Shown here in pieces: positions 1-64,000 of a stretch of 64,000 nucleotides of DNA. Under the pieces are notes generated by a model, which saw only the letters and a program-made list of their open reading frames with translations, was not told the DNA's origin and did not search any database. The position numbers and the translations under genes were made by a program. Origin of the DNA: a virus; IMG/VR virus record IMGVR_UViG_3300023179_000042, positions 1-64,000 of that record. One strand, given 5' to 3'. The first letter of the stretch is position 1. Every line of letters starts with the position of its first letter.

Positions 1-2
1 GG

Positions 3-3000
3 AGTACCTGTGGTAACCTGTGCCCATCGTCCATAAGGAGCATTACCGGCAACCATATGACAGGTAACACTTGTTCCGTGATAACCAACCATCCAAACTT
101 GATAATCATTACCTGTATAGTAATAATTATGAAGCTCAATTTTTACCATACCGGATGTTTTCCAATTTACGGTATCTTGGTAGATACGAGCTACTTCAAA
201 ACGTTGAGCCTGTGTTGCGTTAGCTACAAGGTTTCCTGAATAGTATGTGTATAGAGGACCATTAATTAATGGATTAATACTTTGTAAAGATAATGTTCCA
301 CTAACTGTTAGGTTGTTTAATATACTTGTACTGGCAGGATCTACATAATAGTTTGTATTGTCATAGTCATAAAAGATCGGTGACCTCATTGACTGATAAG
401 CAATAGCATAACCTGTGTTTTCTAAAGCGAAGGTTGTATAGCGGGTCGTTGTTCCTGATGGATTGTTATAAAAATATAATGCTCCGCTAGTCGAAAAACG
501 CATGTATGCTTGGCCAAAACTTGTGTTAACTCGAGAAAAATAGTAAGCTGGTACATTACCTGCTTCATTAACAGTATTATCAACGTTAAATCCAAAGCCA
601 GCCCAGTCCCAAGTGTTGCCCGGTTCTGATACCCACGATTGAAGTTGTGCAATGCCGGTGCCTGCTCCGTTATTAGCTGCCGGCAATCGCAATTTCATTG
701 TTGTGGTACCATGCGTACCCTGCATCAGCATACCACCAAACAAGTTTGTAAAACTATTAGGATCTACATAATAAGTAGTGTCGTCCAGGTCGTAGAATAT
801 TGGTGCTCGCAAAGAACTAGCAGCCGACACATTACCAGTGTTTGTTGACCAAAATAGCCTGTTACCGTTGTTGGTTCCTTGCCAGATTGTAAAATGATCA
901 AAGCTGTTTTCAGCAGAATTTACACCACCATCTGTATTAAGAACAATGTGTACACCGCCGTATGATCCAATTTCAACCCAATACTTGCTTCCGTCAGCGT
1001 TAGCATATCCCTGAGCAGGATATCCATTTGCTCGTATATAGGTATTGTAATCACCACTACCACGCCTAAATCCTAAAGTACCATCAAGGTTTAATGCATT
1101 AAACTTACTTGTACTATTAGGATCTGCGTAATAGGTTGTATCGTCTTTGTCATAAAATATCGGAGCTCTATGACTGCCATAGGCTATGCTATTACCGCTG
1201 TTATCTAGAGTCCAGTATACACCACCACTCCAGCCAGTACCGTTAAATTCCCAATATTGTCCGTTCCAGTATTGATTACTGCTAGAGGTGTAAATGCGGC
1301 CTGTCCAACTGTTATAGTTGTTGTTAGAAATGCCCATGTAAAACCCGTTACGGAATGAAGCATTTCCGTTGACATCTAGCACTAGGTTTGTACTATCCCA
1401 AGATGTTGTGTTAAGGGCAAGACGACCAAACTGTGAATTGCCTGCTGGATCGGCATAATAAGAGCTGTTGTTAGCATCATAATATACCGGAGCATACACA
1501 TTACCAGGAAATGTTACGTTTCTGCTATAATCCCAATCAAATAAGTTAGCATATCCGCCATAGCTACCTATAATACTAATATTATTAATATAGGCAGTAT
1601 TTGCGTTAGAGCTTATATGTCTTAAAGTTATTCTTAACCAAGGGCTTGAACCACTGTTGTTACTAATATGTCTTACATAGTGATATCCCGGCCAATCGCT
1701 ACCGCAGTTAACATCATTAATCTGCGTTGTCCATGTGGTACCATCAGCAGAAGTTTCCATGGTAATAGCAATGCTGTTACCTTGTAAACTACTGGCCAAT
1801 ACAATACCATTCCAAAATTTGTATCCCCAACTATTCCAGGTAAATCTAATTCTTTGTTGAGTAGTAGTATTAAGTGTAATTGGGCCGCCAAATCTATTAC
1901 TATTTTTTCCTCTAAAGGCATCATAGAAAGCCGTTGCTGCAGTACTAGACCACGATGTTCCATTGTAGTATTCTGCTGTGTTGGGCATGTAAAATGCTAA
2001 AATGTCTGCGTTTACGCCGTCGCCTAACACAGGACTACCATTAAACAATATCTGTGATTCCGCAGTCATGTTTAACATGCCGTTGCCTACTGTGCCACCG
2101 CTGTCTCTCCAATAAAGGTTACTTAGATTAACTGTGTTAAAGTTTGGACTATCACCAGACTTATAGAAAGGAACATCGTTGGTAAGTTGACTTAAGGCAG
2201 TTAAACTCTGACTGGTCCACATTGTGTACCAGGTTAGGTCTAAGTAATTTCCGCTTGGAGTTACAACTGTACAACTGTTTACCCATGTGCCGTTGGCAAT
2301 AGAAACTTCGTACATACTGCCTTGACCGACCAGTCCTGGCCAGTATGTGTAAAAATCATAGGTGCTTTGATCTACCTGTACAACACGAACTGTTTGTGGA
2401 CCGTTGGTATTGGCACCATATCTATAGGCCTGACCGTCGGCGTAAAACGCTCCGCTTGATCCAGATTGATTACTTGATGCGTTACTGGTTTTAAAATAAA
2501 TTAATGTTGTTTGATTCTGGCTTGCTGCGGCATTATAACCCTGCATACCAGTAATAGTCATTCGTATTGTATAACCTTGTTGTGCTGTATTCCAACGACC
2601 TAGGTATATCCAGCACGGTTGTACACCATTGTTACCGATGGTATATTTGGCAATGGTATTGCCAGCAGTGATATAACCGGCATCGTTAGTAAGTTGGCTA
2701 ACATTGGTTAGGCTACCAGTGGTCCATGCTGGGTATGCTGTAACTGTACTGGTAATATACTGACCTGCTGATGTATTAGCAAATGCTGCAGTACTAAAGA
2801 AACTAATGTTCCAGTTATTAACCCATTGAGTATATGCGTAATTATTATAACCTGCTTGGAAGTCTGTTACAAATACCTGTGGATAACTCCATGTGGTATT
2901 AATTTCGCCAATGAAAATACAATTATAAGTTCCATCGTAGCCAAATCGCACATTTAAACTACCACGATTTCGAGTATTCAAATAGGCAAATGTATTGTAC

Positions 3001-5219
3001 CAAGTTGAGCCGCTGGCATTTTGATAGCCACCACAAGTAATATCAAAACTAGCACCGTCATATGTGTAGACCTTGACGGTCATACGGATCATTGTATCAG
3101 TATAACCTTGGGGTAATCTAATTTTAATAGCACCAGTCTGCGAACTTGCTGTAGCAGCAAATGATCCGCCGCCCGGTACCAGTACGTTTAATGCACTTCC
3201 TGTACCACTATTATCAGCAATGCCGCCGGCTAGTTTAATATATCCACCAGCTACAATTACGTTACCACTAGTATCAAATCTTACAATTTCAGATTGAGCA
3301 GCGCCAATAGAGGCACCTTTTTTCCTAAAAGTAATGTGCCCTGAATAGGCACCGTCGTCAATTACTCTTATGGTGGCACCAGCATTTGCATATCCACCTT
3401 GTGTGGTACTGTAGGTATTAAAATCTAAATCAACGTAAGAACCTACGCCGCCGGTACTATTTTCTAAGGTTATAGCAGTACCGTTGCTGGTTCTCTTAAC
3501 ATGAAGTTGCGACAAAGGTGTTGTTGTACCAATACCAACTAACTTACCTGATGTAACACGCATAGCCTCGGCTACAAGTGCTCCGTTGGCTCTTGTGCCA
3601 ATAATAAATGCACCGGCATTATCGTTATAGTTTGCGTTTTCTTTTACACCGCTGACAATAGCAAAAGTGGCTGTGGTTGTACCTGTAATGATACCGCCAA
3701 GAGCAATACCACCACCTACACCACTTGGGTTTGTTGGTGTTAACGGATTGCTAGAATTGATAACCATGTTGTAGGTTAGGCCAGCGTGTGTTGCTGTGTT
3801 GGCACTACCTAACATTACAAATTTTTCAAAGGCGGCAGTTGTACCAAAACCTAGGTTGCCATTAGGATCTAGTCTTAGTAATTCTGTGTTAGCTTGAGTT
3901 GCCCAAGCAAATGTTGCTCCTGCGGCCGATGGTGTAGATTTAGCACGGAAAATCATACCGTAGGTAGCATTACTAAAAATACTACCAGATAGATAAGCAC
4001 CACCTTGACCAATGGTTACACTACCGCCACTTGCGCCGATACTGTTCCAAACTTCTAGACCAAAGTTACTGTTGCTAACTGTTTGAGTATTAATAGTACC
4101 ACGACCGAGGCTGTCAATGTTAAAAACGCCAAGCCCGGTACCTTCGTTCCAAATACTAAACCCTGTAGTTGAAATATTAGGTATGCCAGCTGTTAGTTGA
4201 TAAATTGCCGGGGTAGCAGCATCGTTGACTAATCGAACAGCAGGTGTTGTTCCTGGAGCATAGATTTCTAAATATCTTCCCGGGGCAGGAGTTGTAATGT
4301 TTACCCCTGTTGTACCTGTACCAATGCCAATGTTGCCCGATGTGTCCGCAGTAAAAACATCGAGAGTGTCGTTGTATCTTATATACCAGTTATTATTACT
4401 AGCATTGTTAACATAAGTTTGCCATAAATCTGTTGAATCAATTCTGTAGTTTATACCGGCCTGTTTAGTTGTCGAACCACTGCCGTTTGAAACTGTTAAT
4501 TGTTTTTTGCTGTCGGCAGTAATGTGCAATGGAAATAGAGGAGTACTTTGTCTTACACCAACATTGCCACCATTGGCATTAATAAGGGTATTTGTATTTG
4601 TTGCGGTGTTTACAAATAACGCTCCGCTGGTTGCTTGAATGTTTCCAGAAAATGCACCGTTATAAAATAAATCTATGTAACCGCCGGTAGCACTATCAAT
4701 TTTTTGTCCGCCGGACATGTCTAAACGATAGCTCGGGTTTGGAACACCAAGACCAAAATTGCCTGTGCTTGGTTGATATGTAATACCCGTTGGCGCAGAC
4801 ACTTGTAAGTTTACATTGCCTGAACTTGTGCTGACAAAAACAAGATATTGAGTAGTTGCGCTGGTGTTATTATTAGTTACTGAAATAGGAACAGATCCGG
4901 CAAATGTACCATAAATGCTGCCGCCTACCCTTAGATCTCGCCCAATGCCTACCCCACCGGATATAGTTAAAGCACCTGTAGTAGTTGATGTAGAATTTAA
5001 TGTGCTTGGAACACTTACAACCGTATTTGTAACAGTGTTTGCTAGAGCTAATAATGTTCCGGCCGCGCCAGCAAATTGTACCGTGCCACCGTTAGCTGGA
5101 AGTGCTGTTAGTGTAATTGTACCGGATGTATTAGCATTAGCACCTGTAAAGTCGATTTTTGGATCATTTGCCTGCCCAATATTAGGTGTAATAACTATAT
5201 TCTTATCGGTAAGAGCCAT
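3..5219 (-). CDS. Giant tail/head fibre-like protein, 3' end truncated by the window (>1739 aa; not in the ORF track)
   Basis: ATG at 5219 gives MALTDKNIVITPNIGQANDPKIDF. The same frame still reads as protein at the window edge (HMVAGNAPYGRWAQV); not every intervening codon was checked. It contains the GALTISGGVGIG fibre motif, VGIGT-type motifs and four (A/S)P(I/V)(F/Y)YDxxxxxYY(V/A)DP repeats. A late-promoter motif lies upstream. Confidence 0.8.
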   Translation of the reverse strand, partial: MALTDKNIVITPNIGQANDPKIDFTGANANTSGTITLTALPANGGTVQFAGAAGTLLALANTVTNTVVSVPSTLNSTSTTTGALTISGGVGIGRDLRVGGSIYGTFAGSVPISVTNNNTSATTQYLVFVSTSSGNVNLQVSAPTGITYQPSTGNFGLGVPNPSYRLDMSGGQKIDSATGGYIDLFYNGAFSGNIQATSGALFVNTATNTNTLINANGGNVGVRQSTPLFPLHITADSKKQLTVSNGSGSTTKQAGINYRIDSTDLWQTYVNNASNNNWYIRYNDTLDVFTADTSGNIGIGTGTTGVNITTPAPGRYLEIYAPGTTPAVRLVNDAATPAIYQLTAGIPNISTTGFSIWNEGTGLGVFNIDSLGRGTINTQTVSNSNFGLEVWNSIGASGGSVTIGQGGAYLSGSIFSNATYGMIFRAKSTPSAAGATFAWATQANTELLRLDPNGNLGFGTTAAFEKFVMLGSANTATHAGLTYNMVINSSNPLTPTNPSGVGGGIALGGIITGTTTATFAIVSGVKENANYNDNAGAFIIGTRANGALVAEAMRVTSGKLVGIGTTTPLSQLHVKRTSNGTAITLENSTGGVGSYVDLDFNTYSTTQGGYANAGATIRVIDDGAYSGHITFRKKGASIGAAQSEIVRFDTSGNVIVAGGYIKLAGGIADNSGTGSALNVLVPGGGSFAATASSQTGAIKIRLPQGYTDTMIRMTVKVYTYDGASFDITCGGYQNASGSTWYNTFAYLNTRNRGSLNVRFGYDGTYNCIFIGEINTTWSYPQVFVTDFQAGYNNYAYTQWVNNWNISFFSTAAFANTSAGQYITSTVTAYPAWTTGSLTNVSQLTNDAGYITAGNTIAKYTIGNNGVQPCWIYLGRWNTAQQGYTIRMTITGMQGYNAAASQNQTTLIYFKTSNASSNQSGSSGAFYADGQAYRYGANTNGPQTVRVVQVDQSTYDFYTYWPGLVGQGSMYEVSIANGTWVNSCTVVTPSGNYLDLTWYTMWTSQSLTALSQLTNDVPFYKSGDSPNFNTVNLSNLYWRDSGGTVGNGMLNMTAESQILFNGSPVLGDGVNADILAFYMPNTAEYYNGTSWSSTAATAFYDAFRGKNSNRFGGPITLNTTTQQRIRFTWNSWGYKFWNGIVLASSLQGNSIAITMETSADGTTWTTQINDVNCGSDWPGYHYVRHISNNSGSSPWLRITLRHISSNANTAYINNISIIGSYGGYANLFDWDYSRNVTFPGNVYAPVYYDANNSSYYADPAGNSQFGRLALNTTSWDSTNLVLDVNGNASFRNGFYMGISNNNYNSWTGRIYTSSSNQYWNGQYWEFNGTGWSGGVYWTLDNSGNSIAYGSHRAPIFYDKDDTTYYADPNSTSKFNALNLDGTLGFRRGSGDYNTYIRANGYPAQGYANADGSKYWVEIGSYGGVHIVLNTDGGVNSAENSFDHFTIWQGTNNGNRLFWSTNTGNVSAASSLRAPIFYDLDDTTYYVDPNSFTNLFGGMLMQGTHGTTTMKLRLPAANNGAGTGIAQLQSWVSEPGNTWDWAGFGFNVDNTVNEAGNVPAYYFSRVNTSFGQAYMRFSTSGALYFYNNPSGTTTRYTTFALENTGYAIAYQSMRSPIFYDYDNTNYYVDPASTSILNNLTVSGTLSLQSINPLINGPLYTYYSGNLVANATQAQRFEVARIYQDTVNWKTSGMVKIELHNYYYTGNDYQVWMVGYHGTSVTCHMVAGNAPYGRWAQVTTGT

Positions 5220-5250
5220 CGTGAAAAGTCCTGTGAACCAAAGTTAACAA

Positions 5251-5258
5251 TATTTAGC
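5251..5258 (-). promoter_or_regulatory. T4-type late promoter variant (GCTAAATA)
   Basis: TAAATA core about 30 nt upstream of the ATG at 5219. Confidence 0.55.
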
Positions 5259-5263
5259 CAATC

Positions 5264-8200
5264 TTATTTAGGTAGCTCAGCAACCAGTTTTTCAACATCG
5301 GCTCTTTCGCCCCATACTGTATAGAAACAATCAATGGCCTTGCCAAATAAGTTATCATTGCCAATAAACACACAGTTATCTTCGATCTTATCTACATAAA
5401 GTTTCTGATGTCGTCCGACTGGAGTTAGTGTAACTGTAATAGATTCTGGATCAACTAGTTTTGTCCAATATTCCGGAAGTTCGATAACAAAATTATCTTT
5501 TAGTCTGCCACGAACATAAACGCCATTTTCCGGTCCTTCTAGACTTCCATAGCGTAGCCAATGAGTTGGGCGAGTTGGGTGATCAATTACGAAAGATTTA
5601 GTTGTGGCAGCAAAGCTACCGTTGACTTGTAATGTGTAGCTAGGATTAGTTGTACCTATACCAACATAACCAGTTTTGAGTACACTTAACCATTCGCTAC
5701 CACCAGATGTTAAAGCCAGTCGTCCAGATGTGGTTACTGGATACAACTGCCATTGTACGTTACCACTATAGTCTAATATCAGACCTGCGTTAGAACCACC
5801 TGTTCCACTACCTTGAGTAAACAAGTATGTTCCAGCACTAACACTACCATTGGAACTAATATTTCCGCCAACAACTAAATCTCTTCCAATGCCAACACCG
5901 CCGCCAACTTGTAACGCACCGGTGTTTGTGCTAGTAGCATTAGTTGTATTGTAGGTACTGATAATATCATCAGTCTTAACAAATGTTGTTGTAACTGTGG
6001 TATACTGAATTGTTAATTGAGCAGCAGTAATTGTACCATTAACATTAAGGTCGCCGCCGATCCCAACGCCGCCAGAAACTATTAAAGCACCGGTTGTAGT
6101 TGATGTACTAGCAGTAGCATTGGTAATTGTAACAGCATTATTTGTTGTTGCGCCACGATTAGTTATAGATTGTAATGTAGAGTTGTTATAAACAGTAACA
6201 CTTCCAGTACTAGCAGTAACCACAGTATCAGTGCCGGCAGTAAGAGCTGTTACACCTAAGTTATTAATTGTAAATGAACTTGCTGGGCCAGTGGAAGTTA
6301 ATCCGCTAATACCAATTGCTGTTCCACCAGTTGGAGTAACGCTGGTAACAACACGGTTACTATTATCATAGACAGCATTACCATAAATGTTGTTCTGAAC
6401 ATAAATGGCATTTGTAGTTGTGGCTCCACGGGTGGTAATACTTTGAAGTGTGCTGGTATTCCAAATTGTAATATTACCAGTACTGGTATTAATAGCAGTA
6501 TCTGTTCCAGCTGTAATAACTGTCTTAGTTGCGTAAAGGTTAACAGTAGCAGTGGTAATAATTTCATTACCAAACACATACGAAGTGGTATTAACAAATA
6601 GTGCTCCACCAATTCCAACACCACCGGTGACTATTAAAGCACCGGTTTGTGTCGAACTAGCCGCTGTACTGTTGGTGATGCTAATAGCATTGTTTGTTGT
6701 AGCACCTCGTCCTGATACTGTCTGAAGAGTAGAAGCATCATTAACCGTTACACTTCCAGTATTGGCACTGACCGTTATATCTGTACCAGCGACAACTTGC
6801 TGTACACCCAAGTTAAAGATTGTAAACGAGCTTTGTGTTCCGGCCGAAACTACACCGCCTACACCAATATAAGTTGAACCGCTTGGTACAACACTAGTTA
6901 CAACACGATTGCCCGAATCAAATAATTGGCTAGCATAATGTGGACCAGATCCAATGCCACCCGATACCAAAAGTGCTTGACCTGTACTAGTACTAGCACT
7001 AACACTAGAATTTGTAATGCTTACAGCATTATTAGTTGTAGCACCTCTATTGGTAATTGTTTGTAATGTTGAGTTGTTATAAACAGTAACACTTCCAGTA
7101 CTAGCAGTAACCACAGTATCAGTACCCGCTGCTAGAGCAGTTACACCAAGGTTATTAATTGTAAACGAGGCTGCTGTTCCACCAGATGCCAAGCTGGCAA
7201 TACCGATTGCTGTGCCCCCAGTTGGAGTAACGCTGGTAACAACACGATTACTATTATCATATAAAGCATTAGCATAAAGATTATTGGTAACCGTGGTTAT
7301 ACCAGTGATTCTTACCCCACCGCTAACATCAAGAGCTGCAATTGGTGTGCCAGTTCCAATACCATGAAAACCTGTTTGAGGGATATATGTAAGACCAGTT
7401 GGTCCATCTGTCTTAATCTGAGCATAGCTACCAGTTGTGCTAACAAAAGTTACAAAATGAACAGCACTACTTGTTGTATCATTTGTAATTAACACACTTG
7501 TTGCTGAGCTTGTGGCGCCGGCAATTAAACCGTTAATTGTTCCGCCTACCCACAGATCACCGCGAATACCTACACCGCCTGCTACTTGAATAGCGCCAGT
7601 TAATGTCGACGAAGCTGTAGTTACATTGGTAATTGTAAGGATGCCAGTTAGTCTTGCTCCGCCAGTAATGTCTAATGGATAAATTGGGCTAGATTGATTA
7701 ATACCGACATTACCACCAAAGTAGTTTATAGCTGAGCCTCCGGCATAGAAGTTATATCTTCCAGATCCGGCACTGATGTTACTCTGGAAACCTGATACAT
7801 TATTGCTGGTAATGTTACTAGGATCTTCAGCTCTAAAACCTACATGGTTATTAAATGTTGTAGTGGCACCGGCATTTTTGCTTGGATTGCCACTTACATA
7901 TCCGTACCAGTTTGAAATGCTGCCAGCAGCACTAGCACCTAAATCTATACGGCTGTAATGGCCATACATATTAGTGTAGGCTGTATTGTTATTCAATACA
8001 GGTATTAAATTTACACCGTAATATTGTGTTACTGCTACACTCGGTGTAAGAGTATAGGATCCATTTAACCAATAAGCTGTAGAATTACTCGGAGTACTTG
8101 TGGCTCCACTTACATCAATAAACAATCCATTTGGATTACTATAGGTACCATTAAAATTTAATGGTGTGTTAGCCGTACTACCTAAATTAACACCATTGTT

Positions 8201-11200
8201 CAGAGATACTTGGTTAGTAGTTGAAGCACCTCTATTGGTAATTGTTTGTAGAGTCGAATTGTTGTAAACAACGACACTACCGGTGCTAGCAGTTACAACA
8301 GTATCAGTACCTGCGGTAATTGTTTGAACACCAAGGTTGGTTAAGGTAACATTACCTGTGGTATTGCTTACGCCAATGTAAGTGGATCCGTTTACACTCA
8401 GCACACCTGAGTTAGAAATTGTTACAGCACCTGTGCTGGCACTGACTGTAATACCTGTACCAGCAACTGCACTAGTAACACCTAAGTTATTAATTGTAAA
8501 TGATGCCGATGGCCCACTAGATGTTAAACTAGCAATGCCAATTGCTGTTCCACCAGTTGGTGTTACTGTGGTTACAACACGATTGTTGCCGTCAAATAAT
8601 CTTACACCATAAATGTCAGCGGCACCAATGCCTCCACTAACAATTAATGCTCCAGTTGTAGTTGAAGACGCTGGAGAAGTATTTGTAATATTAATAGCAT
8701 TAGTGGTTGTAGCACCTCTATTGGTAATTGTTTGTAGTGTACCGGTATTCCAAATTGTAATATTACCAGTACTGGTATTAACAGCAGTATCAGTTCCAGC
8801 TGTAATCACAGTTTTGGTAGCATAAATGTTGATTGTAGCTGTGGTAATAATTTCATTACCAAATACAAACGAGGTAGTTCCTACATATAACGCTCCGCCA
8901 ATTCCTACTCCACCACTGACAGTAAGTGCTCCAGAACCAGTAGACAAACTAGCAGTTTGATTAATAATGCTAATAGCATTAGTGGTTGTAGCACCTCTGC
9001 CTGAAACAGTTTGTAATGTTGAAGCATCGTTAACTGTTACACTTCCAGTATTGGCACTAACTGTTATATCTGTGCCGGCAACAACTTGTTGAACACCAAG
9101 GTTAGTAATTGTTACACTACCAGTATTAGCATTTACACCAATGTAAGTTGACCCATTTACTGTGGTTACACCGGTATTAAATATTGCAAAACTTGTTTGT
9201 GTTCCGGTACTTACAAGGCTACCAATGTTAATATATGTTGATCCGCTTGGAACGACACTGGTTACTACACGATTATTATTATCGTAAACCGCATTACCGT
9301 AGAGGTTATTTTGAACATAAACAGCATTTGTAGTTGTAGCACCTCTATTGGTAATTGTCTGTAGTGTACTGATGTTCCAAATTGTTACATTACCTGTACT
9401 GGTATTAACAGCCGTATCAGTTCCAGCAAATATAAATGTTTGGTTAGCATATTCGTTAACTGTGGCAGTGGTTAATATCTGTGCGCCAGCAACAAAAGAT
9501 GTTGTGTTTACATACAATGCGCCACCAATACCAACACCTCCGCCGACTACAACAGCACCAGTTTGTGTGCTTGAACTTGGTGTTGTATTAGCAACAGTAA
9601 GTGTTCCGCTAGAATAGGTCAAATTAGAACTAAAAGTAGTTTGACCTACTCCAGATTGATATGGAATTTGTCCGGCGGCGCCACCAGCAAGGTTCGTAGC
9701 AGTTGTAATTGATCCGCTAATAGTTCCAAATATAGTACCACCAACATATAAATTACCACCAACACCAACACCACCAACTACGGTCAATGCTCCTGTTTGT
9801 GTACTACTGCTGGCTGTTGTATTTGTTAAAATAATACCGCCGGTTCTAAAAATACCATATGTACCAGACACTGTACTTGTGTTATCTTCGACCCCGGCAC
9901 TGATCCAATCTAAATATCCAGTACCATTATCTCTGCCTAAGAAACCGTTTTGATCTTGTGTGTCGTAGTAATGGAATCTTAAACCAACATCTTTGCCATC
10001 ATTAACTGACCAAGTATTGCCATTGCCTGTTGGATAATGTAATTCAAGAATATTATCGGTGTAGACAGTGTTTGTACTAAACACATAGGTAGTAGTACCA
10101 TTAAAGATAACATTATTAGAAAATACTGCTGGGCCAGTGACATATAGGCTAGAACCAATGCCAACACCACCTGCTACATATAGAGAATTAGCGGCAACAG
10201 TGGTTGTGCTGGCAGTCACATTGGTAATTGTTACTGCTTGGTTAGTAGTTGAACCTCTGCCTGTTACACTTTGAAGTGTTGCGTTACCGTAAACTGTTAT
10301 AGTACCGGTGCTGGCTGTAACAACTGTGTCTGTTCCAGCTGTAATAGTTTGAACGCCAAGGTTGTGTATTGTAAAACTACTCTGAGTTCCGGCCGAAATT
10401 AAACTGCCAATACCAATGTAAGTTGAACCACTTGGTACAACACTGGTAACAACTCGGTTATTATTGTCGTAGACAGCATTACCATAGATGTTATTTTGAA
10501 CATAGACAGCATTGGTTGTTGTGGCTCCTCGACCTGTTACAGTCTGAAGAGTGCTGGTATTCCAAATATAAATTGTACCAGTGTTGGCACTAACTGCTGT
10601 ATCTGTGCCAGCATAGATTACTGTTTGATTAGAAAATTGGTTAACTGTGGCACTGGTTAGTACCTGTAGGCCGTTGGCATAAAGATTTCCGCCAAAATAA
10701 CCATTTCCACCAACTCCAATACCGCCGGTAACAACCAATGCGCCGTTTGTAGTTGCAGTGCTATTAGTTGCGCTGGTAATTGTAATTGCTTGATTAGTTA
10801 CAGCACCACGAGCTGTAACTGTTTGAAGTGTAGCGGTTCCATTTATAGTTACAGTTCCTGTACTGGCCGATACAGAGATATCGTCACCAGCTGTGACACT
10901 TTGAACACCTAAATTAAAAATAGTAAAAGAACTTTGTGTACCAGTCGAAACTACACTGCCTACTCCGATATAAGTTGAGCCACTAGGAACAACACCGGTT
11001 ACTACGCGATTATTATTGTCATATACAGCATTACCAAATATGTTATTTTGAACATAGACAGCATTGGTAGTGGTAGCTCCGCGGCCAGTTACAGATTGTA
11101 ATGTACTGGTGTTCCAGACAGTAATATTACCGGTGCTGGTATTAACTGCAGTATCTGTTCCGGCAAATACTGATGTTTTGTTAGCAAAGGTATTAATTGT

Positions 11201-14200
11201 AGCACTGGTAACAATTTGATCGTTACCGATATAACCATTGCCGCCAATATATAAATTGCCACCAATGCCTACGCCGCCGGTAACAGTTAAAGCGCCTGTA
11301 TTAGTGCTGGTACTATTAGTGGTGCCTACGACTTGAAGATTGGTAATGGTAGCAATGGCCGATTTTAGAGCACCATTAATGATGCCGCCGACCCACAAAT
11401 CCTGCCCAATACCTACGCCGTATGTTACAACTAATGCTCCGTTATTAGGCGCTGTACTATTTGTTGTATTTGTTAATGTTATTACATTATTTGAACTAGC
11501 ACCACGGCTGGTAATAGTCTGAAGTGTGCTTGTATTCCAAATAGTTACGGCACCAGTGCTGGTACTTACAGCGGTATCTGTTCCTGCTGTAATATTAGAC
11601 ACACCATATGTACCTAGCGTAGCTACGGTTATAACACGACTATTACTATCGTATAGCTGATTAGCATATAAGGCGCCACCTACACCTACACCACCAGCAA
11701 CAACCAAAGCACCAGTTTGAGTTGAACTTGCAGCTGTTGTAGGAACTACCGTTAATGCTGTACCGGTACCGTATAACAGTTCAAAACTATTAATCAGTAA
11801 TCGTAGTACACCATTGTAGTTAGTGAACAAAATTGGTTTGCCCGCAGTATTGGTAATTTGAAGAGCTGATGTATTGCTGCCTAAATTATCAAGGACCAAA
11901 CTTGGTATAACGCTAGGATATGTTGAAGTTGTGTTTACATATATAGTAGTTTGATCGCCAATTGTAACTGTACCACCAACTCCAATACCACCAGTTACAA
12001 TCAATGCTCCACTGTTAACATCAGTGCTTGGAGTAGCGTTGGCCAATCTTATTTGACCAGCCACATACATGTTTCTTAAAACACCGACACCGCCACTAAC
12101 AATTAAAGCACCTGTGTCGGTACTAAAACTATTGGTGCCATTAGTTAATGTAATAACCTGATTGGTTGTAGCACCTCTGCTGGTTACAGTTTGTAATGTT
12201 GAATTATTGTAAACAGTTACCAATCCAATGTTAGCGGTAACCACAGTATCTGTTCCAGCAGTCAATGATGTAACAGCATAGTTACTTAATGTATTAACCG
12301 TAACAATTTTACTGTCGCCAATCCATCCTTCATTACTTAGGTATAGAAATTTACTACCAATGCCACCGTTTACAAGTTGAATTGAATTATTAGCAACAGT
12401 TGAAGTGCTATAGTTATTTGAATTAGAAATTACGCTATTAGCGTAGACTGTGCTCCATGGTACAGAAACTGATCCAAGATTATTACCAGTTGATAGTGAA
12501 ACTATTCCACCCGACGATTGCCAATTGCCGGGTGTTCCGCCATCGTAGATCCATTGAGCGAATGTTGACCCATTTGGCCCAATTTCAATACCTGCTCCAG
12601 CGGCAAAACTTGCAGTATTGGTAAGGGTGGCCAAATTAATAACTTTGGTACCAATGTCAACTTCATTACTGTTAATGTAGGTAACAGTTCCGTTAACAGT
12701 TAAATTACCGCCAACGGTTAATCCACCACCGATGGTAGCAGTTCCGCTTACATTAATACCACCGGCAAAGTTTTGTGTTCCGGTATTTGCCGCCAATGTC
12801 GCTGTAGTAACAATTTCAGCACCATTGATGTAACTAGTCTGACCAATGTTTGCTGACCCGGTTACAGTTAAATTTCCATTTACTACAGTGCTACTAGATG
12901 CCGGAGAAATGTTAATATTTCCTGCTGTACTAGAAAGCGCATTACCGCTTAAAGAAAGGTAACCGGTCTGAATGCTAGTTGGCGTAATAATACTATTATT
13001 AACACCGTCGGTAATTATCAACTGATTTGTATTAGTGGTTAATGTTCCGCCGGCGCTGCCAAAAATAATATTTCCAGTACGCTGATTTACATAAAAATAA
13101 TTTCCAACTCTAAAGTCGCCTGATTGATCTACAGTTTGGAAAAATATTTTTCCTCCGTTAGTTTGTGTAACTTCATTGGCCTGGACCGTTAAACTAGCAT
13201 CGTCTGTTAGATCACCCAATGATCCAATGTGACTAAAATTAAAGGCAATCAATTTTAAATCTGTACCAGTTCCATTAGCAATAACGCCTTTATTACCAAA
13301 ACAAGCAGCACTGCCAATACATCTTAATTCAGCACCAAATTGATGATAATCAGCTAAAAGAATACTTGTAGCGGTAGCAGGATTTAATCCGGTTGAATAT
13401 ACATTTTGTGTGCTTGTTGAAGCGTCTTCTGCCGTTTGGAATCCCCATGACGGTCCACTGATATAAACATAATCAGAGGTAGCACTTGAAATAACACCTG
13501 TTGCCAGTGTTGTTCCAGTTGAGCTTTTATAAACTAATGTATCACCTACCGTAAATGTTCCAGACACGCCGCCAAGTCTAATTCTGGTTTTGCCAACGCC
13601 GCCATAACCACTAGCGCCGTATTGAGCATCGATGGCCTTATTAGCAAAATAAAAGAAACCATTTAAAAGTTCTGCTCTGGCACCGTTGGTCATATACATA
13701 CCAGTTGCATTTGGAACAATAAAGGTTACTTCGTTCCACAACATAGCAGGTTCAAGGCTTGTTGGGTCTAGGACGCTGGCATCAATGTAAGCACCATGAC
13801 CGGCATCCCCGGCAGCATATCCATATGGATCAGCTACTGTAGAAGTAGAGCCGTATGTAATTACAGAGACCCGTTCAATATACGGTGATCGTGTTGTAAT
13901 TTTTGCGCCGGAGGCAAATTTAAAAGCATATCCAGGTTTAAAAAATCCGCTTAATGTCAAGTCTCCAATAAAAGTTTCACCGTTTAATAACAAAGCATCG
14001 TTATTTTTTGTTATTGTCGTTGGCTGAATTGTAACTTCTCTTAGACCAGCACCACGTAAACTTACTCCTTGCGGAACAGTCAAAGGAAATATTTCAGTGT
14101 AGGTTCCTGGATCAACAAATACTGTGTCGCCGGATTGAGCCACAGATAAAGCATGTTTAACTGTAGCAAAAGCGCTTATTTGTCTGCGGCCATCATTTGA

Positions 14201-14638
14201 ATTACTGGCATGACTAGCATCCGATACATACCAGACATTACCGTCGTAGTTTAATAAATTATAACCATTTGCAATAACTGTATTGGCTACAGTTAAGGTA
14301 TTGCTAATTGTTATTGGATTGTTGGTTATAGAACCGCGGTCGGTAACACTTTGGAGTGTACTTGTGTTCCAGACAGTGACAATGCCTGTAGTTGTATTAA
14401 TTGCTGTATCTGTGCCGGCATAAATTTTAGTAACAACACCGCCGGTGATATTGGTAGCAGATGTAACAACACCATAAATTAGTCCGCCTACATAAAGGTC
14501 TTGACCAACGCCAAGACCGCCGGCAACAACAACATCGCCGGTTGTAGTACTATTTGCATTTACACCGCCGTTGACAATTAACTTCGAGTCAACTGTTGCT
14601 GTTCCATAGATTCGGGTGCCGCTTTTGAGTTTTGCCAT
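5264..14638 (-). CDS. Giant fibre/appendage protein (3124 aa): N-terminal pectin-lyase-like beta-helix, long Thr/Gly-rich repeat shaft, conserved C-terminal fibre domain
   Basis: VWYVS...NDG...AFATVKHAL...GDTVFVDPGTYTE...GVSLRGAGLR is a typical beta-helix entry motif. There are 15 LQ(S/T)(V/I)(T/S)xRG repeats and many GALxVxGGVGIGG repeats. The C-terminal KSFVIDHP...LRYGSLEGPENGVYVRG...IELPEYW motif is seen at the ends of phage fibre proteins. Confidence 0.8.
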   Translation of the reverse strand: MAKLKSGTRIYGTATVDSKLIVNGGVNANSTTTGDVVVAGGLGVGQDLYVGGLIYGVVTSATNITGGVVTKIYAGTDTAINTTTGIVTVWNTSTLQSVTDRGSITNNPITISNTLTVANTVIANGYNLLNYDGNVWYVSDASHASNSNDGRRQISAFATVKHALSVAQSGDTVFVDPGTYTEIFPLTVPQGVSLRGAGLREVTIQPTTITKNNDALLLNGETFIGDLTLSGFFKPGYAFKFASGAKITTRSPYIERVSVITYGSTSTVADPYGYAAGDAGHGAYIDASVLDPTSLEPAMLWNEVTFIVPNATGMYMTNGARAELLNGFFYFANKAIDAQYGASGYGGVGKTRIRLGGVSGTFTVGDTLVYKSSTGTTLATGVISSATSDYVYISGPSWGFQTAEDASTSTQNVYSTGLNPATATSILLADYHQFGAELRCIGSAACFGNKGVIANGTGTDLKLIAFNFSHIGSLGDLTDDASLTVQANEVTQTNGGKIFFQTVDQSGDFRVGNYFYVNQRTGNIIFGSAGGTLTTNTNQLIITDGVNNSIITPTSIQTGYLSLSGNALSSTAGNINISPASSSTVVNGNLTVTGSANIGQTSYINGAEIVTTATLAANTGTQNFAGGINVSGTATIGGGLTVGGNLTVNGTVTYINSNEVDIGTKVINLATLTNTASFAAGAGIEIGPNGSTFAQWIYDGGTPGNWQSSGGIVSLSTGNNLGSVSVPWSTVYANSVISNSNNYSTSTVANNSIQLVNGGIGSKFLYLSNEGWIGDSKIVTVNTLSNYAVTSLTAGTDTVVTANIGLVTVYNNSTLQTVTSRGATTNQVITLTNGTNSFSTDTGALIVSGGVGVLRNMYVAGQIRLANATPSTDVNSGALIVTGGIGVGGTVTIGDQTTIYVNTTSTYPSVIPSLVLDNLGSNTSALQITNTAGKPILFTNYNGVLRLLINSFELLYGTGTALTVVPTTAASSTQTGALVVAGGVGVGGALYANQLYDSNSRVITVATLGTYGVSNITAGTDTAVSTSTGAVTIWNTSTLQTITSRGASSNNVITLTNTTNSTAPNNGALVVTYGVGIGQDLWVGGIINGALKSAIATITNLQVVGTTNSTSTNTGALTVTGGVGIGGNLYIGGNGYIGNDQIVTSATINTFANKTSVFAGTDTAVNTSTGNITVWNTSTLQSVTGRGATTTNAVYVQNNIFGNAVYDNNNRVVTGVVPSGSTYIGVGSVVSTGTQSSFTIFNLGVQSVTAGDDISVSASTGTVTINGTATLQTVTARGAVTNQAITITSATNSTATTNGALVVTGGIGVGGNGYFGGNLYANGLQVLTSATVNQFSNQTVIYAGTDTAVSANTGTIYIWNTSTLQTVTGRGATTTNAVYVQNNIYGNAVYDNNNRVVTSVVPSGSTYIGIGSLISAGTQSSFTIHNLGVQTITAGTDTVVTASTGTITVYGNATLQSVTGRGSTTNQAVTITNVTASTTTVAANSLYVAGGVGIGSSLYVTGPAVFSNNVIFNGTTTYVFSTNTVYTDNILELHYPTGNGNTWSVNDGKDVGLRFHYYDTQDQNGFLGRDNGTGYLDWISAGVEDNTSTVSGTYGIFRTGGIILTNTTASSSTQTGALTVVGGVGVGGNLYVGGTIFGTISGSITTATNLAGGAAGQIPYQSGVGQTTFSSNLTYSSGTLTVANTTPSSSTQTGAVVVGGGVGIGGALYVNTTSFVAGAQILTTATVNEYANQTFIFAGTDTAVNTSTGNVTIWNISTLQTITNRGATTTNAVYVQNNLYGNAVYDNNNRVVTSVVPSGSTYINIGSLVSTGTQTSFAIFNTGVTTVNGSTYIGVNANTGSVTITNLGVQQVVAGTDITVSANTGSVTVNDASTLQTVSGRGATTTNAISIINQTASLSTGSGALTVSGGVGIGGALYVGTTSFVFGNEIITTATINIYATKTVITAGTDTAVNTSTGNITIWNTGTLQTITNRGATTTNAINITNTSPASSTTTGALIVSGGIGAADIYGVRLFDGNNRVVTTVTPTGGTAIGIASLTSSGPSASFTINNLGVTSAVAGTGITVSASTGAVTISNSGVLSVNGSTYIGVSNTTGNVTLTNLGVQTITAGTDTVVTASTGSVVVYNNSTLQTITNRGASTTNQVSLNNGVNLGSTANTPLNFNGTYSNPNGLFIDVSGATSTPSNSTAYWLNGSYTLTPSVAVTQYYGVNLIPVLNNNTAYTNMYGHYSRIDLGASAAGSISNWYGYVSGNPSKNAGATTTFNNHVGFRAEDPSNITSNNVSGFQSNISAGSGRYNFYAGGSAINYFGGNVGINQSSPIYPLDITGGARLTGILTITNVTTASSTLTGAIQVAGGVGIRGDLWVGGTINGLIAGATSSATSVLITNDTTSSAVHFVTFVSTTGSYAQIKTDGPTGLTYIPQTGFHGIGTGTPIAALDVSGGVRITGITTVTNNLYANALYDNSNRVVTSVTPTGGTAIGIASLASGGTAASFTINNLGVTALAAGTDTVVTASTGSVTVYNNSTLQTITNRGATTNNAVSITNSSVSASTSTGQALLVSGGIGSGPHYASQLFDSGNRVVTSVVPSGSTYIGVGGVVSAGTQSSFTIFNLGVQQVVAGTDITVSANTGSVTVNDASTLQTVSGRGATTNNAISITNSTAASSTQTGALIVTGGVGIGGALFVNTTSYVFGNEIITTATVNLYATKTVITAGTDTAINTSTGNITIWNTSTLQSITTRGATTTNAIYVQNNIYGNAVYDNSNRVVTSVTPTGGTAIGISGLTSTGPASSFTINNLGVTALTAGTDTVVTASTGSVTVYNNSTLQSITNRGATTNNAVTITNATASTSTTTGALIVSGGVGIGGDLNVNGTITAAQLTIQYTTVTTTFVKTDDIISTYNTTNATSTNTGALQVGGGVGIGRDLVVGGNISSNGSVSAGTYLFTQGSGTGGSNAGLILDYSGNVQWQLYPVTTSGRLALTSGGSEWLSVLKTGYVGIGTTNPSYTLQVNGSFAATTKSFVIDHPTRPTHWLRYGSLEGPENGVYVRGRLKDNFVIELPEYWTKLVDPESITVTLTPVGRHQKLYVDKIEDNCVFIGNDNLFGKAIDCFYTVWGERADVEKLVAELPK

Positions 14639-14658
14639 GTTTTATAACCAATATTGAG

Positions 14659-14666
14659 TATTTATT
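14659..14666 (-). promoter_or_regulatory. T4-type late promoter variant (AATAAATA)
   Basis: Upstream of the 3124-aa gene, in the same AATAAATACTC context as the site at 32927. Confidence 0.6.
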
Positions 14667-14686
14667 TGATTCTAAATATTAAGGTT

Positions 14687-14908
14687 TTATGGCAAGATTG
14701 GATCAATTTCGTTAATTTCTTCTTGGACTTGAAGTACTGAGCTGTTTTTATTTGCTCGCATGGCAACAGGAATGCTTGTAACTTCATCAAATTCACCAGC
14801 AAATGTATTGTCTTTTGTAAATGACACAGATGATTGTGTTACCTCGTCAAATTCGCCTGTAATTAATAAGGTTCCTGTTTTTGTTAATCTAATGTTGGTA
14901 CTTGGCAT
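14687..14908 (-). CDS. Small hypothetical virion-associated protein (about 73 aa) with an internal GEFDEVT repeat
   Basis: The ORF track gives 14687-14926. The ATG at 14908 (MPSTNIRL), just after the upstream stop, is the more likely start. GEFDEVT occurs twice. Confidence 0.6.
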   Translation of the reverse strand: MPSTNIRLTKTGTLLITGEFDEVTQSSVSFTKDNTFAGEFDEVTSIPVAMRANKNSSVLQVQEEINEIDPILP

Positions 14909-14912
14909 AATA

Positions 14913-17900
14913 TTAATTGAAAACAAAATCTACACTTTGAGTAGAAGTATTATAGAACATGGTAAAAAATGTACTGAAATTTAAATTATTTCCAACTGTA
15001 ACATTTCCACCTGCGTTTATTGCTCCGTCTACTGACAAAGCATTTGAAGTAGAATTTTGAATATGGACTGAATTAGTAGTTGTTAATCCCCTATCAGTAA
15101 CGCTTTGAAGAGTGCTAGTTACATTTACTGTTACAGATCCTGTAGTATTGCTTAAATTAATATCAGTGCCGCTGTTAAGACTTGTAACACCAATATTTGT
15201 AATAGTGATATTACCACTATTAGTATTAACTGCTATACCAGATCCAGCATAGATAAATGTTTGATTGGCATATTCATTAACAGTAGCAGTAGTTAAAATT
15301 TGTGCGCCATTTACATAAGATGTATTAGCGACATAAAGTGTTCCGCCAATACCTACACCACCAGCAACAATTAATGCTCCTGTTTGCGTATTTGTAGCAG
15401 AAGTTGCGTTAGTTATTGAAATTGCTTGATTGGTTGTGGCACCGCGGCTGGTTACACTTTGAAGATTGCTTGTATTCCAAATTGTAATATTGCCAGTGCT
15501 GGTGTTAACTGCTGTGTCAGTACCAGCAGTAATTGTTGTTTTGTTGGCGTATAAGTTTACGGTAGCACTAGTTACTAAAATATTTCCATTTGCGTAACCA
15601 TTGCCGCCAATCCATAAATCGCCACCTATGCCGACACCACCAGCAACGACTAATGCTCCGGTTTCGGTATTTGAACTTGCCGTAGTATTTGTTAATACAA
15701 TTCCGCCAGTTTTAAACTGTCCGTAAGTACCTTTAAATGTACTTGTTCCATCTTCAATTCCAGAACTGTACCATTCAAGCCATTGACTGTCGCTTGCCAA
15801 GACCAATCCAGCATTGGTATCGTTGGCCAAATAACGGTTATAATAGTGGAACCTGAATCCTATATCTTTGCCGTCATCGGCATTCCATGTATTACCGGGA
15901 GTAGTTGGATAATGTAATTCTAAAATGTTATCTGTATAAACAGTATTAGTACTGAATACATAAGTAGCAGTACCATTAAACAATACATTATCAGTGAATA
16001 CAGCAGGACCTGTTACATACAAACTTGATCCAATTCCAACACCACCAGCAATATAAAGGGCATTAGCAGATAAAGTTGAAGTGCTTGATGCTATATTTGT
16101 AATAGCGATTGCGCGATCAGTTGTAGAACCTCTACTGGTTACAGTTTGGAGTGTACTTGTATTCCAGACTACAACAGCACCTGTACTAGTGTTTATTGCT
16201 GTGTCTGTTCCAGCGGCAATCGTACTGACACCATAAGTTCCTAATGTTGCTTGTGTTACAACACGGCTACCGTTATCATACAATTCGGTAGCATACAAAC
16301 TCCCTCCAACGCCAACACCGCCAGAAACAATTAATGCTCCAGAATATGTATTAGAAGCATTAGTTAAGTTTGTTAACGAGAGAGCATTATTTGTTGTAGC
16401 GCCTCTATTGGTTACACTTTGGAATGTTGAGTTGTTGTAAACAGTTACACTACCAGTGTTTGATGTTACTACTGTGTCGGTACCAGCATATAATGCCTGT
16501 ACACCAATATTAGTAATTGTAATATTACCTGTGTTTGTATTGACACTTATACCTGTTCCGGCAGTAATTACTGTTTTATTGGCATAAAGATTTACAGTAG
16601 CACTAGTTACAATTTCACTACCAAAAATAAACGAAGTTGTGTTTACATATAGGGCACCGCCAATGCCAACTCCGCCATCAACAATTAATGCTCCTGTTTG
16701 TGTGCTTGTAGCAGAAGTTGTGTTGGTTATTAAAATTGCCCGATCGGTAATAGAGCCTCTAGCAGTTACCGTTTGAAGTGTGCTAGTATTCCAAATTGTA
16801 ATATTACCGGTGCTGGTATTAACTGCTGTATCAGTGCCAGCGGTAATTGTTGTTTGATTGGCAAATTGATTAACTGTTGCTGTTGTAAGTGCTAGAGCTC
16901 CGCCAATCGTAACAGTTCCGCCAACATTTAAATTTTTACCAATGCCTACGCCGCCGTCGACTACCAATGTTCCGTTAGTAGTTGAGGTGCTGTCGGTGCC
17001 ATTGGTTAAGTAAATTATATTTGTAGACGAATTACCGGTATCTGTTACACTTTGGAATGTACTGATATTCCAAATTGTAATATCACCTGTGCTGGTGTTA
17101 ACCGCTGTTCCAGTTCCGGCAAAAATTCGTGTTTTACTTGCGTATTGGTTAACTGTTGCTGTGGTTAAAACCAATGATCCACTGGAATAGGCGTTACCGC
17201 CTATCCACAAATCTTGTCCAATACCTACTCCGCCTGTAACAGTAAGAGCACCGGTGTCTGTCCCAGTGGAATTTGTCGATGTGGTTATTGTAACATTGCT
17301 GGCAAAAGTGCTGGTGCCGCCTACACTTAAACTATTTGTAACAGTGGCATTTCCAGAAACTGTAATGTACTGAGTGTTTAAAAATGTTGAAAAGAAATTG
17401 CTAACTGTTCCAACATTGGCTGTAAAGGTATTAAGGCCTGCGGCTCCGGACACTGACAGATTGTTAAGATCTGTTTGTCCCAAGACCGTTAAGTTTGTAA
17501 CTGTGGTATCGCCACCAGTTAAATTTCCAACTTGTGTTAGACCATTGATAACAATGGTAGCAAATGTACTCGATCCAACAACATTGACATTATATAATGT
17601 TAAACCTGTTTCAGTGTTTAGTATAACAAGACTATTAATTGTTGCTGTCTGGGCAACATTTAAATTTCCGCCAATCCAGACATCTTTACCGACACCTACT
17701 CCACCTACAACCTGCAATGCTCCTGTATTCGTGCTTAAGGCATTAGTCGACGATGTGACATTTACGTTTGGAGTACTAAAAGTATTTGTATCCGGATCGT
17801 AAATTAAATTATTGCTAAAGGTAGTTTGACCGGCAGCTTGTTGATAAGGAATTTGGCCCTTAGTTCCGTATCTAATATTTGTAGCTGTACCAGCATAGTC

Positions 17901-19079
17901 AACTGTAATAAAAGAAGTATTGCCCCAATAGGCAGAAGATCCGTTACTAATTAAAACTTGGCCTGGTATACCCGCTGATAAACTTGTTAATTTTCCATTA
18001 ACGGAAATTAAAACACGACCAGATGTTAAATTCCTGGCATATAGGTCGCTGGCATTAACAGATGTACCTGCATACAATGCTTCGCCGATACCGACTCCGC
18101 CGACAACAGTTAACGCACCTGATACTGTATTTGTAGCTGAAGTTGAATTCCAGACTTTAATATTACCAATATCAAAGCCCGAATAGCTGCCTTGAGTGGT
18201 ATAATCTATATTTGGTATGTCAACAAAACCAGCGTCTATGTTGTCTCTTATTACAAATCGGCCAGTTTGATTACTACGACCAACAAACATATGATTGTCG
18301 CCGATGTCGTAATAATGAATTACAAAACCTTTATTAAGTCCATCGGCGCCGCCTAATGGAGTGTTTCCGGGTCCAGAACCAATATCAATAACTGGATCTT
18401 GAATTACAGTACTGGTAGAATCAATAAAAGTTTGTGTACCTTGTACACGAAGATTTCCAGTAATTAAAGCGTCGCCACCTACCAACAAGTCTTTGGTAAT
18501 ACCTACACCGCCTAGTGTAAAAATGCTATTTGAAGCTGTAGCAACTAGGCTACTAGCGGTACTAGCAACATAGAGATTATCACCAACATAAATTCCGCCA
18601 ACTGTGACAATTGATCCATCGCCACCGGGGCCAGCAGCAGTCGATTTTGAAAATAAAACACTGCTTTGAATTATTAAATTACTTGAACTAGTAACTATTA
18701 AAGAACCGTAAAAAGTACTTGTGCCGTAAAAAGTACTGGTATTATTAATTACAAGATCGCCAGCCTCTAATAGGCCAGTGACACCTAATGTAGAAAAATT
18801 AATTGCTCCACTTACATTAAGGTCACCGTCAATAGTTACATCTTGTGTAAATGTTGCCGTGCTTAAAACAGTTAAATTATTTGTAAATGTGCTAGGACCA
18901 TAAATTAAAACTGGTCCGTGTATAGTGGCAGTTGTGCCAATGATTAAATTTTTGGCAACAGCTAGGCCGCCGTTAAATTGACCGGCGCCGTCGTTGTTTG
19001 TTGAACTGGTAACTACTGCTGTGCCTTGGACTTCAAGACCTTCACCAATTACAAAATCTGGTTTAATAGATCCGGCCAT
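14913..19079 (-). CDS. Fibre-like structural protein (1388 aa), paralogous repeats with the 3124-aa protein
   Basis: Six (L/F)Q(S/T)VTxxG repeats and GALxVxGGVGIG repeats. It shares the YTDNILELHYPT...GKDxGxRFHYY cassette with the 3124-aa protein. Confidence 0.8.
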   Translation of the reverse strand: MAGSIKPDFVIGEGLEVQGTAVVTSSTNNDGAGQFNGGLAVAKNLIIGTTATIHGPVLIYGPSTFTNNLTVLSTATFTQDVTIDGDLNVSGAINFSTLGVTGLLEAGDLVINNTSTFYGTSTFYGSLIVTSSSNLIIQSSVLFSKSTAAGPGGDGSIVTVGGIYVGDNLYVASTASSLVATASNSIFTLGGVGITKDLLVGGDALITGNLRVQGTQTFIDSTSTVIQDPVIDIGSGPGNTPLGGADGLNKGFVIHYYDIGDNHMFVGRSNQTGRFVIRDNIDAGFVDIPNIDYTTQGSYSGFDIGNIKVWNSTSATNTVSGALTVVGGVGIGEALYAGTSVNASDLYARNLTSGRVLISVNGKLTSLSAGIPGQVLISNGSSAYWGNTSFITVDYAGTATNIRYGTKGQIPYQQAAGQTTFSNNLIYDPDTNTFSTPNVNVTSSTNALSTNTGALQVVGGVGVGKDVWIGGNLNVAQTATINSLVILNTETGLTLYNVNVVGSSTFATIVINGLTQVGNLTGGDTTVTNLTVLGQTDLNNLSVSGAAGLNTFTANVGTVSNFFSTFLNTQYITVSGNATVTNSLSVGGTSTFASNVTITTSTNSTGTDTGALTVTGGVGIGQDLWIGGNAYSSGSLVLTTATVNQYASKTRIFAGTGTAVNTSTGDITIWNISTFQSVTDTGNSSTNIIYLTNGTDSTSTTNGTLVVDGGVGIGKNLNVGGTVTIGGALALTTATVNQFANQTTITAGTDTAVNTSTGNITIWNTSTLQTVTARGSITDRAILITNTTSATSTQTGALIVDGGVGIGGALYVNTTSFIFGSEIVTSATVNLYANKTVITAGTGISVNTNTGNITITNIGVQALYAGTDTVVTSNTGSVTVYNNSTFQSVTNRGATTNNALSLTNLTNASNTYSGALIVSGGVGVGGSLYATELYDNGSRVVTQATLGTYGVSTIAAGTDTAINTSTGAVVVWNTSTLQTVTSRGSTTDRAIAITNIASSTSTLSANALYIAGGVGIGSSLYVTGPAVFTDNVLFNGTATYVFSTNTVYTDNILELHYPTTPGNTWNADDGKDIGFRFHYYNRYLANDTNAGLVLASDSQWLEWYSSGIEDGTSTFKGTYGQFKTGGIVLTNTTASSNTETGALVVAGGVGIGGDLWIGGNGYANGNILVTSATVNLYANKTTITAGTDTAVNTSTGNITIWNTSNLQSVTSRGATTNQAISITNATSATNTQTGALIVAGGVGIGGTLYVANTSYVNGAQILTTATVNEYANQTFIYAGSGIAVNTNSGNITITNIGVTSLNSGTDINLSNTTGSVTVNVTSTLQSVTDRGLTTTNSVHIQNSTSNALSVDGAINAGGNVTVGNNLNFSTFFTMFYNTSTQSVDFVFN

Positions 19080-19091
19080 TGTTTATTCCTG

Positions 19092-20249
19092 TTAAGGCAC
19101 CATTGAAATTCTTAATACACTTATTACTTTATCGGTTGCTTGATTTGCTGTGAATAATAAGCGTACTACGTCAGAACCCCCTACATTATTAATATCAGCA
19201 GAAAAGTCTCCTAACCAATTACCATTACCTTTACTTGAGATTTTTCCGTACTCTGTGAGATAAACTGTTCCAGTATTCGTTGCCAACAACATAATTTCTT
19301 CGGACTGAAAATTGGCACCAGCGCCTGTGCCTTCGTCAATTTGAATTAGATACTTAGCGGCTCTGAAATCTGTAAGATTGTATTGATCAACAACTGTAGC
19401 TGATTGACTTGAAACTGTTGTCTTAGTACTGTCTATGCTAGCATCTTTAATTTGTACGCTTTCAGCTGTTACTTTACCCCAAGCATTAACATCACCGCCA
19501 ATTCCAACACCTCCTTTGACTGTCAAAGCACCAGTGGAAGTGCTTGTTGAACTTGCGGTATTTGTAATATTAATTCTATTTGTGGTAGTAAATCCACGAC
19601 CAGTTACAGTTTGAAGTGTGGAAACATCATTTACTCTAATATAGTTTGTGCCTGTAACAAAACTAATTGTAATGTCTTGACCGGCGCTTATAACCGCACC
19701 AAATGTTGCTGTTGTTAATACAGGATTGCCTTGAGCATATAAAGAACCGCCGATCCATAAATCGCCGGCGATGCCAACACCGCCACCTACAACTAAAGCA
19801 CCTGTAGTGGTGCTTGTTGCATTAGTTGTTCCTGAAATTACAAGGCTGTTAAGTGTGTTAGCAAATGTCGCCGTTGTCCCATTACTTACAAGAATACTTC
19901 CAGTTGTTCCTATTCCAATAAATTTTGTAACACCGGGCGCAGCTTGATATAATACAGATCCTGTTGAACCGCCACGCACGTTATCTGTAGACGTTGATAA
20001 CGACGCTACACCCGGGCCAACTAAATTACCACCAACAAACAGATCTCCACTAATAATAGTACCGCCAGTTACCTGTAATGATGATGTACTGGTACTTGTT
20101 ATAACAATAGCAGTAGAAGTAACTTCGCCAAATGTTTTATTTGGATCATTATATTTGATCCAGGCAGATCCTGTCCATTGCCAGGTAATTGTACCGATGG
20201 TATATTTGTCTCCTGGGTTTGGATTTGGTGGAAAGTTTAATAATGCCAT
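19092..20249 (-). CDS. Fibre/structural protein (385 aa)
   Basis: N-terminal NFPPNPNPGDKYT...TWQWTGSAW motif, GALxVxGGVGI repeats, and a C-terminal VVDQY...FRAAKYLIQI...YLTEYG domain recurrent in aquatic myovirus structural proteins. Confidence 0.7.
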   Translation of the reverse strand: MALLNFPPNPNPGDKYTIGTITWQWTGSAWIKYNDPNKTFGEVTSTAIVITSTSTSSLQVTGGTIISGDLFVGGNLVGPGVASLSTSTDNVRGGSTGSVLYQAAPGVTKFIGIGTTGSILVSNGTTATFANTLNSLVISGTTNATSTTTGALVVGGGVGIAGDLWIGGSLYAQGNPVLTTATFGAVISAGQDITISFVTGTNYIRVNDVSTLQTVTGRGFTTTNRINITNTASSTSTSTGALTVKGGVGIGGDVNAWGKVTAESVQIKDASIDSTKTTVSSQSATVVDQYNLTDFRAAKYLIQIDEGTGAGANFQSEEIMLLATNTGTVYLTEYGKISSKGNGNWLGDFSADINNVGGSDVVRLLFTANQATDKVISVLRISMVP

Positions 20250-20260
20250 AGTTTATCTCT

Positions 20261-22291
20261 TTAAAATCCTGTTAATTGTAACCAAAACTTTGATCCGCCG
20301 TCGTCAATCCACTGAAGTTCAACTCCGTATGTTGGGTCGATCCAAAAATCTCCTACTCGTGGATTAGCAGGACTTGTGGTGCTCACCGTAATTATTGGAG
20401 TATATACTAAATTATTTTCAGAAGGATTGCCGCTAACCGGGCTGTAAATTCCTTTGGCCACATAAGCTCCACCGGCAATCTGAACAGACTGCACATTTGT
20501 TGTTCCGGTAGATGTGTTGCTTAGTGTACTTGTTACTGTCAATTGCGGCGCTGTTACAACACCTGTTGCGCCATTAAATGATAATGTAGAGGTGCTTAAA
20601 ATTCTACTATCACTACCGATATATTGTGTTAGGCCAAAATAATAAGTTTGATTAGTGGCTGTATCAATAATTAAAAATGTACTGGTTGTTCCTAAGCCAC
20701 TTGCTCCAGGACCAACAATTCTTCCGCCGACATATAAATCTTGACCAATACCGACACCGCCTGCTACAACAATGTCGCCGGTAGTGGTAGATGTTGAATT
20801 AGTTGAGCTTGTAAATATGGCCTGCCCGGTAACTGTTAAATTGGTTGTGGTGATTTGATTAGCGGCGATGCCACCTTGTCCTGCTCCGCCGACGCCGCCA
20901 ACAGTTAGACTGCCTCCAATATTTAAATTTCCACCAATACCAACGCCACCTGTAACAGTAAGAGCACCGGTTGTAGTCGATGTAGATTCTGTGCCGTTGG
21001 TAAATCTGCCAAGGCCTGCTACTCCTAAATTACCAACAATGTTTGTAATACCGCCAATAAACAAATTATCGCTTATGCCAACACCACCGTTAACAACCAA
21101 CGATCCTTCGTACGGACTTAATGTATTTGTACCGTCGCCAACTTTAAGGTCGGTAGTGATAAATGTAGTTCCTGTTCCGTCATAGTAAAAAATAGAACCA
21201 ATGTTTACTTGATTATCAACGCCGTCTTGTAGGTATGTACCGTGTATAGAAATATTGTTGTTACCGCGAGTCATGTAGTTGGCCACGTTATGGCCAATAA
21301 ACACATTACCGCTTCCTGTGGTTAGCGCAGTTCCGGCGTGATCACCAAAAAAGAAATTTTGGTCGCCATCGATTAAATTACAGCCGGCTTCGGTACCTAA
21401 GGCAAAATTACTGCTTCTTAGTAATACTCTGGTAACAGTTCCGTCGCTTACATATGGAGTAAAACTGGTGCCGTCAATTTGCTCATTTAAAATATCGTCA
21501 GCATATAAAACAAAATTATCTTCGTCAACAAAATCTACATAATAATATGCATCATTAATCTCTGTTGTTCCAACGATTCCTGTGATGTTTACATAAGTTC
21601 CGGTAGTAAATCCATGACCGGGTGCTGTTACAGTAACGGTACTTCCAAGTGTAACATTGGTAATTGTGTTGATGTAGGTTAACGGAGTAGTTCCAACTTT
21701 GGCCAATGCGTGATCGCCAATAGCAATGCTATTTGTTACAAATGTTCCGCTATATAGAGCATAACTTCCAATGGCTATGTTTTTATTTGAAGTTGTTAGA
21801 CCGTAGCGTAGAGCACTACGACCAATAACAATAGTATTTTGACCTTCAGCAAAATCATTTGGAGTAGGTTGAGCATCAGCAGTAATAACAATGTTATTAT
21901 AACCTTTAAATCCTTGACCAATAGTTAATCCGTTAACAATAATATCATCTCGGACATACATATTACGGTCAATGCCCACACCACCGAGAACAACAAAAGC
22001 TCCGCTAGTTGTACCCGTAGATACATTTGTTCTTGAAACAACAACGTGTGCTGTACCTGTACCAGTTAAAACTAAATTTGTGTTTGTTAAATTAACAAAC
22101 ATTTCACCTTTGTAATGAACAATATTACCTAAACTATTAGTGGTTGTTGTAATAAATTTGTTATTGGTGCTAATTGTATAACCAGTAGTTTGATCAAAGT
22201 CAGGTGGAAACTGTGGCTGACTTTGATTCAGCTGAATATAGGTATTGCTACCTCCTGATCTTAGTGTTTGTCCACTTAATAACTTTGGCAT
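20261..22291 (-). CDS. Fibre/structural protein (676 aa) with adhesin-like NxAIG repeats and an FCCH-like beta domain
   Basis: NTIVIG/NIAIGSYAL/SIAIGDHAL/NFALG/NVFIG repeats resemble trimeric adhesin heads. ITNVT...VTAPGHGFTTGTYVNITGIVGTTEIN...YYVDFVDEDNFVLY is FCCH-like. The C-terminus has a PRVGDFWID...W motif. Confidence 0.65.
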   Translation of the reverse strand: MPKLLSGQTLRSGGSNTYIQLNQSQPQFPPDFDQTTGYTISTNNKFITTTTNSLGNIVHYKGEMFVNLTNTNLVLTGTGTAHVVVSRTNVSTGTTSGAFVVLGGVGIDRNMYVRDDIIVNGLTIGQGFKGYNNIVITADAQPTPNDFAEGQNTIVIGRSALRYGLTTSNKNIAIGSYALYSGTFVTNSIAIGDHALAKVGTTPLTYINTITNVTLGSTVTVTAPGHGFTTGTYVNITGIVGTTEINDAYYYVDFVDEDNFVLYADDILNEQIDGTSFTPYVSDGTVTRVLLRSSNFALGTEAGCNLIDGDQNFFFGDHAGTALTTGSGNVFIGHNVANYMTRGNNNISIHGTYLQDGVDNQVNIGSIFYYDGTGTTFITTDLKVGDGTNTLSPYEGSLVVNGGVGISDNLFIGGITNIVGNLGVAGLGRFTNGTESTSTTTGALTVTGGVGIGGNLNIGGSLTVGGVGGAGQGGIAANQITTTNLTVTGQAIFTSSTNSTSTTTGDIVVAGGVGIGQDLYVGGRIVGPGASGLGTTSTFLIIDTATNQTYYFGLTQYIGSDSRILSTSTLSFNGATGVVTAPQLTVTSTLSNTSTGTTNVQSVQIAGGAYVAKGIYSPVSGNPSENNLVYTPIITVSTTSPANPRVGDFWIDPTYGVELQWIDDGGSKFWLQLTGF

Positions 22292-22309
22292 AATTACTCT
22301 CTATATATT

Positions 22310-22699
22310 TTACTGGTTAGCTGATTCAAGAATACTCAATGTAATCTGCATACTCGAACTTGTGCTCGAATAGCATCTAACACTGTCTAACTCTTCGATA
22401 ATTAATTTTCCTGTTATAGGATTAAATGCGTCATTGGTTGGTACTCCAAAATCTTTTACAAGATAGGTATCAAAATTTCCAGGTTGAGCACCATTGCCTT
22501 GAGCATCAGCTAACACCTGCCTATTTCTATGATGTATAAAAGTTACATTCTGCGTTGATGTCGAATAATTAGCAATTTGTGCCATTAGCACAATAGCTGT
22601 GGTTCCGACGGGAGCAGTATATACAGTAGCAGATGTGCCAGTGTTAGTCTGTAAATTTGCTGTTTTTGTCTTAAACGTGTTTAATGGAATCAATGCCAT
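22310..22699 (-). CDS. Conserved hypothetical structural protein (129 aa)
   Basis: LNTFKTKT...VYTAPVGTTAIVLMAQIAN...GKLIIEELD...LSILESAN. Beta-rich and tightly packed in the fibre operon. Confidence 0.7.
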   Translation of the reverse strand: MALIPLNTFKTKTANLQTNTGTSATVYTAPVGTTAIVLMAQIANYSTSTQNVTFIHHRNRQVLADAQGNGAQPGNFDTYLVKDFGVPTNDAFNPITGKLIIEELDSVRCYSSTSSSMQITLSILESANQ

Positions 22700-22711
22700 A
22701 ATATTTCCTTT

Positions 22712-25700
22712 TTATACTCCGCCGCCCTCAATCGCTAAGATGAACGGAGTCAAATTAGCAAATAGCGATTTAGTAAATGTTCTACCACTTAGTACACCAG
22801 TGGCTTGACTAATTACCAATCCCGGACCAATACGGAAGTCACCGTTTTGGTCGGTGCTGGTAAAGAATACCTTACCACCGCTTAATTGTACAGTTTCTTT
22901 TCCTTGTACAGGATCGGCATAACCTACCTGCGGTAAAGCACCATATGTAATACCTGCTCCGACATATTCAAATACATAACCAGAAGCACTAATATATGAA
23001 CGCTGATAGAAGTTAACCAAACAGCTATCTGGGAATAGGTCTGTTCTTCTTACATTTTCACCAAGTTGTACTAGATGATGTGTTCCGTTCCTTGACCAGT
23101 AGCTTAATCCGTTCATCACGCTATTGTAGCGTCCTCCTGATTCGAGGTCATAAATTAATCTTCTTAGTAGTAATTTAACATCTCGTCGGCATTTATCATC
23201 GTCGTAAGTGAACGAACGAGTAAAGTTAACATCAATAAATGTAATGACATTTTCTATCAGTGTTGCTCTATTTGCCTGTAGTGCTGCTACAGCTACCTGA
23301 ACAGTTGGAGCGGTCCATGTTATATCTGGATTAACCAGTGTTGGTAAGTTATCAAGATTTCCAGCTGTAATAGCATTAATTGTAATGTTCAATAAGCCGT
23401 CAAGTAAAGTAGCTTCAAGTGTTGAAGCGTAAGCACCACCTGTATCTTGACTTATAGTATTTCCAGGTGATACAGTTACAGGAACTCCCTGAACAACCTG
23501 CTGGACAACAATTGACAATCTTTGATAAGCTTCAACAGTTTGTGAAGATTCGCCTGGAATTGTACTAACTGCGAATGAAAAATATGCCTTAGCACAATTT
23601 AAACTAGCAGAGTTTCCGCCGTAGAGTACATCATAACATAAAGCATCAATAATGTAACCTACATCTCTGGAACACTTTGCCGAATCATAAGTAAATCCGT
23701 TAAAGTCCCCAATATCGCCATCAATCTGAGCTTGAATCCAATTGATAATTTCTTCTTGAATAAATGCTTTATTTGCTATAAGTTGATCTTTTGCGTAGAT
23801 AACATTAGTGTTAGTTGTTACCGGATCAGTAAATGTTACCAGTGACGGATCATTTCCTTCAATGATGCTGTTTAATTCGACATACGAAGTAGTAGCTCTA
23901 TTTTTTGCTACAGTACTTGCAGTCATAATTTCTTCAGATCTATTTTTTAAGTAACGGTATGCTTCTAGTGTTTGAGGCAATTCGTTAGCAATAACAACTT
24001 GAGAACTGGCTATCCCTCGTCGATAAGCATTACCACAAGTAATAGCATTAAAATTAGTACCTAATGCCGAATCATAAGAAATACCATCAATTATATAACC
24101 AGTATCTCTACGACAAATATTTCTATCATAGCTAAATCCACCGGCAAAAGTATTGTCAATATAATCAATAGTATCATTGACAATTGTATCTTGATCTGCT
24201 TCAAGTTGAATTACAGCATTTTGAAGGCCAGCTGCTGCCCAGGTAATATCTGGGTAAACAACAGCTGGCAACCCGGTCAACGATCCTGCTTCAATTACAT
24301 CTGTAATTGTTTGAACAAGTGTATCTAAAGTTGATGCTTCTGTAGCACTAGCAAACGATCCTTCTAAACTTTGAGTGTATGTATTGCCACTAGATCTAGT
24401 TACAATTTGTCCTCGAATAATTTGTTGAGCAATTGTGCTCAAATGGTTATACGCGGCAACAGTTTGTGAAGATTCGCCTGGAATAGTACTTACGGCAAAT
24501 GTAAAGTATGCTCGGGCACAAATATCAGTTGCGCTGTTTCCACCATAAAGTATATCGTAGCAAAGAGCATCTACAATAAACCCAACATCTCTAAAGCATT
24601 TTTCTTCACTATAAGTAAAGCTTCTCCAAATGCCTAGCCCGCTATCAATTTGATCTTGTATCCATCCAGTAACTTCTGCTTGAATAAATGTTTTATTTGT
24701 TTGAAGTTGATCTTTAGCATTAAGTTCGTTAGCATTACCGCCAGTTGGATTTGTAAATGTAACAGTTGGAATATTACCGCTGTCAATAATTTCAATTAAA
24801 TTATCGTAAGCAGTATTAGCTCTATCAACGGCTGTATTATCAATATTTAAAGAAATGGCAGATTGATCTTTAATAAATCTTATGGCTTCTAATGTCTGAA
24901 CCAATTCAGTTGAAGTAACCATCTGACTTGATGGAATACCTCTGCGATATGCTAATCCCGATGCTACTGTATTATAGTTTGTACCAAGAACCACATCGTA
25001 TATTGTACCGGTAATAATGTAATTACTATCTCTGCGGCAAATATTTCGATCATAATCAAACGGTGTTTGGTTATTTGTAACTTGTACATAAGCACTAACT
25101 TCAGAAGCTAAGAAATCTAGGTTGGCTTCAATTAAAGTGATAGCACTTCCTGCTCCTTGCGGAATAGTACCTGTTTTGGTTCTTAAAGAACTTGGGAACA
25201 ATGCTTCAGCTTCGGCACTTGTAGTTGGTTCGCCAATAATACGATTAGTTTCACTAAATCTTAGATCAATAAATGGTGCTGCTTGCCCGCCACCTGTAAC
25301 CAATGGTTTAAACACCTGCGGAGTTATAGTTGGGAATACTAATTCTTGATATAATCCTAGCTCGGCAGATACATCACGATTAGCTATCACCAAATCAGTT
25401 AAGGTATTCAAATATTGAATAGCCGCTATGTGAGCCGCAACTTGATCAGTTACAGTATTTGCCAACGATAAAATATTTGTTCCGGTATTTCTTGGATTAT
25501 CTGCAACGGTACTGCTTAATACTGTGTAATAAGCCTTGCCGCAGAAATACAAATTATAAAAATTTGGATTGGTTGGGTCTCCACCACCGGAAGTCAAAGG
25601 TGTATTTAAAGTAACGGTTTTGTAGCTTACATCAGTTACAAATGTTGATCCTGTTGTGACTATTTCAACCCCGTCGCCGCCTTTGGTACTGTTATTAATA

Positions 25701-28700
25701 TCGCGTATATAGATATAATCACCAATATTGATACCGTCTGTGTCGCTGACAGTTATTGTTATAGAACCTGTAGTTAGAGTACCTGTATTTGGAGCAGCAT
25801 TTAAGAAGTAAGGTAAGTTTTGTTCATTGGTGTGACCTTCGTCGGGCTCAACTTCCATAATTAAGGAAATATGAGGTCTATCAATTGTATCAGGTAAGAA
25901 AACCTGAACCTGAGCATTATTTGGCCAGAAACCATTTGGATAGTACTGGTCTAGACCATTTGGTCCGGGACTCTTAGGATAGGCAACGTAAGGTGGGTTA
26001 TAAATTGTACCACTAAACGCACGTTTACCAAAACCTTTAGCCTGTAAACAAATATCTCCAAAGTTGGCGTTACTGTTAACAATAGAAGCGATACCACCGT
26101 TATCAACTTGTACACCAATTGAGCAGAAAATTGTGAACACAGAAACTAGCTGAGCATAACCGTTATTGGTAATTTTAACTCCGTGTCCACCTTGAGTAAC
26201 CTGTGTAAAGGCGTCATAAACAAACGATTGAATTGGACTACGATCGCTAATATTTGCGCCGTCAACAAGACTACCACCCATACCACCAATTGGGTCAATC
26301 TTACGACCGTTCCAAGTGCTCGTACTGCCTGAGTACTCATAGCTTAGTTGTTCAACTTGTTGATCATTTAACGGGTAAGTCGGAACTTCTCCTAGATATA
26401 TCACTGAGTCGACACCAAAACCAACTGTAGAAGTGTTAATACCAACCCTATAAACATCTTGGTCAAGTTTAACCACACTTGTAACTCTTGGAGGAATTCT
26501 TACATCGTCGGCTAATTGTCCGGTGGCTGCGTAAATCGATCCTCCTTGATAGAGAGGAGGAACTACCGGAAGTCCGTTTTCAATAATATTTGTAATAATA
26601 AAAAAGTTACGGCGTATTGCCTGGCGAGGCATATAATCACCACCATATTGGAAATATGGATTAATAACTTGTTTCACAGTTGTGCCGGTAATTACATCTA
26701 CTGGTTCATTACCTACAATTTTTAGAGCAATATCTCTAGCATAATTTAATGCCAATGTAGTTGTTGATTCTTGTCCAGCAACATGATTATAACCTTCATT
26801 CCAGTACGATACGCCAGCTTCGATGGATTTGCTATTGCCTCCGACAAGTATGTCTTGGCTGACCGCATCAATAATTAATCCAGTATCTCTGTAGCATAAC
26901 TCTTCGTTGTACTGGAAAGAATTTGGATTGTACTTAGCATCAATATATTCAATTACTTCAGCTTTTAAGAACTCTGTATTGGCTTTTAAAATTTCATAAG
27001 CATTGTATACATTTGTTAAAGTCGAAGCTGTTAGTGAAATTGGACTCAAAGGTGCTGCTACCGTTGGACCATTATTGATAATATTGGTCAATGTAGCTAG
27101 TAGTCTAATAACTTCTGCTCCTTCTGCTGCCGATGCTGGTGTAATTGAAGTATTTTGTTTATAGACAGTTTGGTAAGTAGCAGTAACAACAATATTTTGT
27201 ACAACTTGACTTGCTAATGCTGCTAATCGATTAAACGCATCGATGGTTTGCGGAATTTCAGTTGGTATTGCTGATTGATTACCATCTACTCCGTAATAAT
27301 ATAGACCGCTTTGTACAGCTTGTTTATTACCACCGTGAATTAAGTCAAAAGAAATACTGTCAATTATATAACCAACATCTCTAGCACAGGTGCTGGTGCT
27401 ATAAACAAAACCGGGTAATGTGGTTTGAATATAAGCATTAATTTCATCTGCTAGGTATTGTTTATTAGCTGCTAAAAGAGCTACAGCATTGTATACTCCA
27501 GTCAAGTTGCTTGCTTCACCATTGGCTTCAATTCTATCGGTCCATCCTAGTGTATCGCCTTCAAGGATACCAATTAAAACATCAAAATCTTTTGAGATAA
27601 ATGCTGCTTCATCGATTGTAGCTGCTTCTAAAGTTGTTACCTGTATTGTTGCTGTTTGGTATCTTGGTACCAAATCAACAGTTGGAGTAATGTTTTGAAT
27701 AACTTTAACAGCAGTATCTTTTAGATATTTTACAGCTGAAATTGTTTGATTAATTTCTTCTTTAATAATTGGAGTAATATAATCGCTTTGATTCCAATAT
27801 TGAATACCAGCAAACGTTGTTTGACTTGTACCTGTAGTTGGATATAATAAATCTAACGAAACAGCTTCAAGTACACGACCAATATCACGAGCACATTTTA
27901 CTTCACTATATGGAAATTGTTTTTGCGACAAGTTCCAATTGATGTAGTTAATTGTTTGTTGCTGAATAAACTGTCTGTTAGCCTGCATTAAAGTTTCAGC
28001 ACTAACAAAGGCCGCATCAGGACCTGGGCTTACATAGATCTTAGGAGCAGCATCTGTACCATTGCTAATGATGTTTGTAATGATATTAAAATTATTATTA
28101 ATATTTCTTACTGTTGTTTCACCATTAGTTAGTACAGTATTAATTACCTGTTGATATGTTGCTCTATTGCCAAGTAAATTTGGACACACCTCATTTTTAA
28201 CAACTTTTTGGCACAGATAATTTAAGTAATCTATAGCACTTACTGTTTGAGTTTCTTGGCCGGCAATGGCGCTGACCGCACCATTATAATATGCCAAACC
28301 AGATTGAACAGATTTTTCATTTCCGCCAAATGTTGTATCGTATGATACATTTTCAACTAAAATACCAACATCTCTAAAGCACTTAGCTTTGTTATATGTA
28401 AATGTGCTTAATGTAGCATCAAGATAGGCTATTACCTCAGCAACAATAAATGTTCTATTGGCTTTTATAATATTATAAGCATGACCGACCATTTGATCGG
28501 CGTTTACATCAAGATTAATAGGTTCTTGATCAGGGGCTGCGCTTGGACCATTTCTTATAATACTTGTGATTATATCAATTTTTTGTGAAATGGCTTCAAT
28601 TTCGTAGTCAGTGGCAGGAAGTAAAGAAGTATCTTGAGGCACAACTGTTCTTGTTACCGGCACAGGTTGCGATTTCAATACTGAAACCATCAACTCTCTA

Positions 28701-31700
28701 ATGTAATTGTAAGCGGCTGTTGTAGCAGGAATTTCTTTACCTATGGATAATGTTGATTCATCACTATATCCAAAATAGTAAGCACCAGATTTAAAACTCT
28801 GTTTGTTACCACCATGTAGTAAGTCAAAAGCTACACTGTCAATCATGTAACCAAGATCTCTACGGCATTTAGTTTGGTCGTACCAGAATGCTTTAAAGGT
28901 GCCTACATAGGCAAGAACTTCTGCTTGAATAAATGCTCGGTTCGCTGCCAACACTTGAGCTGCCTGCTTTGTAAGCGGGTCAGGTGACATTATTGTAGAA
29001 ATTGGCTGTTTTGGACCAGCAACTGATGGACCGTTTTGAATTATGTCGGCGATATATTCAATTCTGTCAACAGCGTCTGTTACGTCAATTTGACTGCCGC
29101 CGTCTAATATAACTTGTGTTACAGTATTTTGATACAAGGTTGTTGTAATTTGTCGACCTTGAATAATATCTGGTAGCAATCTAGCAATATAATTGTATGC
29201 TTCAACAGTCTGAGGAATTTCATTTGCTACTGCTGTTGATGTTGAATTATATCCATAATAGTAAACACCACTTTGGATAGCCTGTTTATTTCCGCCGTAC
29301 AATAAATCAAAGCTAACGCTGTCAATCATATAACCAACATCTCGAGCGCAAGTTTCTTTATCGTATTCAAAACCAGCATTTTTTGTTGCTTCTACATAAG
29401 CAACGGCTTCGGTCTCAATATAATATTTGTTGGCCTGAAGTAATTCAAAAGCATTTACAATCGATGCTGTAGTACTTGGAACAATTCCATTAGGAATAAT
29501 TTGATTGGTAATACCTACTGTACCTGTATTTAAAATTCCTAAAATTAAATCAAATTCGGCGGCAATGGTATCCTGCTCGGTTGTAGTTCCTACTTGTAAA
29601 CTTGTTCTTTGTGTAACTGTAGATTGATATCTTGTGCCAGTTAAATCTGAAAGAATTACTTTTTGTGCTAGGCTTTTTACATAAGCAATAGCATTAGTAG
29701 TTGTTGTAATTTCACTGCCGATAGCGCCTACATAATTATTTTGATTCCAATATTGCAAACCAGCAAATGTAGATTGACTCTTTCCAGCAAACAGTAAATC
29801 TTGAACTACCGAGTCAACAATTAATCCAGTATCTCTGTAACATTTTCCGGCATCATAGATAAATGGATCTAGACCACTGTTAATATAGCTTATTGTTTGC
29901 TCAATTAGTGTTCCTTTGGCATCAACTAAAGTGTTAAAGGCAGTAACATAATTGGTTACTGTGCTAGCATCACCATTGGAAACTAAAGCATTGGTAAACC
30001 ATTCCTGGAATGATCCGTCATTTACTGTCAACGACGATGTATTAAGTATATTAACAATATCGGTAAATCTGTCAGTTACAATTTGACCAAAGGTTCCATT
30101 TGTAGCCGCAGTAACAGTACTCGCAGCAATTGTTTTGATATAATTGATAGCAGCAGTTGTTGTGGTTAATTCATTTTGAATATCACCGGTGTAATTTTTT
30201 TGACTCCAGTACTGAAGACCTGAAAATACACTTTCGCTGGTGCTGTTATATAGTAAGTCAATGGCCAGCCCGTCGACAATTAAACCTGTGTCTCGAGCAC
30301 ACTTAGTATGATCAAACTTAAATTGAGCATAGGTATTGTCAATATACAATATCATGCTAGCAATTAAACTAGTCTGAGCTGAGGTTAACGCATTAAATGA
30401 ATTTTGAATGCCGGCTGTAGCCCATGAAATACTTGGCAATGATGCGCTTGGTAGACTGTTCAAATTGCCAGCTGTAATAGCATCTGTAATAATTGAAATT
30501 AAAGATTGGCATTGGGTTGACAACACTCCACTTGATACATATATACCTAGGTCTTGTGTAATAGTTACACCAGGAGAAGCAATAATTAAATTACCTAATA
30601 CAACATTAGCAACTACTGATTTTAAATGATTAAAGGCGGCAACAGTGGCAGTTTCTTCTCCCGGAATCTGGCTAGTGGCTCCAACAAAATAAGCACGAGC
30701 ACATGCTAGTACAGATGTGTTACTACCATACAAAATATCATAACAAAGAGCATCAACAATGTAACCTACATCTCTTGCACATTTAACAGAATCATATGTA
30801 AATCCGTTATTAAACGGAGCATAGTTACCGTCAATTTGACTTTGAATCCATTGTGTTATTTCTTGCTTAATAAATTCTTTGTTGGCAATAAGTTGATTTT
30901 TTGCAGCAACATTGTAAGATTGAATGTCTGTGCCTTGTGGATCTGTAAAATATAATGCTGATGGACTATCGCCAGATAAAATATTTTCAATTTCAGCATA
31001 ACCTGCTTTAGCACGATTTACAGCAACAGTATTGCCTGCCATAATTTCTGCTGATTGATTTTTTAAATATTCAATAGCAGCAATAGTTTGAATATATTCT
31101 GTTGATGTAACCGCTTGACTACTGGTATTACCTCGTTGATAAGCATTACCAGCTGTAACACTGTTATAGTTTGTACCTAAGGCAGCATCATATCTTACTG
31201 CGTCAACAATAAAATTAGCATCTCTAATACATGTTTCTGTATTGTAGGTAAATGTTCCTCGATTAAAGGTCTGCTCAACAAATTCTACAACTTGTTCTTG
31301 TAAAAATGGTTTATTGGCCAATAAAAGTGTTCTGGCATTAAAGAAGTCGGCAGTTTGGATACCGTAGTTGATATACATGCCTTGCTCGGGAACACCTTGA
31401 GTCATTGTTAAAATGATACTTGATGTATTTGGTTCCCAATCACCTAGACCAACTGCTTTAGGCACTTGAACTGTAGCAGCAGGTAGGAACATTGTTCCGT
31501 CAATTAACCAAGGACCATTTTGATTTGTACAGTTTTGAATATATGGTGAGTGAAATAGGTCAATTCTATCAGCACCCGTCTTAGTAGGAAACGCTGTTGC
31601 GTATGCTCCGCGGTTTAGATCGGGTCTGTAAGAACCTTGTAACAGACCACTTCTACCATTGGTCATCTGCATGAACGCAAGATAGCAACCAGAGTTAACA

Positions 31701-32908
31701 TGGAACAAGTCTTGAGTTTTATTAATTGGTTCAATACTGGTTGTACGAAGATCACTTCCCATTACAGAAGTGTAAGGTTTCATCTCAATTGGATTATCTT
31801 CTAGGTAATGTCCGGCACGAACTCGAATTTGTGTTCCTGGTTGGTATAACGGAGATTTAACAGCACCGCTGACCGTACGGCAAGCACGGCTTGGATCTTC
31901 CGAGGCACCGTCGTTGGTATCATCGCCGTCCATAGTAACCCATAAAACATTTGTTACAACCGGAGCGGTACCAATTGGCTTACGACCGTTTTTAACTCTT
32001 AGGTCACCAACTATTTCAGTAGTAGGATAACCATCTGAGCCGCCTGCTCCTGGGGCAATTCTAATACCGCTATCATTGTTTGTTAATAACTTTGTATAAA
32101 CATTATCTAGATAGGCATTTAAAAAGCTAGTCTGAGTATCACCAATAGCATAAGTACTACCAGTTGAGGCATAGATATTTGTAGCAGTGGTATCACCGCC
32201 AATATTGACATTTCCTACAATGCCTGCGCCGCCGTCGACAATTAAAGCACCTGTGTCGGTACTTACACTTTGAGTTGTTGCAGCAATAACAACTTTATCA
32301 ACAGTTAAAATACCTCGAGCAGGATTATATATCAATCCAGAAAAAGTGTTTGTAGCATGAACTGTACCAGTATTATCACTATATAGGTAGCTACCTACAT
32401 AGGTAGTGGTACTTGTATTATAAACTTGTACTCTGTTAGTAAAAACTGGATAAAAAACAGCATCGGTATTATTTGGTTGTACAATGGCCTGTACCGAAGT
32501 AGTAGCTTCGGCAACACGGCCATAAATGAATCCACCGACATTTAGATCTTTTTCAATACCAACACCGCCAGGAACATAGACAGCACCTATTACACGATTA
32601 TCAAATTGGTCGTAAATGCCTTCGGGCGGAGGAAATACTCCTTGCGTGCCAGTGCTAACTGTTGGATTGCCGACATTAGGAGCATTTAATTTAATACTTA
32701 TAGAAGAAGTATTGTAGTAATTTTTATTGGCCTCAAGACTACCACTTACTGTTTCGTTTCCAAAAACTCGAAGATTCCGTGAGACATCAAGAGCACCAAT
32801 GACATCAACATAAGGAGCATTGATAGCTATTCCACCATTGGGGCTAGCTATTTGTACCTTGCCACTACCTGTGTTGGTTGTTCTTGATCCTTTTACTCTT
32901 ATTGCCAT
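22712..32908 (-). CDS. Giant virion protein (3398 aa): split beta-helix scaffold carrying 15 phycobiliprotein-like (globin-like) CxRD repeats
   Basis: Beta-helix entry VLWVTMDGDDTNDG...RAGHYLEDNP...SDLR. There are 15 copies of Fx(Y/F)xxxxCxRD followed by a hydrophobic helix, usually ending DxxxG, at about 150-aa spacing. The C-terminal GGKVFFTSTDQNGDFRIG is paralogous to GGKIFFQTVDQSGDFRVG in the 3124-aa protein. Confidence 0.8.
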   Translation of the reverse strand: MAIRVKGSRTTNTGSGKVQIASPNGGIAINAPYVDVIGALDVSRNLRVFGNETVSGSLEANKNYYNTSSISIKLNAPNVGNPTVSTGTQGVFPPPEGIYDQFDNRVIGAVYVPGGVGIEKDLNVGGFIYGRVAEATTSVQAIVQPNNTDAVFYPVFTNRVQVYNTSTTTYVGSYLYSDNTGTVHATNTFSGLIYNPARGILTVDKVVIAATTQSVSTDTGALIVDGGAGIVGNVNIGGDTTATNIYASTGSTYAIGDTQTSFLNAYLDNVYTKLLTNNDSGIRIAPGAGGSDGYPTTEIVGDLRVKNGRKPIGTAPVVTNVLWVTMDGDDTNDGASEDPSRACRTVSGAVKSPLYQPGTQIRVRAGHYLEDNPIEMKPYTSVMGSDLRTTSIEPINKTQDLFHVNSGCYLAFMQMTNGRSGLLQGSYRPDLNRGAYATAFPTKTGADRIDLFHSPYIQNCTNQNGPWLIDGTMFLPAATVQVPKAVGLGDWEPNTSSIILTMTQGVPEQGMYINYGIQTADFFNARTLLLANKPFLQEQVVEFVEQTFNRGTFTYNTETCIRDANFIVDAVRYDAALGTNYNSVTAGNAYQRGNTSSQAVTSTEYIQTIAAIEYLKNQSAEIMAGNTVAVNRAKAGYAEIENILSGDSPSALYFTDPQGTDIQSYNVAAKNQLIANKEFIKQEITQWIQSQIDGNYAPFNNGFTYDSVKCARDVGYIVDALCYDILYGSNTSVLACARAYFVGATSQIPGEETATVAAFNHLKSVVANVVLGNLIIASPGVTITQDLGIYVSSGVLSTQCQSLISIITDAITAGNLNSLPSASLPSISWATAGIQNSFNALTSAQTSLIASMILYIDNTYAQFKFDHTKCARDTGLIVDGLAIDLLYNSTSESVFSGLQYWSQKNYTGDIQNELTTTTAAINYIKTIAASTVTAATNGTFGQIVTDRFTDIVNILNTSSLTVNDGSFQEWFTNALVSNGDASTVTNYVTAFNTLVDAKGTLIEQTISYINSGLDPFIYDAGKCYRDTGLIVDSVVQDLLFAGKSQSTFAGLQYWNQNNYVGAIGSEITTTTNAIAYVKSLAQKVILSDLTGTRYQSTVTQRTSLQVGTTTEQDTIAAEFDLILGILNTGTVGITNQIIPNGIVPSTTASIVNAFELLQANKYYIETEAVAYVEATKNAGFEYDKETCARDVGYMIDSVSFDLLYGGNKQAIQSGVYYYGYNSTSTAVANEIPQTVEAYNYIARLLPDIIQGRQITTTLYQNTVTQVILDGGSQIDVTDAVDRIEYIADIIQNGPSVAGPKQPISTIMSPDPLTKQAAQVLAANRAFIQAEVLAYVGTFKAFWYDQTKCRRDLGYMIDSVAFDLLHGGNKQSFKSGAYYFGYSDESTLSIGKEIPATTAAYNYIRELMVSVLKSQPVPVTRTVVPQDTSLLPATDYEIEAISQKIDIITSIIRNGPSAAPDQEPINLDVNADQMVGHAYNIIKANRTFIVAEVIAYLDATLSTFTYNKAKCFRDVGILVENVSYDTTFGGNEKSVQSGLAYYNGAVSAIAGQETQTVSAIDYLNYLCQKVVKNEVCPNLLGNRATYQQVINTVLTNGETTVRNINNNFNIITNIISNGTDAAPKIYVSPGPDAAFVSAETLMQANRQFIQQQTINYINWNLSQKQFPYSEVKCARDIGRVLEAVSLDLLYPTTGTSQTTFAGIQYWNQSDYITPIIKEEINQTISAVKYLKDTAVKVIQNITPTVDLVPRYQTATIQVTTLEAATIDEAAFISKDFDVLIGILEGDTLGWTDRIEANGEASNLTGVYNAVALLAANKQYLADEINAYIQTTLPGFVYSTSTCARDVGYIIDSISFDLIHGGNKQAVQSGLYYYGVDGNQSAIPTEIPQTIDAFNRLAALASQVVQNIVVTATYQTVYKQNTSITPASAAEGAEVIRLLATLTNIINNGPTVAAPLSPISLTASTLTNVYNAYEILKANTEFLKAEVIEYIDAKYNPNSFQYNEELCYRDTGLIIDAVSQDILVGGNSKSIEAGVSYWNEGYNHVAGQESTTTLALNYARDIALKIVGNEPVDVITGTTVKQVINPYFQYGGDYMPRQAIRRNFFIITNIIENGLPVVPPLYQGGSIYAATGQLADDVRIPPRVTSVVKLDQDVYRVGINTSTVGFGVDSVIYLGEVPTYPLNDQQVEQLSYEYSGSTSTWNGRKIDPIGGMGGSLVDGANISDRSPIQSFVYDAFTQVTQGGHGVKITNNGYAQLVSVFTIFCSIGVQVDNGGIASIVNSNANFGDICLQAKGFGKRAFSGTIYNPPYVAYPKSPGPNGLDQYYPNGFWPNNAQVQVFLPDTIDRPHISLIMEVEPDEGHTNEQNLPYFLNAAPNTGTLTTGSITITVSDTDGINIGDYIYIRDINNSTKGGDGVEIVTTGSTFVTDVSYKTVTLNTPLTSGGGDPTNPNFYNLYFCGKAYYTVLSSTVADNPRNTGTNILSLANTVTDQVAAHIAAIQYLNTLTDLVIANRDVSAELGLYQELVFPTITPQVFKPLVTGGGQAAPFIDLRFSETNRIIGEPTTSAEAEALFPSSLRTKTGTIPQGAGSAITLIEANLDFLASEVSAYVQVTNNQTPFDYDRNICRRDSNYIITGTIYDVVLGTNYNTVASGLAYRRGIPSSQMVTSTELVQTLEAIRFIKDQSAISLNIDNTAVDRANTAYDNLIEIIDSGNIPTVTFTNPTGGNANELNAKDQLQTNKTFIQAEVTGWIQDQIDSGLGIWRSFTYSEEKCFRDVGFIVDALCYDILYGGNSATDICARAYFTFAVSTIPGESSQTVAAYNHLSTIAQQIIRGQIVTRSSGNTYTQSLEGSFASATEASTLDTLVQTITDVIEAGSLTGLPAVVYPDITWAAAGLQNAVIQLEADQDTIVNDTIDYIDNTFAGGFSYDRNICRRDTGYIIDGISYDSALGTNFNAITCGNAYRRGIASSQVVIANELPQTLEAYRYLKNRSEEIMTASTVAKNRATTSYVELNSIIEGNDPSLVTFTDPVTTNTNVIYAKDQLIANKAFIQEEIINWIQAQIDGDIGDFNGFTYDSAKCSRDVGYIIDALCYDVLYGGNSASLNCAKAYFSFAVSTIPGESSQTVEAYQRLSIVVQQVVQGVPVTVSPGNTISQDTGGAYASTLEATLLDGLLNITINAITAGNLDNLPTLVNPDITWTAPTVQVAVAALQANRATLIENVITFIDVNFTRSFTYDDDKCRRDVKLLLRRLIYDLESGGRYNSVMNGLSYWSRNGTHHLVQLGENVRRTDLFPDSCLVNFYQRSYISASGYVFEYVGAGITYGALPQVGYADPVQGKETVQLSGGKVFFTSTDQNGDFRIGPGLVISQATGVLSGRTFTKSLFANLTPFILAIEGGGV

Positions 32909-32926
32909 TTTTCCAATCCTTTAGAG

Positions 32927-32934
32927 TATTTATT
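32927..32934 (-). promoter_or_regulatory. T4-type late promoter variant (AATAAATA)
   Basis: Upstream of the 3398-aa gene. Confidence 0.6.
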
Positions 32935-32938
32935 GGTT

Positions 32939-33445
32939 TTAGTGGATTCGAACTTCGATGCCTCTGATGAACATTCCATCTCTATGAGGAAAGTGAGGAT
33001 GCGATTGAAATCTCATTAATAATCCAAAGCTACTGTTAATATCTTGCTGACTAATTGTTTCTAAACCCCAAAGATCCGTTGAACTGCCGTAAGTTTTGAT
33101 AGGATCTAGATTTAAGGTGGCTTTGTTTTCGCTAACAACTTGATCATTGATAACAAGTTGAACTGTTTCATCTGTGACACGCCCTCGCCTGTCTGTCGTT
33201 AAAACAACTTCAATTCCATTTATAGTATCAGGAATAGAAGAAAAATCAAATCCTTGAACTTTAAGATAATATGTTTTATTTCTTAGATCTGTTTTTGGAC
33301 TTCGTGCTAGGTGTGACAGTACTCCTTGTGTACCTATTTTTACTTGACTGTTAAATTTTGTTTCATCCCACCGAATATGTACGCTTTCACCGCCTTCTTC
33401 AGCATATTGATAAAATGTGGTTGGAAATTTTGAAACCATAGTCAT
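32939..33445 (-). CDS. Hypothetical protein (168 aa), probable beta-sandwich structural protein
   Basis: Intact ORF with a late-promoter motif upstream. Contains GFDFSSIPDTINGIEV and TYGSSTDLWG motifs. Confidence 0.65.
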   Translation of the reverse strand: MTMVSKFPTTFYQYAEEGGESVHIRWDETKFNSQVKIGTQGVLSHLARSPKTDLRNKTYYLKVQGFDFSSIPDTINGIEVVLTTDRRGRVTDETVQLVINDQVVSENKATLNLDPIKTYGSSTDLWGLETISQQDINSSFGLLMRFQSHPHFPHRDGMFIRGIEVRIH

Positions 33446-33450
33446 ACCAA

Positions 33451-33458
33451 TATTTACC
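33451..33458 (-). promoter_or_regulatory. T4-type late promoter variant (GGTAAATA)
   Basis: Downstream of the terminator and upstream of the 168-aa gene. Confidence 0.55.
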
Positions 33459-33483
33459 TAAACTATAAAGTGCGTATTCATTG

Positions 33484-33509
33484 AAAAAGGCCCCGAAGAG
33501 CCTTTTTTT
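33484..33509 (-). terminator. Rho-independent terminator with a C(UUCG)G tetraloop, possibly bidirectional
   Basis: Minus strand reads aaaaaaaGGCTC-TTCG-GGGCCttttt, downstream of the 229-aa gene. Confidence 0.85.
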
Positions 33510-33524
33510 CATTACTAATATAAA

Positions 33525-34214
33525 TTAAGTATTAGCCAAGGTAACAACAGTACCGGTAGCCGATGCTAAAGTCCAGCCTGTTTGTACGCCATCGCTAACT
33601 AAGTAAGCAGTAGACATTGAACGTCGTTTAACTCTTACTTTATGAGCTGTTAGTTTAGTCACCCAGTATGTGCTTCCGTTATAATCCGTAGCAATGATAT
33701 TCATTGTTCCAGGAATCAATGTATTGGTAGCAGTTAATTTACACTGGCCAGTTCCGTCGGCATTCTGAACTAGGTATCGACGACTTGATTCTTGTTTAAT
33801 AATATCGCCACCAGTGCGACTTTGAGAAGCACTTGGTAGATATGAACTCAACGACAATGCATTTTGTCTATTAGACGTTAAAGTGATTGTAAATGTAGCA
33901 GTTGTACCTGTTGTGCCACCTGTAACTGTTGCGGTAGGTGCTGATGTGTAACCAGATCCAGCTGTTAACAAAGTAACAGTTGCTACCTGACCAAATGCGT
34001 TGGTTGTTACTCGACCAGTAGGGGCAGCTCCACCAGTAATATTAGGTGCTGTAAAAGTTAGACCAATAGTTGTAGAAGTAGTATATAAAGTACCGGTGTT
34101 ATTTTTAGCAATTGTGGCTACACCTTCGCCGCCAACACCGCTACCTTGACTTACACTACCGTAGTCAGGTAAATTTAAGTTACCAAAAAATTTCTTTTTA
34201 ATCGGACGTCCCAT
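33525..34214 (-). CDS. Conserved structural protein downstream of the major capsid gene (possible head decoration or appendage protein, 229 aa)
   Basis: MGRPIKKKFFG start with a strong SD (aaggag). Contains the GSGYTSAPTATVTGG repeat motif and IIKQESSRRYLV. It has its own late promoter and terminator. Confidence 0.7.
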   Translation of the reverse strand: MGRPIKKKFFGNLNLPDYGSVSQGSGVGGEGVATIAKNNTGTLYTTSTTIGLTFTAPNITGGAAPTGRVTTNAFGQVATVTLLTAGSGYTSAPTATVTGGTTGTTATFTITLTSNRQNALSLSSYLPSASQSRTGGDIIKQESSRRYLVQNADGTGQCKLTATNTLIPGTMNIIATDYNGSTYWVTKLTAHKVRVKRRSMSTAYLVSDGVQTGWTLASATGTVVTLANT

Positions 34215-34292
34215 TTTGTTTCTCCTTTAAAATAAACTAGCAGATTCTATCTGCTACGCGGCGGGGACCGCATAATATAAACATAGATACTT

Positions 34293-34300
34293 TATTTAAC
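34293..34300 (-). promoter_or_regulatory. T4-type late promoter variant (GTTAAATA)
   Basis: Immediately after the capsid-gene terminator and upstream of the 229-aa gene. Confidence 0.6.
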
Positions 34301-34323
34301 AAAAAACCCGCCGAAGCGGGTTT
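34301..34323 (-). terminator. Rho-independent terminator after the major capsid gene
   Basis: Minus strand reads aaaCCCGC-TTCG-GCGGGtttttt (UUCG tetraloop and U tract). Confidence 0.9.
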
Positions 34324-34354
34324 GATGTTTGCTTTTTTAGGCAAGTTCCTCTGA

Positions 34355-35536
34355 TTAAGAGAAGCTTACGTTTGCGCTAGTAATAGCAACCTTGCCTAGG
34401 TAGTCAGCAGCGTTACCTAGAGAACTAGCTGTGTTGCTTAGTTCAATGTATCCGTAACGTGTTAAGAAACCAACTACTGGTTCAAAGGTTGTTGGGTCTA
34501 GAACAACACCAGAGCTCATTAGAGGAATATATGGGCAATAGAACGCAGCTGCATCAGCTTCGCTAGAACCCTTATAACCAATAAGAACTTGGCTGCTATC
34601 AAAGCCAGAATCGGCTAGATAGCTGTCAACATAGATTCTCATGGCGCCATTTAGTGTACCGACAAACTTGGTATTTGTTGGGGCTTCAAATGTACCTTCT
34701 GTTGTACGAGCAAATGCGCTTGTAGTAGCAGACTGAAGAATTGTTAGAGCTTGGTTAGAAACAACAGCCCAGTTACCAGCACCACGACGTGTACGCTGAG
34801 CAATCAAGTTGCTTACGCGGTTCATCTGGATGGCTAGAGCAGCGTGCTCATCACCAACGAATGTGGCTGTACCAGAAACTAGAGACTGGTCATATGTCTG
34901 CTCAACGCTAGCTAGACCACGGAGGCTGATAAGGATTTCTTGGTCGATTTCAGCTGTGATTTCTTGTGCTAGAGCAGCCATAATTTCTGCTTCAATATCA
35001 ATACCTTGTTGAGCTTGAGCATCTTGAGCAGCTTCGAATGTCCAGCGAGCAGATAACTTACGGCTCTTGGCTTCAACAGTCTGTTTCAAGATCTGGATGC
35101 TCATACGCTTTCCAGGCTGACCTTCCATAGCGGCTGTTGTGTTAGCCTTTGGACTTGTTGTGCTGTCATTGTTACCAGAATAACCAGCAGCAACCTTGAA
35201 TGGGCTTAGTGCTTCTTCACCAGCAATTACATTGTCTCCGCTATCAGCATAGCGAACACGCAAAGTGTGGATTTGAGCAACTGGGCCTGTCATTGGTTGA
35301 ACACCAACGATTTCGTTAGCAATAACGGTAGGCATTACACGGCGAATTACTGGAAGAATTACGCGGTTTAATGTTGCTACGTTACCGGCACTTGTAGCTC
35401 CTGCTGTGGCGCTTTCAACCAAGTGACGACGAGTGTTTTCTAGGCAGATGCCCATGGACGCACGACGGTTACCTTGTAGGCCTTCAAGCAGAGCATCTTT
35501 GGTCTCTGACCATCTTTCATTTAAAAGTTGTGACAT
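34355..35536 (-). CDS. gp23: Major capsid protein (T4 gp23-like)
   Basis: LPVIRRVMPTVIANEIVGVQPMTGPVAQI, KSRKLSARWTFEAAQD, EITAEIDQEI, FYCPYIPL and FEPVVGFLTRYG motifs. It follows the protease and scaffold genes. Confidence 0.97.
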   Translation of the reverse strand: MSQLLNERWSETKDALLEGLQGNRRASMGICLENTRRHLVESATAGATSAGNVATLNRVILPVIRRVMPTVIANEIVGVQPMTGPVAQIHTLRVRYADSGDNVIAGEEALSPFKVAAGYSGNNDSTTSPKANTTAAMEGQPGKRMSIQILKQTVEAKSRKLSARWTFEAAQDAQAQQGIDIEAEIMAALAQEITAEIDQEILISLRGLASVEQTYDQSLVSGTATFVGDEHAALAIQMNRVSNLIAQRTRRGAGNWAVVSNQALTILQSATTSAFARTTEGTFEAPTNTKFVGTLNGAMRIYVDSYLADSGFDSSQVLIGYKGSSEADAAAFYCPYIPLMSSGVVLDPTTFEPVVGFLTRYGYIELSNTASSLGNAADYLGKVAITSANVSFS

Positions 35537-35557
35537 TTTAGTTTGTCTCCTTGAATA

Positions 35558-36646
35558 TTATTTTGTTAATCCCGCCAACTTACGGATATCAACAATATTG
35601 TCTAAGCCTACCTCTGGCTTTGCTTCACGATCGCCAGTAACTACGGCACCTTCGGTTAACACGGTTTTCTTGCTAACTTTCTTGTCACCTTCCATTACTG
35701 CGGGTAGGTATTTCTCAAAAGATTCATTTAGTTTCTGTGTTGGAACGGATTCCAAAAGATCCTTCATGATGTCTCTCTTGTCAGCACTCAATGGTGCTAA
35801 CATTTCTGCCATTACAGACTTACGCTCCATTAGGTCTTTGGTAACGCGAATTTCGCGCTGTGCAGACTCTACCAATGTTGCTTTTTCAGCAATAGCTTGT
35901 TTTGCTTCAGATAATTCTTGCTCTTTTTTAGAAATAATCTTTAACAATTTACTTGTTTCGGATTTTTCATTTAGGAATGAAGCGCTGAACTCTTGGGCAA
36001 ATGCTTCATAAATGCGACGACCAAAATCATTGTTACGGCTGTTTTCAATGTCTTCTTTTAACTGACGAATTTCAGTTGTAAGTTTCTTTGTAACAGCAGT
36101 TTCAACAACCTTAGCACTACGCTTAATAAATGACTGTTTAATATCTTCAAATTTGCTCTTGGCTTCACGAACTAGCTTAACTTTAGTTGCAGCTAGGTCC
36201 TTTTTGTCTTGGGCAAATTCGTTGATCTCTTTGGCTAGAGCATGAACTACAAACTGCTCTAGCTTGTTGAAATTCTCACTGACTTTCTTACGATCGTTTT
36301 GGAATTCAACAAGCTCTTTTCCTAACTGCTTGATAACAAATCCTTCTAGCTTTTTACCGTCTTGCGCCATACGGGCTGCGTATTGTGCTTGGGCTTCGAC
36401 TAGAGCTTTTTTGTCTTCGTGCAATTCGGACATCTCTACGGCCAATCTGTCGCTTAACATCTTGTCGATTGCCTCAACCATAACAGTTTTGTCATGATTG
36501 TATTTTTGGGCAAATTCTTCACGAAGTTCTGCGGCTACTTGGTCGCGATTCTCTTGTAGTTTAGCAGCCAAGGCAGATTCTAATTCAGAACTTAGATCTT
36601 CTGAAATAGCACCGCTTTCTACTAATTTTTTGAATGCGTCCAACAT
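35558..36646 (-). CDS. gp22: Prohead core scaffolding protein (gp22-like)
   Basis: Coiled-coil and E/K-rich, with FGRRIYEAF. It lies between the protease and major capsid genes and ends in DIRKLAGL. Confidence 0.85.
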   Translation of the reverse strand: MLDAFKKLVESGAISEDLSSELESALAAKLQENRDQVAAELREEFAQKYNHDKTVMVEAIDKMLSDRLAVEMSELHEDKKALVEAQAQYAARMAQDGKKLEGFVIKQLGKELVEFQNDRKKVSENFNKLEQFVVHALAKEINEFAQDKKDLAATKVKLVREAKSKFEDIKQSFIKRSAKVVETAVTKKLTTEIRQLKEDIENSRNNDFGRRIYEAFAQEFSASFLNEKSETSKLLKIISKKEQELSEAKQAIAEKATLVESAQREIRVTKDLMERKSVMAEMLAPLSADKRDIMKDLLESVPTQKLNESFEKYLPAVMEGDKKVSKKTVLTEGAVVTGDREAKPEVGLDNIVDIRKLAGLTK

Positions 36647-36662
36647 CTATTTCTCCTCGGGC

Positions 36663-37292
36663 TTATTTTAGACCTTTAATAATTGAAAGAAGTGATTCCT
36701 TCAGATATTTTTGGGCCTTTGGATCTTCTTTTACTTCTTGCGCTACCTGTAATGCCTTATACCCTCTACGAGTATTCATAAGATGCTCGTAAACAGGTGT
36801 AGGATAAGCTCCCGGTGCGCTAGGCTGGGCAACTACATCTACCGTAATAATTTCAAAATCGGATACATGGCCGTTCATGTCGTTAACGTTTCCGCTACCA
36901 CGACTACTAACACCAAGTTTTACACCGCTTTCGAGCATAGTACGAACCAAATTGCCCATTGGTGTAGGAAGAATTTTCATCTTCCCATAACCGTTTGGAC
37001 CGTCCATCCACATTTGAGTAATCATATGGGATACACGATCCAAATTAACTTTTAAATCTTCTGGATGATCAACTTCACCTAACACGCTGTAACCATTTTG
37101 GATTTGATCGTTTAGTGTTTTCACAGCACGCTCAATTTCGTCTACAGGATAGATGCGTTGATTTGCGTTGCGAACACCACCTTGAATTGCAATTCCTTTA
37201 AGATAAAGATTTTTTCCATCTTTATCATCAGACTCAAGCATAACTTGAGCCTGATCAAAACTTAGTGTTTCGCGTAGGTAAGAATATTTCAT
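36663..37292 (-). CDS. gp21: Prohead protease (gp21-like)
   Basis: LYLKGIAIQGGVRNANQRIYP, LGEVDHP, LGVSSRGSG and DVVAQPSAPGAY motifs. Confidence 0.95.
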   Translation of the reverse strand: MKYSYLRETLSFDQAQVMLESDDKDGKNLYLKGIAIQGGVRNANQRIYPVDEIERAVKTLNDQIQNGYSVLGEVDHPEDLKVNLDRVSHMITQMWMDGPNGYGKMKILPTPMGNLVRTMLESGVKLGVSSRGSGNVNDMNGHVSDFEIITVDVVAQPSAPGAYPTPVYEHLMNTRRGYKALQVAQEVKEDPKAQKYLKESLLSIIKGLK

Positions 37293-37305
37293 CCAGATTC
37301 TCTAA

Positions 37306-38322
37306 TTACAATTTCTTGATTAGAGGGCCATCGTTACGAACGCTGGTTTGACCGGCCTTATCACCTGTACCAGAACCTACTGGACCTGGACCAGAACCTT
37401 TCTTCTCAGCACCGTGACCACCGGCTACTTTGCTTAGTGTCTTAACACCACTCTTAACGCCGTCTACATTGTGTAGACCTTTGGCAAACTTCTCACCAGA
37501 CTCAGGATTTACGCCTTTGCTTGGCTTGTTTGGGCTTGTGCCTGTGTTGCTGCCGCCTTCACCAGTAGCACCTTGTACTAGGTTCTTAGCGTTAGCGCCG
37601 CTCTGTGGCTTGCCACCAGGTTCTTTGTTAACAACACTCTTGCCTTCTGTAGAACCAGGCATTTTGTCACCTGTGTTAGCGCCTACAATTTGACCTTGTG
37701 TTTTTTGGCTGTTCTTTTCCCAGTCGTTACCAACTGTTTCACGGTATTCACGAGTGATACGCTTTTTGCTTTCCATTGCTGGTTGGCCCATCATTTCCAT
37801 CTCGTCTTCGCCGTCTTCTTCACCTTCTTCATCGCCAAACTCGGCGTAACCGGCTTCGGAACCTTGAGCTTTTTCTAGTTCAGCAAAAGCAGCTTCTAAT
37901 TCTTGAATAGCATTCTTGATATCAAAAATTGCCTGTTCTTCACCACCTTCTGCGTCGTCAGTAGCACCGATGTCTGCACCGAAATCGTCTGTAGCGTCAC
38001 CACCCATATCGTCTTCTTCGTCGTCACCGTCCATCATGTATGAATCTTCTAGATCCACACTTTCGTCGGCTTCTTCATCAGAAGACTCATCTAATTCTTC
38101 ATCGTCAGCAGACTCTTCCATTTCTTCATCGTCAGCAGACTCTTCCATTTCTTCATCGTCAGCAGACTCTTCCATTTCTTCATCGTCAGCTGCTTCTTCA
38201 GCAATTAGGGTTTCATAAATTTCGCGAGACTTTTCTACAACGATCTCATGGAAAAGCTCGTTGGCCTTTTCATGCTCTTCGTTCACAAGATAGTCTAGCA
38301 ATTGTTCAAATTTTGTTGACAT
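37306..38322 (-). CDS. Acidic prohead core/internal protein (positional analogue of gp67/gp68)
   Basis: The likely start is MSTKFEQ at 38322, with SD aaggag at 38333-38338; the ORF track extends to 38352. The N-half is D/E-rich and the C-half G/K-rich. It lies between portal and protease. Confidence 0.75.
   Translation of the reverse strand: MSTKFEQLLDYLVNEEHEKANELFHEIVVEKSREIYETLIAEEAADDEEMEESADDEEMEESADDEEMEESADDEELDESSDEEADESVDLEDSYMMDGDDEEDDMGGDATDDFGADIGATDDAEGGEEQAIFDIKNAIQELEAAFAELEKAQGSEAGYAEFGDEEGEEDGEDEMEMMGQPAMESKKRITREYRETVGNDWEKNSQKTQGQIVGANTGDKMPGSTEGKSVVNKEPGGKPQSGANAKNLVQGATGEGGSNTGTSPNKPSKGVNPESGEKFAKGLHNVDGVKSGVKTLSKVAGGHGAEKKGSGPGPVGSGTGDKAGQTSVRNDGPLIKKL
38095..38190. repeat. 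27-bp perfect tandem repeat (about 3.5 copies) encoding ADDEEMEES
   Basis: ttcttcatcgtcagcagactcttccat at 38095, 38122 and 38149, with a partial copy at 38176. Confidence 0.95.
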
Positions 38323-38366
38323 TTGCGTAATTCTCCTTATGGTTACAGGCAAAGTTTTGTGTTATG

Positions 38367-38374
38367 TATTTACA
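38367..38374 (-). promoter_or_regulatory. T4-type late promoter variant (TGTAAATA)
   Basis: Upstream of the core-protease-scaffold-capsid operon. A second candidate, CTTAAATA, lies at 38472-38479. Confidence 0.55.
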
Positions 38375-38508
38375 GAACTGGGAGAATTCATGCGCGAAAT
38401 AGGCGAAAAACAGTCAGTTTTCGCCTAAAAGATTTAGGATTGCCCTAAATTTTTTAACTTTTTGTCTAAAATATTTAAGTTTTAGATCTAGAAAGTTATA
38501 TTATCAGT

Positions 38509-38754
38509 TTAAGCAGGAGCCGCTTCAGCAGGCGGAGCGGCATACATCTTTCGAATTAATGCTAATTCTGCCTTGCGTTCTTTATCATGTGATTCGCCGG
38601 CCCTACGAATTTCATTTATCATTGCCAAGGTAACACGAGTTTTTCTTACATCTTTACGACGCAAGATACTAGTGTCATTTTGGCTCAAATAAGAATCATC
38701 TTCTTGTGGGCCAAGACTTTTACTGTCAAAATAAATGAATTCTCTTAATAGCAT
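38509..38754 (-). CDS. Small conserved head-module protein (81 aa)
   Basis: MLLREF...DVRKTRVTLAMINEIRRA...IRKMY. It lies directly downstream of the portal gene. Confidence 0.75.
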   Translation of the reverse strand: MLLREFIYFDSKSLGPQEDDSYLSQNDTSILRRKDVRKTRVTLAMINEIRRAGESHDKERKAELALIRKMYAAPPAEAAPA

Positions 38755-38759
38755 ATCTA

Positions 38760-38767
38760 TATTTATG
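38760..38767 (-). promoter_or_regulatory. T4-type late promoter variant (CATAAATA)
   Basis: Overlaps the portal stop codon, just upstream of the 81-aa gene. Confidence 0.45.
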
Positions 38768-40481
38768 CTGCCGGAGCTTCAGTTGGGGTTGGACTAGCAC
38801 CACCCGGGGAAGCAGGCGCAACTTCTTCGCCAGCGGCGCCGGGCTCTGGAGGTGCTGTTAAATTATTAATATCACTGCCCATTCCGTTAGCAGTTACACC
38901 AACACCTCTTAGTTCAGCACTTGGATTTAAATTGCTGTCTAAATCCGTATTTTCTTCGCGCCATAACTTTTCGTTTTCAGCAACTTCTTCAGCAGTTAGA
39001 CCTAAGAAGCGTTTTAAAGCAAAACGCTTGCTAACCATTGGAATTGCTGCCATGGTGTTAAATGTATTAACACGAGCTGTATCCATTTCTGCTTGACGGT
39101 AACTGGCAAAATTTTGAGGTGGATTGAATTTTAAATCAAACAAATTGTCATCAATGTTGATACCTTTGTTTCTCATGTAGCGTTTAAATTCATCATCAAA
39201 CTGCTCATTAATTAGACTTTGTAAACGCTCACAGTACTTGTTAAATCGTAATTCCTGTATGTAGGCTGTTCCAACTCGACCATCATTAAAGTTGCTTCCT
39301 CCGTCGTCAGATCCAGTAGGGAGATAAGAGCTAGGAATGCGTAAAGCCCTAAACAGCTTATTAGTAAAATACTTAAGATCATCAATTTCTCCTAAGTTCT
39401 GACCGCCTTGTAAAATTTCAACTTTACTGCCTCGGCCTTCAGCTGTCTGTGGAAAGAAATAATCTTCGTTGATACTTAACGGATTATAACTTGAATCAAT
39501 AACTGTTTGACTGCCACCGGTGGTGCTAGGAATGCGGCGCTGATTTACTTCGTTTTTAACACGCTCAACAAAACTCATAGCTAAGTGACTGGGCATATTA
39601 CCTACATCAATGTAAAATACACGACGCTCTGGTGCCCGTTGTACACGATAGATAATAATGCTATCTTCAAGTAATTCTTTTTGTTTGAATACCTTAAAAA
39701 TACTTTCCATTAGGCTATTACCAAATGGATAGTTGTTGTCAATACCTTCACTCATGCTAATATGAATAACATGACGAGCATCAATCACATATTGATTTTG
39801 TTGTTGACTAAATCTGCTGCCAGTTGTACTTGTAGGAAATGCGCCAACCATACCGCGGCTTCCGCCGGCGCCGCCTTGTCCGGTTCCATAAGCGCCGCCA
39901 AATGTGCTACCGCCGCCTTGTAGGTTACTAGGTTGAATAGCAGTTGTGTTTAGTGCTTCTAAATTAGGATTAAAATCACGAATAAAATATTGTTCAGGAG
40001 CCTTGCCATCACTTTCGTTAACAATAATTTTGTCCACTTTAGCAGGATCAATGTACATCCATTTTTGTGTTTCTGGGTCGCGTACAAAAAATACATCGCC
40101 ATATTTTAGTGCGTTTCTAACAATTTTAAAAATACGCTTTTCAAATTTGTTGATCTTACACCATTGTTGTAGGTATTTTTTAATAATACTGATTTCACTT
40201 CCAGTGGCCTGATCCTTAAAGAAAATCTGAAAAGGTGTTCTGTTTTCTTCGTTAATTTGTGTACAAAATTCAGCAAGAATGTCCAAAGCAGCATTAACTT
40301 CGCTGTCCGTGTCCATTGTGTCATACTGGCCATAACGCTCTAGTCTATTAGGATGCCCGGCATAGACATCAGGAAGATAGCTTGAATAATTTGTGCGTAC
40401 AGGATTTGCACGGCCGCTACCACTGATTAGGCTGGTAGAACCGCTTGTGTTAACAGGTGTAAAATATTTTTTCCAGCTCAT
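38763..40481 (-). CDS. gp20: Portal protein (gp20-like)
   Basis: LLEDSIIIYRVQRAPERRVFYIDVGNMP, EDYFFP...GRGSKVEILQGGQNLGEIDDLKYF and ELRFNKYCERLQ motifs. Confidence 0.97.
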   Translation of the reverse strand: MSWKKYFTPVNTSGSTSLISGSGRANPVRTNYSSYLPDVYAGHPNRLERYGQYDTMDTDSEVNAALDILAEFCTQINEENRTPFQIFFKDQATGSEISIIKKYLQQWCKINKFEKRIFKIVRNALKYGDVFFVRDPETQKWMYIDPAKVDKIIVNESDGKAPEQYFIRDFNPNLEALNTTAIQPSNLQGGGSTFGGAYGTGQGGAGGSRGMVGAFPTSTTGSRFSQQQNQYVIDARHVIHISMSEGIDNNYPFGNSLMESIFKVFKQKELLEDSIIIYRVQRAPERRVFYIDVGNMPSHLAMSFVERVKNEVNQRRIPSTTGGSQTVIDSSYNPLSINEDYFFPQTAEGRGSKVEILQGGQNLGEIDDLKYFTNKLFRALRIPSSYLPTGSDDGGSNFNDGRVGTAYIQELRFNKYCERLQSLINEQFDDEFKRYMRNKGINIDDNLFDLKFNPPQNFASYRQAEMDTARVNTFNTMAAIPMVSKRFALKRFLGLTAEEVAENEKLWREENTDLDSNLNPSAELRGVGVTANGMGSDINNLTAPPEPGAAGEEVAPASPGGASPTPTEAPAA

Positions 40482-40484
40482 ATA

Positions 40485-42806
40485 TTAGGGTGTTTGAAAC
40501 AAGTTACCATTTAAAGATTTAATCGCTTCTAAATTTCTCTTGGTAAAATCAGCGGTTTCCTTGGTATTTCTGGCCACTTCTGACATAAGTGTATTTAACT
40601 GTGCTATCTCTTTAAGAAGCTTTTCTTCGTGGACATTGTTATCTTCTTCTTCCTCAATTATGGTTTCATCAGCGGATTCTTGCTTTTCGTCTGATGCTTT
40701 TGCGTCTGAGTTAGCTTTGGCCATGTCTCTAGCCAAATTAGTTCCGTCAAGAGCCAACGCAGCGGCTGTCCCAAAGCCTGGAATAAGGCTAGCAATGCCA
40801 CTAGCACCAGCAATACCAGCTCCGAGAAAATCTCCACCTTTAACTCGTTGATAGGCATCATAGGCACCAAACGCAAGACCAACCCCGGGTAAGACTTTGG
40901 CTGCTGTTTTAGCAGCTCCGGCTTTTACTGCACCTGCGGCTGTGGTTTTTGCAGCTGCTTCGGCGGCGGCTTTTTCGGCGGCTTTTTTTGCAGCTGCTTC
41001 AGCGGCGGCTTTTTCGGCGGCTGCGGCCTGGGCAGAAACTCGACGACCTGTTTCGGTATCTACAAAATACTTTTTACCGCGCTTATCTATTTTTTCTTCA
41101 ATTTTCGGTTTTGGTGGTGTCTTGCCAGGAGGGCCACCGCTGCCAGGAGGGCCACCGCTGCCAGGAGGGCCGCCTTGCGGACCACCTGCGCCGGGCAAAC
41201 CTTTCTTACCAAGTTCACCGATAGTTCCTAGCAGTCTATTAGCCACACCTCTTACAGATCTGTAGGCTAGTACTGCAGCTGCTATAGCACCAACGCCTAA
41301 TACAAGACCCTTTTGCCATCCTTCTAACCCGTTAAATAATGCTGTTACTTTTTGAACTGCCTCGGCCATTTTGCCTAACGCATCGACCATCTTATCTAAC
41401 GCAGGACTAACGGTGCTATAAATTGTAGCACCAAGATCTTGCATTGCTTTTTCAACATTGGCCATTTTGGCAGCTTGCGAGTTTTCTCTTTTTTCTCTGT
41501 CTTCTAAAATTTTCTTTTCTCTAGCGGCAAACGCTTCTGCGGTTGTTAGTCCTGCTATTTGATCTTGTGCTACACCGGCTACTAATGGACCAACTTTACC
41601 AAGTAAATCTTGATTAGCAGAAAAAGTAGATTCTGAAATATTATCAACACCTTCTTGCATTGCTAGACTGACTTTAGCCTGTGCTTTTTTAAATTGTTCA
41701 CTATCAGTGCCAAACTCTTGTCCTGCCCGATGCATTTCTCTCATAGCTTCTTGGACACCGGGGGCTAGCGAAGCAGTAGCTCTTCCTTGTTCAGTAATTA
41801 CTTCTCTATTTTGAGCCATGGCTAAAGCCATATCAACACCGGCTGTTCCTAACTTTTCTTGCATAAACATTAGTGTTGATTTAAAAGCAGCTCGCTGTTC
41901 GGGCGGCATTCTAGCAAGAGTAAGCTGGGCATCAGCTGACATTTTTTCTACTTTATTTTTTTCTGCTAATTCTTCTCTACTTTTTCCTGTAATAGCAGCT
42001 AGTCTATCTAACTCAATTAGGTAATTGGCCGCCCCCTTGTTTAACGATTCTTGTTGTTCTTTAGTTTTTTTTCCGCCTACGCTAAGACCGGATACATAAC
42101 TTGCTATTGCATTAGCAGCTTCTTGTCCGCTATATCCTAATGCTCTAATTGTATTTCCAGCATCGCTATTTCTTATAGATAATGCCATTGAGCTAACTTG
42201 TTTGCGACCTTCTTCAACACTACCACCAAAAGTTTTTAAAGTTTCAGAATTTTTTTGAATAAAAGCACTTTGTTCACTTAGTGTCATACCTAATCGCAAA
42301 GCTGTTACTCTCATTTCTGTTAAATTACCAGCAAATGTTCCACCAATTTTTGATATTGATCTATATTGTGCTAGCTCTTCTTCTTTTATCCTAGCAACAG
42401 TAGCAAATGCTCCGACTACCAATCCTGCTACAGGATGAATTTTATCAAAAATACCTTTTAGAGAATCTAATGCTACACTGGCACGACCAGTACCAGCCAT
42501 GAGCTCTTGTCCAAGTGGCTGTAGCGAGCTACCCCAAGATCTAAGTTGTTCAACAACTAATCCGGATCCTACCCAGAGTTTCTTAAAAACACCGGCGCCC
42601 TGAACAGCCTGTTGTCCAACTTGTTCTAAACCAGCATTTGCGGTATCAACTTGAAGACCACTTTTTGCAACCATCCTCTTGAGTTGATCAAGATTTTGTT
42701 TGTTAGCTGCCATTGACGATTGAAGTAGCAATCGTAAGGTTGCTTCAGTAGCCGCGTTATTAAGCTCTACTCGTTCATTACCAATGTTACCAAAGACTTC
42801 AGCCAT
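40485..42806 (-). CDS. Tape-measure-like / baseplate hub (gp29-like) protein, 773 aa
   Basis: Long alpha-helical Ala/Gln/Lys-rich protein with hydrophobic Gly/Ala segments (GLVLGVGAIAAAVLAY, GDFLGAGIAGASGIASLIPGFG). It is divergently adjacent to the gp26/gp51-like genes. Confidence 0.6.
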   Translation of the reverse strand: MAEVFGNIGNERVELNNAATEATLRLLLQSSMAANKQNLDQLKRMVAKSGLQVDTANAGLEQVGQQAVQGAGVFKKLWVGSGLVVEQLRSWGSSLQPLGQELMAGTGRASVALDSLKGIFDKIHPVAGLVVGAFATVARIKEEELAQYRSISKIGGTFAGNLTEMRVTALRLGMTLSEQSAFIQKNSETLKTFGGSVEEGRKQVSSMALSIRNSDAGNTIRALGYSGQEAANAIASYVSGLSVGGKKTKEQQESLNKGAANYLIELDRLAAITGKSREELAEKNKVEKMSADAQLTLARMPPEQRAAFKSTLMFMQEKLGTAGVDMALAMAQNREVITEQGRATASLAPGVQEAMREMHRAGQEFGTDSEQFKKAQAKVSLAMQEGVDNISESTFSANQDLLGKVGPLVAGVAQDQIAGLTTAEAFAAREKKILEDREKRENSQAAKMANVEKAMQDLGATIYSTVSPALDKMVDALGKMAEAVQKVTALFNGLEGWQKGLVLGVGAIAAAVLAYRSVRGVANRLLGTIGELGKKGLPGAGGPQGGPPGSGGPPGSGGPPGKTPPKPKIEEKIDKRGKKYFVDTETGRRVSAQAAAAEKAAAEAAAKKAAEKAAAEAAAKTTAAGAVKAGAAKTAAKVLPGVGLAFGAYDAYQRVKGGDFLGAGIAGASGIASLIPGFGTAAALALDGTNLARDMAKANSDAKASDEKQESADETIIEEEEDNNVHEEKLLKEIAQLNTLMSEVARNTKETADFTKRNLEAIKSLNGNLFQTP
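41123..41171. repeat. 18-bp tandem repeat (about 2.7 copies) encoding GGPPGS
   Basis: tgccaggagggccaccgc at 41123 and 41141, with a partial copy at 41159. Confidence 0.9.
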
Positions 42807-42829
42807 ATTTTAAGCCAATAATGTATGTA

Positions 42830-42837
42830 TATAAATA
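42830..42837 (+). promoter_or_regulatory. T4 late promoter (TATAAATA)
   Basis: Perfect consensus upstream of the gp26-like gene. Confidence 0.7.
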
Positions 42838-42861
42838 ATAGATCAAATAATAATCTTATAT

Positions 42862-42869
42862 TATTTATT
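42862..42869 (-). promoter_or_regulatory. T4-type late promoter variant (AATAAATA)
   Basis: Upstream of the tape-measure-like/portal operon. Confidence 0.55.
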
Positions 42870-42880
42870 GGAGACAATTT

Positions 42881-43747
42881 ATGGACCAACCCCAAGCATC
42901 GGTAAATCCCTTACTAAATTACATGCGACAACCAAAAATTTACATCACACTTCCTAGTAATGGCGAGTATTGGCCCGAAGGAAGTTTGGTAAAAACCGAA
43001 ACTAACGAATATCCAGTCTACAGTATGACTGCCAGAGATGAGTTGATTCTTCAGATCCCCGACGCCCTAATGAACGGGCAAGGTGTAGTTGATATGATAC
43101 AGAGCTGTGTTCCTAACATTAAAAATGCCTGGGACGCGCCAAGCATCGACATTGATCTAATTTTAATTGCTATTAGATTAGCTACTTTTGGTGACAAATA
43201 CACAGTTCCTTTAAACTTTTCTGACGATCTTGATATGGAGTATCAAGTAAGTTTAACGGATATTATTCAAACCTTGGCATCGTCAATTAAATGGAATCCA
43301 ATTATTCCAATTAACGATCAATTAACTATCTATGTTAAACCTTTATCATATCGTGATATTACTAAAATGACTATTGCTGGTATGGAAACTCAAAAAATAA
43401 TGGACATAGTGGCAGATGAAAGTCTAAACGAAGAAGATAAGGTTAACCTGTTTAAAGAAAGTCTAGGCAAATTAACAGCTATTACATTGGGCACTGTTCA
43501 GGCATCTATCTACAAAGTTGATACTCCTAATGGAAGTACAACAGATAAAAATCATATTGATGAATTTGTTAACAATATTGACAAGGAAATTTTTAACCAA
43601 GTTCAACAGCACTTGGAAATGTTAAAAGATATCAATGCTTTGAAACCGATTAAGATTCCTGTATCTGATGAAATGCGAGAAAAAGGCTACGAAGGCGAAT
43701 TTGTCGAAGTACCTATTCAATTTGATCCATCAAATTTTTTCGCCTAA
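42881..43747 (+). CDS. Baseplate hub assembly chaperone (gp26-like)
   Basis: NPLLNYMRQPKIYITLPSNG, MTARDEL and DIDLILIAIRLATFG motifs; ends in NFFA. A perfect TATAAATA and SD ggag lie upstream. Confidence 0.7.
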   Translation: MDQPQASVNPLLNYMRQPKIYITLPSNGEYWPEGSLVKTETNEYPVYSMTARDELILQIPDALMNGQGVVDMIQSCVPNIKNAWDAPSIDIDLILIAIRLATFGDKYTVPLNFSDDLDMEYQVSLTDIIQTLASSIKWNPIIPINDQLTIYVKPLSYRDITKMTIAGMETQKIMDIVADESLNEEDKVNLFKESLGKLTAITLGTVQASIYKVDTPNGSTTDKNHIDEFVNNIDKEIFNQVQQHLEMLKDINALKPIKIPVSDEMREKGYEGEFVEVPIQFDPSNFFA

Positions 43748-43752
43748 GGCTT

Positions 43753-43971
43753 TTGTATCTTGACCCCGAAGCGGTCAAATCAATGATTGAAAAATTTGAA
43801 AAAGATACAAAAGCCATTAAAGAAGAATTATTTAAAATGTGTTGGTACCTGAGAGGCGGACTCAGTTATACCGAAGCTTTAAATTTAAGTTTTGAAGAAC
43901 GGCAAATTATTGGCAAGATAATTGAAAACAACCTTGAGATAACCAAGGAAACCGGACAACCGTTCTTTTAA
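43753..43971 (+). CDS. gp51-like baseplate hub assembly protein, possibly made as a -1 frameshift extension of the upstream gene
   Basis: WYLRGGLSYTEALNLSFEERQII resembles the gp51-type motif. The start is only a TTG with no clear SD, and the ORF is in the -1 frame behind a slippery sequence. Confidence 0.65.
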   Translation: MYLDPEAVKSMIEKFEKDTKAIKEELFKMCWYLRGGLSYTEALNLSFEERQIIGKIIENNLEITKETGQPFF

Positions 43972-43972
43972 T

Positions 43973-44713
43973 TTATCTAGAAATTAATTTGCTCAAATAG
44001 ACTACACGATCGTATTCTTCGTTGTAGCCTCGAACAAGGTTAGGATTATCATCTTCTGGCGGAGTCACTGCTGGAGCAGCAGGTTTAGCACTTGGTTTTT
44101 TGCTCTTTGTTGGCTTGACCGCACTTGCTGCATCTGCTGGAGGCACAGCCGGAGTTGTAGCTGTACTTGCGGCTGGAGCAGCGGTAGTTGCCGCCGGCTG
44201 TGCTGAAATAGCATCTAATTTATCTTTGGCATAGGCTACTACATTTTGTCGATCTCTACTTCTAACTTTTTGTACACTTGCCACAGCTTGATCAACTTCT
44301 TGTTTGGCCTGACCGGCAGCAACACGATTGCTAGCTGCTGTTACTCCGGTAGCAGCTGGCGCCGAAACTCCACTAGCGGAACCAGTTGGTGCTCCAGTAC
44401 CACTCAATGAACTTGCTGGCGCAGTACCACCAGCTGTAGCACCTGAAGCGGAACCAGTTGGTGCTCCAGTACCACTCAATGAACTTGCTGGCGCAGTACC
44501 ACCAGCTGTAGCACCTGAAGCGGAACCAGTTGACGCGGCAGGAGCTGTTTGGGCACTATCATCCCAACTACCCTTGGCATCTTGGTAACCTTTTTTAACA
44601 TCTCTTCCAAATGCTTTTAGGCCACCAACTACGTGTCCAGCTGTTTTGCCAATAACTGAACCTAGACCTTCGTCTATAGTTTCTTCAAGTACAATAATTT
44701 CATTGATTTTCAT
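43973..44713 (-). CDS. Low-complexity Ala/Thr/Pro-rich late protein, candidate internal head protein
   Basis: The likely start is MKINEII at 44713; the ORF track gives 44725. A perfect TATAAATA lies upstream and there is an internal 72-bp repeat. Confidence 0.7.
   Translation of the reverse strand: MKINEIIVLEETIDEGLGSVIGKTAGHVVGGLKAFGRDVKKGYQDAKGSWDDSAQTAPAASTGSASGATAGGTAPASSLSGTGAPTGSASGATAGGTAPASSLSGTGAPTGSASGVSAPAATGVTAASNRVAAGQAKQEVDQAVASVQKVRSRDRQNVVAYAKDKLDAISAQPAATTAAPAASTATTPAVPPADAASAVKPTKSKKPSAKPAAPAVTPPEDDNPNLVRGYNEEYDRVVYLSKLISR
44375..44532. repeat. 72-bp perfect tandem repeat (2.2 copies) encoding TGSASGATAGGTAPASSLSGTGAP
   Basis: The unit beginning agcggaaccagttggtgctccagtacc occurs at 44375 and 44447, with a partial copy at 44519. 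Confidence 0.95.
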
Positions 44714-44740
44714 AGTCTTATCCAAAAAAATGATTAAAGT

Positions 44741-44748
44741 TATTTATA
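44741..44748 (-). promoter_or_regulatory. T4 late promoter (TATAAATA)
   Basis: Perfect consensus between the ncRNA 3' hairpin and the MKINEII gene. Confidence 0.7.
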
Positions 44749-44755
44749 AGGATTA

Positions 44756-45174
44756 AGGTGAACTTTGTTCACCTGCCCTTTCGCTTGTCGCTCATGGCAA
44801 ATTTACATCGAAGATGTTTAAGTATCATCTAGATTAAGTGGTCACACTTTGCCCGCACAGGGCAAAGATTTCTGGGCATCATCTGAGTTGCACAGTCACA
44901 TAGCGTTAGAGCATTACAGTGGCGGTTGACCGGTACCACGAGCTCAGTCTTTATTCAACGGCAGGAGCATACAAATACGCTATCATTCATATGTCCGTTA
45001 GGGAATTACCCTTCTTTTTGCCTATTCATTCCTCTTCAAACAACCAAATCGCAGGTCTTAGTTAGCGATCCTCATCCTTTCGGGTAGTGGTTGAGTACTC
45101 TTAGCGGCGAGAGATTTCCGTCCCTGCGACCCGAGGTCCAGGTTTAGAGCACACGAACTTGGCCTGTGCGAGCC
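44756..45174 (-). ncRNA. Candidate large structured non-coding RNA (about 420 nt), family unassigned
   Basis: ORF-free and visibly GC-richer. At least 10 stems, an 11-bp long-range helix (45163-45173 with 44851-44861), a 7-bp loop pseudoknot (44977-44983 with 44900-44906) and a GAAA tetraloop. Mismatches become G-U wobbles on the minus strand. Confidence 0.7.
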
Positions 45175-45609
45175 TTAACCGTTTAATTTGCCTTTGATGT
45201 GTGAGCCATGGACACGGCACTGGATATGGCCGTTGTAATATTCATCTGATTCTAAGACTTGGTGTCTAAATTGCTCTCTTGCCTCAATATAACTACATTC
45301 TGCTTTAGATTTACAGTAGTAGAGTATTTCTCGTTTAAAATTATCTTTGCCTAATTTATTAATATCTTCTGTTAGATTAGGACTGGACCCATAATATTCC
45401 TGCCAGTCACTGTCTATTTTGCTACGAATTTTTTTCTTTTTCTTGTTGCCGTTTTTTAACTTTACTGTTTTGTAGGTTGTTTTACTAAATTTTGCTAATT
45501 TTTTGCCTATGTATTTTTTATTATTTGAAATATTTGTTATGATGTAGACAAACCCTACACAATCTTCGGGTAGTGCCTCAACTAAAGAATTTTGATAAAA
45601 CCAAGACAT
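45175..45609 (-). CDS. GIY-YIG family endonuclease (Seg/EndoII-like), 144 aa
   Basis: GFVYIITN...KKYIGKK motif, SDWQEYYGSS, FKREIL, a conserved Glu in YIEAREQ, and YYNG. There is a lysine-rich segment after YIG. Confidence 0.85.
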   Translation of the reverse strand: MSWFYQNSLVEALPEDCVGFVYIITNISNNKKYIGKKLAKFSKTTYKTVKLKNGNKKKKKIRSKIDSDWQEYYGSSPNLTEDINKLGKDNFKREILYYCKSKAECSYIEAREQFRHQVLESDEYYNGHIQCRVHGSHIKGKLNG

Positions 45610-45929
45610 TATGGGTCAACATTTTCGTTCGCACCATTTTTCTTTTTAAATAACTGAGTTCGTTGTAACCGATGTTGTCTTTGTTCTCTTCTTAATCTTT
45701 TTAATTCTTTCTCACCGTGTAATTTTGTCAAATATGCTTCTCTAATACTAACCATCATTTCTTTTTCAAGCTCGCGCATTTCTTTTAGCATACGCCGACA
45801 ATCTGTACTAGATATTTCACTTACATTGGTTAAAAAAGTCGTGTGTCTGTTATAGTAGTTTACTATTAAAGAAACAAATTTGTGATATTGTTCCTTATAA
45901 TTTTCAAGATGTTGATTAGACATAGTCAA
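45609..45929 (-). CDS. Hypothetical basic helical protein (106 aa)
   Basis: Its ends overlap gp46 and the nuclease gene, suggesting translational coupling. The C-terminus is R/K-rich. Confidence 0.65.
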   Translation of the reverse strand: MTMSNQHLENYKEQYHKFVSLIVNYYNRHTTFLTNVSEISSTDCRRMLKEMRELEKEMMVSIREAYLTKLHGEKELKRLRREQRQHRLQRTQLFKKKNGANENVDP

Positions 45930-47694
45930 TATCGTTACTATAATTGGTAAAACCGTTTTCTTTTATAACTTTCAATACATTGTTAACACGGCCAACCAAT
46001 TCGTCCTTGTGCGATATTAAGTATATATTCTTATGTCGTTCTCTGGCCATTTTCTTTAGGACCGCAAGCCCTGCTTCGACACCAGCAGCATCCATTCCGG
46101 AGTCCATAAGCTCATCAACAAACAACAAATTAATACTTTGGTAAAGTCCTTCCCAAACATCTCTAAAGGCAAAACTTAGACTTAGTATTAATCTGTTTCT
46201 CTCACCTCTTGACAAATTGTCAAAATCTAAATCTTGTCCAAGTTGTGTGATTTCAACATTTAAGTCGTTTTGGAAAACAACTCTATGCGGTAGTCCGAGC
46301 TTGTCAATGTAGTATCCAAGTCGCTTGTTTAAATAGGTTAAATTTTGATCAATAATTTTCTTACGAATAAAGCTATCTTTATTGGTTAAAAGTTTGTGTA
46401 AAAATTCTTGATGATCTTTTAGTTTGGTAAGTTCGTTAACAGTATCCCAACTGATTTCTTGAATAGCTGTAGTCTTAAGTTCATCAATTTGTTCATTAAA
46501 GGGATTTTTTTCTTCTGCTTTAGATATTAGAGTTTTTTCCAAATTTTCTAAATTGTTCTTGTGCCCTAGTGCTTCGGCTTCTGTATCGTAGTAGGTGTTA
46601 GGACGAGCAGGCATATCACCACTACCGATTTCGTCAACAATCTTTTTAAGATCCGAGGTTACTTTATTGAAATATGTTTCAGCCTCGAGCAAGTTTTTAA
46701 CGGCCGTTCCTGACATTTCTTCGTGCTTATGATCGTGTAATGCTTGCTCGCAGGCAGGGCATGTTTTATTTTTTAATTGGTCAACTTCTCGCATGTACTT
46801 GTCGCGGGTTTTTTGAGCCTGCGTAGCTGCGCTTTCTAATGTAGCTTTTTGTTTGTTGAGGCTTCGGGTCTTGTTGTCGTATTCAAGCCAGGCTTTTAAA
46901 TCTAGATGTGCCTGGAGTTCTGCTTCTATATCAACATTTTCTAAATTAACAATAGCACGACCGAGATTTTCTAATTCTTGTTGATGTTTTTGATCCCAGG
47001 CATTACTTTTTAATTGAAGACTATCAATACTTCGTTGAATATTATCATTAGCAGTTTTAATACCTTGTATTTTGAAATCTTCTTGGCTAATAAGATCTTT
47101 AGTTTCTTTAATTAGAACCTTAAGGTTTTCTGCCTTTTCACTTAGTAAGGTAATACCAAGAAGCTGTTCAATGATTTCTCGCTGATCAGCAGCCCTCATT
47201 GACAAAAAAGGCTCAGTGTAAGTATTAAGGGCTACAAGGTGCTTGAACATAGTATGTGTCATTTCGAGCATTTGTTCAATACTTTTTTGTGTTTCTCGAC
47301 TGTCGCCCTGGCTATCATCCTCTTCTTTGCTATCTTTTAACTGCTGATTATTAACGAATAACTTAAGAATATTGGGTTTACGACCACGCTCAATACGATA
47401 GATATTATTATTTTTTTCAAACTCAACGGTGACTAACATGTGCTTCCCGTTAATCTTGTTGATAAGATTTTCTTTTTTAATATTGGTTAAGGCCTGCCCA
47501 TATAGGGCGTAGCTTAGTGCGTTGGCAATGGTAGTCTTACCGGTGCCGTTTCTGCTACCTGTATCGTCGCCACCGAGATCGAGGTTAGCACCAAGAACCA
47601 GCGTTAAATGTGAGCGGTCAAAATCTACAGCCTGAGTTTGGTTGCCTACGCTCAAAAAGTTTTTTACGGTTAATGTCTTTATTTTAAACATCAA
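45916..47694 (-). CDS. gp46: Recombination endonuclease ATPase subunit (gp46 / Rad50 / SbcC-like)
   Basis: Walker A NGTGKTT, zinc hook CPAC, ABC signature LSRGE, Walker B LLFVDE and the ISH switch. Confidence 0.95.
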   Translation of the reverse strand: MMFKIKTLTVKNFLSVGNQTQAVDFDRSHLTLVLGANLDLGGDDTGSRNGTGKTTIANALSYALYGQALTNIKKENLINKINGKHMLVTVEFEKNNNIYRIERGRKPNILKLFVNNQQLKDSKEEDDSQGDSRETQKSIEQMLEMTHTMFKHLVALNTYTEPFLSMRAADQREIIEQLLGITLLSEKAENLKVLIKETKDLISQEDFKIQGIKTANDNIQRSIDSLQLKSNAWDQKHQQELENLGRAIVNLENVDIEAELQAHLDLKAWLEYDNKTRSLNKQKATLESAATQAQKTRDKYMREVDQLKNKTCPACEQALHDHKHEEMSGTAVKNLLEAETYFNKVTSDLKKIVDEIGSGDMPARPNTYYDTEAEALGHKNNLENLEKTLISKAEEKNPFNEQIDELKTTAIQEISWDTVNELTKLKDHQEFLHKLLTNKDSFIRKKIIDQNLTYLNKRLGYYIDKLGLPHRVVFQNDLNVEITQLGQDLDFDNLSRGERNRLILSLSFAFRDVWEGLYQSINLLFVDELMDSGMDAAGVEAGLAVLKKMARERHKNIYLISHKDELVGRVNNVLKVIKENGFTNYSNDIDYV

Positions 47695-48704
47695 ATATTT
47701 CTATAAATGTCAAGAAGTATATTTTTTTCAAATTGTTCTGATTCAATGTTAACTAATTGTTCACTTACAATTTGATCTACACTTTCAAATTTTTGATCAG
47801 GATTGTCTTCAACAATTCCTTCGAGATTGATTTTATCTTGTATAAGACTAATTTCTCTGATGTCAAAGCGACCAGTGAAGTCTTCTTTGATAAAATTGGC
47901 TTCTTCGAAGCTAATATCAATATCGAGATTAACTTTTAAGTGCATTTTACTTTTCATTACTTCAGCTTCTCGATCGATTAAGTCGGAAAGTTTTATTGTT
48001 CTGTATTTTGGACAGTTATCCCAATCGATAAATCTTGGCTTTCCGCCCCATTCCATTACCATCATTCCGCGCTGATCGTCCCAGGTATCGGCAAAATTAT
48101 GCGGAAAGGCATTGCCGATGTACCAAACACGCCCTTTATTTTGGCGCTTGTGAAAATGCCCGCTAAAGATATATTCTTGATTGGTAAAGTGATCTGCTTG
48201 AAGCTCGCCGTGGTCGGGCATTTGTACCATAGCATTCATCATGAACTGTGGTAGTTCAAAATGTCCAAACATGTACTTACTGTTTATCTTGCCAATTTCT
48301 TTCCATTCGTCACCTACCAACCACGGTACTAAAGCCACATCGTCTATGACGGTAACATCTTCGACTACAGTGACGCCTGGGATATGCCTACCAAAAATAC
48401 TAGAATGGATATCGCGCTTGTCCTTAAAAAACAAATCGTGATTACCAGGAAACCAGAAAAACTGGTTAAATGCAGCTCCGAGCTTTTCAAGGCACCTAAT
48501 GCTTGAATCAAGAGTTACAAGATTTAGGCTATTGCGATTGTGGCTCCAATCGCCTAAAAATATGCCTGTGTCACAATTTTCTTTTTGTGCCTGCTCAATA
48601 AACCAATCTACAAACTCTTCGCAGTCTTTCAAGTGTGTAGCTGAGTTTCCTTTGAGTCCAAAATGTATGTCAGTAAAACAAGCAACCTTTTTAAACAAGG
48701 CCAT
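47691..48704 (-). CDS. gp47: Recombination endonuclease nuclease subunit (gp47 / Mre11 / SbcD-like)
   Basis: Metallophosphoesterase motifs DIHFG, FLGD, GNHD, GHFE and SGHFH. The likely start is MALFKK at 48704, with SD aggag. Confidence 0.95.
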   Translation of the reverse strand: MALFKKVACFTDIHFGLKGNSATHLKDCEEFVDWFIEQAQKENCDTGIFLGDWSHNRNSLNLVTLDSSIRCLEKLGAAFNQFFWFPGNHDLFFKDKRDIHSSIFGRHIPGVTVVEDVTVIDDVALVPWLVGDEWKEIGKINSKYMFGHFELPQFMMNAMVQMPDHGELQADHFTNQEYIFSGHFHKRQNKGRVWYIGNAFPHNFADTWDDQRGMMVMEWGGKPRFIDWDNCPKYRTIKLSDLIDREAEVMKSKMHLKVNLDIDISFEEANFIKEDFTGRFDIREISLIQDKINLEGIVEDNPDQKFESVDQIVSEQLVNIESEQFEKNILLDIYRNI

Positions 48705-48723
48705 ATAATATTCTCCTGTCAAG

Positions 48724-48753
48724 AGTGTAACAGATTATATACTTGACAGTCAA
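48724..48753 (-). promoter_or_regulatory. Putative sigma70-type promoter for gp47-gp46
   Basis: Minus strand TTGACT-18 nt-TACACT with an extended -10 TGn, overlapped by inverted repeats. Confidence 0.45.
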
Positions 48754-49670
48754 GTTTCTTCGGCCTCTTCTTCGCCGGATTCGATTTCGTCAGGCGTATC
48801 TTCAGACTTAGGCATTCTAAAGTTTTTGTATAGTTCGGCTTGTCTAGCAGTCTCTTCTGCGTACTCTTGTTGATTTTGTCTAGTAAGACTTGGCGTTAAT
48901 CCATTCTGCTCTAGCAAGTCATCTCTAATATTTTGACTTTTCTTTTCGACATTTAGAATGCGAGTAAAGCTGTTTGTGACTGCCGCAGTATAATAGGCAA
49001 ATGGATTATCTGACTTTGATTCGTCAAACTGTAGACCAATTTGACTTAATTGTAGTATTGCCTGCCCCTTCATCTCGTCGATATAGGTATAACCACGCCA
49101 GTTACTACGCTGAGCATAACGCTCACTTAACTTGATAAACATCTTACCTAAGTTTTCAGTAATGCGACCGTGATCCTTGCTAAACTTACCAGTCTTAATT
49201 CCGCCCTGCCAATGACTTTTACCTACACAGACTAATTCATTGGTTTCATTAAACTTCCAATGTTGAAATGGGGGAAAATTAACTCTGTCATGTGCGTCAG
49301 AAGTACTTTTAACAGTTTTCTTTCTACCAGGAGCAGCCGGTATATGATCAAATGTCATTATACGAATGACAATATCAGTTTTAGCAATTGTTTTGTAATC
49401 TGGCGTAACATCGAGCAATTTTGTTTTTTTATCGCCCGTGGCTCTTGCTTGAGCAAAGGCTTCGAGCCCTATTCTCTTAGCACGATTACGCTTTGCCTCT
49501 GCTATTGTTCTTATGTTGATTTTATCTAGGTTAGGAAGAATAATATCGTATTGATGATATTCTGCTTTAACAAAGCTCGAAAATGAACATTTGCTACGAT
49601 GTATTTCTGTTAGCAGGTCTTTATTGTTTAGATATTTTACTTTTCTTGGTGCTGGAAGCAAGGTGGTCAT
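48750..49670 (-). CDS. gp55: Late-transcription sigma factor (gp55-like), 306 aa
   Basis: YLNNKDLL, LGKMFIKLSERYAQRSNWRGYTYIDEM and FDESKSDNPFAYYT motifs. The gp55-gp47-gp46 order matches T4-like phages. Confidence 0.9.
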   Translation of the reverse strand: MTTLLPAPRKVKYLNNKDLLTEIHRSKCSFSSFVKAEYHQYDIILPNLDKINIRTIAEAKRNRAKRIGLEAFAQARATGDKKTKLLDVTPDYKTIAKTDIVIRIMTFDHIPAAPGRKKTVKSTSDAHDRVNFPPFQHWKFNETNELVCVGKSHWQGGIKTGKFSKDHGRITENLGKMFIKLSERYAQRSNWRGYTYIDEMKGQAILQLSQIGLQFDESKSDNPFAYYTAAVTNSFTRILNVEKKSQNIRDDLLEQNGLTPSLTRQNQQEYAEETARQAELYKNFRMPKSEDTPDEIESGEEEAEET

Positions 49671-49698
49671 ATTATTGTGGTTATTCCTTTTTGTTGTT

Positions 49699-49726
49699 AT
49701 TTTACAACAAATGTAGCGTTTGTCAA
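49699..49726 (-). promoter_or_regulatory. Putative sigma70-type (early/middle) promoter for gp55
   Basis: Minus strand TTGACA-16 nt-TAAAAT, about 30 nt upstream of the gp55 ATG. Confidence 0.55.
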
Positions 49727-49758
49727 CCGAAGATATTAAACTAGTAGTTTATTTATTG

Positions 49759-49766
49759 GTTAAATA
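49759..49766 (+). promoter_or_regulatory. T4-type late promoter variant (GTTAAATA)
   Basis: At the start of the baseplate operon. Confidence 0.6.
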
Positions 49767-49784
49767 CGGATATAGGATATTAAA

Positions 49785-50903
49785 ATGGCCGATGACGCAC
49801 TACTAGAAAGTTTACAACAACAGAAAGACGACCTCACGCAACAGGCGCAAACTCAGATTGGAAATTATTTAGATGCCAAGAGTAACCTCTCGTCAATTTT
49901 AAATAGTAACGGCTCTGAGGAAGAAATTGCCAGTGCTGATCAGGCAGTAGCTGATGCTAAAGCCTTGGTTGATGAAACTAAAGATCAGATCAAACAAGTA
50001 GATCAACAAATTGCCACGACTACAGATCCTCCTGTAACAAATTTATCAGAATCTGAAGTTGAAGCAGCCTTACGGCAGCAAACCAGCGAAGTAGTTGGTG
50101 ATAATCAATTGCCATCACTGGGATCATTAGCCAACGGCGCTATAAATGCCGTAAAATCGGCTGTAGGCGGTGCACTTGGAGGTGCTGCTGGATTGTTTGG
50201 CAAAGTGTTGTTTGGTGCCATTAAACCAAATGTCAATCCAGGTGCTGTAAATTTTTACAATGTAAACGGCGATTTAATTCAAAAAGATACCAGGGTTAAA
50301 ATACAAGTACCAGATCAATACTGGTCAGATATAACTGCTGGTCCTTTTGATGAACTGGTGCTTAATAAAGGTATTATATTCCCCTACACTCCGGCTATAA
50401 GCTATGAAAACAAGGCTGAGTATACACCGGTAAACCCTGTACACAGTAATTTTACACAATATTTTTATAAAAACAGTTCAGTAAGTCCTATAAGAATTTC
50501 AGGAAAGTTTACCGTTCAAAACGATCGAGATGCTGCAGTATACCTGTCAACTGTTCATCTATTAAAAGCTCTTACTAAAATGCGTTCTGGAGGATTAAAG
50601 GTAGACGCTTTAAGCGGAAGTCCACCGCCGGTCTGTAGATTGTTTGCCTATGGCCTGTTAATGATAGAAAATGTTCCAATAGTAATTAATTCATTTCAGC
50701 TTGAGTTGCCAGACAATGTTGATTATTATACATTAGGAAAGTCGTCAGGATCTGCTTATTCAATTTACGAAACTAACGCTGTACCTATTATTTCGACAAT
50801 TACCTTAAATTGCTATCCAATTTATAGTAGGAACGAAATGCAAAAATTTAATGTTAAAGATTTTGTAGGCAGCACAAATTCACGCAAGTCAGGATATCTA
50901 TAA
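49785..50903 (+). CDS. Baseplate tail-tube initiator/cap-like protein (gp48/gp54-like) with an N-terminal coiled coil
   Basis: GIIFPYTPAISY...YTPVNPVHSNF...ISGKFTVQN...SPPPVCRLFAYG is a tube-fold motif. It is the first gene of the baseplate operon. Confidence 0.65.
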   Translation: MADDALLESLQQQKDDLTQQAQTQIGNYLDAKSNLSSILNSNGSEEEIASADQAVADAKALVDETKDQIKQVDQQIATTTDPPVTNLSESEVEAALRQQTSEVVGDNQLPSLGSLANGAINAVKSAVGGALGGAAGLFGKVLFGAIKPNVNPGAVNFYNVNGDLIQKDTRVKIQVPDQYWSDITAGPFDELVLNKGIIFPYTPAISYENKAEYTPVNPVHSNFTQYFYKNSSVSPIRISGKFTVQNDRDAAVYLSTVHLLKALTKMRSGGLKVDALSGSPPPVCRLFAYGLLMIENVPIVINSFQLELPDNVDYYTLGKSSGSAYSIYETNAVPIISTITLNCYPIYSRNEMQKFNVKDFVGSTNSRKSGYL

Positions 50904-50904
50904 A

Positions 50905-51204
50905 ATGTCAGCGTATTCAAAAAATAGTCCTTATTTTACTACAGACCAATCTAAAGGGTATCTAGATGTAATCACCTTTAGGGATTTTCCTGGTGAGGAT
51001 GATGATATACTGTTTACATTAACTAAAAATTATGAATACAGGCCCGACCTCTTGGCCTACGACTTATATGGTGATGTAGGGTTGTGGTGGGTATTTTCTG
51101 TAAGGAACAAGGGGTTTATAAAAGATCCGATCTTTGATATGAAAAATGGTATTCAACTATATTTGCCTAAGCTAACAACAATAAAATCTGCCTTAGGAAT
51201 TTAA
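50905..51204 (+). CDS. gp53: Baseplate wedge protein (gp53-like, LysM-like)
   Basis: YEYRPDLLAYDLYGDVGLWWVF motif. Confidence 0.8.
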   Translation: MSAYSKNSPYFTTDQSKGYLDVITFRDFPGEDDDILFTLTKNYEYRPDLLAYDLYGDVGLWWVFSVRNKGFIKDPIFDMKNGIQLYLPKLTTIKSALGI

Positions 51205-51205
51205 A

Positions 51206-54200
51206 ATGCCTAATCTAACTCCGCAACAGATCGAACGAATAAGTGCAGCAACAGCCAATGTAACAACTGGTTCAACTGTGGCCAATTATGCTCAAAAGCC
51301 TGTTGTTTTAGGTAGCAATCAATCTAATGTGTTAAATGGATATCGATCGTATACCTATGTTTTTACTATGGCGGCTCTAAAGCCAAAGTATCTACAGGAT
51401 CCAAATCTTCTAAGAGAAAGCGAGCTTGAGCTGGTAATATTAAGAAGTGGTGGCAAGGGCACAGCAGGAATTTCTACCTCCGATAATCAACAAGGCATAT
51501 CTGATGCTCAGAAAAATTACGATGCTGAAGCAACAAATCAATCTGCTACAACAGAATCTATTGCCAGGGCAAAAACAAAATTAGATAACGCAAAAAAGAT
51601 TTTTAATCAGGCCTCTAGCGTTATTCCGGGATTCAATAAGTCAAGCCCTGGACGATTTGATATGTTTATTTCAAATGTTGAAATTGACTCCATTTTTGGT
51701 TTTACAGAGCAGTCTTCAGTTTCTTTGCCTAATAACTTTAGATTTGAAGTAACAGAGCCATACAGTATCAATGGTTTTTTAGAAGCACTACATACTGCAG
51801 CTATTGCCGCCGGCTATCCGAGCTATACTCAAGCGGTGTTTCTGTTAAAGGTTGAATTTATCGGGTATCCTGACAATAAGGATATTTCAGAGCCTGAATA
51901 TATTCCTAATACAGAAAGATATTTTCCTTTTAGATTTTCTGGCGTAGATGTTGAAATTACAGAAAAAGGCACAGTGTATAGATGTACCGGCACACCCTTT
52001 AACGAGAGAGCTGCTTTTGGACATTCGGGCAAATTAAAAAAACCTGTTAATATGGTAGGATCGACTGTAGGTGAAATACTCAAAGACCTTATGGTTAAGT
52101 TAACAGAACAACAAAAGGTAGCAGATCAAGAGTCAAAAGAAAATACAGCTAGCTCGAATAGACACGATACTTTTGAAATTAAATTTCCTATCTGGGGTCC
52201 AAATGGTTGGGATTTTTCTCAGGAAAACGAAATAGCTAAAACTAATCTTATAGATCAATTAAAAGACCCGGCAATTTATAAATTTGATAATCCTGCTAGT
52301 ACCAATAAACCGACAGCGTATCAACCAAGAGGACAAAAAAATCCAACACCACAGCAACAGGCAAAAAATCCAGAATCTTCAAAATATACTCCAGGATCAG
52401 GGACTAGTAAACCTCAAATACAATTTAATGAAAATGCTACAGTTGTTAACATTATAGCTGCCATTATAAGAGACAGTAATTATACAAAAGATCTGCTTGA
52501 ACATCTAGAACAAAAAGTTGATCAGTACGGCTATGTTGATTATTTTTTAGTTACGGCGCAGGCTACCTATAGCGATGTTTTTGATACTGTTACTAGACGA
52601 AATTATCAAAATATAACTTATATAGTTACACCATATAAAGTACATTATAAAAGAATTCCTGGGTACGGTGCTATTCCAATATCAGAAGCAAAACTAAAAT
52701 TGTTAGCTCTTAGAGAATATAATTATGTATACACAGGAAAAAATACCGATGTATTAAATTTCAAATTAAATTTTAATAATTTATTTTTTGAAGCTGTGCC
52801 GTTGGCACAAGGTAACACTGATCAACCTAATAAAAAATACGGCATCGGACCTGCCGGAACACTGGATGTAAAAGTGTCAGGAGATAACAAACAGGCTATT
52901 GTTAACAGTGAATTAGGCACTCCACCGGTGTATGTTGAAACGGATGCGTCAGCAGTACAACCTGATGGCGGCATGGGCAATAGAAGACAAGACGATCCGT
53001 ATGCTGCTCTGGCACGATCTATGCACAAGGCAATTGTTGATTCTAATTCCAGTATGCTAACCGGCGATATAGAAATTATAGGTGATCCCCTTTATTTGGT
53101 AACTGGTGGTATAGGAAATTATAATCCTGCTCCTGGAGCTAATTTTAGTCTAACTAAAAATGGAGAGGCAAATCATACCTATAGAGAAATTGTAATAGCA
53201 ATTAACTTTAGAAATCCGGTTGATGTTGGCGCAGACGGTTTTATTGAATTTGATCCAAACAGAGTGGCCTGGAGCGGCGTGTATAGGGTAACACAGGTCA
53301 AGCACACCTTTAATGATGGTATTTTTAAACAAAGTCTTAAGTTAATTAGGATTCCAGGTCAGGTTCTTGGGGAAGAAAAAACAGCAGAATCTATTGCTGC
53401 CAAATATAAACTTAAACCAAAAATTTCAGACATAGAAACTCCACAAACAACTGTAGGTGTTGATGCTGGAAGACCTACTGCGGTGAATTTATTTTCACAA
53501 TTACAAAGAGGATTACCTAGTTTAGGGTTGCCAGGGGCATTAAGTAATTTTACAGGAGCAGTAGGCGGCCTTGGAGGAACAGTGTCAGGTCTACTTAATC
53601 AGGTAAGCGGCGCTGTTACAAGTGGCATAGGTAAATTAACATCAGCCGCCGGTGCTTTTGGCGGCGCGATTCCTGGTGGAGTTGATCAGTTAGCATCGGG
53701 TATACGACTACAGGCATCGGGTCTTGTTAATTTTGCCCAGCAAAATTTAGGAATTGCTGCTGTTGTGAATCAGGTAGCTAATACTGTTGAAACAAATTTT
53801 CCTGTTACACAGGCCGCTGCTCAATTAGCAAGCGGCATTGTTTCAAAAGCTAGTTCAATTGTGAATAGTGTTGCTGTTCCTGGGTCGGGAATTGGCGCAG
53901 GAGCATCTGTATTAATCGACGCCGCTGCATCTGTTGTGCCTAGTACTAACGGAACAATTACTGCTCAGGATATAAAACTATCTCCTGCCCAGTTACCTAC
54001 TAGCATTTCGGCATTAGGCACAGCCGCTCAAGATCTTGCCGGAACTCAAATAGCAAATGTTGCAGCACTTGGATCTCAAGCAGCTTCTCTTGCCGGTGGT
54101 ATCGGCTCAAAACTTTCTGGATTGATAAGCGGAAGTAGTACGGATCCTACAGGGTTGGCCAGCGGACTAGGTATTAATGTATCGTCACTTTCGGGATTAA

Positions 54201-54790
54201 GTGCCGGACTTCAAAGTAAGGTGCTAGGCGAGGTTGGTAATATTGCTAAAAGTATTCCAACCAATGTTGACCTAGGACAGGCAGTATCACAGGGACTAGT
54301 ACTAGATTTTATTAGCAAAGATAAATTTGCTAATATTCCTGCTACCGCACCTTTTATTAAAGCTCCTAATGCTGAAATTAGTGTAACAGATTTAAAAACA
54401 ATTGCCTCAGCAGGTCCGGCCGCATTGGCAAGATCATTTGGAGTATCTGATATAAGTAAAGTTTCGTCGAGCCTGTTGCCCGATGATTCGGGATCTCTAT
54501 TGTCTGCTGGTCTGTCTTCACTGAATGCTGGATTAAAAAATCCTTTTACTGGATTGTCTACAAATTTAAATTCAACAGATGTATCTGCTTTTAAAGATAA
54601 ATTAGGATCGGCAGCAAGTCAGTTGTCAGGATTAACCGGTAAAGCAGGCTCAGTTGAAGGTAATTTAAGTTCACTATACTCATTAGCAGGCGGCAGCAGT
54701 GATCAACTTAATTTAGCAAAAAGTGTTACATCTAATTTTGGAAGTTTATCAAGTGATAGTAGTCCTTTAAAAAAGTTATTTGGTGGATAA
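51206..54790 (+). CDS. Baseplate hub-like protein (gp27-like position), 1194 aa, with a Gly/Ala/Ser-rich C-terminal extension
   Basis: Lies between gp53 and gp5. DIEIIGDP and SGVYRVTQVKHTFNDGIFKQSLKLIR are typical of hub proteins. Confidence 0.6.
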   Translation: MPNLTPQQIERISAATANVTTGSTVANYAQKPVVLGSNQSNVLNGYRSYTYVFTMAALKPKYLQDPNLLRESELELVILRSGGKGTAGISTSDNQQGISDAQKNYDAEATNQSATTESIARAKTKLDNAKKIFNQASSVIPGFNKSSPGRFDMFISNVEIDSIFGFTEQSSVSLPNNFRFEVTEPYSINGFLEALHTAAIAAGYPSYTQAVFLLKVEFIGYPDNKDISEPEYIPNTERYFPFRFSGVDVEITEKGTVYRCTGTPFNERAAFGHSGKLKKPVNMVGSTVGEILKDLMVKLTEQQKVADQESKENTASSNRHDTFEIKFPIWGPNGWDFSQENEIAKTNLIDQLKDPAIYKFDNPASTNKPTAYQPRGQKNPTPQQQAKNPESSKYTPGSGTSKPQIQFNENATVVNIIAAIIRDSNYTKDLLEHLEQKVDQYGYVDYFLVTAQATYSDVFDTVTRRNYQNITYIVTPYKVHYKRIPGYGAIPISEAKLKLLALREYNYVYTGKNTDVLNFKLNFNNLFFEAVPLAQGNTDQPNKKYGIGPAGTLDVKVSGDNKQAIVNSELGTPPVYVETDASAVQPDGGMGNRRQDDPYAALARSMHKAIVDSNSSMLTGDIEIIGDPLYLVTGGIGNYNPAPGANFSLTKNGEANHTYREIVIAINFRNPVDVGADGFIEFDPNRVAWSGVYRVTQVKHTFNDGIFKQSLKLIRIPGQVLGEEKTAESIAAKYKLKPKISDIETPQTTVGVDAGRPTAVNLFSQLQRGLPSLGLPGALSNFTGAVGGLGGTVSGLLNQVSGAVTSGIGKLTSAAGAFGGAIPGGVDQLASGIRLQASGLVNFAQQNLGIAAVVNQVANTVETNFPVTQAAAQLASGIVSKASSIVNSVAVPGSGIGAGASVLIDAAASVVPSTNGTITAQDIKLSPAQLPTSISALGTAAQDLAGTQIANVAALGSQAASLAGGIGSKLSGLISGSSTDPTGLASGLGINVSSLSGLSAGLQSKVLGEVGNIAKSIPTNVDLGQAVSQGLVLDFISKDKFANIPATAPFIKAPNAEISVTDLKTIASAGPAALARSFGVSDISKVSSSLLPDDSGSLLSAGLSSLNAGLKNPFTGLSTNLNSTDVSAFKDKLGSAASQLSGLTGKAGSVEGNLSSLYSLAGGSSDQLNLAKSVTSNFGSLSSDSSPLKKLFGG

Positions 54791-54796
54791 TGTAAT

Positions 54797-57115
54797 ATGT
54801 CTGGTTTTGAAAGAAGAAGAAAAGGTAAACTTGGGTCTCCTGGGCCCTTTTTAGCCGAGGTGACTAACCACTTAGATCCAACTTATATGGGCGGTCTAGA
54901 AGTTTCTTTAATTAAAGGCCTGCCTAACAAGGTAACACTTCAGGCAGATACCTACATTGTTCAATACCTTTCTCCTTTTTATGGAGCAACGTCTGCTAGA
55001 TTTGAAGGTACGAATGCTAGCGATTTTAACGATGTACAAAAAAGCTACGGTTTTTGGATGGTTCCACCTGATGTCGGAACTACAGTCATGGTAATCTTTA
55101 TCGACGGAGATCCTAACCAAGGATATTGGATAGGCTGCGTTGCTGATGTATTTCAGAATCATATGGTTCCTGGCATACCTGCTACAAATAGTTTAAGTAT
55201 GACCCAGGAGCAAAAACAAAAATATGGGAGCGAGTTTTTACCATCAGCTGAATTTTTAAAAGGTGTTGCTAGAGATATAATTGTAAGTGACAAAATTACT
55301 AAACCAGTTCACCCATTTGCTGATAGGTTATTGGCTCAAGGTTTAATACTGGATACGGTTCGAGGAGTAACTTCAAGTGGTGCTCGCAGAGAAGTTCCTA
55401 GTCAAGTATTCGGAATTAGCACACCGGGCCCGCTTGATACAAGTCCGAATGCTAAAAAAGGTAACATCGGTTATGGTGGCGATAAGTCGCAACAGTTTCC
55501 TGTTAGCAGACTGGGCGGCAGCACTTTTGTTATGGATGACGGAGATATTAATGGTCAAAACGAATTAGTGCGAATAAGGACTAGAACAGGGCATCAAATA
55601 CTTTTTCATAATAGTCAAGATCTAATATACATCGCTAACAGCAAAGGAACCGCTTGGATTGAATTAACTAGTAATGGCAAAATAGATATCTATGCTAAAG
55701 ATAGTGTTAGCATTCATACAGAAAATGATTTTAACTTTAGAGCAGATAGAGATATTAATATGGAAGCCGGCCGAAATATTAATATAAGAACTATAAAAGG
55801 TAATATGGAAACAAATATTACCGGCTACTATAATTTAATTATTGATGATTATGCTAAGATTGCTATTAAAAATAATAAAGATGAGACCATAGGGCAATCA
55901 TTAAAAATTAATGTTGGGCAAGATGCTAACCTACATGTTTCGTCAGATATTAAATTAACTACGGATGGAAATTTTAATGTATCAAGTGCTAAATCTAACA
56001 ATCTAACTGCCGGTGGAACTACAAATATTAAATCTGGCGGCGATCATATCGAAACAGCTTCTAATATACACATGAATGGCCCGGCCGCTGGCACGGCAAC
56101 AAAAGCCTCTGATGCTCAAGTTGCTCCTCTTTTACCTATATATTCATTGCCCAATAGATCGCCAACAGCAGGATGGATAAATGGCAACTTTTATAAAACA
56201 GATGATATCAAAAGCATCATGCAAAGAGTACCAACGCATGAACCATGGGAACAACATGAAAATGTTAACCCGCCGAGGTTTTCACCAGAAGCCACGGACG
56301 CCTCTCTTCAAAGCCGGGCCGAGTCTAGTATACCTCCTAATCCTAATTCCGGAATACAACAACCGGCTAATTCTGCCGAAGTGATTCCGGGAACATGTGA
56401 TCCAAAATATGCCAAGGATATTAACAATCCAGCAAGCCAATCTGGTATAAGTGCTTTAAAAGATGCCTGTGCTTCGTTAGGAATTACTTCTCCTATAGCC
56501 ATAGCTAGTATTTTAGGTATTGCTGGTGGAGAAAGTCGCTGGCGTGTAGTAACTGAAAACTTTAATTATAAACCGGATAGGTTATTACAGGTTTTTCCTA
56601 GTGTGTTTAAAGGTGATACTGCGCTAGCTCAAAAATATGCCGGTAACCCAAATAACAGCTTGCCAGAATTTTTATATGGATATCAGACAAGTAAAGGCCA
56701 AGGCCTTGGTAATACTCAACCTGGTGACGGAGCAAAGTATGTCGGTCGAGGTTTTATTCAATTAACTGGTCGTGGCAATTACACCAGATATAGTAAATTA
56801 CTCTATGATAAAGGTGTAATAGATACTGCTAGCTATCTAGTTGATTATCCTGATAAACTTAACGATCTAAGAATAGCTGCTTTGGCCAGTGTAATATATT
56901 TTATTGATCGGGTAAAAGTATCACAAACCGATCCTGGATATTTTGAGGCAGCTTGTCGTGCCGTAGGTTATAATACCCCCGATATCCATGCTACTAAAAA
57001 AGGATTTTATGAATGCTTTTTGGGCCAGTTAACAGGTGGTATTGTAAGTTCCGGGTCGGGCGGTATCGTAACAACCAGTGATGGTAAACCTGTAAAAACT
57101 GGGTCAGGTGGGTAA
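54797..57115 (+). CDS. gp5: Baseplate central spike gp5-like protein with a C-terminal GH19 (chitinase-like) peptidoglycan hydrolase
   Basis: OB-fold motif SYGFWMVPPDVGTTVMVIF...GYWIGC, RIRTRTGHQI and beta-helix repeats ending in IHMNGP. GH19 motifs are GES, ENFNY and GNTQPGDGAKYVGRGFIQLTGRGNY. Confidence 0.85.
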   Translation: MSGFERRRKGKLGSPGPFLAEVTNHLDPTYMGGLEVSLIKGLPNKVTLQADTYIVQYLSPFYGATSARFEGTNASDFNDVQKSYGFWMVPPDVGTTVMVIFIDGDPNQGYWIGCVADVFQNHMVPGIPATNSLSMTQEQKQKYGSEFLPSAEFLKGVARDIIVSDKITKPVHPFADRLLAQGLILDTVRGVTSSGARREVPSQVFGISTPGPLDTSPNAKKGNIGYGGDKSQQFPVSRLGGSTFVMDDGDINGQNELVRIRTRTGHQILFHNSQDLIYIANSKGTAWIELTSNGKIDIYAKDSVSIHTENDFNFRADRDINMEAGRNINIRTIKGNMETNITGYYNLIIDDYAKIAIKNNKDETIGQSLKINVGQDANLHVSSDIKLTTDGNFNVSSAKSNNLTAGGTTNIKSGGDHIETASNIHMNGPAAGTATKASDAQVAPLLPIYSLPNRSPTAGWINGNFYKTDDIKSIMQRVPTHEPWEQHENVNPPRFSPEATDASLQSRAESSIPPNPNSGIQQPANSAEVIPGTCDPKYAKDINNPASQSGISALKDACASLGITSPIAIASILGIAGGESRWRVVTENFNYKPDRLLQVFPSVFKGDTALAQKYAGNPNNSLPEFLYGYQTSKGQGLGNTQPGDGAKYVGRGFIQLTGRGNYTRYSKLLYDKGVIDTASYLVDYPDKLNDLRIAALASVIYFIDRVKVSQTDPGYFEAACRAVGYNTPDIHATKKGFYECFLGQLTGGIVSSGSGGIVTTSDGKPVKTGSGG

Positions 57116-57123
57116 AATAAATA
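57116..57123 (+). promoter_or_regulatory. T4-type late promoter variant (AATAAATA)
   Basis: Between the gp5 stop and the gp25 start. Confidence 0.5.
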
Positions 57124-57127
57124 CATT

Positions 57128-57562
57128 ATGCCATACAAGAATATTGAAATAGGAAACCCAAGTACCGTTCTACAACGAGCCCTTCAAACTTCTCAGTTTT
57201 ATAAAGGGTTTAGTTCGGCTCCAGATGTCCCAGGGTCAAAATTGTTTGATTTTGATCTGATCAAACAAGATTTGTTTAATCACTTCAATACACGCAAAGG
57301 CGAGAGAGTAATGAATCCAGCCTTTGGCACAATTATTTGGGATCTCCTTATGGAACCGATGACTGACGATGTAAGGAACGCCCTAAGAGATGATATTAGT
57401 AGAATTTGTAATAGTGACCCTAGAATCACTCCAATACAGATTAATATGATAGAACGAGAAAATGGTTATCTTCTTGAGTTAACTTTATTGTTGAATGGAA
57501 CAGATCAGTCTACACAACTTGTTTTAGCGTTTGATCAAAAAATTGGCCTTAGTATGCAATAA
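57128..57562 (+). CDS. gp25: Baseplate wedge subunit (gp25-like)
   Basis: IKQDLFNHFNTRKGERVMNPAFGTIIWDLLMEP...DPRI motif. Confidence 0.9.
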   Translation: MPYKNIEIGNPSTVLQRALQTSQFYKGFSSAPDVPGSKLFDFDLIKQDLFNHFNTRKGERVMNPAFGTIIWDLLMEPMTDDVRNALRDDISRICNSDPRITPIQINMIERENGYLLELTLLLNGTDQSTQLVLAFDQKIGLSMQ

Positions 57563-57582
57563 AATACCTACATTATTTTTCA

Positions 57583-57590
57583 AATAAATA
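57583..57590 (+). promoter_or_regulatory. T4-type late promoter variant (AATAAATA)
   Basis: Upstream of gp6. Confidence 0.55.
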
Positions 57591-57609
57591 TTGAAACCGA
57601 TAAACAATT

Positions 57610-60600
57610 ATGATTCCATCAACAAATAGCAAACTTTTAGTGGCCGAAGATTGGAAAAAGATCTATTCCAGCTATCGTAATGCTGACTTTAAAAGTTATG
57701 ATTTTGAAACAATTAGAAGAACTATGATACAATATCTTCGGGAAAATTATCCCGAAGACTTTAATGACTTCGTTGAAAGCAGCGAATATATTGCTCTAAT
57801 CGATCTTATTGCTTATCTTGGTCAAAATTTAAGTTTTAGAATTGATTTAAATGCTAGAGAAAATTTTCTAGAAACTGCTGAGCGTCGAGATAGCATTCTT
57901 CGATTGGCACAGCTTATAAGCTACAGCCCAAAAAGAAATTTACCAGCTTCGGGATTTTTAAAGATATCTGCTGTTTCAACAACAGACTCTGTAATTGATG
58001 CTAACAATATTAATTTGGCAAATACAACAATTTTGTGGAACGACCCTACCAATACTAATTGGTATAATCAGTTCAACAGCATTTTGAATAGTGCAATGCC
58101 TAGCACCTATGTATTTGGCAAGCCATTTGATAGATCCACTATTGAAGGTGTTTTAACAGAACAATATAGAATTAATAGTGCTAACACAGATGTACCAGTT
58201 TACAGTTTTGTAAAAAATATCAATGGTACAAGTATGAATTTTGAGCTTGTGAGTTCAACATTTTCTGGACAAAATTATGTCTACGAGGAAGCACCTCGCC
58301 CAGGAAATAGTTTTAGCATATTATATAGAAACGATAATCAAGGGTCTGGCAGTTCAAGGACTGGATTCTTTGTTCATTTTAGACAAGGTTCTCTTGGCAT
58401 GGCCTCGTTTTCAATTAACACGCCTGTGCCTAATGAAATTATTGGAATTAATACTCCGGGCATTAACAACAATGATGTGTGGTTATGGCAGCTATCATCA
58501 AATAAAAATTTTACAACACTTTGGTCTAAAACATCAAGTATTGTAGGAAACAATGTTGTTTACAACAGTTTATATAATAGTCAAAGAAATATCTATAGCG
58601 TTACATCACGAGACCAGGATCAGATTGATTTAAATTTTTCTGATGGAAGTTTTGGTAATTTACCTAAGGGCGATTTTAGATTAATGTATCGTGTAAGTAA
58701 CGGATTAACTTACACTATAAAGCCTGAACAGTTGTCAGGTATTACAATCGATATTCCTTATTATAATAAGTTAAATCAGCTGCACACATTATCGTTAACT
58801 TTAAATTTATACTATACGGTTACAAATAGTTCAGGAGCAGAAAGTAACGATGATATAAAGAGAAAAGCACCACAGGCATATTATCTTCAGAATAGAATGA
58901 TTACTGCTGAGGATTATAATATTGCCCCTTTAACTTTAGGTAATGATATTCTTAAAGTAAAAAGTGTGAACCGTGTATCGACGGGGATTAGTAAGTATTT
59001 TGACCTGACCGATGTTAGTGGAAAATACGGAAGTACAAATATTTTTGCCACAGACGGTGCCCTTTATAAAAATACCCATAGAGAATCTTTTGAGTTTGAA
59101 TTTGCAAATAGAAATGAAGTTTATTCGATAATAAAATCTCAACTTGAGCCAATATTAAAAGCTCAAAATATGAATTCATTTTATCTTGACAAATATCCAA
59201 GACCTGAATTAACTTATCTAAATGTTGCCTGGAAACAAGTTAACAATTTATCTGGATCTAGTAGAGGATATTTTTATAATACAATATCTGAAACTCCTCA
59301 GTCTGTAGCCGGATTTATAGATAATAACTTAACCTATGTTGCTCCTGGAGCCCTTGTAAAATTTATTACACCGTCAGGATATTTTTCAAAAGAAGGTGGC
59401 TTAGTTGCTAATCAATCGCAAACTTCAAAAAAATATATATGGTCTAAGGTCGTTCAAGTTATTGGTGATGGTAGTAATTCGGGGGTTGGAATGTTGGACG
59501 ATGGCACCGGCCCGATTATATTCAGTGATGTGATTCCGTCCGGAGCGATTCCTGTTGAGGTAATTCCTAAATTTAATAATATTTTTACATATAGCTTCGA
59601 AACTGAATTGGTTAACCTATGCTTGTCTCAGAAAAATTTTGGATTGTCTATAGATAGAACATCAAGGCAGTGGTATATAATAAGTGATACAAACTTAGAT
59701 GTAATTAATCCATTTAGTTTTAACTACCAAGGCGATACTACAAATGCTTCAAAGGATGGAAGCTGGCTCATAGCATTTACCTGGACAGGAAATAATTATA
59801 AGGTCATTTATAGACTAACCGATTATATTTTTGAAAGTCTACAACAAACTGGTTTTTATGTTGATCCAAATAATATAAGCTACGACTATGCTTCAGACAC
59901 AGTTATAAAAGACAAAATTTCTGTCCTGTCAATAAACACATCTGTGACCCCGACATCGGCAGTGAATACTTCGACATTTGGAAGTTTAGGCATAGACTAT
60001 AATTGGCAAATTGATTCTGATATTGTTGAACCCGACGGTTATGTTGAACCTAAAAAAGTAAAAGTTAGTTTTTATGATTACAACAATCTAGGTCAAATTT
60101 CAGATCCTGATACTTTTAATAATATTGTAGAACCAAATTCATTAAATTCAGAAACTGGATACAAAGATAAATTTGTTTATTTTTATAGACTTAACAACGG
60201 ACTTCGTTATGTTGTTACAAGTACAAATATTACAGCATATCCGAATGAGGACCTTGTTCAAGAGACTCCTGCTGATGGTGATTTATTTTATTTTTATGAC
60301 AGTGATAAAAATGTTGTAAAATATTATTCTACAAGTTCTTTAGCAAAAACAAATAATCCTTGGGTCTATACTCCAACGTATTTTGCCTATCCCGGAAGAA
60401 CAAATTTAAAGTTCCAATACATTCATAACAGCGGAGAAAACAGAAGAATTGATCCAGGCAAGAGTAATATTATGGACTTGTACATATTGACTTCTCAATA
60501 TGACAGTGACTTTAGATCGTGGCTAAATTCTGGTAGTGGTTCTGCTCCATTAGCCCCTACTAGTCAAAGCCTTGATCAAAATTTTGGCGATAGGCTTAAC

Positions 60601-61035
60601 TCTATTAAGGCTATCGGCGATGAAATTATTTTTCAGCCGGCCAAATATAAAATCTTGTTTGGTTCTAAAGCAAATGTAAATCTTAGAGCAACCTTTAAAG
60701 CAGTGAGAAACTCAACTATACCAACAAGCGATAATGATTTAAAAGTTAAAATTTTGTCTGCCATAAATGAATTTTTTAGTTTAGAAAATTGGGATTTTGG
60801 CCAAACATTTAATTTTTCTGAACTTTCGACCTATGTTATGAATTTGTTAACACCTCAGATCACTAATTTTGTTCTTGTTCCTAAAACAAATACATTTGGA
60901 AATTTATATGAAATTACCTGCTTATCAAATGAAATTTTTATAAGCGGTGCTACCGTGTCTGACATTGAAATCATTGACGCGATTACAGCTTCACAATTGG
61001 GCATAACAAGTGTTTTAACGAATACCGGAATTTAA
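57610..61035 (+). CDS. gp6: Baseplate wedge subunit (gp6-like), 1141 aa
   Basis: DFETIRRTMIQYLR...FNDF, ENFLETAERRDSILRLA...Y, FSDGSFGNLP and ESNDDIKRKAP...QNRMITAEDY motifs. Confidence 0.9.
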   Translation: MIPSTNSKLLVAEDWKKIYSSYRNADFKSYDFETIRRTMIQYLRENYPEDFNDFVESSEYIALIDLIAYLGQNLSFRIDLNARENFLETAERRDSILRLAQLISYSPKRNLPASGFLKISAVSTTDSVIDANNINLANTTILWNDPTNTNWYNQFNSILNSAMPSTYVFGKPFDRSTIEGVLTEQYRINSANTDVPVYSFVKNINGTSMNFELVSSTFSGQNYVYEEAPRPGNSFSILYRNDNQGSGSSRTGFFVHFRQGSLGMASFSINTPVPNEIIGINTPGINNNDVWLWQLSSNKNFTTLWSKTSSIVGNNVVYNSLYNSQRNIYSVTSRDQDQIDLNFSDGSFGNLPKGDFRLMYRVSNGLTYTIKPEQLSGITIDIPYYNKLNQLHTLSLTLNLYYTVTNSSGAESNDDIKRKAPQAYYLQNRMITAEDYNIAPLTLGNDILKVKSVNRVSTGISKYFDLTDVSGKYGSTNIFATDGALYKNTHRESFEFEFANRNEVYSIIKSQLEPILKAQNMNSFYLDKYPRPELTYLNVAWKQVNNLSGSSRGYFYNTISETPQSVAGFIDNNLTYVAPGALVKFITPSGYFSKEGGLVANQSQTSKKYIWSKVVQVIGDGSNSGVGMLDDGTGPIIFSDVIPSGAIPVEVIPKFNNIFTYSFETELVNLCLSQKNFGLSIDRTSRQWYIISDTNLDVINPFSFNYQGDTTNASKDGSWLIAFTWTGNNYKVIYRLTDYIFESLQQTGFYVDPNNISYDYASDTVIKDKISVLSINTSVTPTSAVNTSTFGSLGIDYNWQIDSDIVEPDGYVEPKKVKVSFYDYNNLGQISDPDTFNNIVEPNSLNSETGYKDKFVYFYRLNNGLRYVVTSTNITAYPNEDLVQETPADGDLFYFYDSDKNVVKYYSTSSLAKTNNPWVYTPTYFAYPGRTNLKFQYIHNSGENRRIDPGKSNIMDLYILTSQYDSDFRSWLNSGSGSAPLAPTSQSLDQNFGDRLNSIKAIGDEIIFQPAKYKILFGSKANVNLRATFKAVRNSTIPTSDNDLKVKILSAINEFFSLENWDFGQTFNFSELSTYVMNLLTPQITNFVLVPKTNTFGNLYEITCLSNEIFISGATVSDIEIIDAITASQLGITSVLTNTGI

Positions 61036-61036
61036 T

Positions 61037-64000
61037 ATGGCAAAAAATATAAAATCGGTAAATTTACTTCCTGAAACACACAGAACAGATAAAAATTCTA
61101 GATTTTTATCTAGTACCGTTGATCAACTTATACAAAAACCCGAACTAGAAAGAATAAATGGCTTTATTGGAACAAAAGACACACCGACCTACAATTCTTC
61201 TAATGACATTTATATTAGCGAAAGTACTCAAATCAGGCAGAATTATAATCTCGAGCCTGCCCTGGTAACATATAGTACTGCCGGTTCAGTGGTCAATGTT
61301 GTCGCCATAGATGATTTAACCAACGAAATAAATTTTAGAGGCGGTATCACAGATAATTTTGATAGGATTTATAAGCCAAAATACTATGCTTACGATCCAT
61401 TTGTTGACTGGGATAAGTTAGTAAATTTCCAAGAATATTTTTGGTTAGTTACCGGTCCCCAGACAATAGAAATAACCGGCAGACCTAAAAATACAACTAG
61501 CACATATACTGTTGAAGTTGAAAACAGTCAGTTTGTTTTTACACCTTCTGGCATGTCCGACTCAATTTTGACACTATATCGAGGTAATACCTATAATTTT
61601 GAAAACCTAACCGAACAAAATTTTTATGTAAAATTTACAGCCTCGCCTGGTAATACTGATTTATATCCAGTAAATGTGGTATCAAATGGAACCTCGACTG
61701 GAATTGTAAAATTAATTGTTGATGTTAATACTCCGTCTGTGCTGTATTGCGGTGGCAATGACAAAACATTACTTTGCAAAATTGTTGTTAAAGATTCGAG
61801 AGAAGATTCAACGATTGATATTGAAAAAGATATCTTAGGTAAAAAAAGCTATCTTTCGGGTAACGGAATAGCTCTTTCAAACGGCATGAAAATTAAATTT
61901 GGAGGAACGGTATTACCTGAGAAGTACAGAGATAATGAATATATTGTTGAAGGGGTCGGGGAGTTTATACGATTGGTTGACTATAAGGATCTAATTCCAC
62001 AGTCGGTAATTGCTTCAAACTTTGATGATAACTTTGATGCCAATCCTTTTGATGAGTATCCCTTTGATAATTTTAAAAATTTACCTATTAATCCCGAATA
62101 TCTCACCATTAATAGAGCCAGTAGGGATTTAAACCCTTGGTCAAGGTATAATAGATGGTTCCATAAAGATATTATAACAATCAGTGCTGAGTTTAATAAC
62201 ATGGAGCCAGAGTATCCTAGTAATCTGAGAGCTCAACGACCAATTATTGAATTTAAACCTAATCTTCAACTTTATAACTTTGGAAATATTGCTATTCCAA
62301 ATGTCGATCTTATTGATTTTGTTACCACTGATCCTCTAGGACAAAGAGAAAATACACGAGGATTGTTTGTTGACGGTCGTCGATTAAACGAAGGTATGAC
62401 TGTAATTTTTGCAGCTGCCAAAGATGACGATGTAAGAAATAAAGTTTTTAGAGCAACTTATTTTCAAAGAAGAAAAGCTCGCCGACTGAATTTAGAACCT
62501 ATCCAAGATGTAATTGAAAATAATTGTGTGAGTATTAATTATGGAACAAGAGCTGGCGGTAGATGCTACCACTATGATGGATCTAATTGGAAAAGTTCTC
62601 AAAATCATACCAGATTAAATCAAGCACCATTGTTTGATCTTTTTGATAAAGACGGAAAAAGTTATAGTGATAAAACTTATTACTATTCAAATTTTGCTGG
62701 TAACAGAGTTTTTAGTTACAAACGAGGGTCTGGCACCTCTGATTCTGTATTAGGTTTTCCTTTAAGTTATAGAAATTTAAATGGTGTAGGCAGTTATTTG
62801 TTTAGGAATTATTTTATGAATGATTCCTTTACATTATCATCTGGCGAATATGATACAACATCTACAAGTTTCTCTACCGCTATTACATTTTTAAAGAAAA
62901 ATGATGAAAAAGGCGACCAGTTAGTAAATGTTTGGAGAGATAAAGAAGATTATCAGATTCCGGTATATCAATTACAATCATATCTATCTGGAACATCTAC
63001 AGTTGAGATTAATTCAGTAAAGTTAAACAACAATATAAGTTTTGAAATTGAAGCCTATAACGATGAAAAAATAATTCCAAAGTCTGATTATAATATACTA
63101 TCATCTGGCACAAACTATACTGTAAATTTTAATAATACTGTTACATCAAATGTTCTGTTAAAAATTTTTACAGATGCTCCTATTGTAGGCAACGGTTATT
63201 ATGAAACACCGTTAAATTTAACAAATAATCCTCTTAACGGAAATATTACTGATTTAACCTTAAGTGAAATTAGCGATCATGTTGGTACTATGGTTAATAG
63301 AGATACTTCATGGTCGGGAATTTTTCCAGGCACAAGTAATCTTCGCGATTTGCCGGGTATAGCAAAGTACGGAACAAGGTTAATTTCTAATTATAATCCT
63401 ATTACTTTTGCTCAATTATTTTTAGGTAGTCCGTACTATAGTGTTGAAAGTGCTATAAAACAAACAGCCAAAGATTACGAAGAGTTTAAAAATAATTTTC
63501 TTACATTAGTTGCTACTCATCCTGATCAGAATTCTCCAGTTAGTGCTGTAGATACTATTCTTAAGAGTATGGTTGCCAATATAAGCAAAGGAAGTGCCTA
63601 TCATAATTCTGATATGATTCCGTTTGGATCTCATAGAGTTAGACAATTCACAGTGTTAAGCTCAAGAAGAACAGATTATCCAATTTCACTTGATTATAAC
63701 CCGTCTAAATTGAGTAACCAGGCAGTACTAGTATATATTAATGGAGTTCAGGGTTGGCTAGGCAGAGATTATATATTCTTAGATGATCAAAATGCCGTAC
63801 GAATTATTACGCCAATTGTCGCAAACGACACTATTGAAATTAGAGAATATACAGATACCTCGGGTTGTTATTGTCCACAAACGCCGTCAAAATTAGGTTT
63901 ATACCCAGCATTCCGCCCAAGAAAATATTTTGATGATTCGTATATTGATAGACCAAGAAATGTTATAATTGGACACGACGGTAGTAAGATGATTGCCTAT
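61037..64000 (+). CDS. Large baseplate/structural protein, truncated at the window end (>988 aa; not in the ORF track)
   Basis: ATG at 61037, one base after the gp6 stop, gives MAKNIKSVNLLPETHRTDKNSRFLSSTVDQLIQ. Contains DPFVDWDKLVNFQEYFW and NPWSRYNRWFH. It occupies the gp7-like position. Confidence 0.8.
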   Translation, partial: MAKNIKSVNLLPETHRTDKNSRFLSSTVDQLIQKPELERINGFIGTKDTPTYNSSNDIYISESTQIRQNYNLEPALVTYSTAGSVVNVVAIDDLTNEINFRGGITDNFDRIYKPKYYAYDPFVDWDKLVNFQEYFWLVTGPQTIEITGRPKNTTSTYTVEVENSQFVFTPSGMSDSILTLYRGNTYNFENLTEQNFYVKFTASPGNTDLYPVNVVSNGTSTGIVKLIVDVNTPSVLYCGGNDKTLLCKIVVKDSREDSTIDIEKDILGKKSYLSGNGIALSNGMKIKFGGTVLPEKYRDNEYIVEGVGEFIRLVDYKDLIPQSVIASNFDDNFDANPFDEYPFDNFKNLPINPEYLTINRASRDLNPWSRYNRWFHKDIITISAEFNNMEPEYPSNLRAQRPIIEFKPNLQLYNFGNIAIPNVDLIDFVTTDPLGQRENTRGLFVDGRRLNEGMTVIFAAAKDDDVRNKVFRATYFQRRKARRLNLEPIQDVIENNCVSINYGTRAGGRCYHYDGSNWKSSQNHTRLNQAPLFDLFDKDGKSYSDKTYYYSNFAGNRVFSYKRGSGTSDSVLGFPLSYRNLNGVGSYLFRNYFMNDSFTLSSGEYDTTSTSFSTAITFLKKNDEKGDQLVNVWRDKEDYQIPVYQLQSYLSGTSTVEINSVKLNNNISFEIEAYNDEKIIPKSDYNILSSGTNYTVNFNNTVTSNVLLKIFTDAPIVGNGYYETPLNLTNNPLNGNITDLTLSEISDHVGTMVNRDTSWSGIFPGTSNLRDLPGIAKYGTRLISNYNPITFAQLFLGSPYYSVESAIKQTAKDYEEFKNNFLTLVATHPDQNSPVSAVDTILKSMVANISKGSAYHNSDMIPFGSHRVRQFTVLSSRRTDYPISLDYNPSKLSNQAVLVYINGVQGWLGRDYIFLDDQNAVRIITPIVANDTIEIREYTDTSGCYCPQTPSKLGLYPAFRPRKYFDDSYIDRPRNVIIGHDGSKMIAY

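What the first reader, a model, noticed from the sequence alone, without database searches (positions are those of the whole stretch)
44756..45174. Ornate structured RNA of about 420 nt starting at the stop codon of a GIY-YIG nuclease: candidate nuclease-ncRNA system
Seen: this is by far the longest non-coding gap in the window and is GC-richer than its flanks. Stems in plus coordinates: cctg.gacc/ggtc.cagg (45123-45142); ctct/agag (45098-45113); caacca/tggttg (45041-45093) enclosing a ccGAAAgg tetraloop and atcgc/gcgat; a 12-bp hairpin (44964-44996) whose loop (minus GATAGCGT) is complementary to ACGCTAT at 44900-44906, forming a pseudoknot; gtgg.cgg/ccg.ccac (44919-44939); ctttgccc/gggcaaag (44847-44867); acatc/gatgt (44805-44817); aggtgaac/gttcacct (44756-44774). 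The extreme 5' end (GCTCGCACAGG, 45173-45163) can pair over 11 bp with the 44861-44851 hairpin about 310 nt away, as a closing helix or conformational switch. Mismatches are G-U on the minus strand and A-C on the plus strand, which argues for selection on a minus-strand RNA co-transcribed with the nuclease. Established: nuclease-plus-adjacent-RNA architectures exist (TnpB/IscB omega RNA, HEARO), as do large phage RNAs (GOLLD, ROOL). Inference: this may be an undescribed RNP or RNA-guided GIY-YIG system, or a new large phage RNA or ribozyme.
Basis: partly seen in the sequence, partly recalled or inferred. Interest (0 to 1): 0.88.

Follow-up and report, generated by a model that had tools for sequence, protein, structure and literature searches.

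The report
Twin-box phage RNA, extended Polynucleobacter-1
The gene-free gap behind a small nuclease gene of this uncultured giant freshwater T4-like phage encodes a real, doubly knotted non-coding RNA of about 420 bases; its first third is an orphan motif catalogued in 2010, its uncatalogued rest carries the same short word twice, and nothing tested here shows that it guides the nuclease.

Summary
Window 45174-44756 (minus strand) is a conserved structured RNA. Its 5' 137 nt match Rfam Polynucleobacter-1 (RF01718) over the full model at 120.8 bits. The remaining ~280 nt are in no Rfam family.

On 50 relatives, 81 proposed pairs are 87.5% paired, against 37-44% when slid, and 56 show compensatory changes. 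Both pseudoknots are about 96% paired. The proposed 11-bp closing helix is not supported.

The 3' domain carries one 7-nt word twice (AGAUGAU here). Positions 2-7 are identical in 190 of 190 distinct RNAs, through at least 31 word changes. I found no reader for it.

The RNA-guided nuclease idea is weakened:
- The RNA occurs without any nuclease in Burkholderiales islands.
- Nuclease homologues occur without the RNA in two cultured phages checked.
- No guide-like segment exists.
- No nuclease residue tracks the word.

One link remains. A small nuclease gene abuts the RNA in 65 of 70 phage loci, and an unrelated PD-(D/E)XK nuclease takes the same slot in others.

Most likely this is an autonomous trans-acting RNA whose twin words are base-pairing sites. 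The function is unproven. This scan had already found the same RNA on other DNA in more than 200 genomes.

The parts
45175..45609 (-). 144-aa stand-alone GIY-YIG nuclease gene (SegE-type catalytic domain only). Its stop codon abuts the RNA 5' end.
   Evidence: Pfam PF19835 E=3.5e-33 over 123 of 123 profile positions. PHROG and PADLOC label it a homing endonuclease. 72-90% aa identity in 80 relatives.
45038..45174 (-). 5' domain, identical to Rfam Polynucleobacter-1 RNA. Helices: H1 45149-45169, H2 45124-45141, H3 45098-45113, H4 45041-45093 enclosing CC-GAAA-GG and GAUCGC/GCGAUU.
   Evidence: cmscan 120.8 bits, model positions 1-141 of 141. H1, H4 and H4b are 98-99.6% paired with compensatory changes.
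44964..45012 (-). Central domain, first part: short variable hairpin H5 (45000-45012) and the 12-bp hairpin H6 (44964-44996), whose loop forms pseudoknot 1.
   Evidence: H6: 9 of 9 tested pairs show compensatory changes. H5 varies in length and aligns poorly (55% paired).
44900..44983 (-). Pseudoknot 1: loop AUAGCGU (44977-44983) pairs with ACGCUAU (44900-44906).
   Evidence: 96.2% paired, 7 of 7 pairs with changes on both sides. RNAalifold also picks it.
44909..44959 (-). Pseudoknot 2 and helix H8: GUUGA (44955-44959) pairs with UCAAC (44925-44929) in the loop of H8 (GAGC..GUGG / CCAC..GCUC, 44909-44945). Holds the invariant GGUA..ACCGCC core.
   Evidence: PK2 is 96.8% paired with 3 compensatory pairs. 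H8a is 98% and H8b 96% paired. Invariant columns are listed.
44878..44884 (-). Twin word, copy 1 (AGAUGAU, preceded by GUGAC-N-AACUC).
   Evidence: Identical to copy 2 in 50 of 50, 94 of 94 and 187 of 190 RNAs. The 3 exceptions differ only at position 1.
44847..44867 (-). Strong hairpin H10 (CUUUGCCC-UGUGC-GGGCAAAG) between the two words.
   Evidence: 89% paired, compensatory changes at 2 pairs. A homologous hairpin sits between the words in bacterial copies.
44824..44830 (-). Twin word, copy 2 (AGAUGAU, preceded by GUGAC-N-AAUCU).
   Evidence: As for copy 1. The start-to-start spacing of the two words is 47-61 nt with no multiple-of-3 rule.
44756..44817 (-). 3' tail. Contains a mini-hairpin with a C-UUC-G apex (44805-44817), a hairpin with the conserved loop UGAGCG-ACA-AGCGAAA (44773-44801), and a terminal hairpin AGGUGAAC/GUUCACCU (44756-44774). 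The terminal hairpin is the likely 3' end, but it has no U-tract.
   Evidence: A motif matching GAGY-N3-5-RSYGMW occurs after word 2 in 75 of 104 loci. The hairpins are visible in the alignment. No canonical intrinsic terminator was found.
44741..44748 (-). TATAAATA, the T4 late-promoter consensus, just after the RNA and before the next gene (ORF 43973-44725; ATG at 44714). It marks the end of the RNA transcription unit.
   Evidence: Read directly from the sequence. The same octamer lies 72-113 nt after word 2 in 25 of 104 loci. That TATAAATA is the T4 late-promoter consensus is established knowledge.

Best explanation
Window 45174-44756 (minus strand) is the gene of a full-length 'twin-box' RNA. 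This is a structured non-coding RNA of about 420 nt, and the catalogued Polynucleobacter-1 motif is only its 5' third.

Shown:
- It has at least ten covariation-supported helices and two pseudoknots.
- It occurs once per genome in roughly 350-kb freshwater T4-like phages, always in the slot gp47-gp46-(small ORFs)-small nuclease-RNA.
- Full-length homologues sit in small mobile islands of Burkholderiales that have no nuclease.

Inferred: it is transcribed as the last unit of the gp47/gp46/nuclease operon, because the nuclease stop codon touches the RNA 5' end. It probably ends at the terminal hairpin, ahead of a late promoter.

Inferred mechanism, which I commit to at about one chance in three: the folded body is a scaffold that displays two copies of one 6-7-nt word. 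Each copy base-pairs with the same complementary sequence on a partner nucleic acid encoded elsewhere, in the host or in an unsampled part of the phage genome. The word would then act as a specificity determinant that must stay matched in both copies.

The adjacent nuclease is not guided by the RNA. Most likely it is a resident small endonuclease gene that shares the transcription unit or uses the conserved RNA gene as its landing site, much as segB sits in the T4 tRNA cluster. This would explain why an unrelated PD-(D/E)XK nuclease can occupy the same slot.
For: RNA and structure: Rfam gives 120.8 bits. Of 81 pairs, 87.5% are paired against 37-44% when slid, 56 are compensatory, and 0 of 500 shuffles reach the observed values.

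Family and context:
- 65 of 70 RNA-first phage loci have the GIY-YIG gene ending at most 113 nt before the RNA.
- Synteny is conserved in 80 loci.
- There is one copy in each of the complete genomes G006 and G007.

Autonomy:
- Bacterial copies are full length, keep their own twin words, and have DUF6641 (plus a mini recombinase in three annotated loci) instead of a nuclease.
- The complete phage genomes lack DUF6641 and tyrosine recombinases.
- The two cultured phages examined have the nuclease but not the RNA.
- No nuclease residue tracks the word.

Twin words:
- 187 of 190 distinct RNAs carry identical copies, and the 3 exceptions differ only at position 1.
- The word changed at least 31 times on a tree built with the words masked.
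- The flanks next to the words differ consistently (ACUC..G against AUCU..A). This argues for selection rather than gene conversion.

Slot: PF24608 nucleases abut the RNA in 15 of 28 loci.
Against: - No partner was found. There is no complementary or third copy that tracks the word in the RNA, in the nuclease ORF, in 3-kb flanks, or in alignable parts of eight phage genomes, two of them complete.
- Thermodynamic folding does not predict the words to be especially unpaired (0.43 and 0.51, against 0.45 for the whole domain).
- The stem that would place word 1 in a loop is weakly supported (46-60% paired).
- No expression data could be obtained.
- The nuclease is more conserved than a typical selfish homing gene. 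Its aa identity plateaus at 0.72 where gp46 falls to 0.45, and it is present in 93% of loci. This fits a landing-site model poorly.
Confidence: 0.5

Rival explanations
1. Nuclease-RNA ribonucleoprotein. The RNA binds the small nuclease, which has no DNA-binding domain, and targets or regulates it. The twin words would be the recognition element, and the nuclease module would be exchangeable.
For: - The nuclease stop abuts the RNA in 65 of 70 loci.
- The protein is only the 123-residue catalytic domain plus about 20 residues.
- An unrelated PD-(D/E)XK nuclease sits in exactly the same position, 8-26 nt before the RNA, in at least 15 loci.
- The nuclease is under purifying selection.
Against: - The RNA occurs without a nuclease in about 18 bacterial loci and, as a divergent copy, in L242.
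- Homologous nucleases lack the RNA in the two cultured phages examined.
- A 7-nt word gives no useful targeting specificity in a 350-kb phage or a megabase-sized host genome. The phage's own word and its complement are not depleted or enriched.
- No nuclease column tracks the word (best MI/H 0.16-0.51, against a background of up to 0.51).
- Extra genes are inserted between nuclease and RNA in L030, L053 and L205.
Confidence: 0.12
2. The RNA is an independent phage gene, and the neighbouring nuclease is a free-standing homing endonuclease that cuts nuclease-free or foreign alleles of the RNA gene. The cassette spreads by co-conversion, and word variation gives cleavage resistance.
For: - The GIY-YIG fold is of the Seg type.
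- Two unrelated nuclease families occupy one slot.
- The nuclease and RNA are conserved as a block with sharp ends.
- L055 against L045 and L067 shows that the RNA allele was exchanged between close relatives.
Against: - No pair has near-identical cassettes in distant backbones, so there is no sign of recent horizontal spread.
- The gene is nearly universal and intact rather than patchy.
- There is no C-terminal DNA-binding domain.
- Resistance would not require the two words to be identical to each other.
Confidence: 0.2
3. DNA-level or primer element. The region acts as a replication origin or pre-primer RNA of the ColE1 RNA II or T4 oriE type. The two identical direct repeats would be iteron-like sites, or sites for re-annealing of a nascent strand.
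For: - Words that are identical within an element and differ between elements is the iteron pattern.
- There is a single copy per genome.
- The element is carried by small mobile islands.
- L455-type phages have an RNase H gene in the slot.
- L230 has tandem repeats next to the RNA.
Against: - Two pseudoknots and strand-specific G-U intermediates show selection on a folded single strand.
- Cumulative GC skew is monotonic through the locus in two complete genomes.
- No initiator gene travels with it.
- There are only two repeats.
- The unit between the words has no coding or length rule.
Confidence: 0.1
4. Self-processing RNA or ribozyme. The two identical words are cleavage or ligation sites, so that a segment of about 55 nt containing the hairpin is excised or circularised and one word remains.
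For: - Many invariant unpaired nucleotides cluster around the pseudoknots.
- Identical short repeats flanking a removable segment is the pattern seen at template-switch or excision junctions. This is a comparison from general knowledge.
Against: - No internal guide complementary to the word was found.
- There is no match to any ribozyme family in Rfam.
- No natural variant lacks the segment.
Confidence: 0.08

Closest known systems
Polynucleobacter-1 RNA motif (Rfam RF01718; Weinberg et al. 2010, Genome Biol 11:R31, PMC2864571)
   Same: The first 137 nt match the whole model at 120.8 bits. The 2010 supplement already noted that most examples lie downstream of one gene family with a cyanophage homologue, and that one example is in Polynucleobacter.
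   Different: - The Rfam model is 141 positions, whereas the RNA here is about 420 nt.
- The two pseudoknots, the invariant core and the twin words are not in Rfam or in any paper I could find.
- The 2010 authors found none in purified phages. Here it is a single-copy gene of ~350-kb T4-like phages.
- Some variants keep the 3' domain but have another 5' domain that Rfam misses.
OMEGA guide RNAs (TnpB/IscB omega RNA; HEARO RNA)
   Same: A structured RNA directly adjacent to and co-oriented with a small nuclease gene.
   Different: - The nuclease folds differ (GIY-YIG or PD-(D/E)XK).
- There is no guide segment of 15 nt or more.
- There are no transposon ends.
- RNA and nuclease each occur without the other.
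Free-standing Seg-type GIY-YIG endonuclease genes of T4 (for example segB in the tRNA gene cluster; named from general knowledge)
   Same: A GIY-YIG gene inserted beside a conserved RNA gene in a T4-like genome, in a slot that can hold a different nuclease family.
   Different: - There is no DNA-binding domain.
- The gene is near-universal and strongly conserved rather than patchy.
- Homing was not shown.
Large ornate phage RNAs (GOLLD, ROOL)
   Same: A large, pseudoknotted, phage-borne RNA of unknown function with strong covariation.
   Different: - There is no sequence or structure match.
- It is smaller.
- The twin-word feature has no counterpart known to me.
Antisense-RNA specificity loops (ColE1 RNA I/RNA II; P1/P7 c4 RNA; P4 CI RNA with seqA/seqC; named from general knowledge)
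   Same: Short (about 7-nt) sequences that differ between close relatives and set specificity by base pairing. P4 has two similar target copies.
   Different: No complementary partner sequence was found here, in cis or in trans.

Membership tests
Polynucleobacter-1 RNA (RF01718) | Covariance-model score at or above the curated gathering score (37 bits) over the whole model | tested here: met
   120.8 bits, model positions 1-141 of 141, E=1e-25.
Polynucleobacter-1 RNA (RF01718) | Consensus helices kept by compensatory changes | tested here: met
   H1, H2, H4 and H4b are 92-99.6% paired with double changes. H2's inner stem and H3 are weaker in my alignment (79% and 68%).
Polynucleobacter-1 RNA (RF01718) | Lies downstream of the GOS11034 / P-SSM2 locus 218-like gene, as in the 2010 description | tested here: inconclusive
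   It lies downstream of a GIY-YIG gene whose homologues are common in cyanophages. I could not map that gene to GOS11034 or PSSM2_218.
RNA-guided nuclease systems (OMEGA / CRISPR-like) | A variable guide segment long enough to specify a target (15 nt or more) next to a conserved scaffold | tested here: not met
   The only lineage-variable, unpaired element under constraint is a 7-nt word. The other variable stretches are covarying stems or the structured tail.
RNA-guided nuclease systems (OMEGA / CRISPR-like) | Obligate co-occurrence of the RNA and its nuclease | tested here: not met
   The RNA occurs without a nuclease in bacterial islands and in L242. The nuclease occurs without the RNA in Melnitz and S-SRM01.
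RNA-guided nuclease systems (OMEGA / CRISPR-like) | Physical binding of RNA and nuclease, with RNA-dependent cleavage | not testable with these tools
   This needs biochemistry. No nuclease residue co-varies with the word.
Free-standing homing endonuclease cassette (Seg-like) | GIY-YIG catalytic domain | tested here: met
   PF19835, E=3.5e-33.
Free-standing homing endonuclease cassette (Seg-like) | Patchy distribution and signs of recent horizontal spread | tested here: not met
   It is present in 65 of 70 loci. No cassette pair exceeds 90% identity in backbones with gp46 below 70%.
Free-standing homing endonuclease cassette (Seg-like) | The same intergenic slot is used by unrelated endonuclease families | tested here: met
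   PF24608 PD-(D/E)XK genes occupy the slot in L216, L230 and 15 of 28 relatives.
GOLLD / ROOL and other Rfam large RNAs, ribozymes, tmRNA, RNase P | Match to the family covariance model | tested here: not met
   cmscan at E up to 10 on 44600-45700 gives only RF01718 plus two chance-level rows. ARAGORN finds no tRNA or tmRNA.
Iteron-type origin / tyrosine-recombinase site pair | A cognate initiator or recombinase gene present with the repeats | tested here: not met
   There is no PF00589 and no DUF6641 in the complete phage genomes. GC skew shows no inflection.

The most novel reading that the evidence does not exclude
The twin words are matched base-pairing sites of a new kind of trans-acting phage RNA. 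It would recognise two copies of a short complementary sequence, for example to tell self from non-self among co-infecting relatives or host islands. It would work with whichever small nuclease (GIY-YIG or PD-(D/E)XK) is encoded immediately upstream. That would make it an RNA-specified nuclease system with exchangeable effector folds.
Probability: 0.08. Interest if true: 0.9.

Novelty: new variant of a known kind. Interest (0 to 1): 0.6.

Why it matters
- An orphan Rfam motif from 2010 turns out to be only the first third of a much larger RNA with two pseudoknots. This RNA is a near-universal single-copy gene of a large group of giant freshwater T4-like phages. It is shared with small mobile islands of bacteria that are plausibly their hosts.
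- The two words stay identical through dozens of changes. That is an unusually clean evolutionary signal of a sequence-specific reader that nobody has identified, and it gives a direct experimental handle: mutate one word, both words, or swap words.
- If the link with the upstream nucleases is functional, it would extend RNA-associated nucleases to two more folds.

Tried and rejected
- Cultured relatives by DNA: blastn of the locus against 50,697 phage records found nothing.
- Cis partner of the word: a mutual-information scan and a pairing scan of the RNA and the nuclease ORF found only a wobble-only match to the conserved GUUGUUU at 45038-45044.
- Trans partner of the word:
  - The 7-mer and its complement are not enriched in six genomes.
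  - No homologous site tracks the word in eight genomes.
  - The one candidate failed in a third genome.
- Nuclease as reader: no co-varying residue.
- DUF6641 as a hidden GIY-YIG: hhalign probability 0.2%.
- DUF6641 function: nothing in PADLOC, no paper, and an AF2 model (pLDDT 84) without a significant PDB fold match.
- Tyrosine-recombinase crossover sites: rejected for phages, because no recombinase is present in the complete genomes.
- Rolling-circle template encoding an endless ORF (DRT2-like): unit length is 47-61 nt with no multiple-of-3 rule, and only 30 of 94 have a stop-free concatemer frame.
- Origin of replication: GC skew is flat through the locus.
- Sigma-70 promoters and intrinsic terminators: at chance level or absent.
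- Words exposed in loops: not supported by thermodynamic folding.

Full report
**1. What is at the coordinates**

The window comes from a 105.7-kb IMG/VR viral contig, estimated about 30% complete. Genes for gp47-like (Metallophos) and gp46-like (SMC_N/AAA_23) recombination nucleases and a T4 baseplate protein mark it as a T4-like phage.

On the minus strand the order is:
- gp47-like (47691-48722)
- gp46-like (45916-47694)
- a 106-aa ORF
- a 144-aa GIY-YIG gene (45175-45609; PF19835, E=3.5e-33)
- the ORF-free stretch 45174-44726
- a 250-aa ORF

cmscan places a full-length Polynucleobacter-1 RNA (RF01718) at 45174-45038 on the minus strand: 120.8 bits against a gathering score of 37. Nothing else credible appears in the gap, even at E up to 10. 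The only paper found that mentions this family is Weinberg et al. 2010 (PMC2864571). Its supplement says the motif lies mostly downstream of one gene family with a cyanophage homologue, and that none was found in purified phages.

**2. The RNA is about three times longer than the Rfam motif**

A protein-based scan of IMG/VR with the nuclease found more than 548 relatives. In most of the 80 fetched loci, DNA similarity runs without a break from the nuclease start codon to about window 44815. That is roughly 360 nt past the stop codon.

In an alignment of 50 distinct copies (A1) I wrote down 81 base pairs in 17 helices and counted them:
- 87.5% of cells are paired, against 37-44% when the partners are slid.
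- 56 pairs show changes on both sides.
- The covariation score is 0.329 against about 0.07.
- No shuffle out of 500 reaches any observed measure.

A second pseudoknot (44955-44959 with 44925-44929) is 96.8% paired. One-sided changes are largely G-U on the minus strand, so the fold is selected on the transcribed sense.

The proposed 11-bp helix between the extreme 5' end and the 44851-44861 hairpin does no better than shuffled columns.

The last ~60 nt (44817-44756) hold three small hairpins. One has the conserved loop UGAGCG..AGCGAAA, and a matching motif follows the second word in 75 of 104 loci. A T4 late-promoter octamer, TATAAATA (44741-44748), follows the tail and precedes the next gene.

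**3. The twin words**

The 3' domain has two similar units, GUGAC-N-A(A/C)UC(U/C)-word. They flank a strong hairpin (44847-44867). The 7-nt word is AGAUGAU in this window, at 44878-44884 and 44824-44830.

Evidence that the two copies are held identical:
- They are identical in 50 of 50 and 94 of 94 loci.
- On a tree built with the words masked, the word changed at least 31 times, and position 1 alone at least 18 times.
- The window and its closest relative, L002, are 90% identical in the RNA. Even so, their words differ at two positions, in both copies.
- Among 190 distinct RNAs, 187 have identical copies. The other three differ only at position 1, and each has G in copy 1 and A in copy 2.
- Directed scans of IMG/VR for copies discordant at position 5 found no true RNA in either direction.
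- The nucleotides touching the words differ consistently between the units (ACUC..G against AUCU..A). Gene conversion confined to exactly seven letters is therefore implausible, and selection for identity is the better reading (inference).

**4.

I found none.
- No column in the RNA or in the nuclease ORF is complementary to the word in a way that tracks it. The one hit is the conserved GUUGUUU at 45038-45044, which pairs only through wobble and is absent from bacterial copies as far as I could see.
- I fetched seven further phage contigs, two of them complete (354,680 and 345,154 bases). The genome's own word and its complement are not enriched in the six genomes counted. The only homologous sites whose 7-mer changes with the word are the twin words themselves.
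- No nuclease residue carries information about the word above the background seen for ordinary RNA columns.
- The unit between the words is 47-61 nt, has no multiple-of-3 rule and has no stop-free concatemer frame in most copies. A DRT2-like template therefore does not fit.

**5. Relation to the nuclease**

*For a link:*
- I ran an RNA-first scan, in which loci were found by an RNA motif only. In it, 65 of 70 RNA-positive loci with room upstream have the GIY-YIG gene ending at most 113 nt before the RNA.
- In L216 and L230 the gene in that position is instead a PF24608 PD-(D/E)XK nuclease.
- In 11 of 28 relatives of that nuclease the full-length RNA starts 11-26 nt after its stop, in the same gp46 slot. 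In 4 more, only the RNA's 3' domain is detected, about 215 nt after the stop.

*Against a partnership:*
- A pattern scan of prokaryotic genomes plus nhmmer found about 18 Burkholderiales loci, from Polynucleobacter, Limnohabitans and Comamonadaceae.
- Their alignment shows the whole architecture, including a central hairpin flanked by twin words of another family (AGCGAAA, AUCGAAA, AUCAAAA).
- Their neighbours are a divergent DUF6641 gene (phrog_31551, unknown function). In the three loci I annotated, a tyrosine recombinase of about 190 aa follows. There is no nuclease.
- The shared block between Limnohabitans-type copies is about 2.1 kb (RNA, DUF6641, one more ORF) and sits in different host contexts.
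- The complete phage genomes have neither DUF6641 nor a tyrosine recombinase. No protein neighbour is therefore universal.
- Conversely, homologues of the nuclease (36-51% identity) occur in 494 cultured T4-like phage records. In Melnitz and S-SRM01 there is no gap behind the gene, and the Rfam model finds nothing in either genome.

*Inheritance:*
- Nuclease and RNA identities fall together with gp46 identity, and no near-identical cassette sits in a distant backbone. Inheritance therefore looks mainly vertical.
- The nuclease is under purifying selection: aa identity 0.73 at nt identity 0.67, where gp46 is 0.40-0.55.
- One case shows the RNA allele swapped between close relatives (L055 against L045 and L067).

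**6. Reading**

Shown:
- A real, highly structured RNA gene.
- Membership of its 5' domain in RF01718.
- An uncatalogued 3' two-thirds with two pseudoknots.
- A pair of matched words.

Inferred:
- The RNA is co-transcribed with the nuclease operon.
- It acts in trans.
- The words are base-pairing sites for a partner encoded elsewhere.

The RNA-guided nuclease idea is not excluded, but it fails the tests available here. The recurrent abutting nuclease, in two unrelated folds, is the one observation that keeps it alive. It can also be explained by endonuclease genes settling next to a conserved gene, or by plain operon structure.

Origin, recombination-site and ribozyme readings each lack their expected companion: skew inflection and initiator, recombinase, and internal guide respectively.

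**7. Novelty and earlier notes**

The family name is known, but the full-length architecture and the twin words are in no paper or Rfam entry that I could find.

Earlier notes of this scan describe the same RNA on other DNA in more than 200 genomes. My tests were made independently on this window, and they agree with those notes on structure, twin words and nuclease-free islands.

My additions, judging only from the short summaries of those notes:
- the PD-(D/E)XK replacement in the same slot
- the count of at least 31 word changes
- the position-1-only, one-polarity mismatches
- the negative whole-genome partner search
- the absence of nuclease-word co-variation

Noticed in passing
window 34212-34295 (-): A second catalogued orphan RNA, freshwater-2 (RF02980), matches at 61.8 bits against a gathering score of 49.9.
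   Followed up: no
window 43973-44725 (-): The 250-aa ORF after the RNA has no Pfam or PHROG family. It contains a near-perfect tandem repeat of about 57 nt, visible at 44366-44535, in a region with GC about 0.50. It is preceded by a T4 late-promoter octamer.
   Followed up: partly
L230:9850-10010: In a 302-kb phage contig, three tandem copies of a unit of about 40 nt (…TTGTTCGCATTAGGCGATCTAGGCACA…) lie between the PD-(D/E)XK gene and a divergent twin-box RNA.
   Followed up: no
L477:3067-3574: In the same gp46 slot, behind a PD-(D/E)XK gene, lies a different GC-rich ORF-free element of about 500 nt. My search found no twin words in it, but its 3' tail is similar (GAACGAAGTGA; ATGAGCG-TTAG-CTCAT). 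It may be a further RNA class or an extreme variant.
   Followed up: partly
L455:3136-3555: L455 carries an RNase H gene (PF00075, E=2e-44) directly after the PD-(D/E)XK gene, followed by a gap of about 675 nt with no long ORF and no Rfam hit. nhmmer found no RNA in the related loci L456-L465 either, but I did not check those for RNase H.
   Followed up: partly
L089 and L120 (Limnohabitans sp. Bal53), L144: The bacterial element (RNA, DUF6641 and a 137-aa ORF, about 2.1 kb) occurs twice in one genome, and one copy (L089) is truncated inside the RNA. In L144 it sits next to LysR and aconitase genes, so it is a small mobile island.
   Followed up: partly
L030:3429-4253, L053:2536-3540, L205:7888-8814: The junction between nuclease and RNA is an insertion point. 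Extra ORFs of 274, 334 and 308 aa are wedged in; the 308-aa ORF is methyltransferase-like.
   Followed up: partly
L346:4106-4167, L347:946-1011, L416: These are the only twin-word mismatches found. All three have G in copy 1 and A in copy 2 at word position 1. The opposite polarity was not found in IMG/VR.
   Followed up: yes
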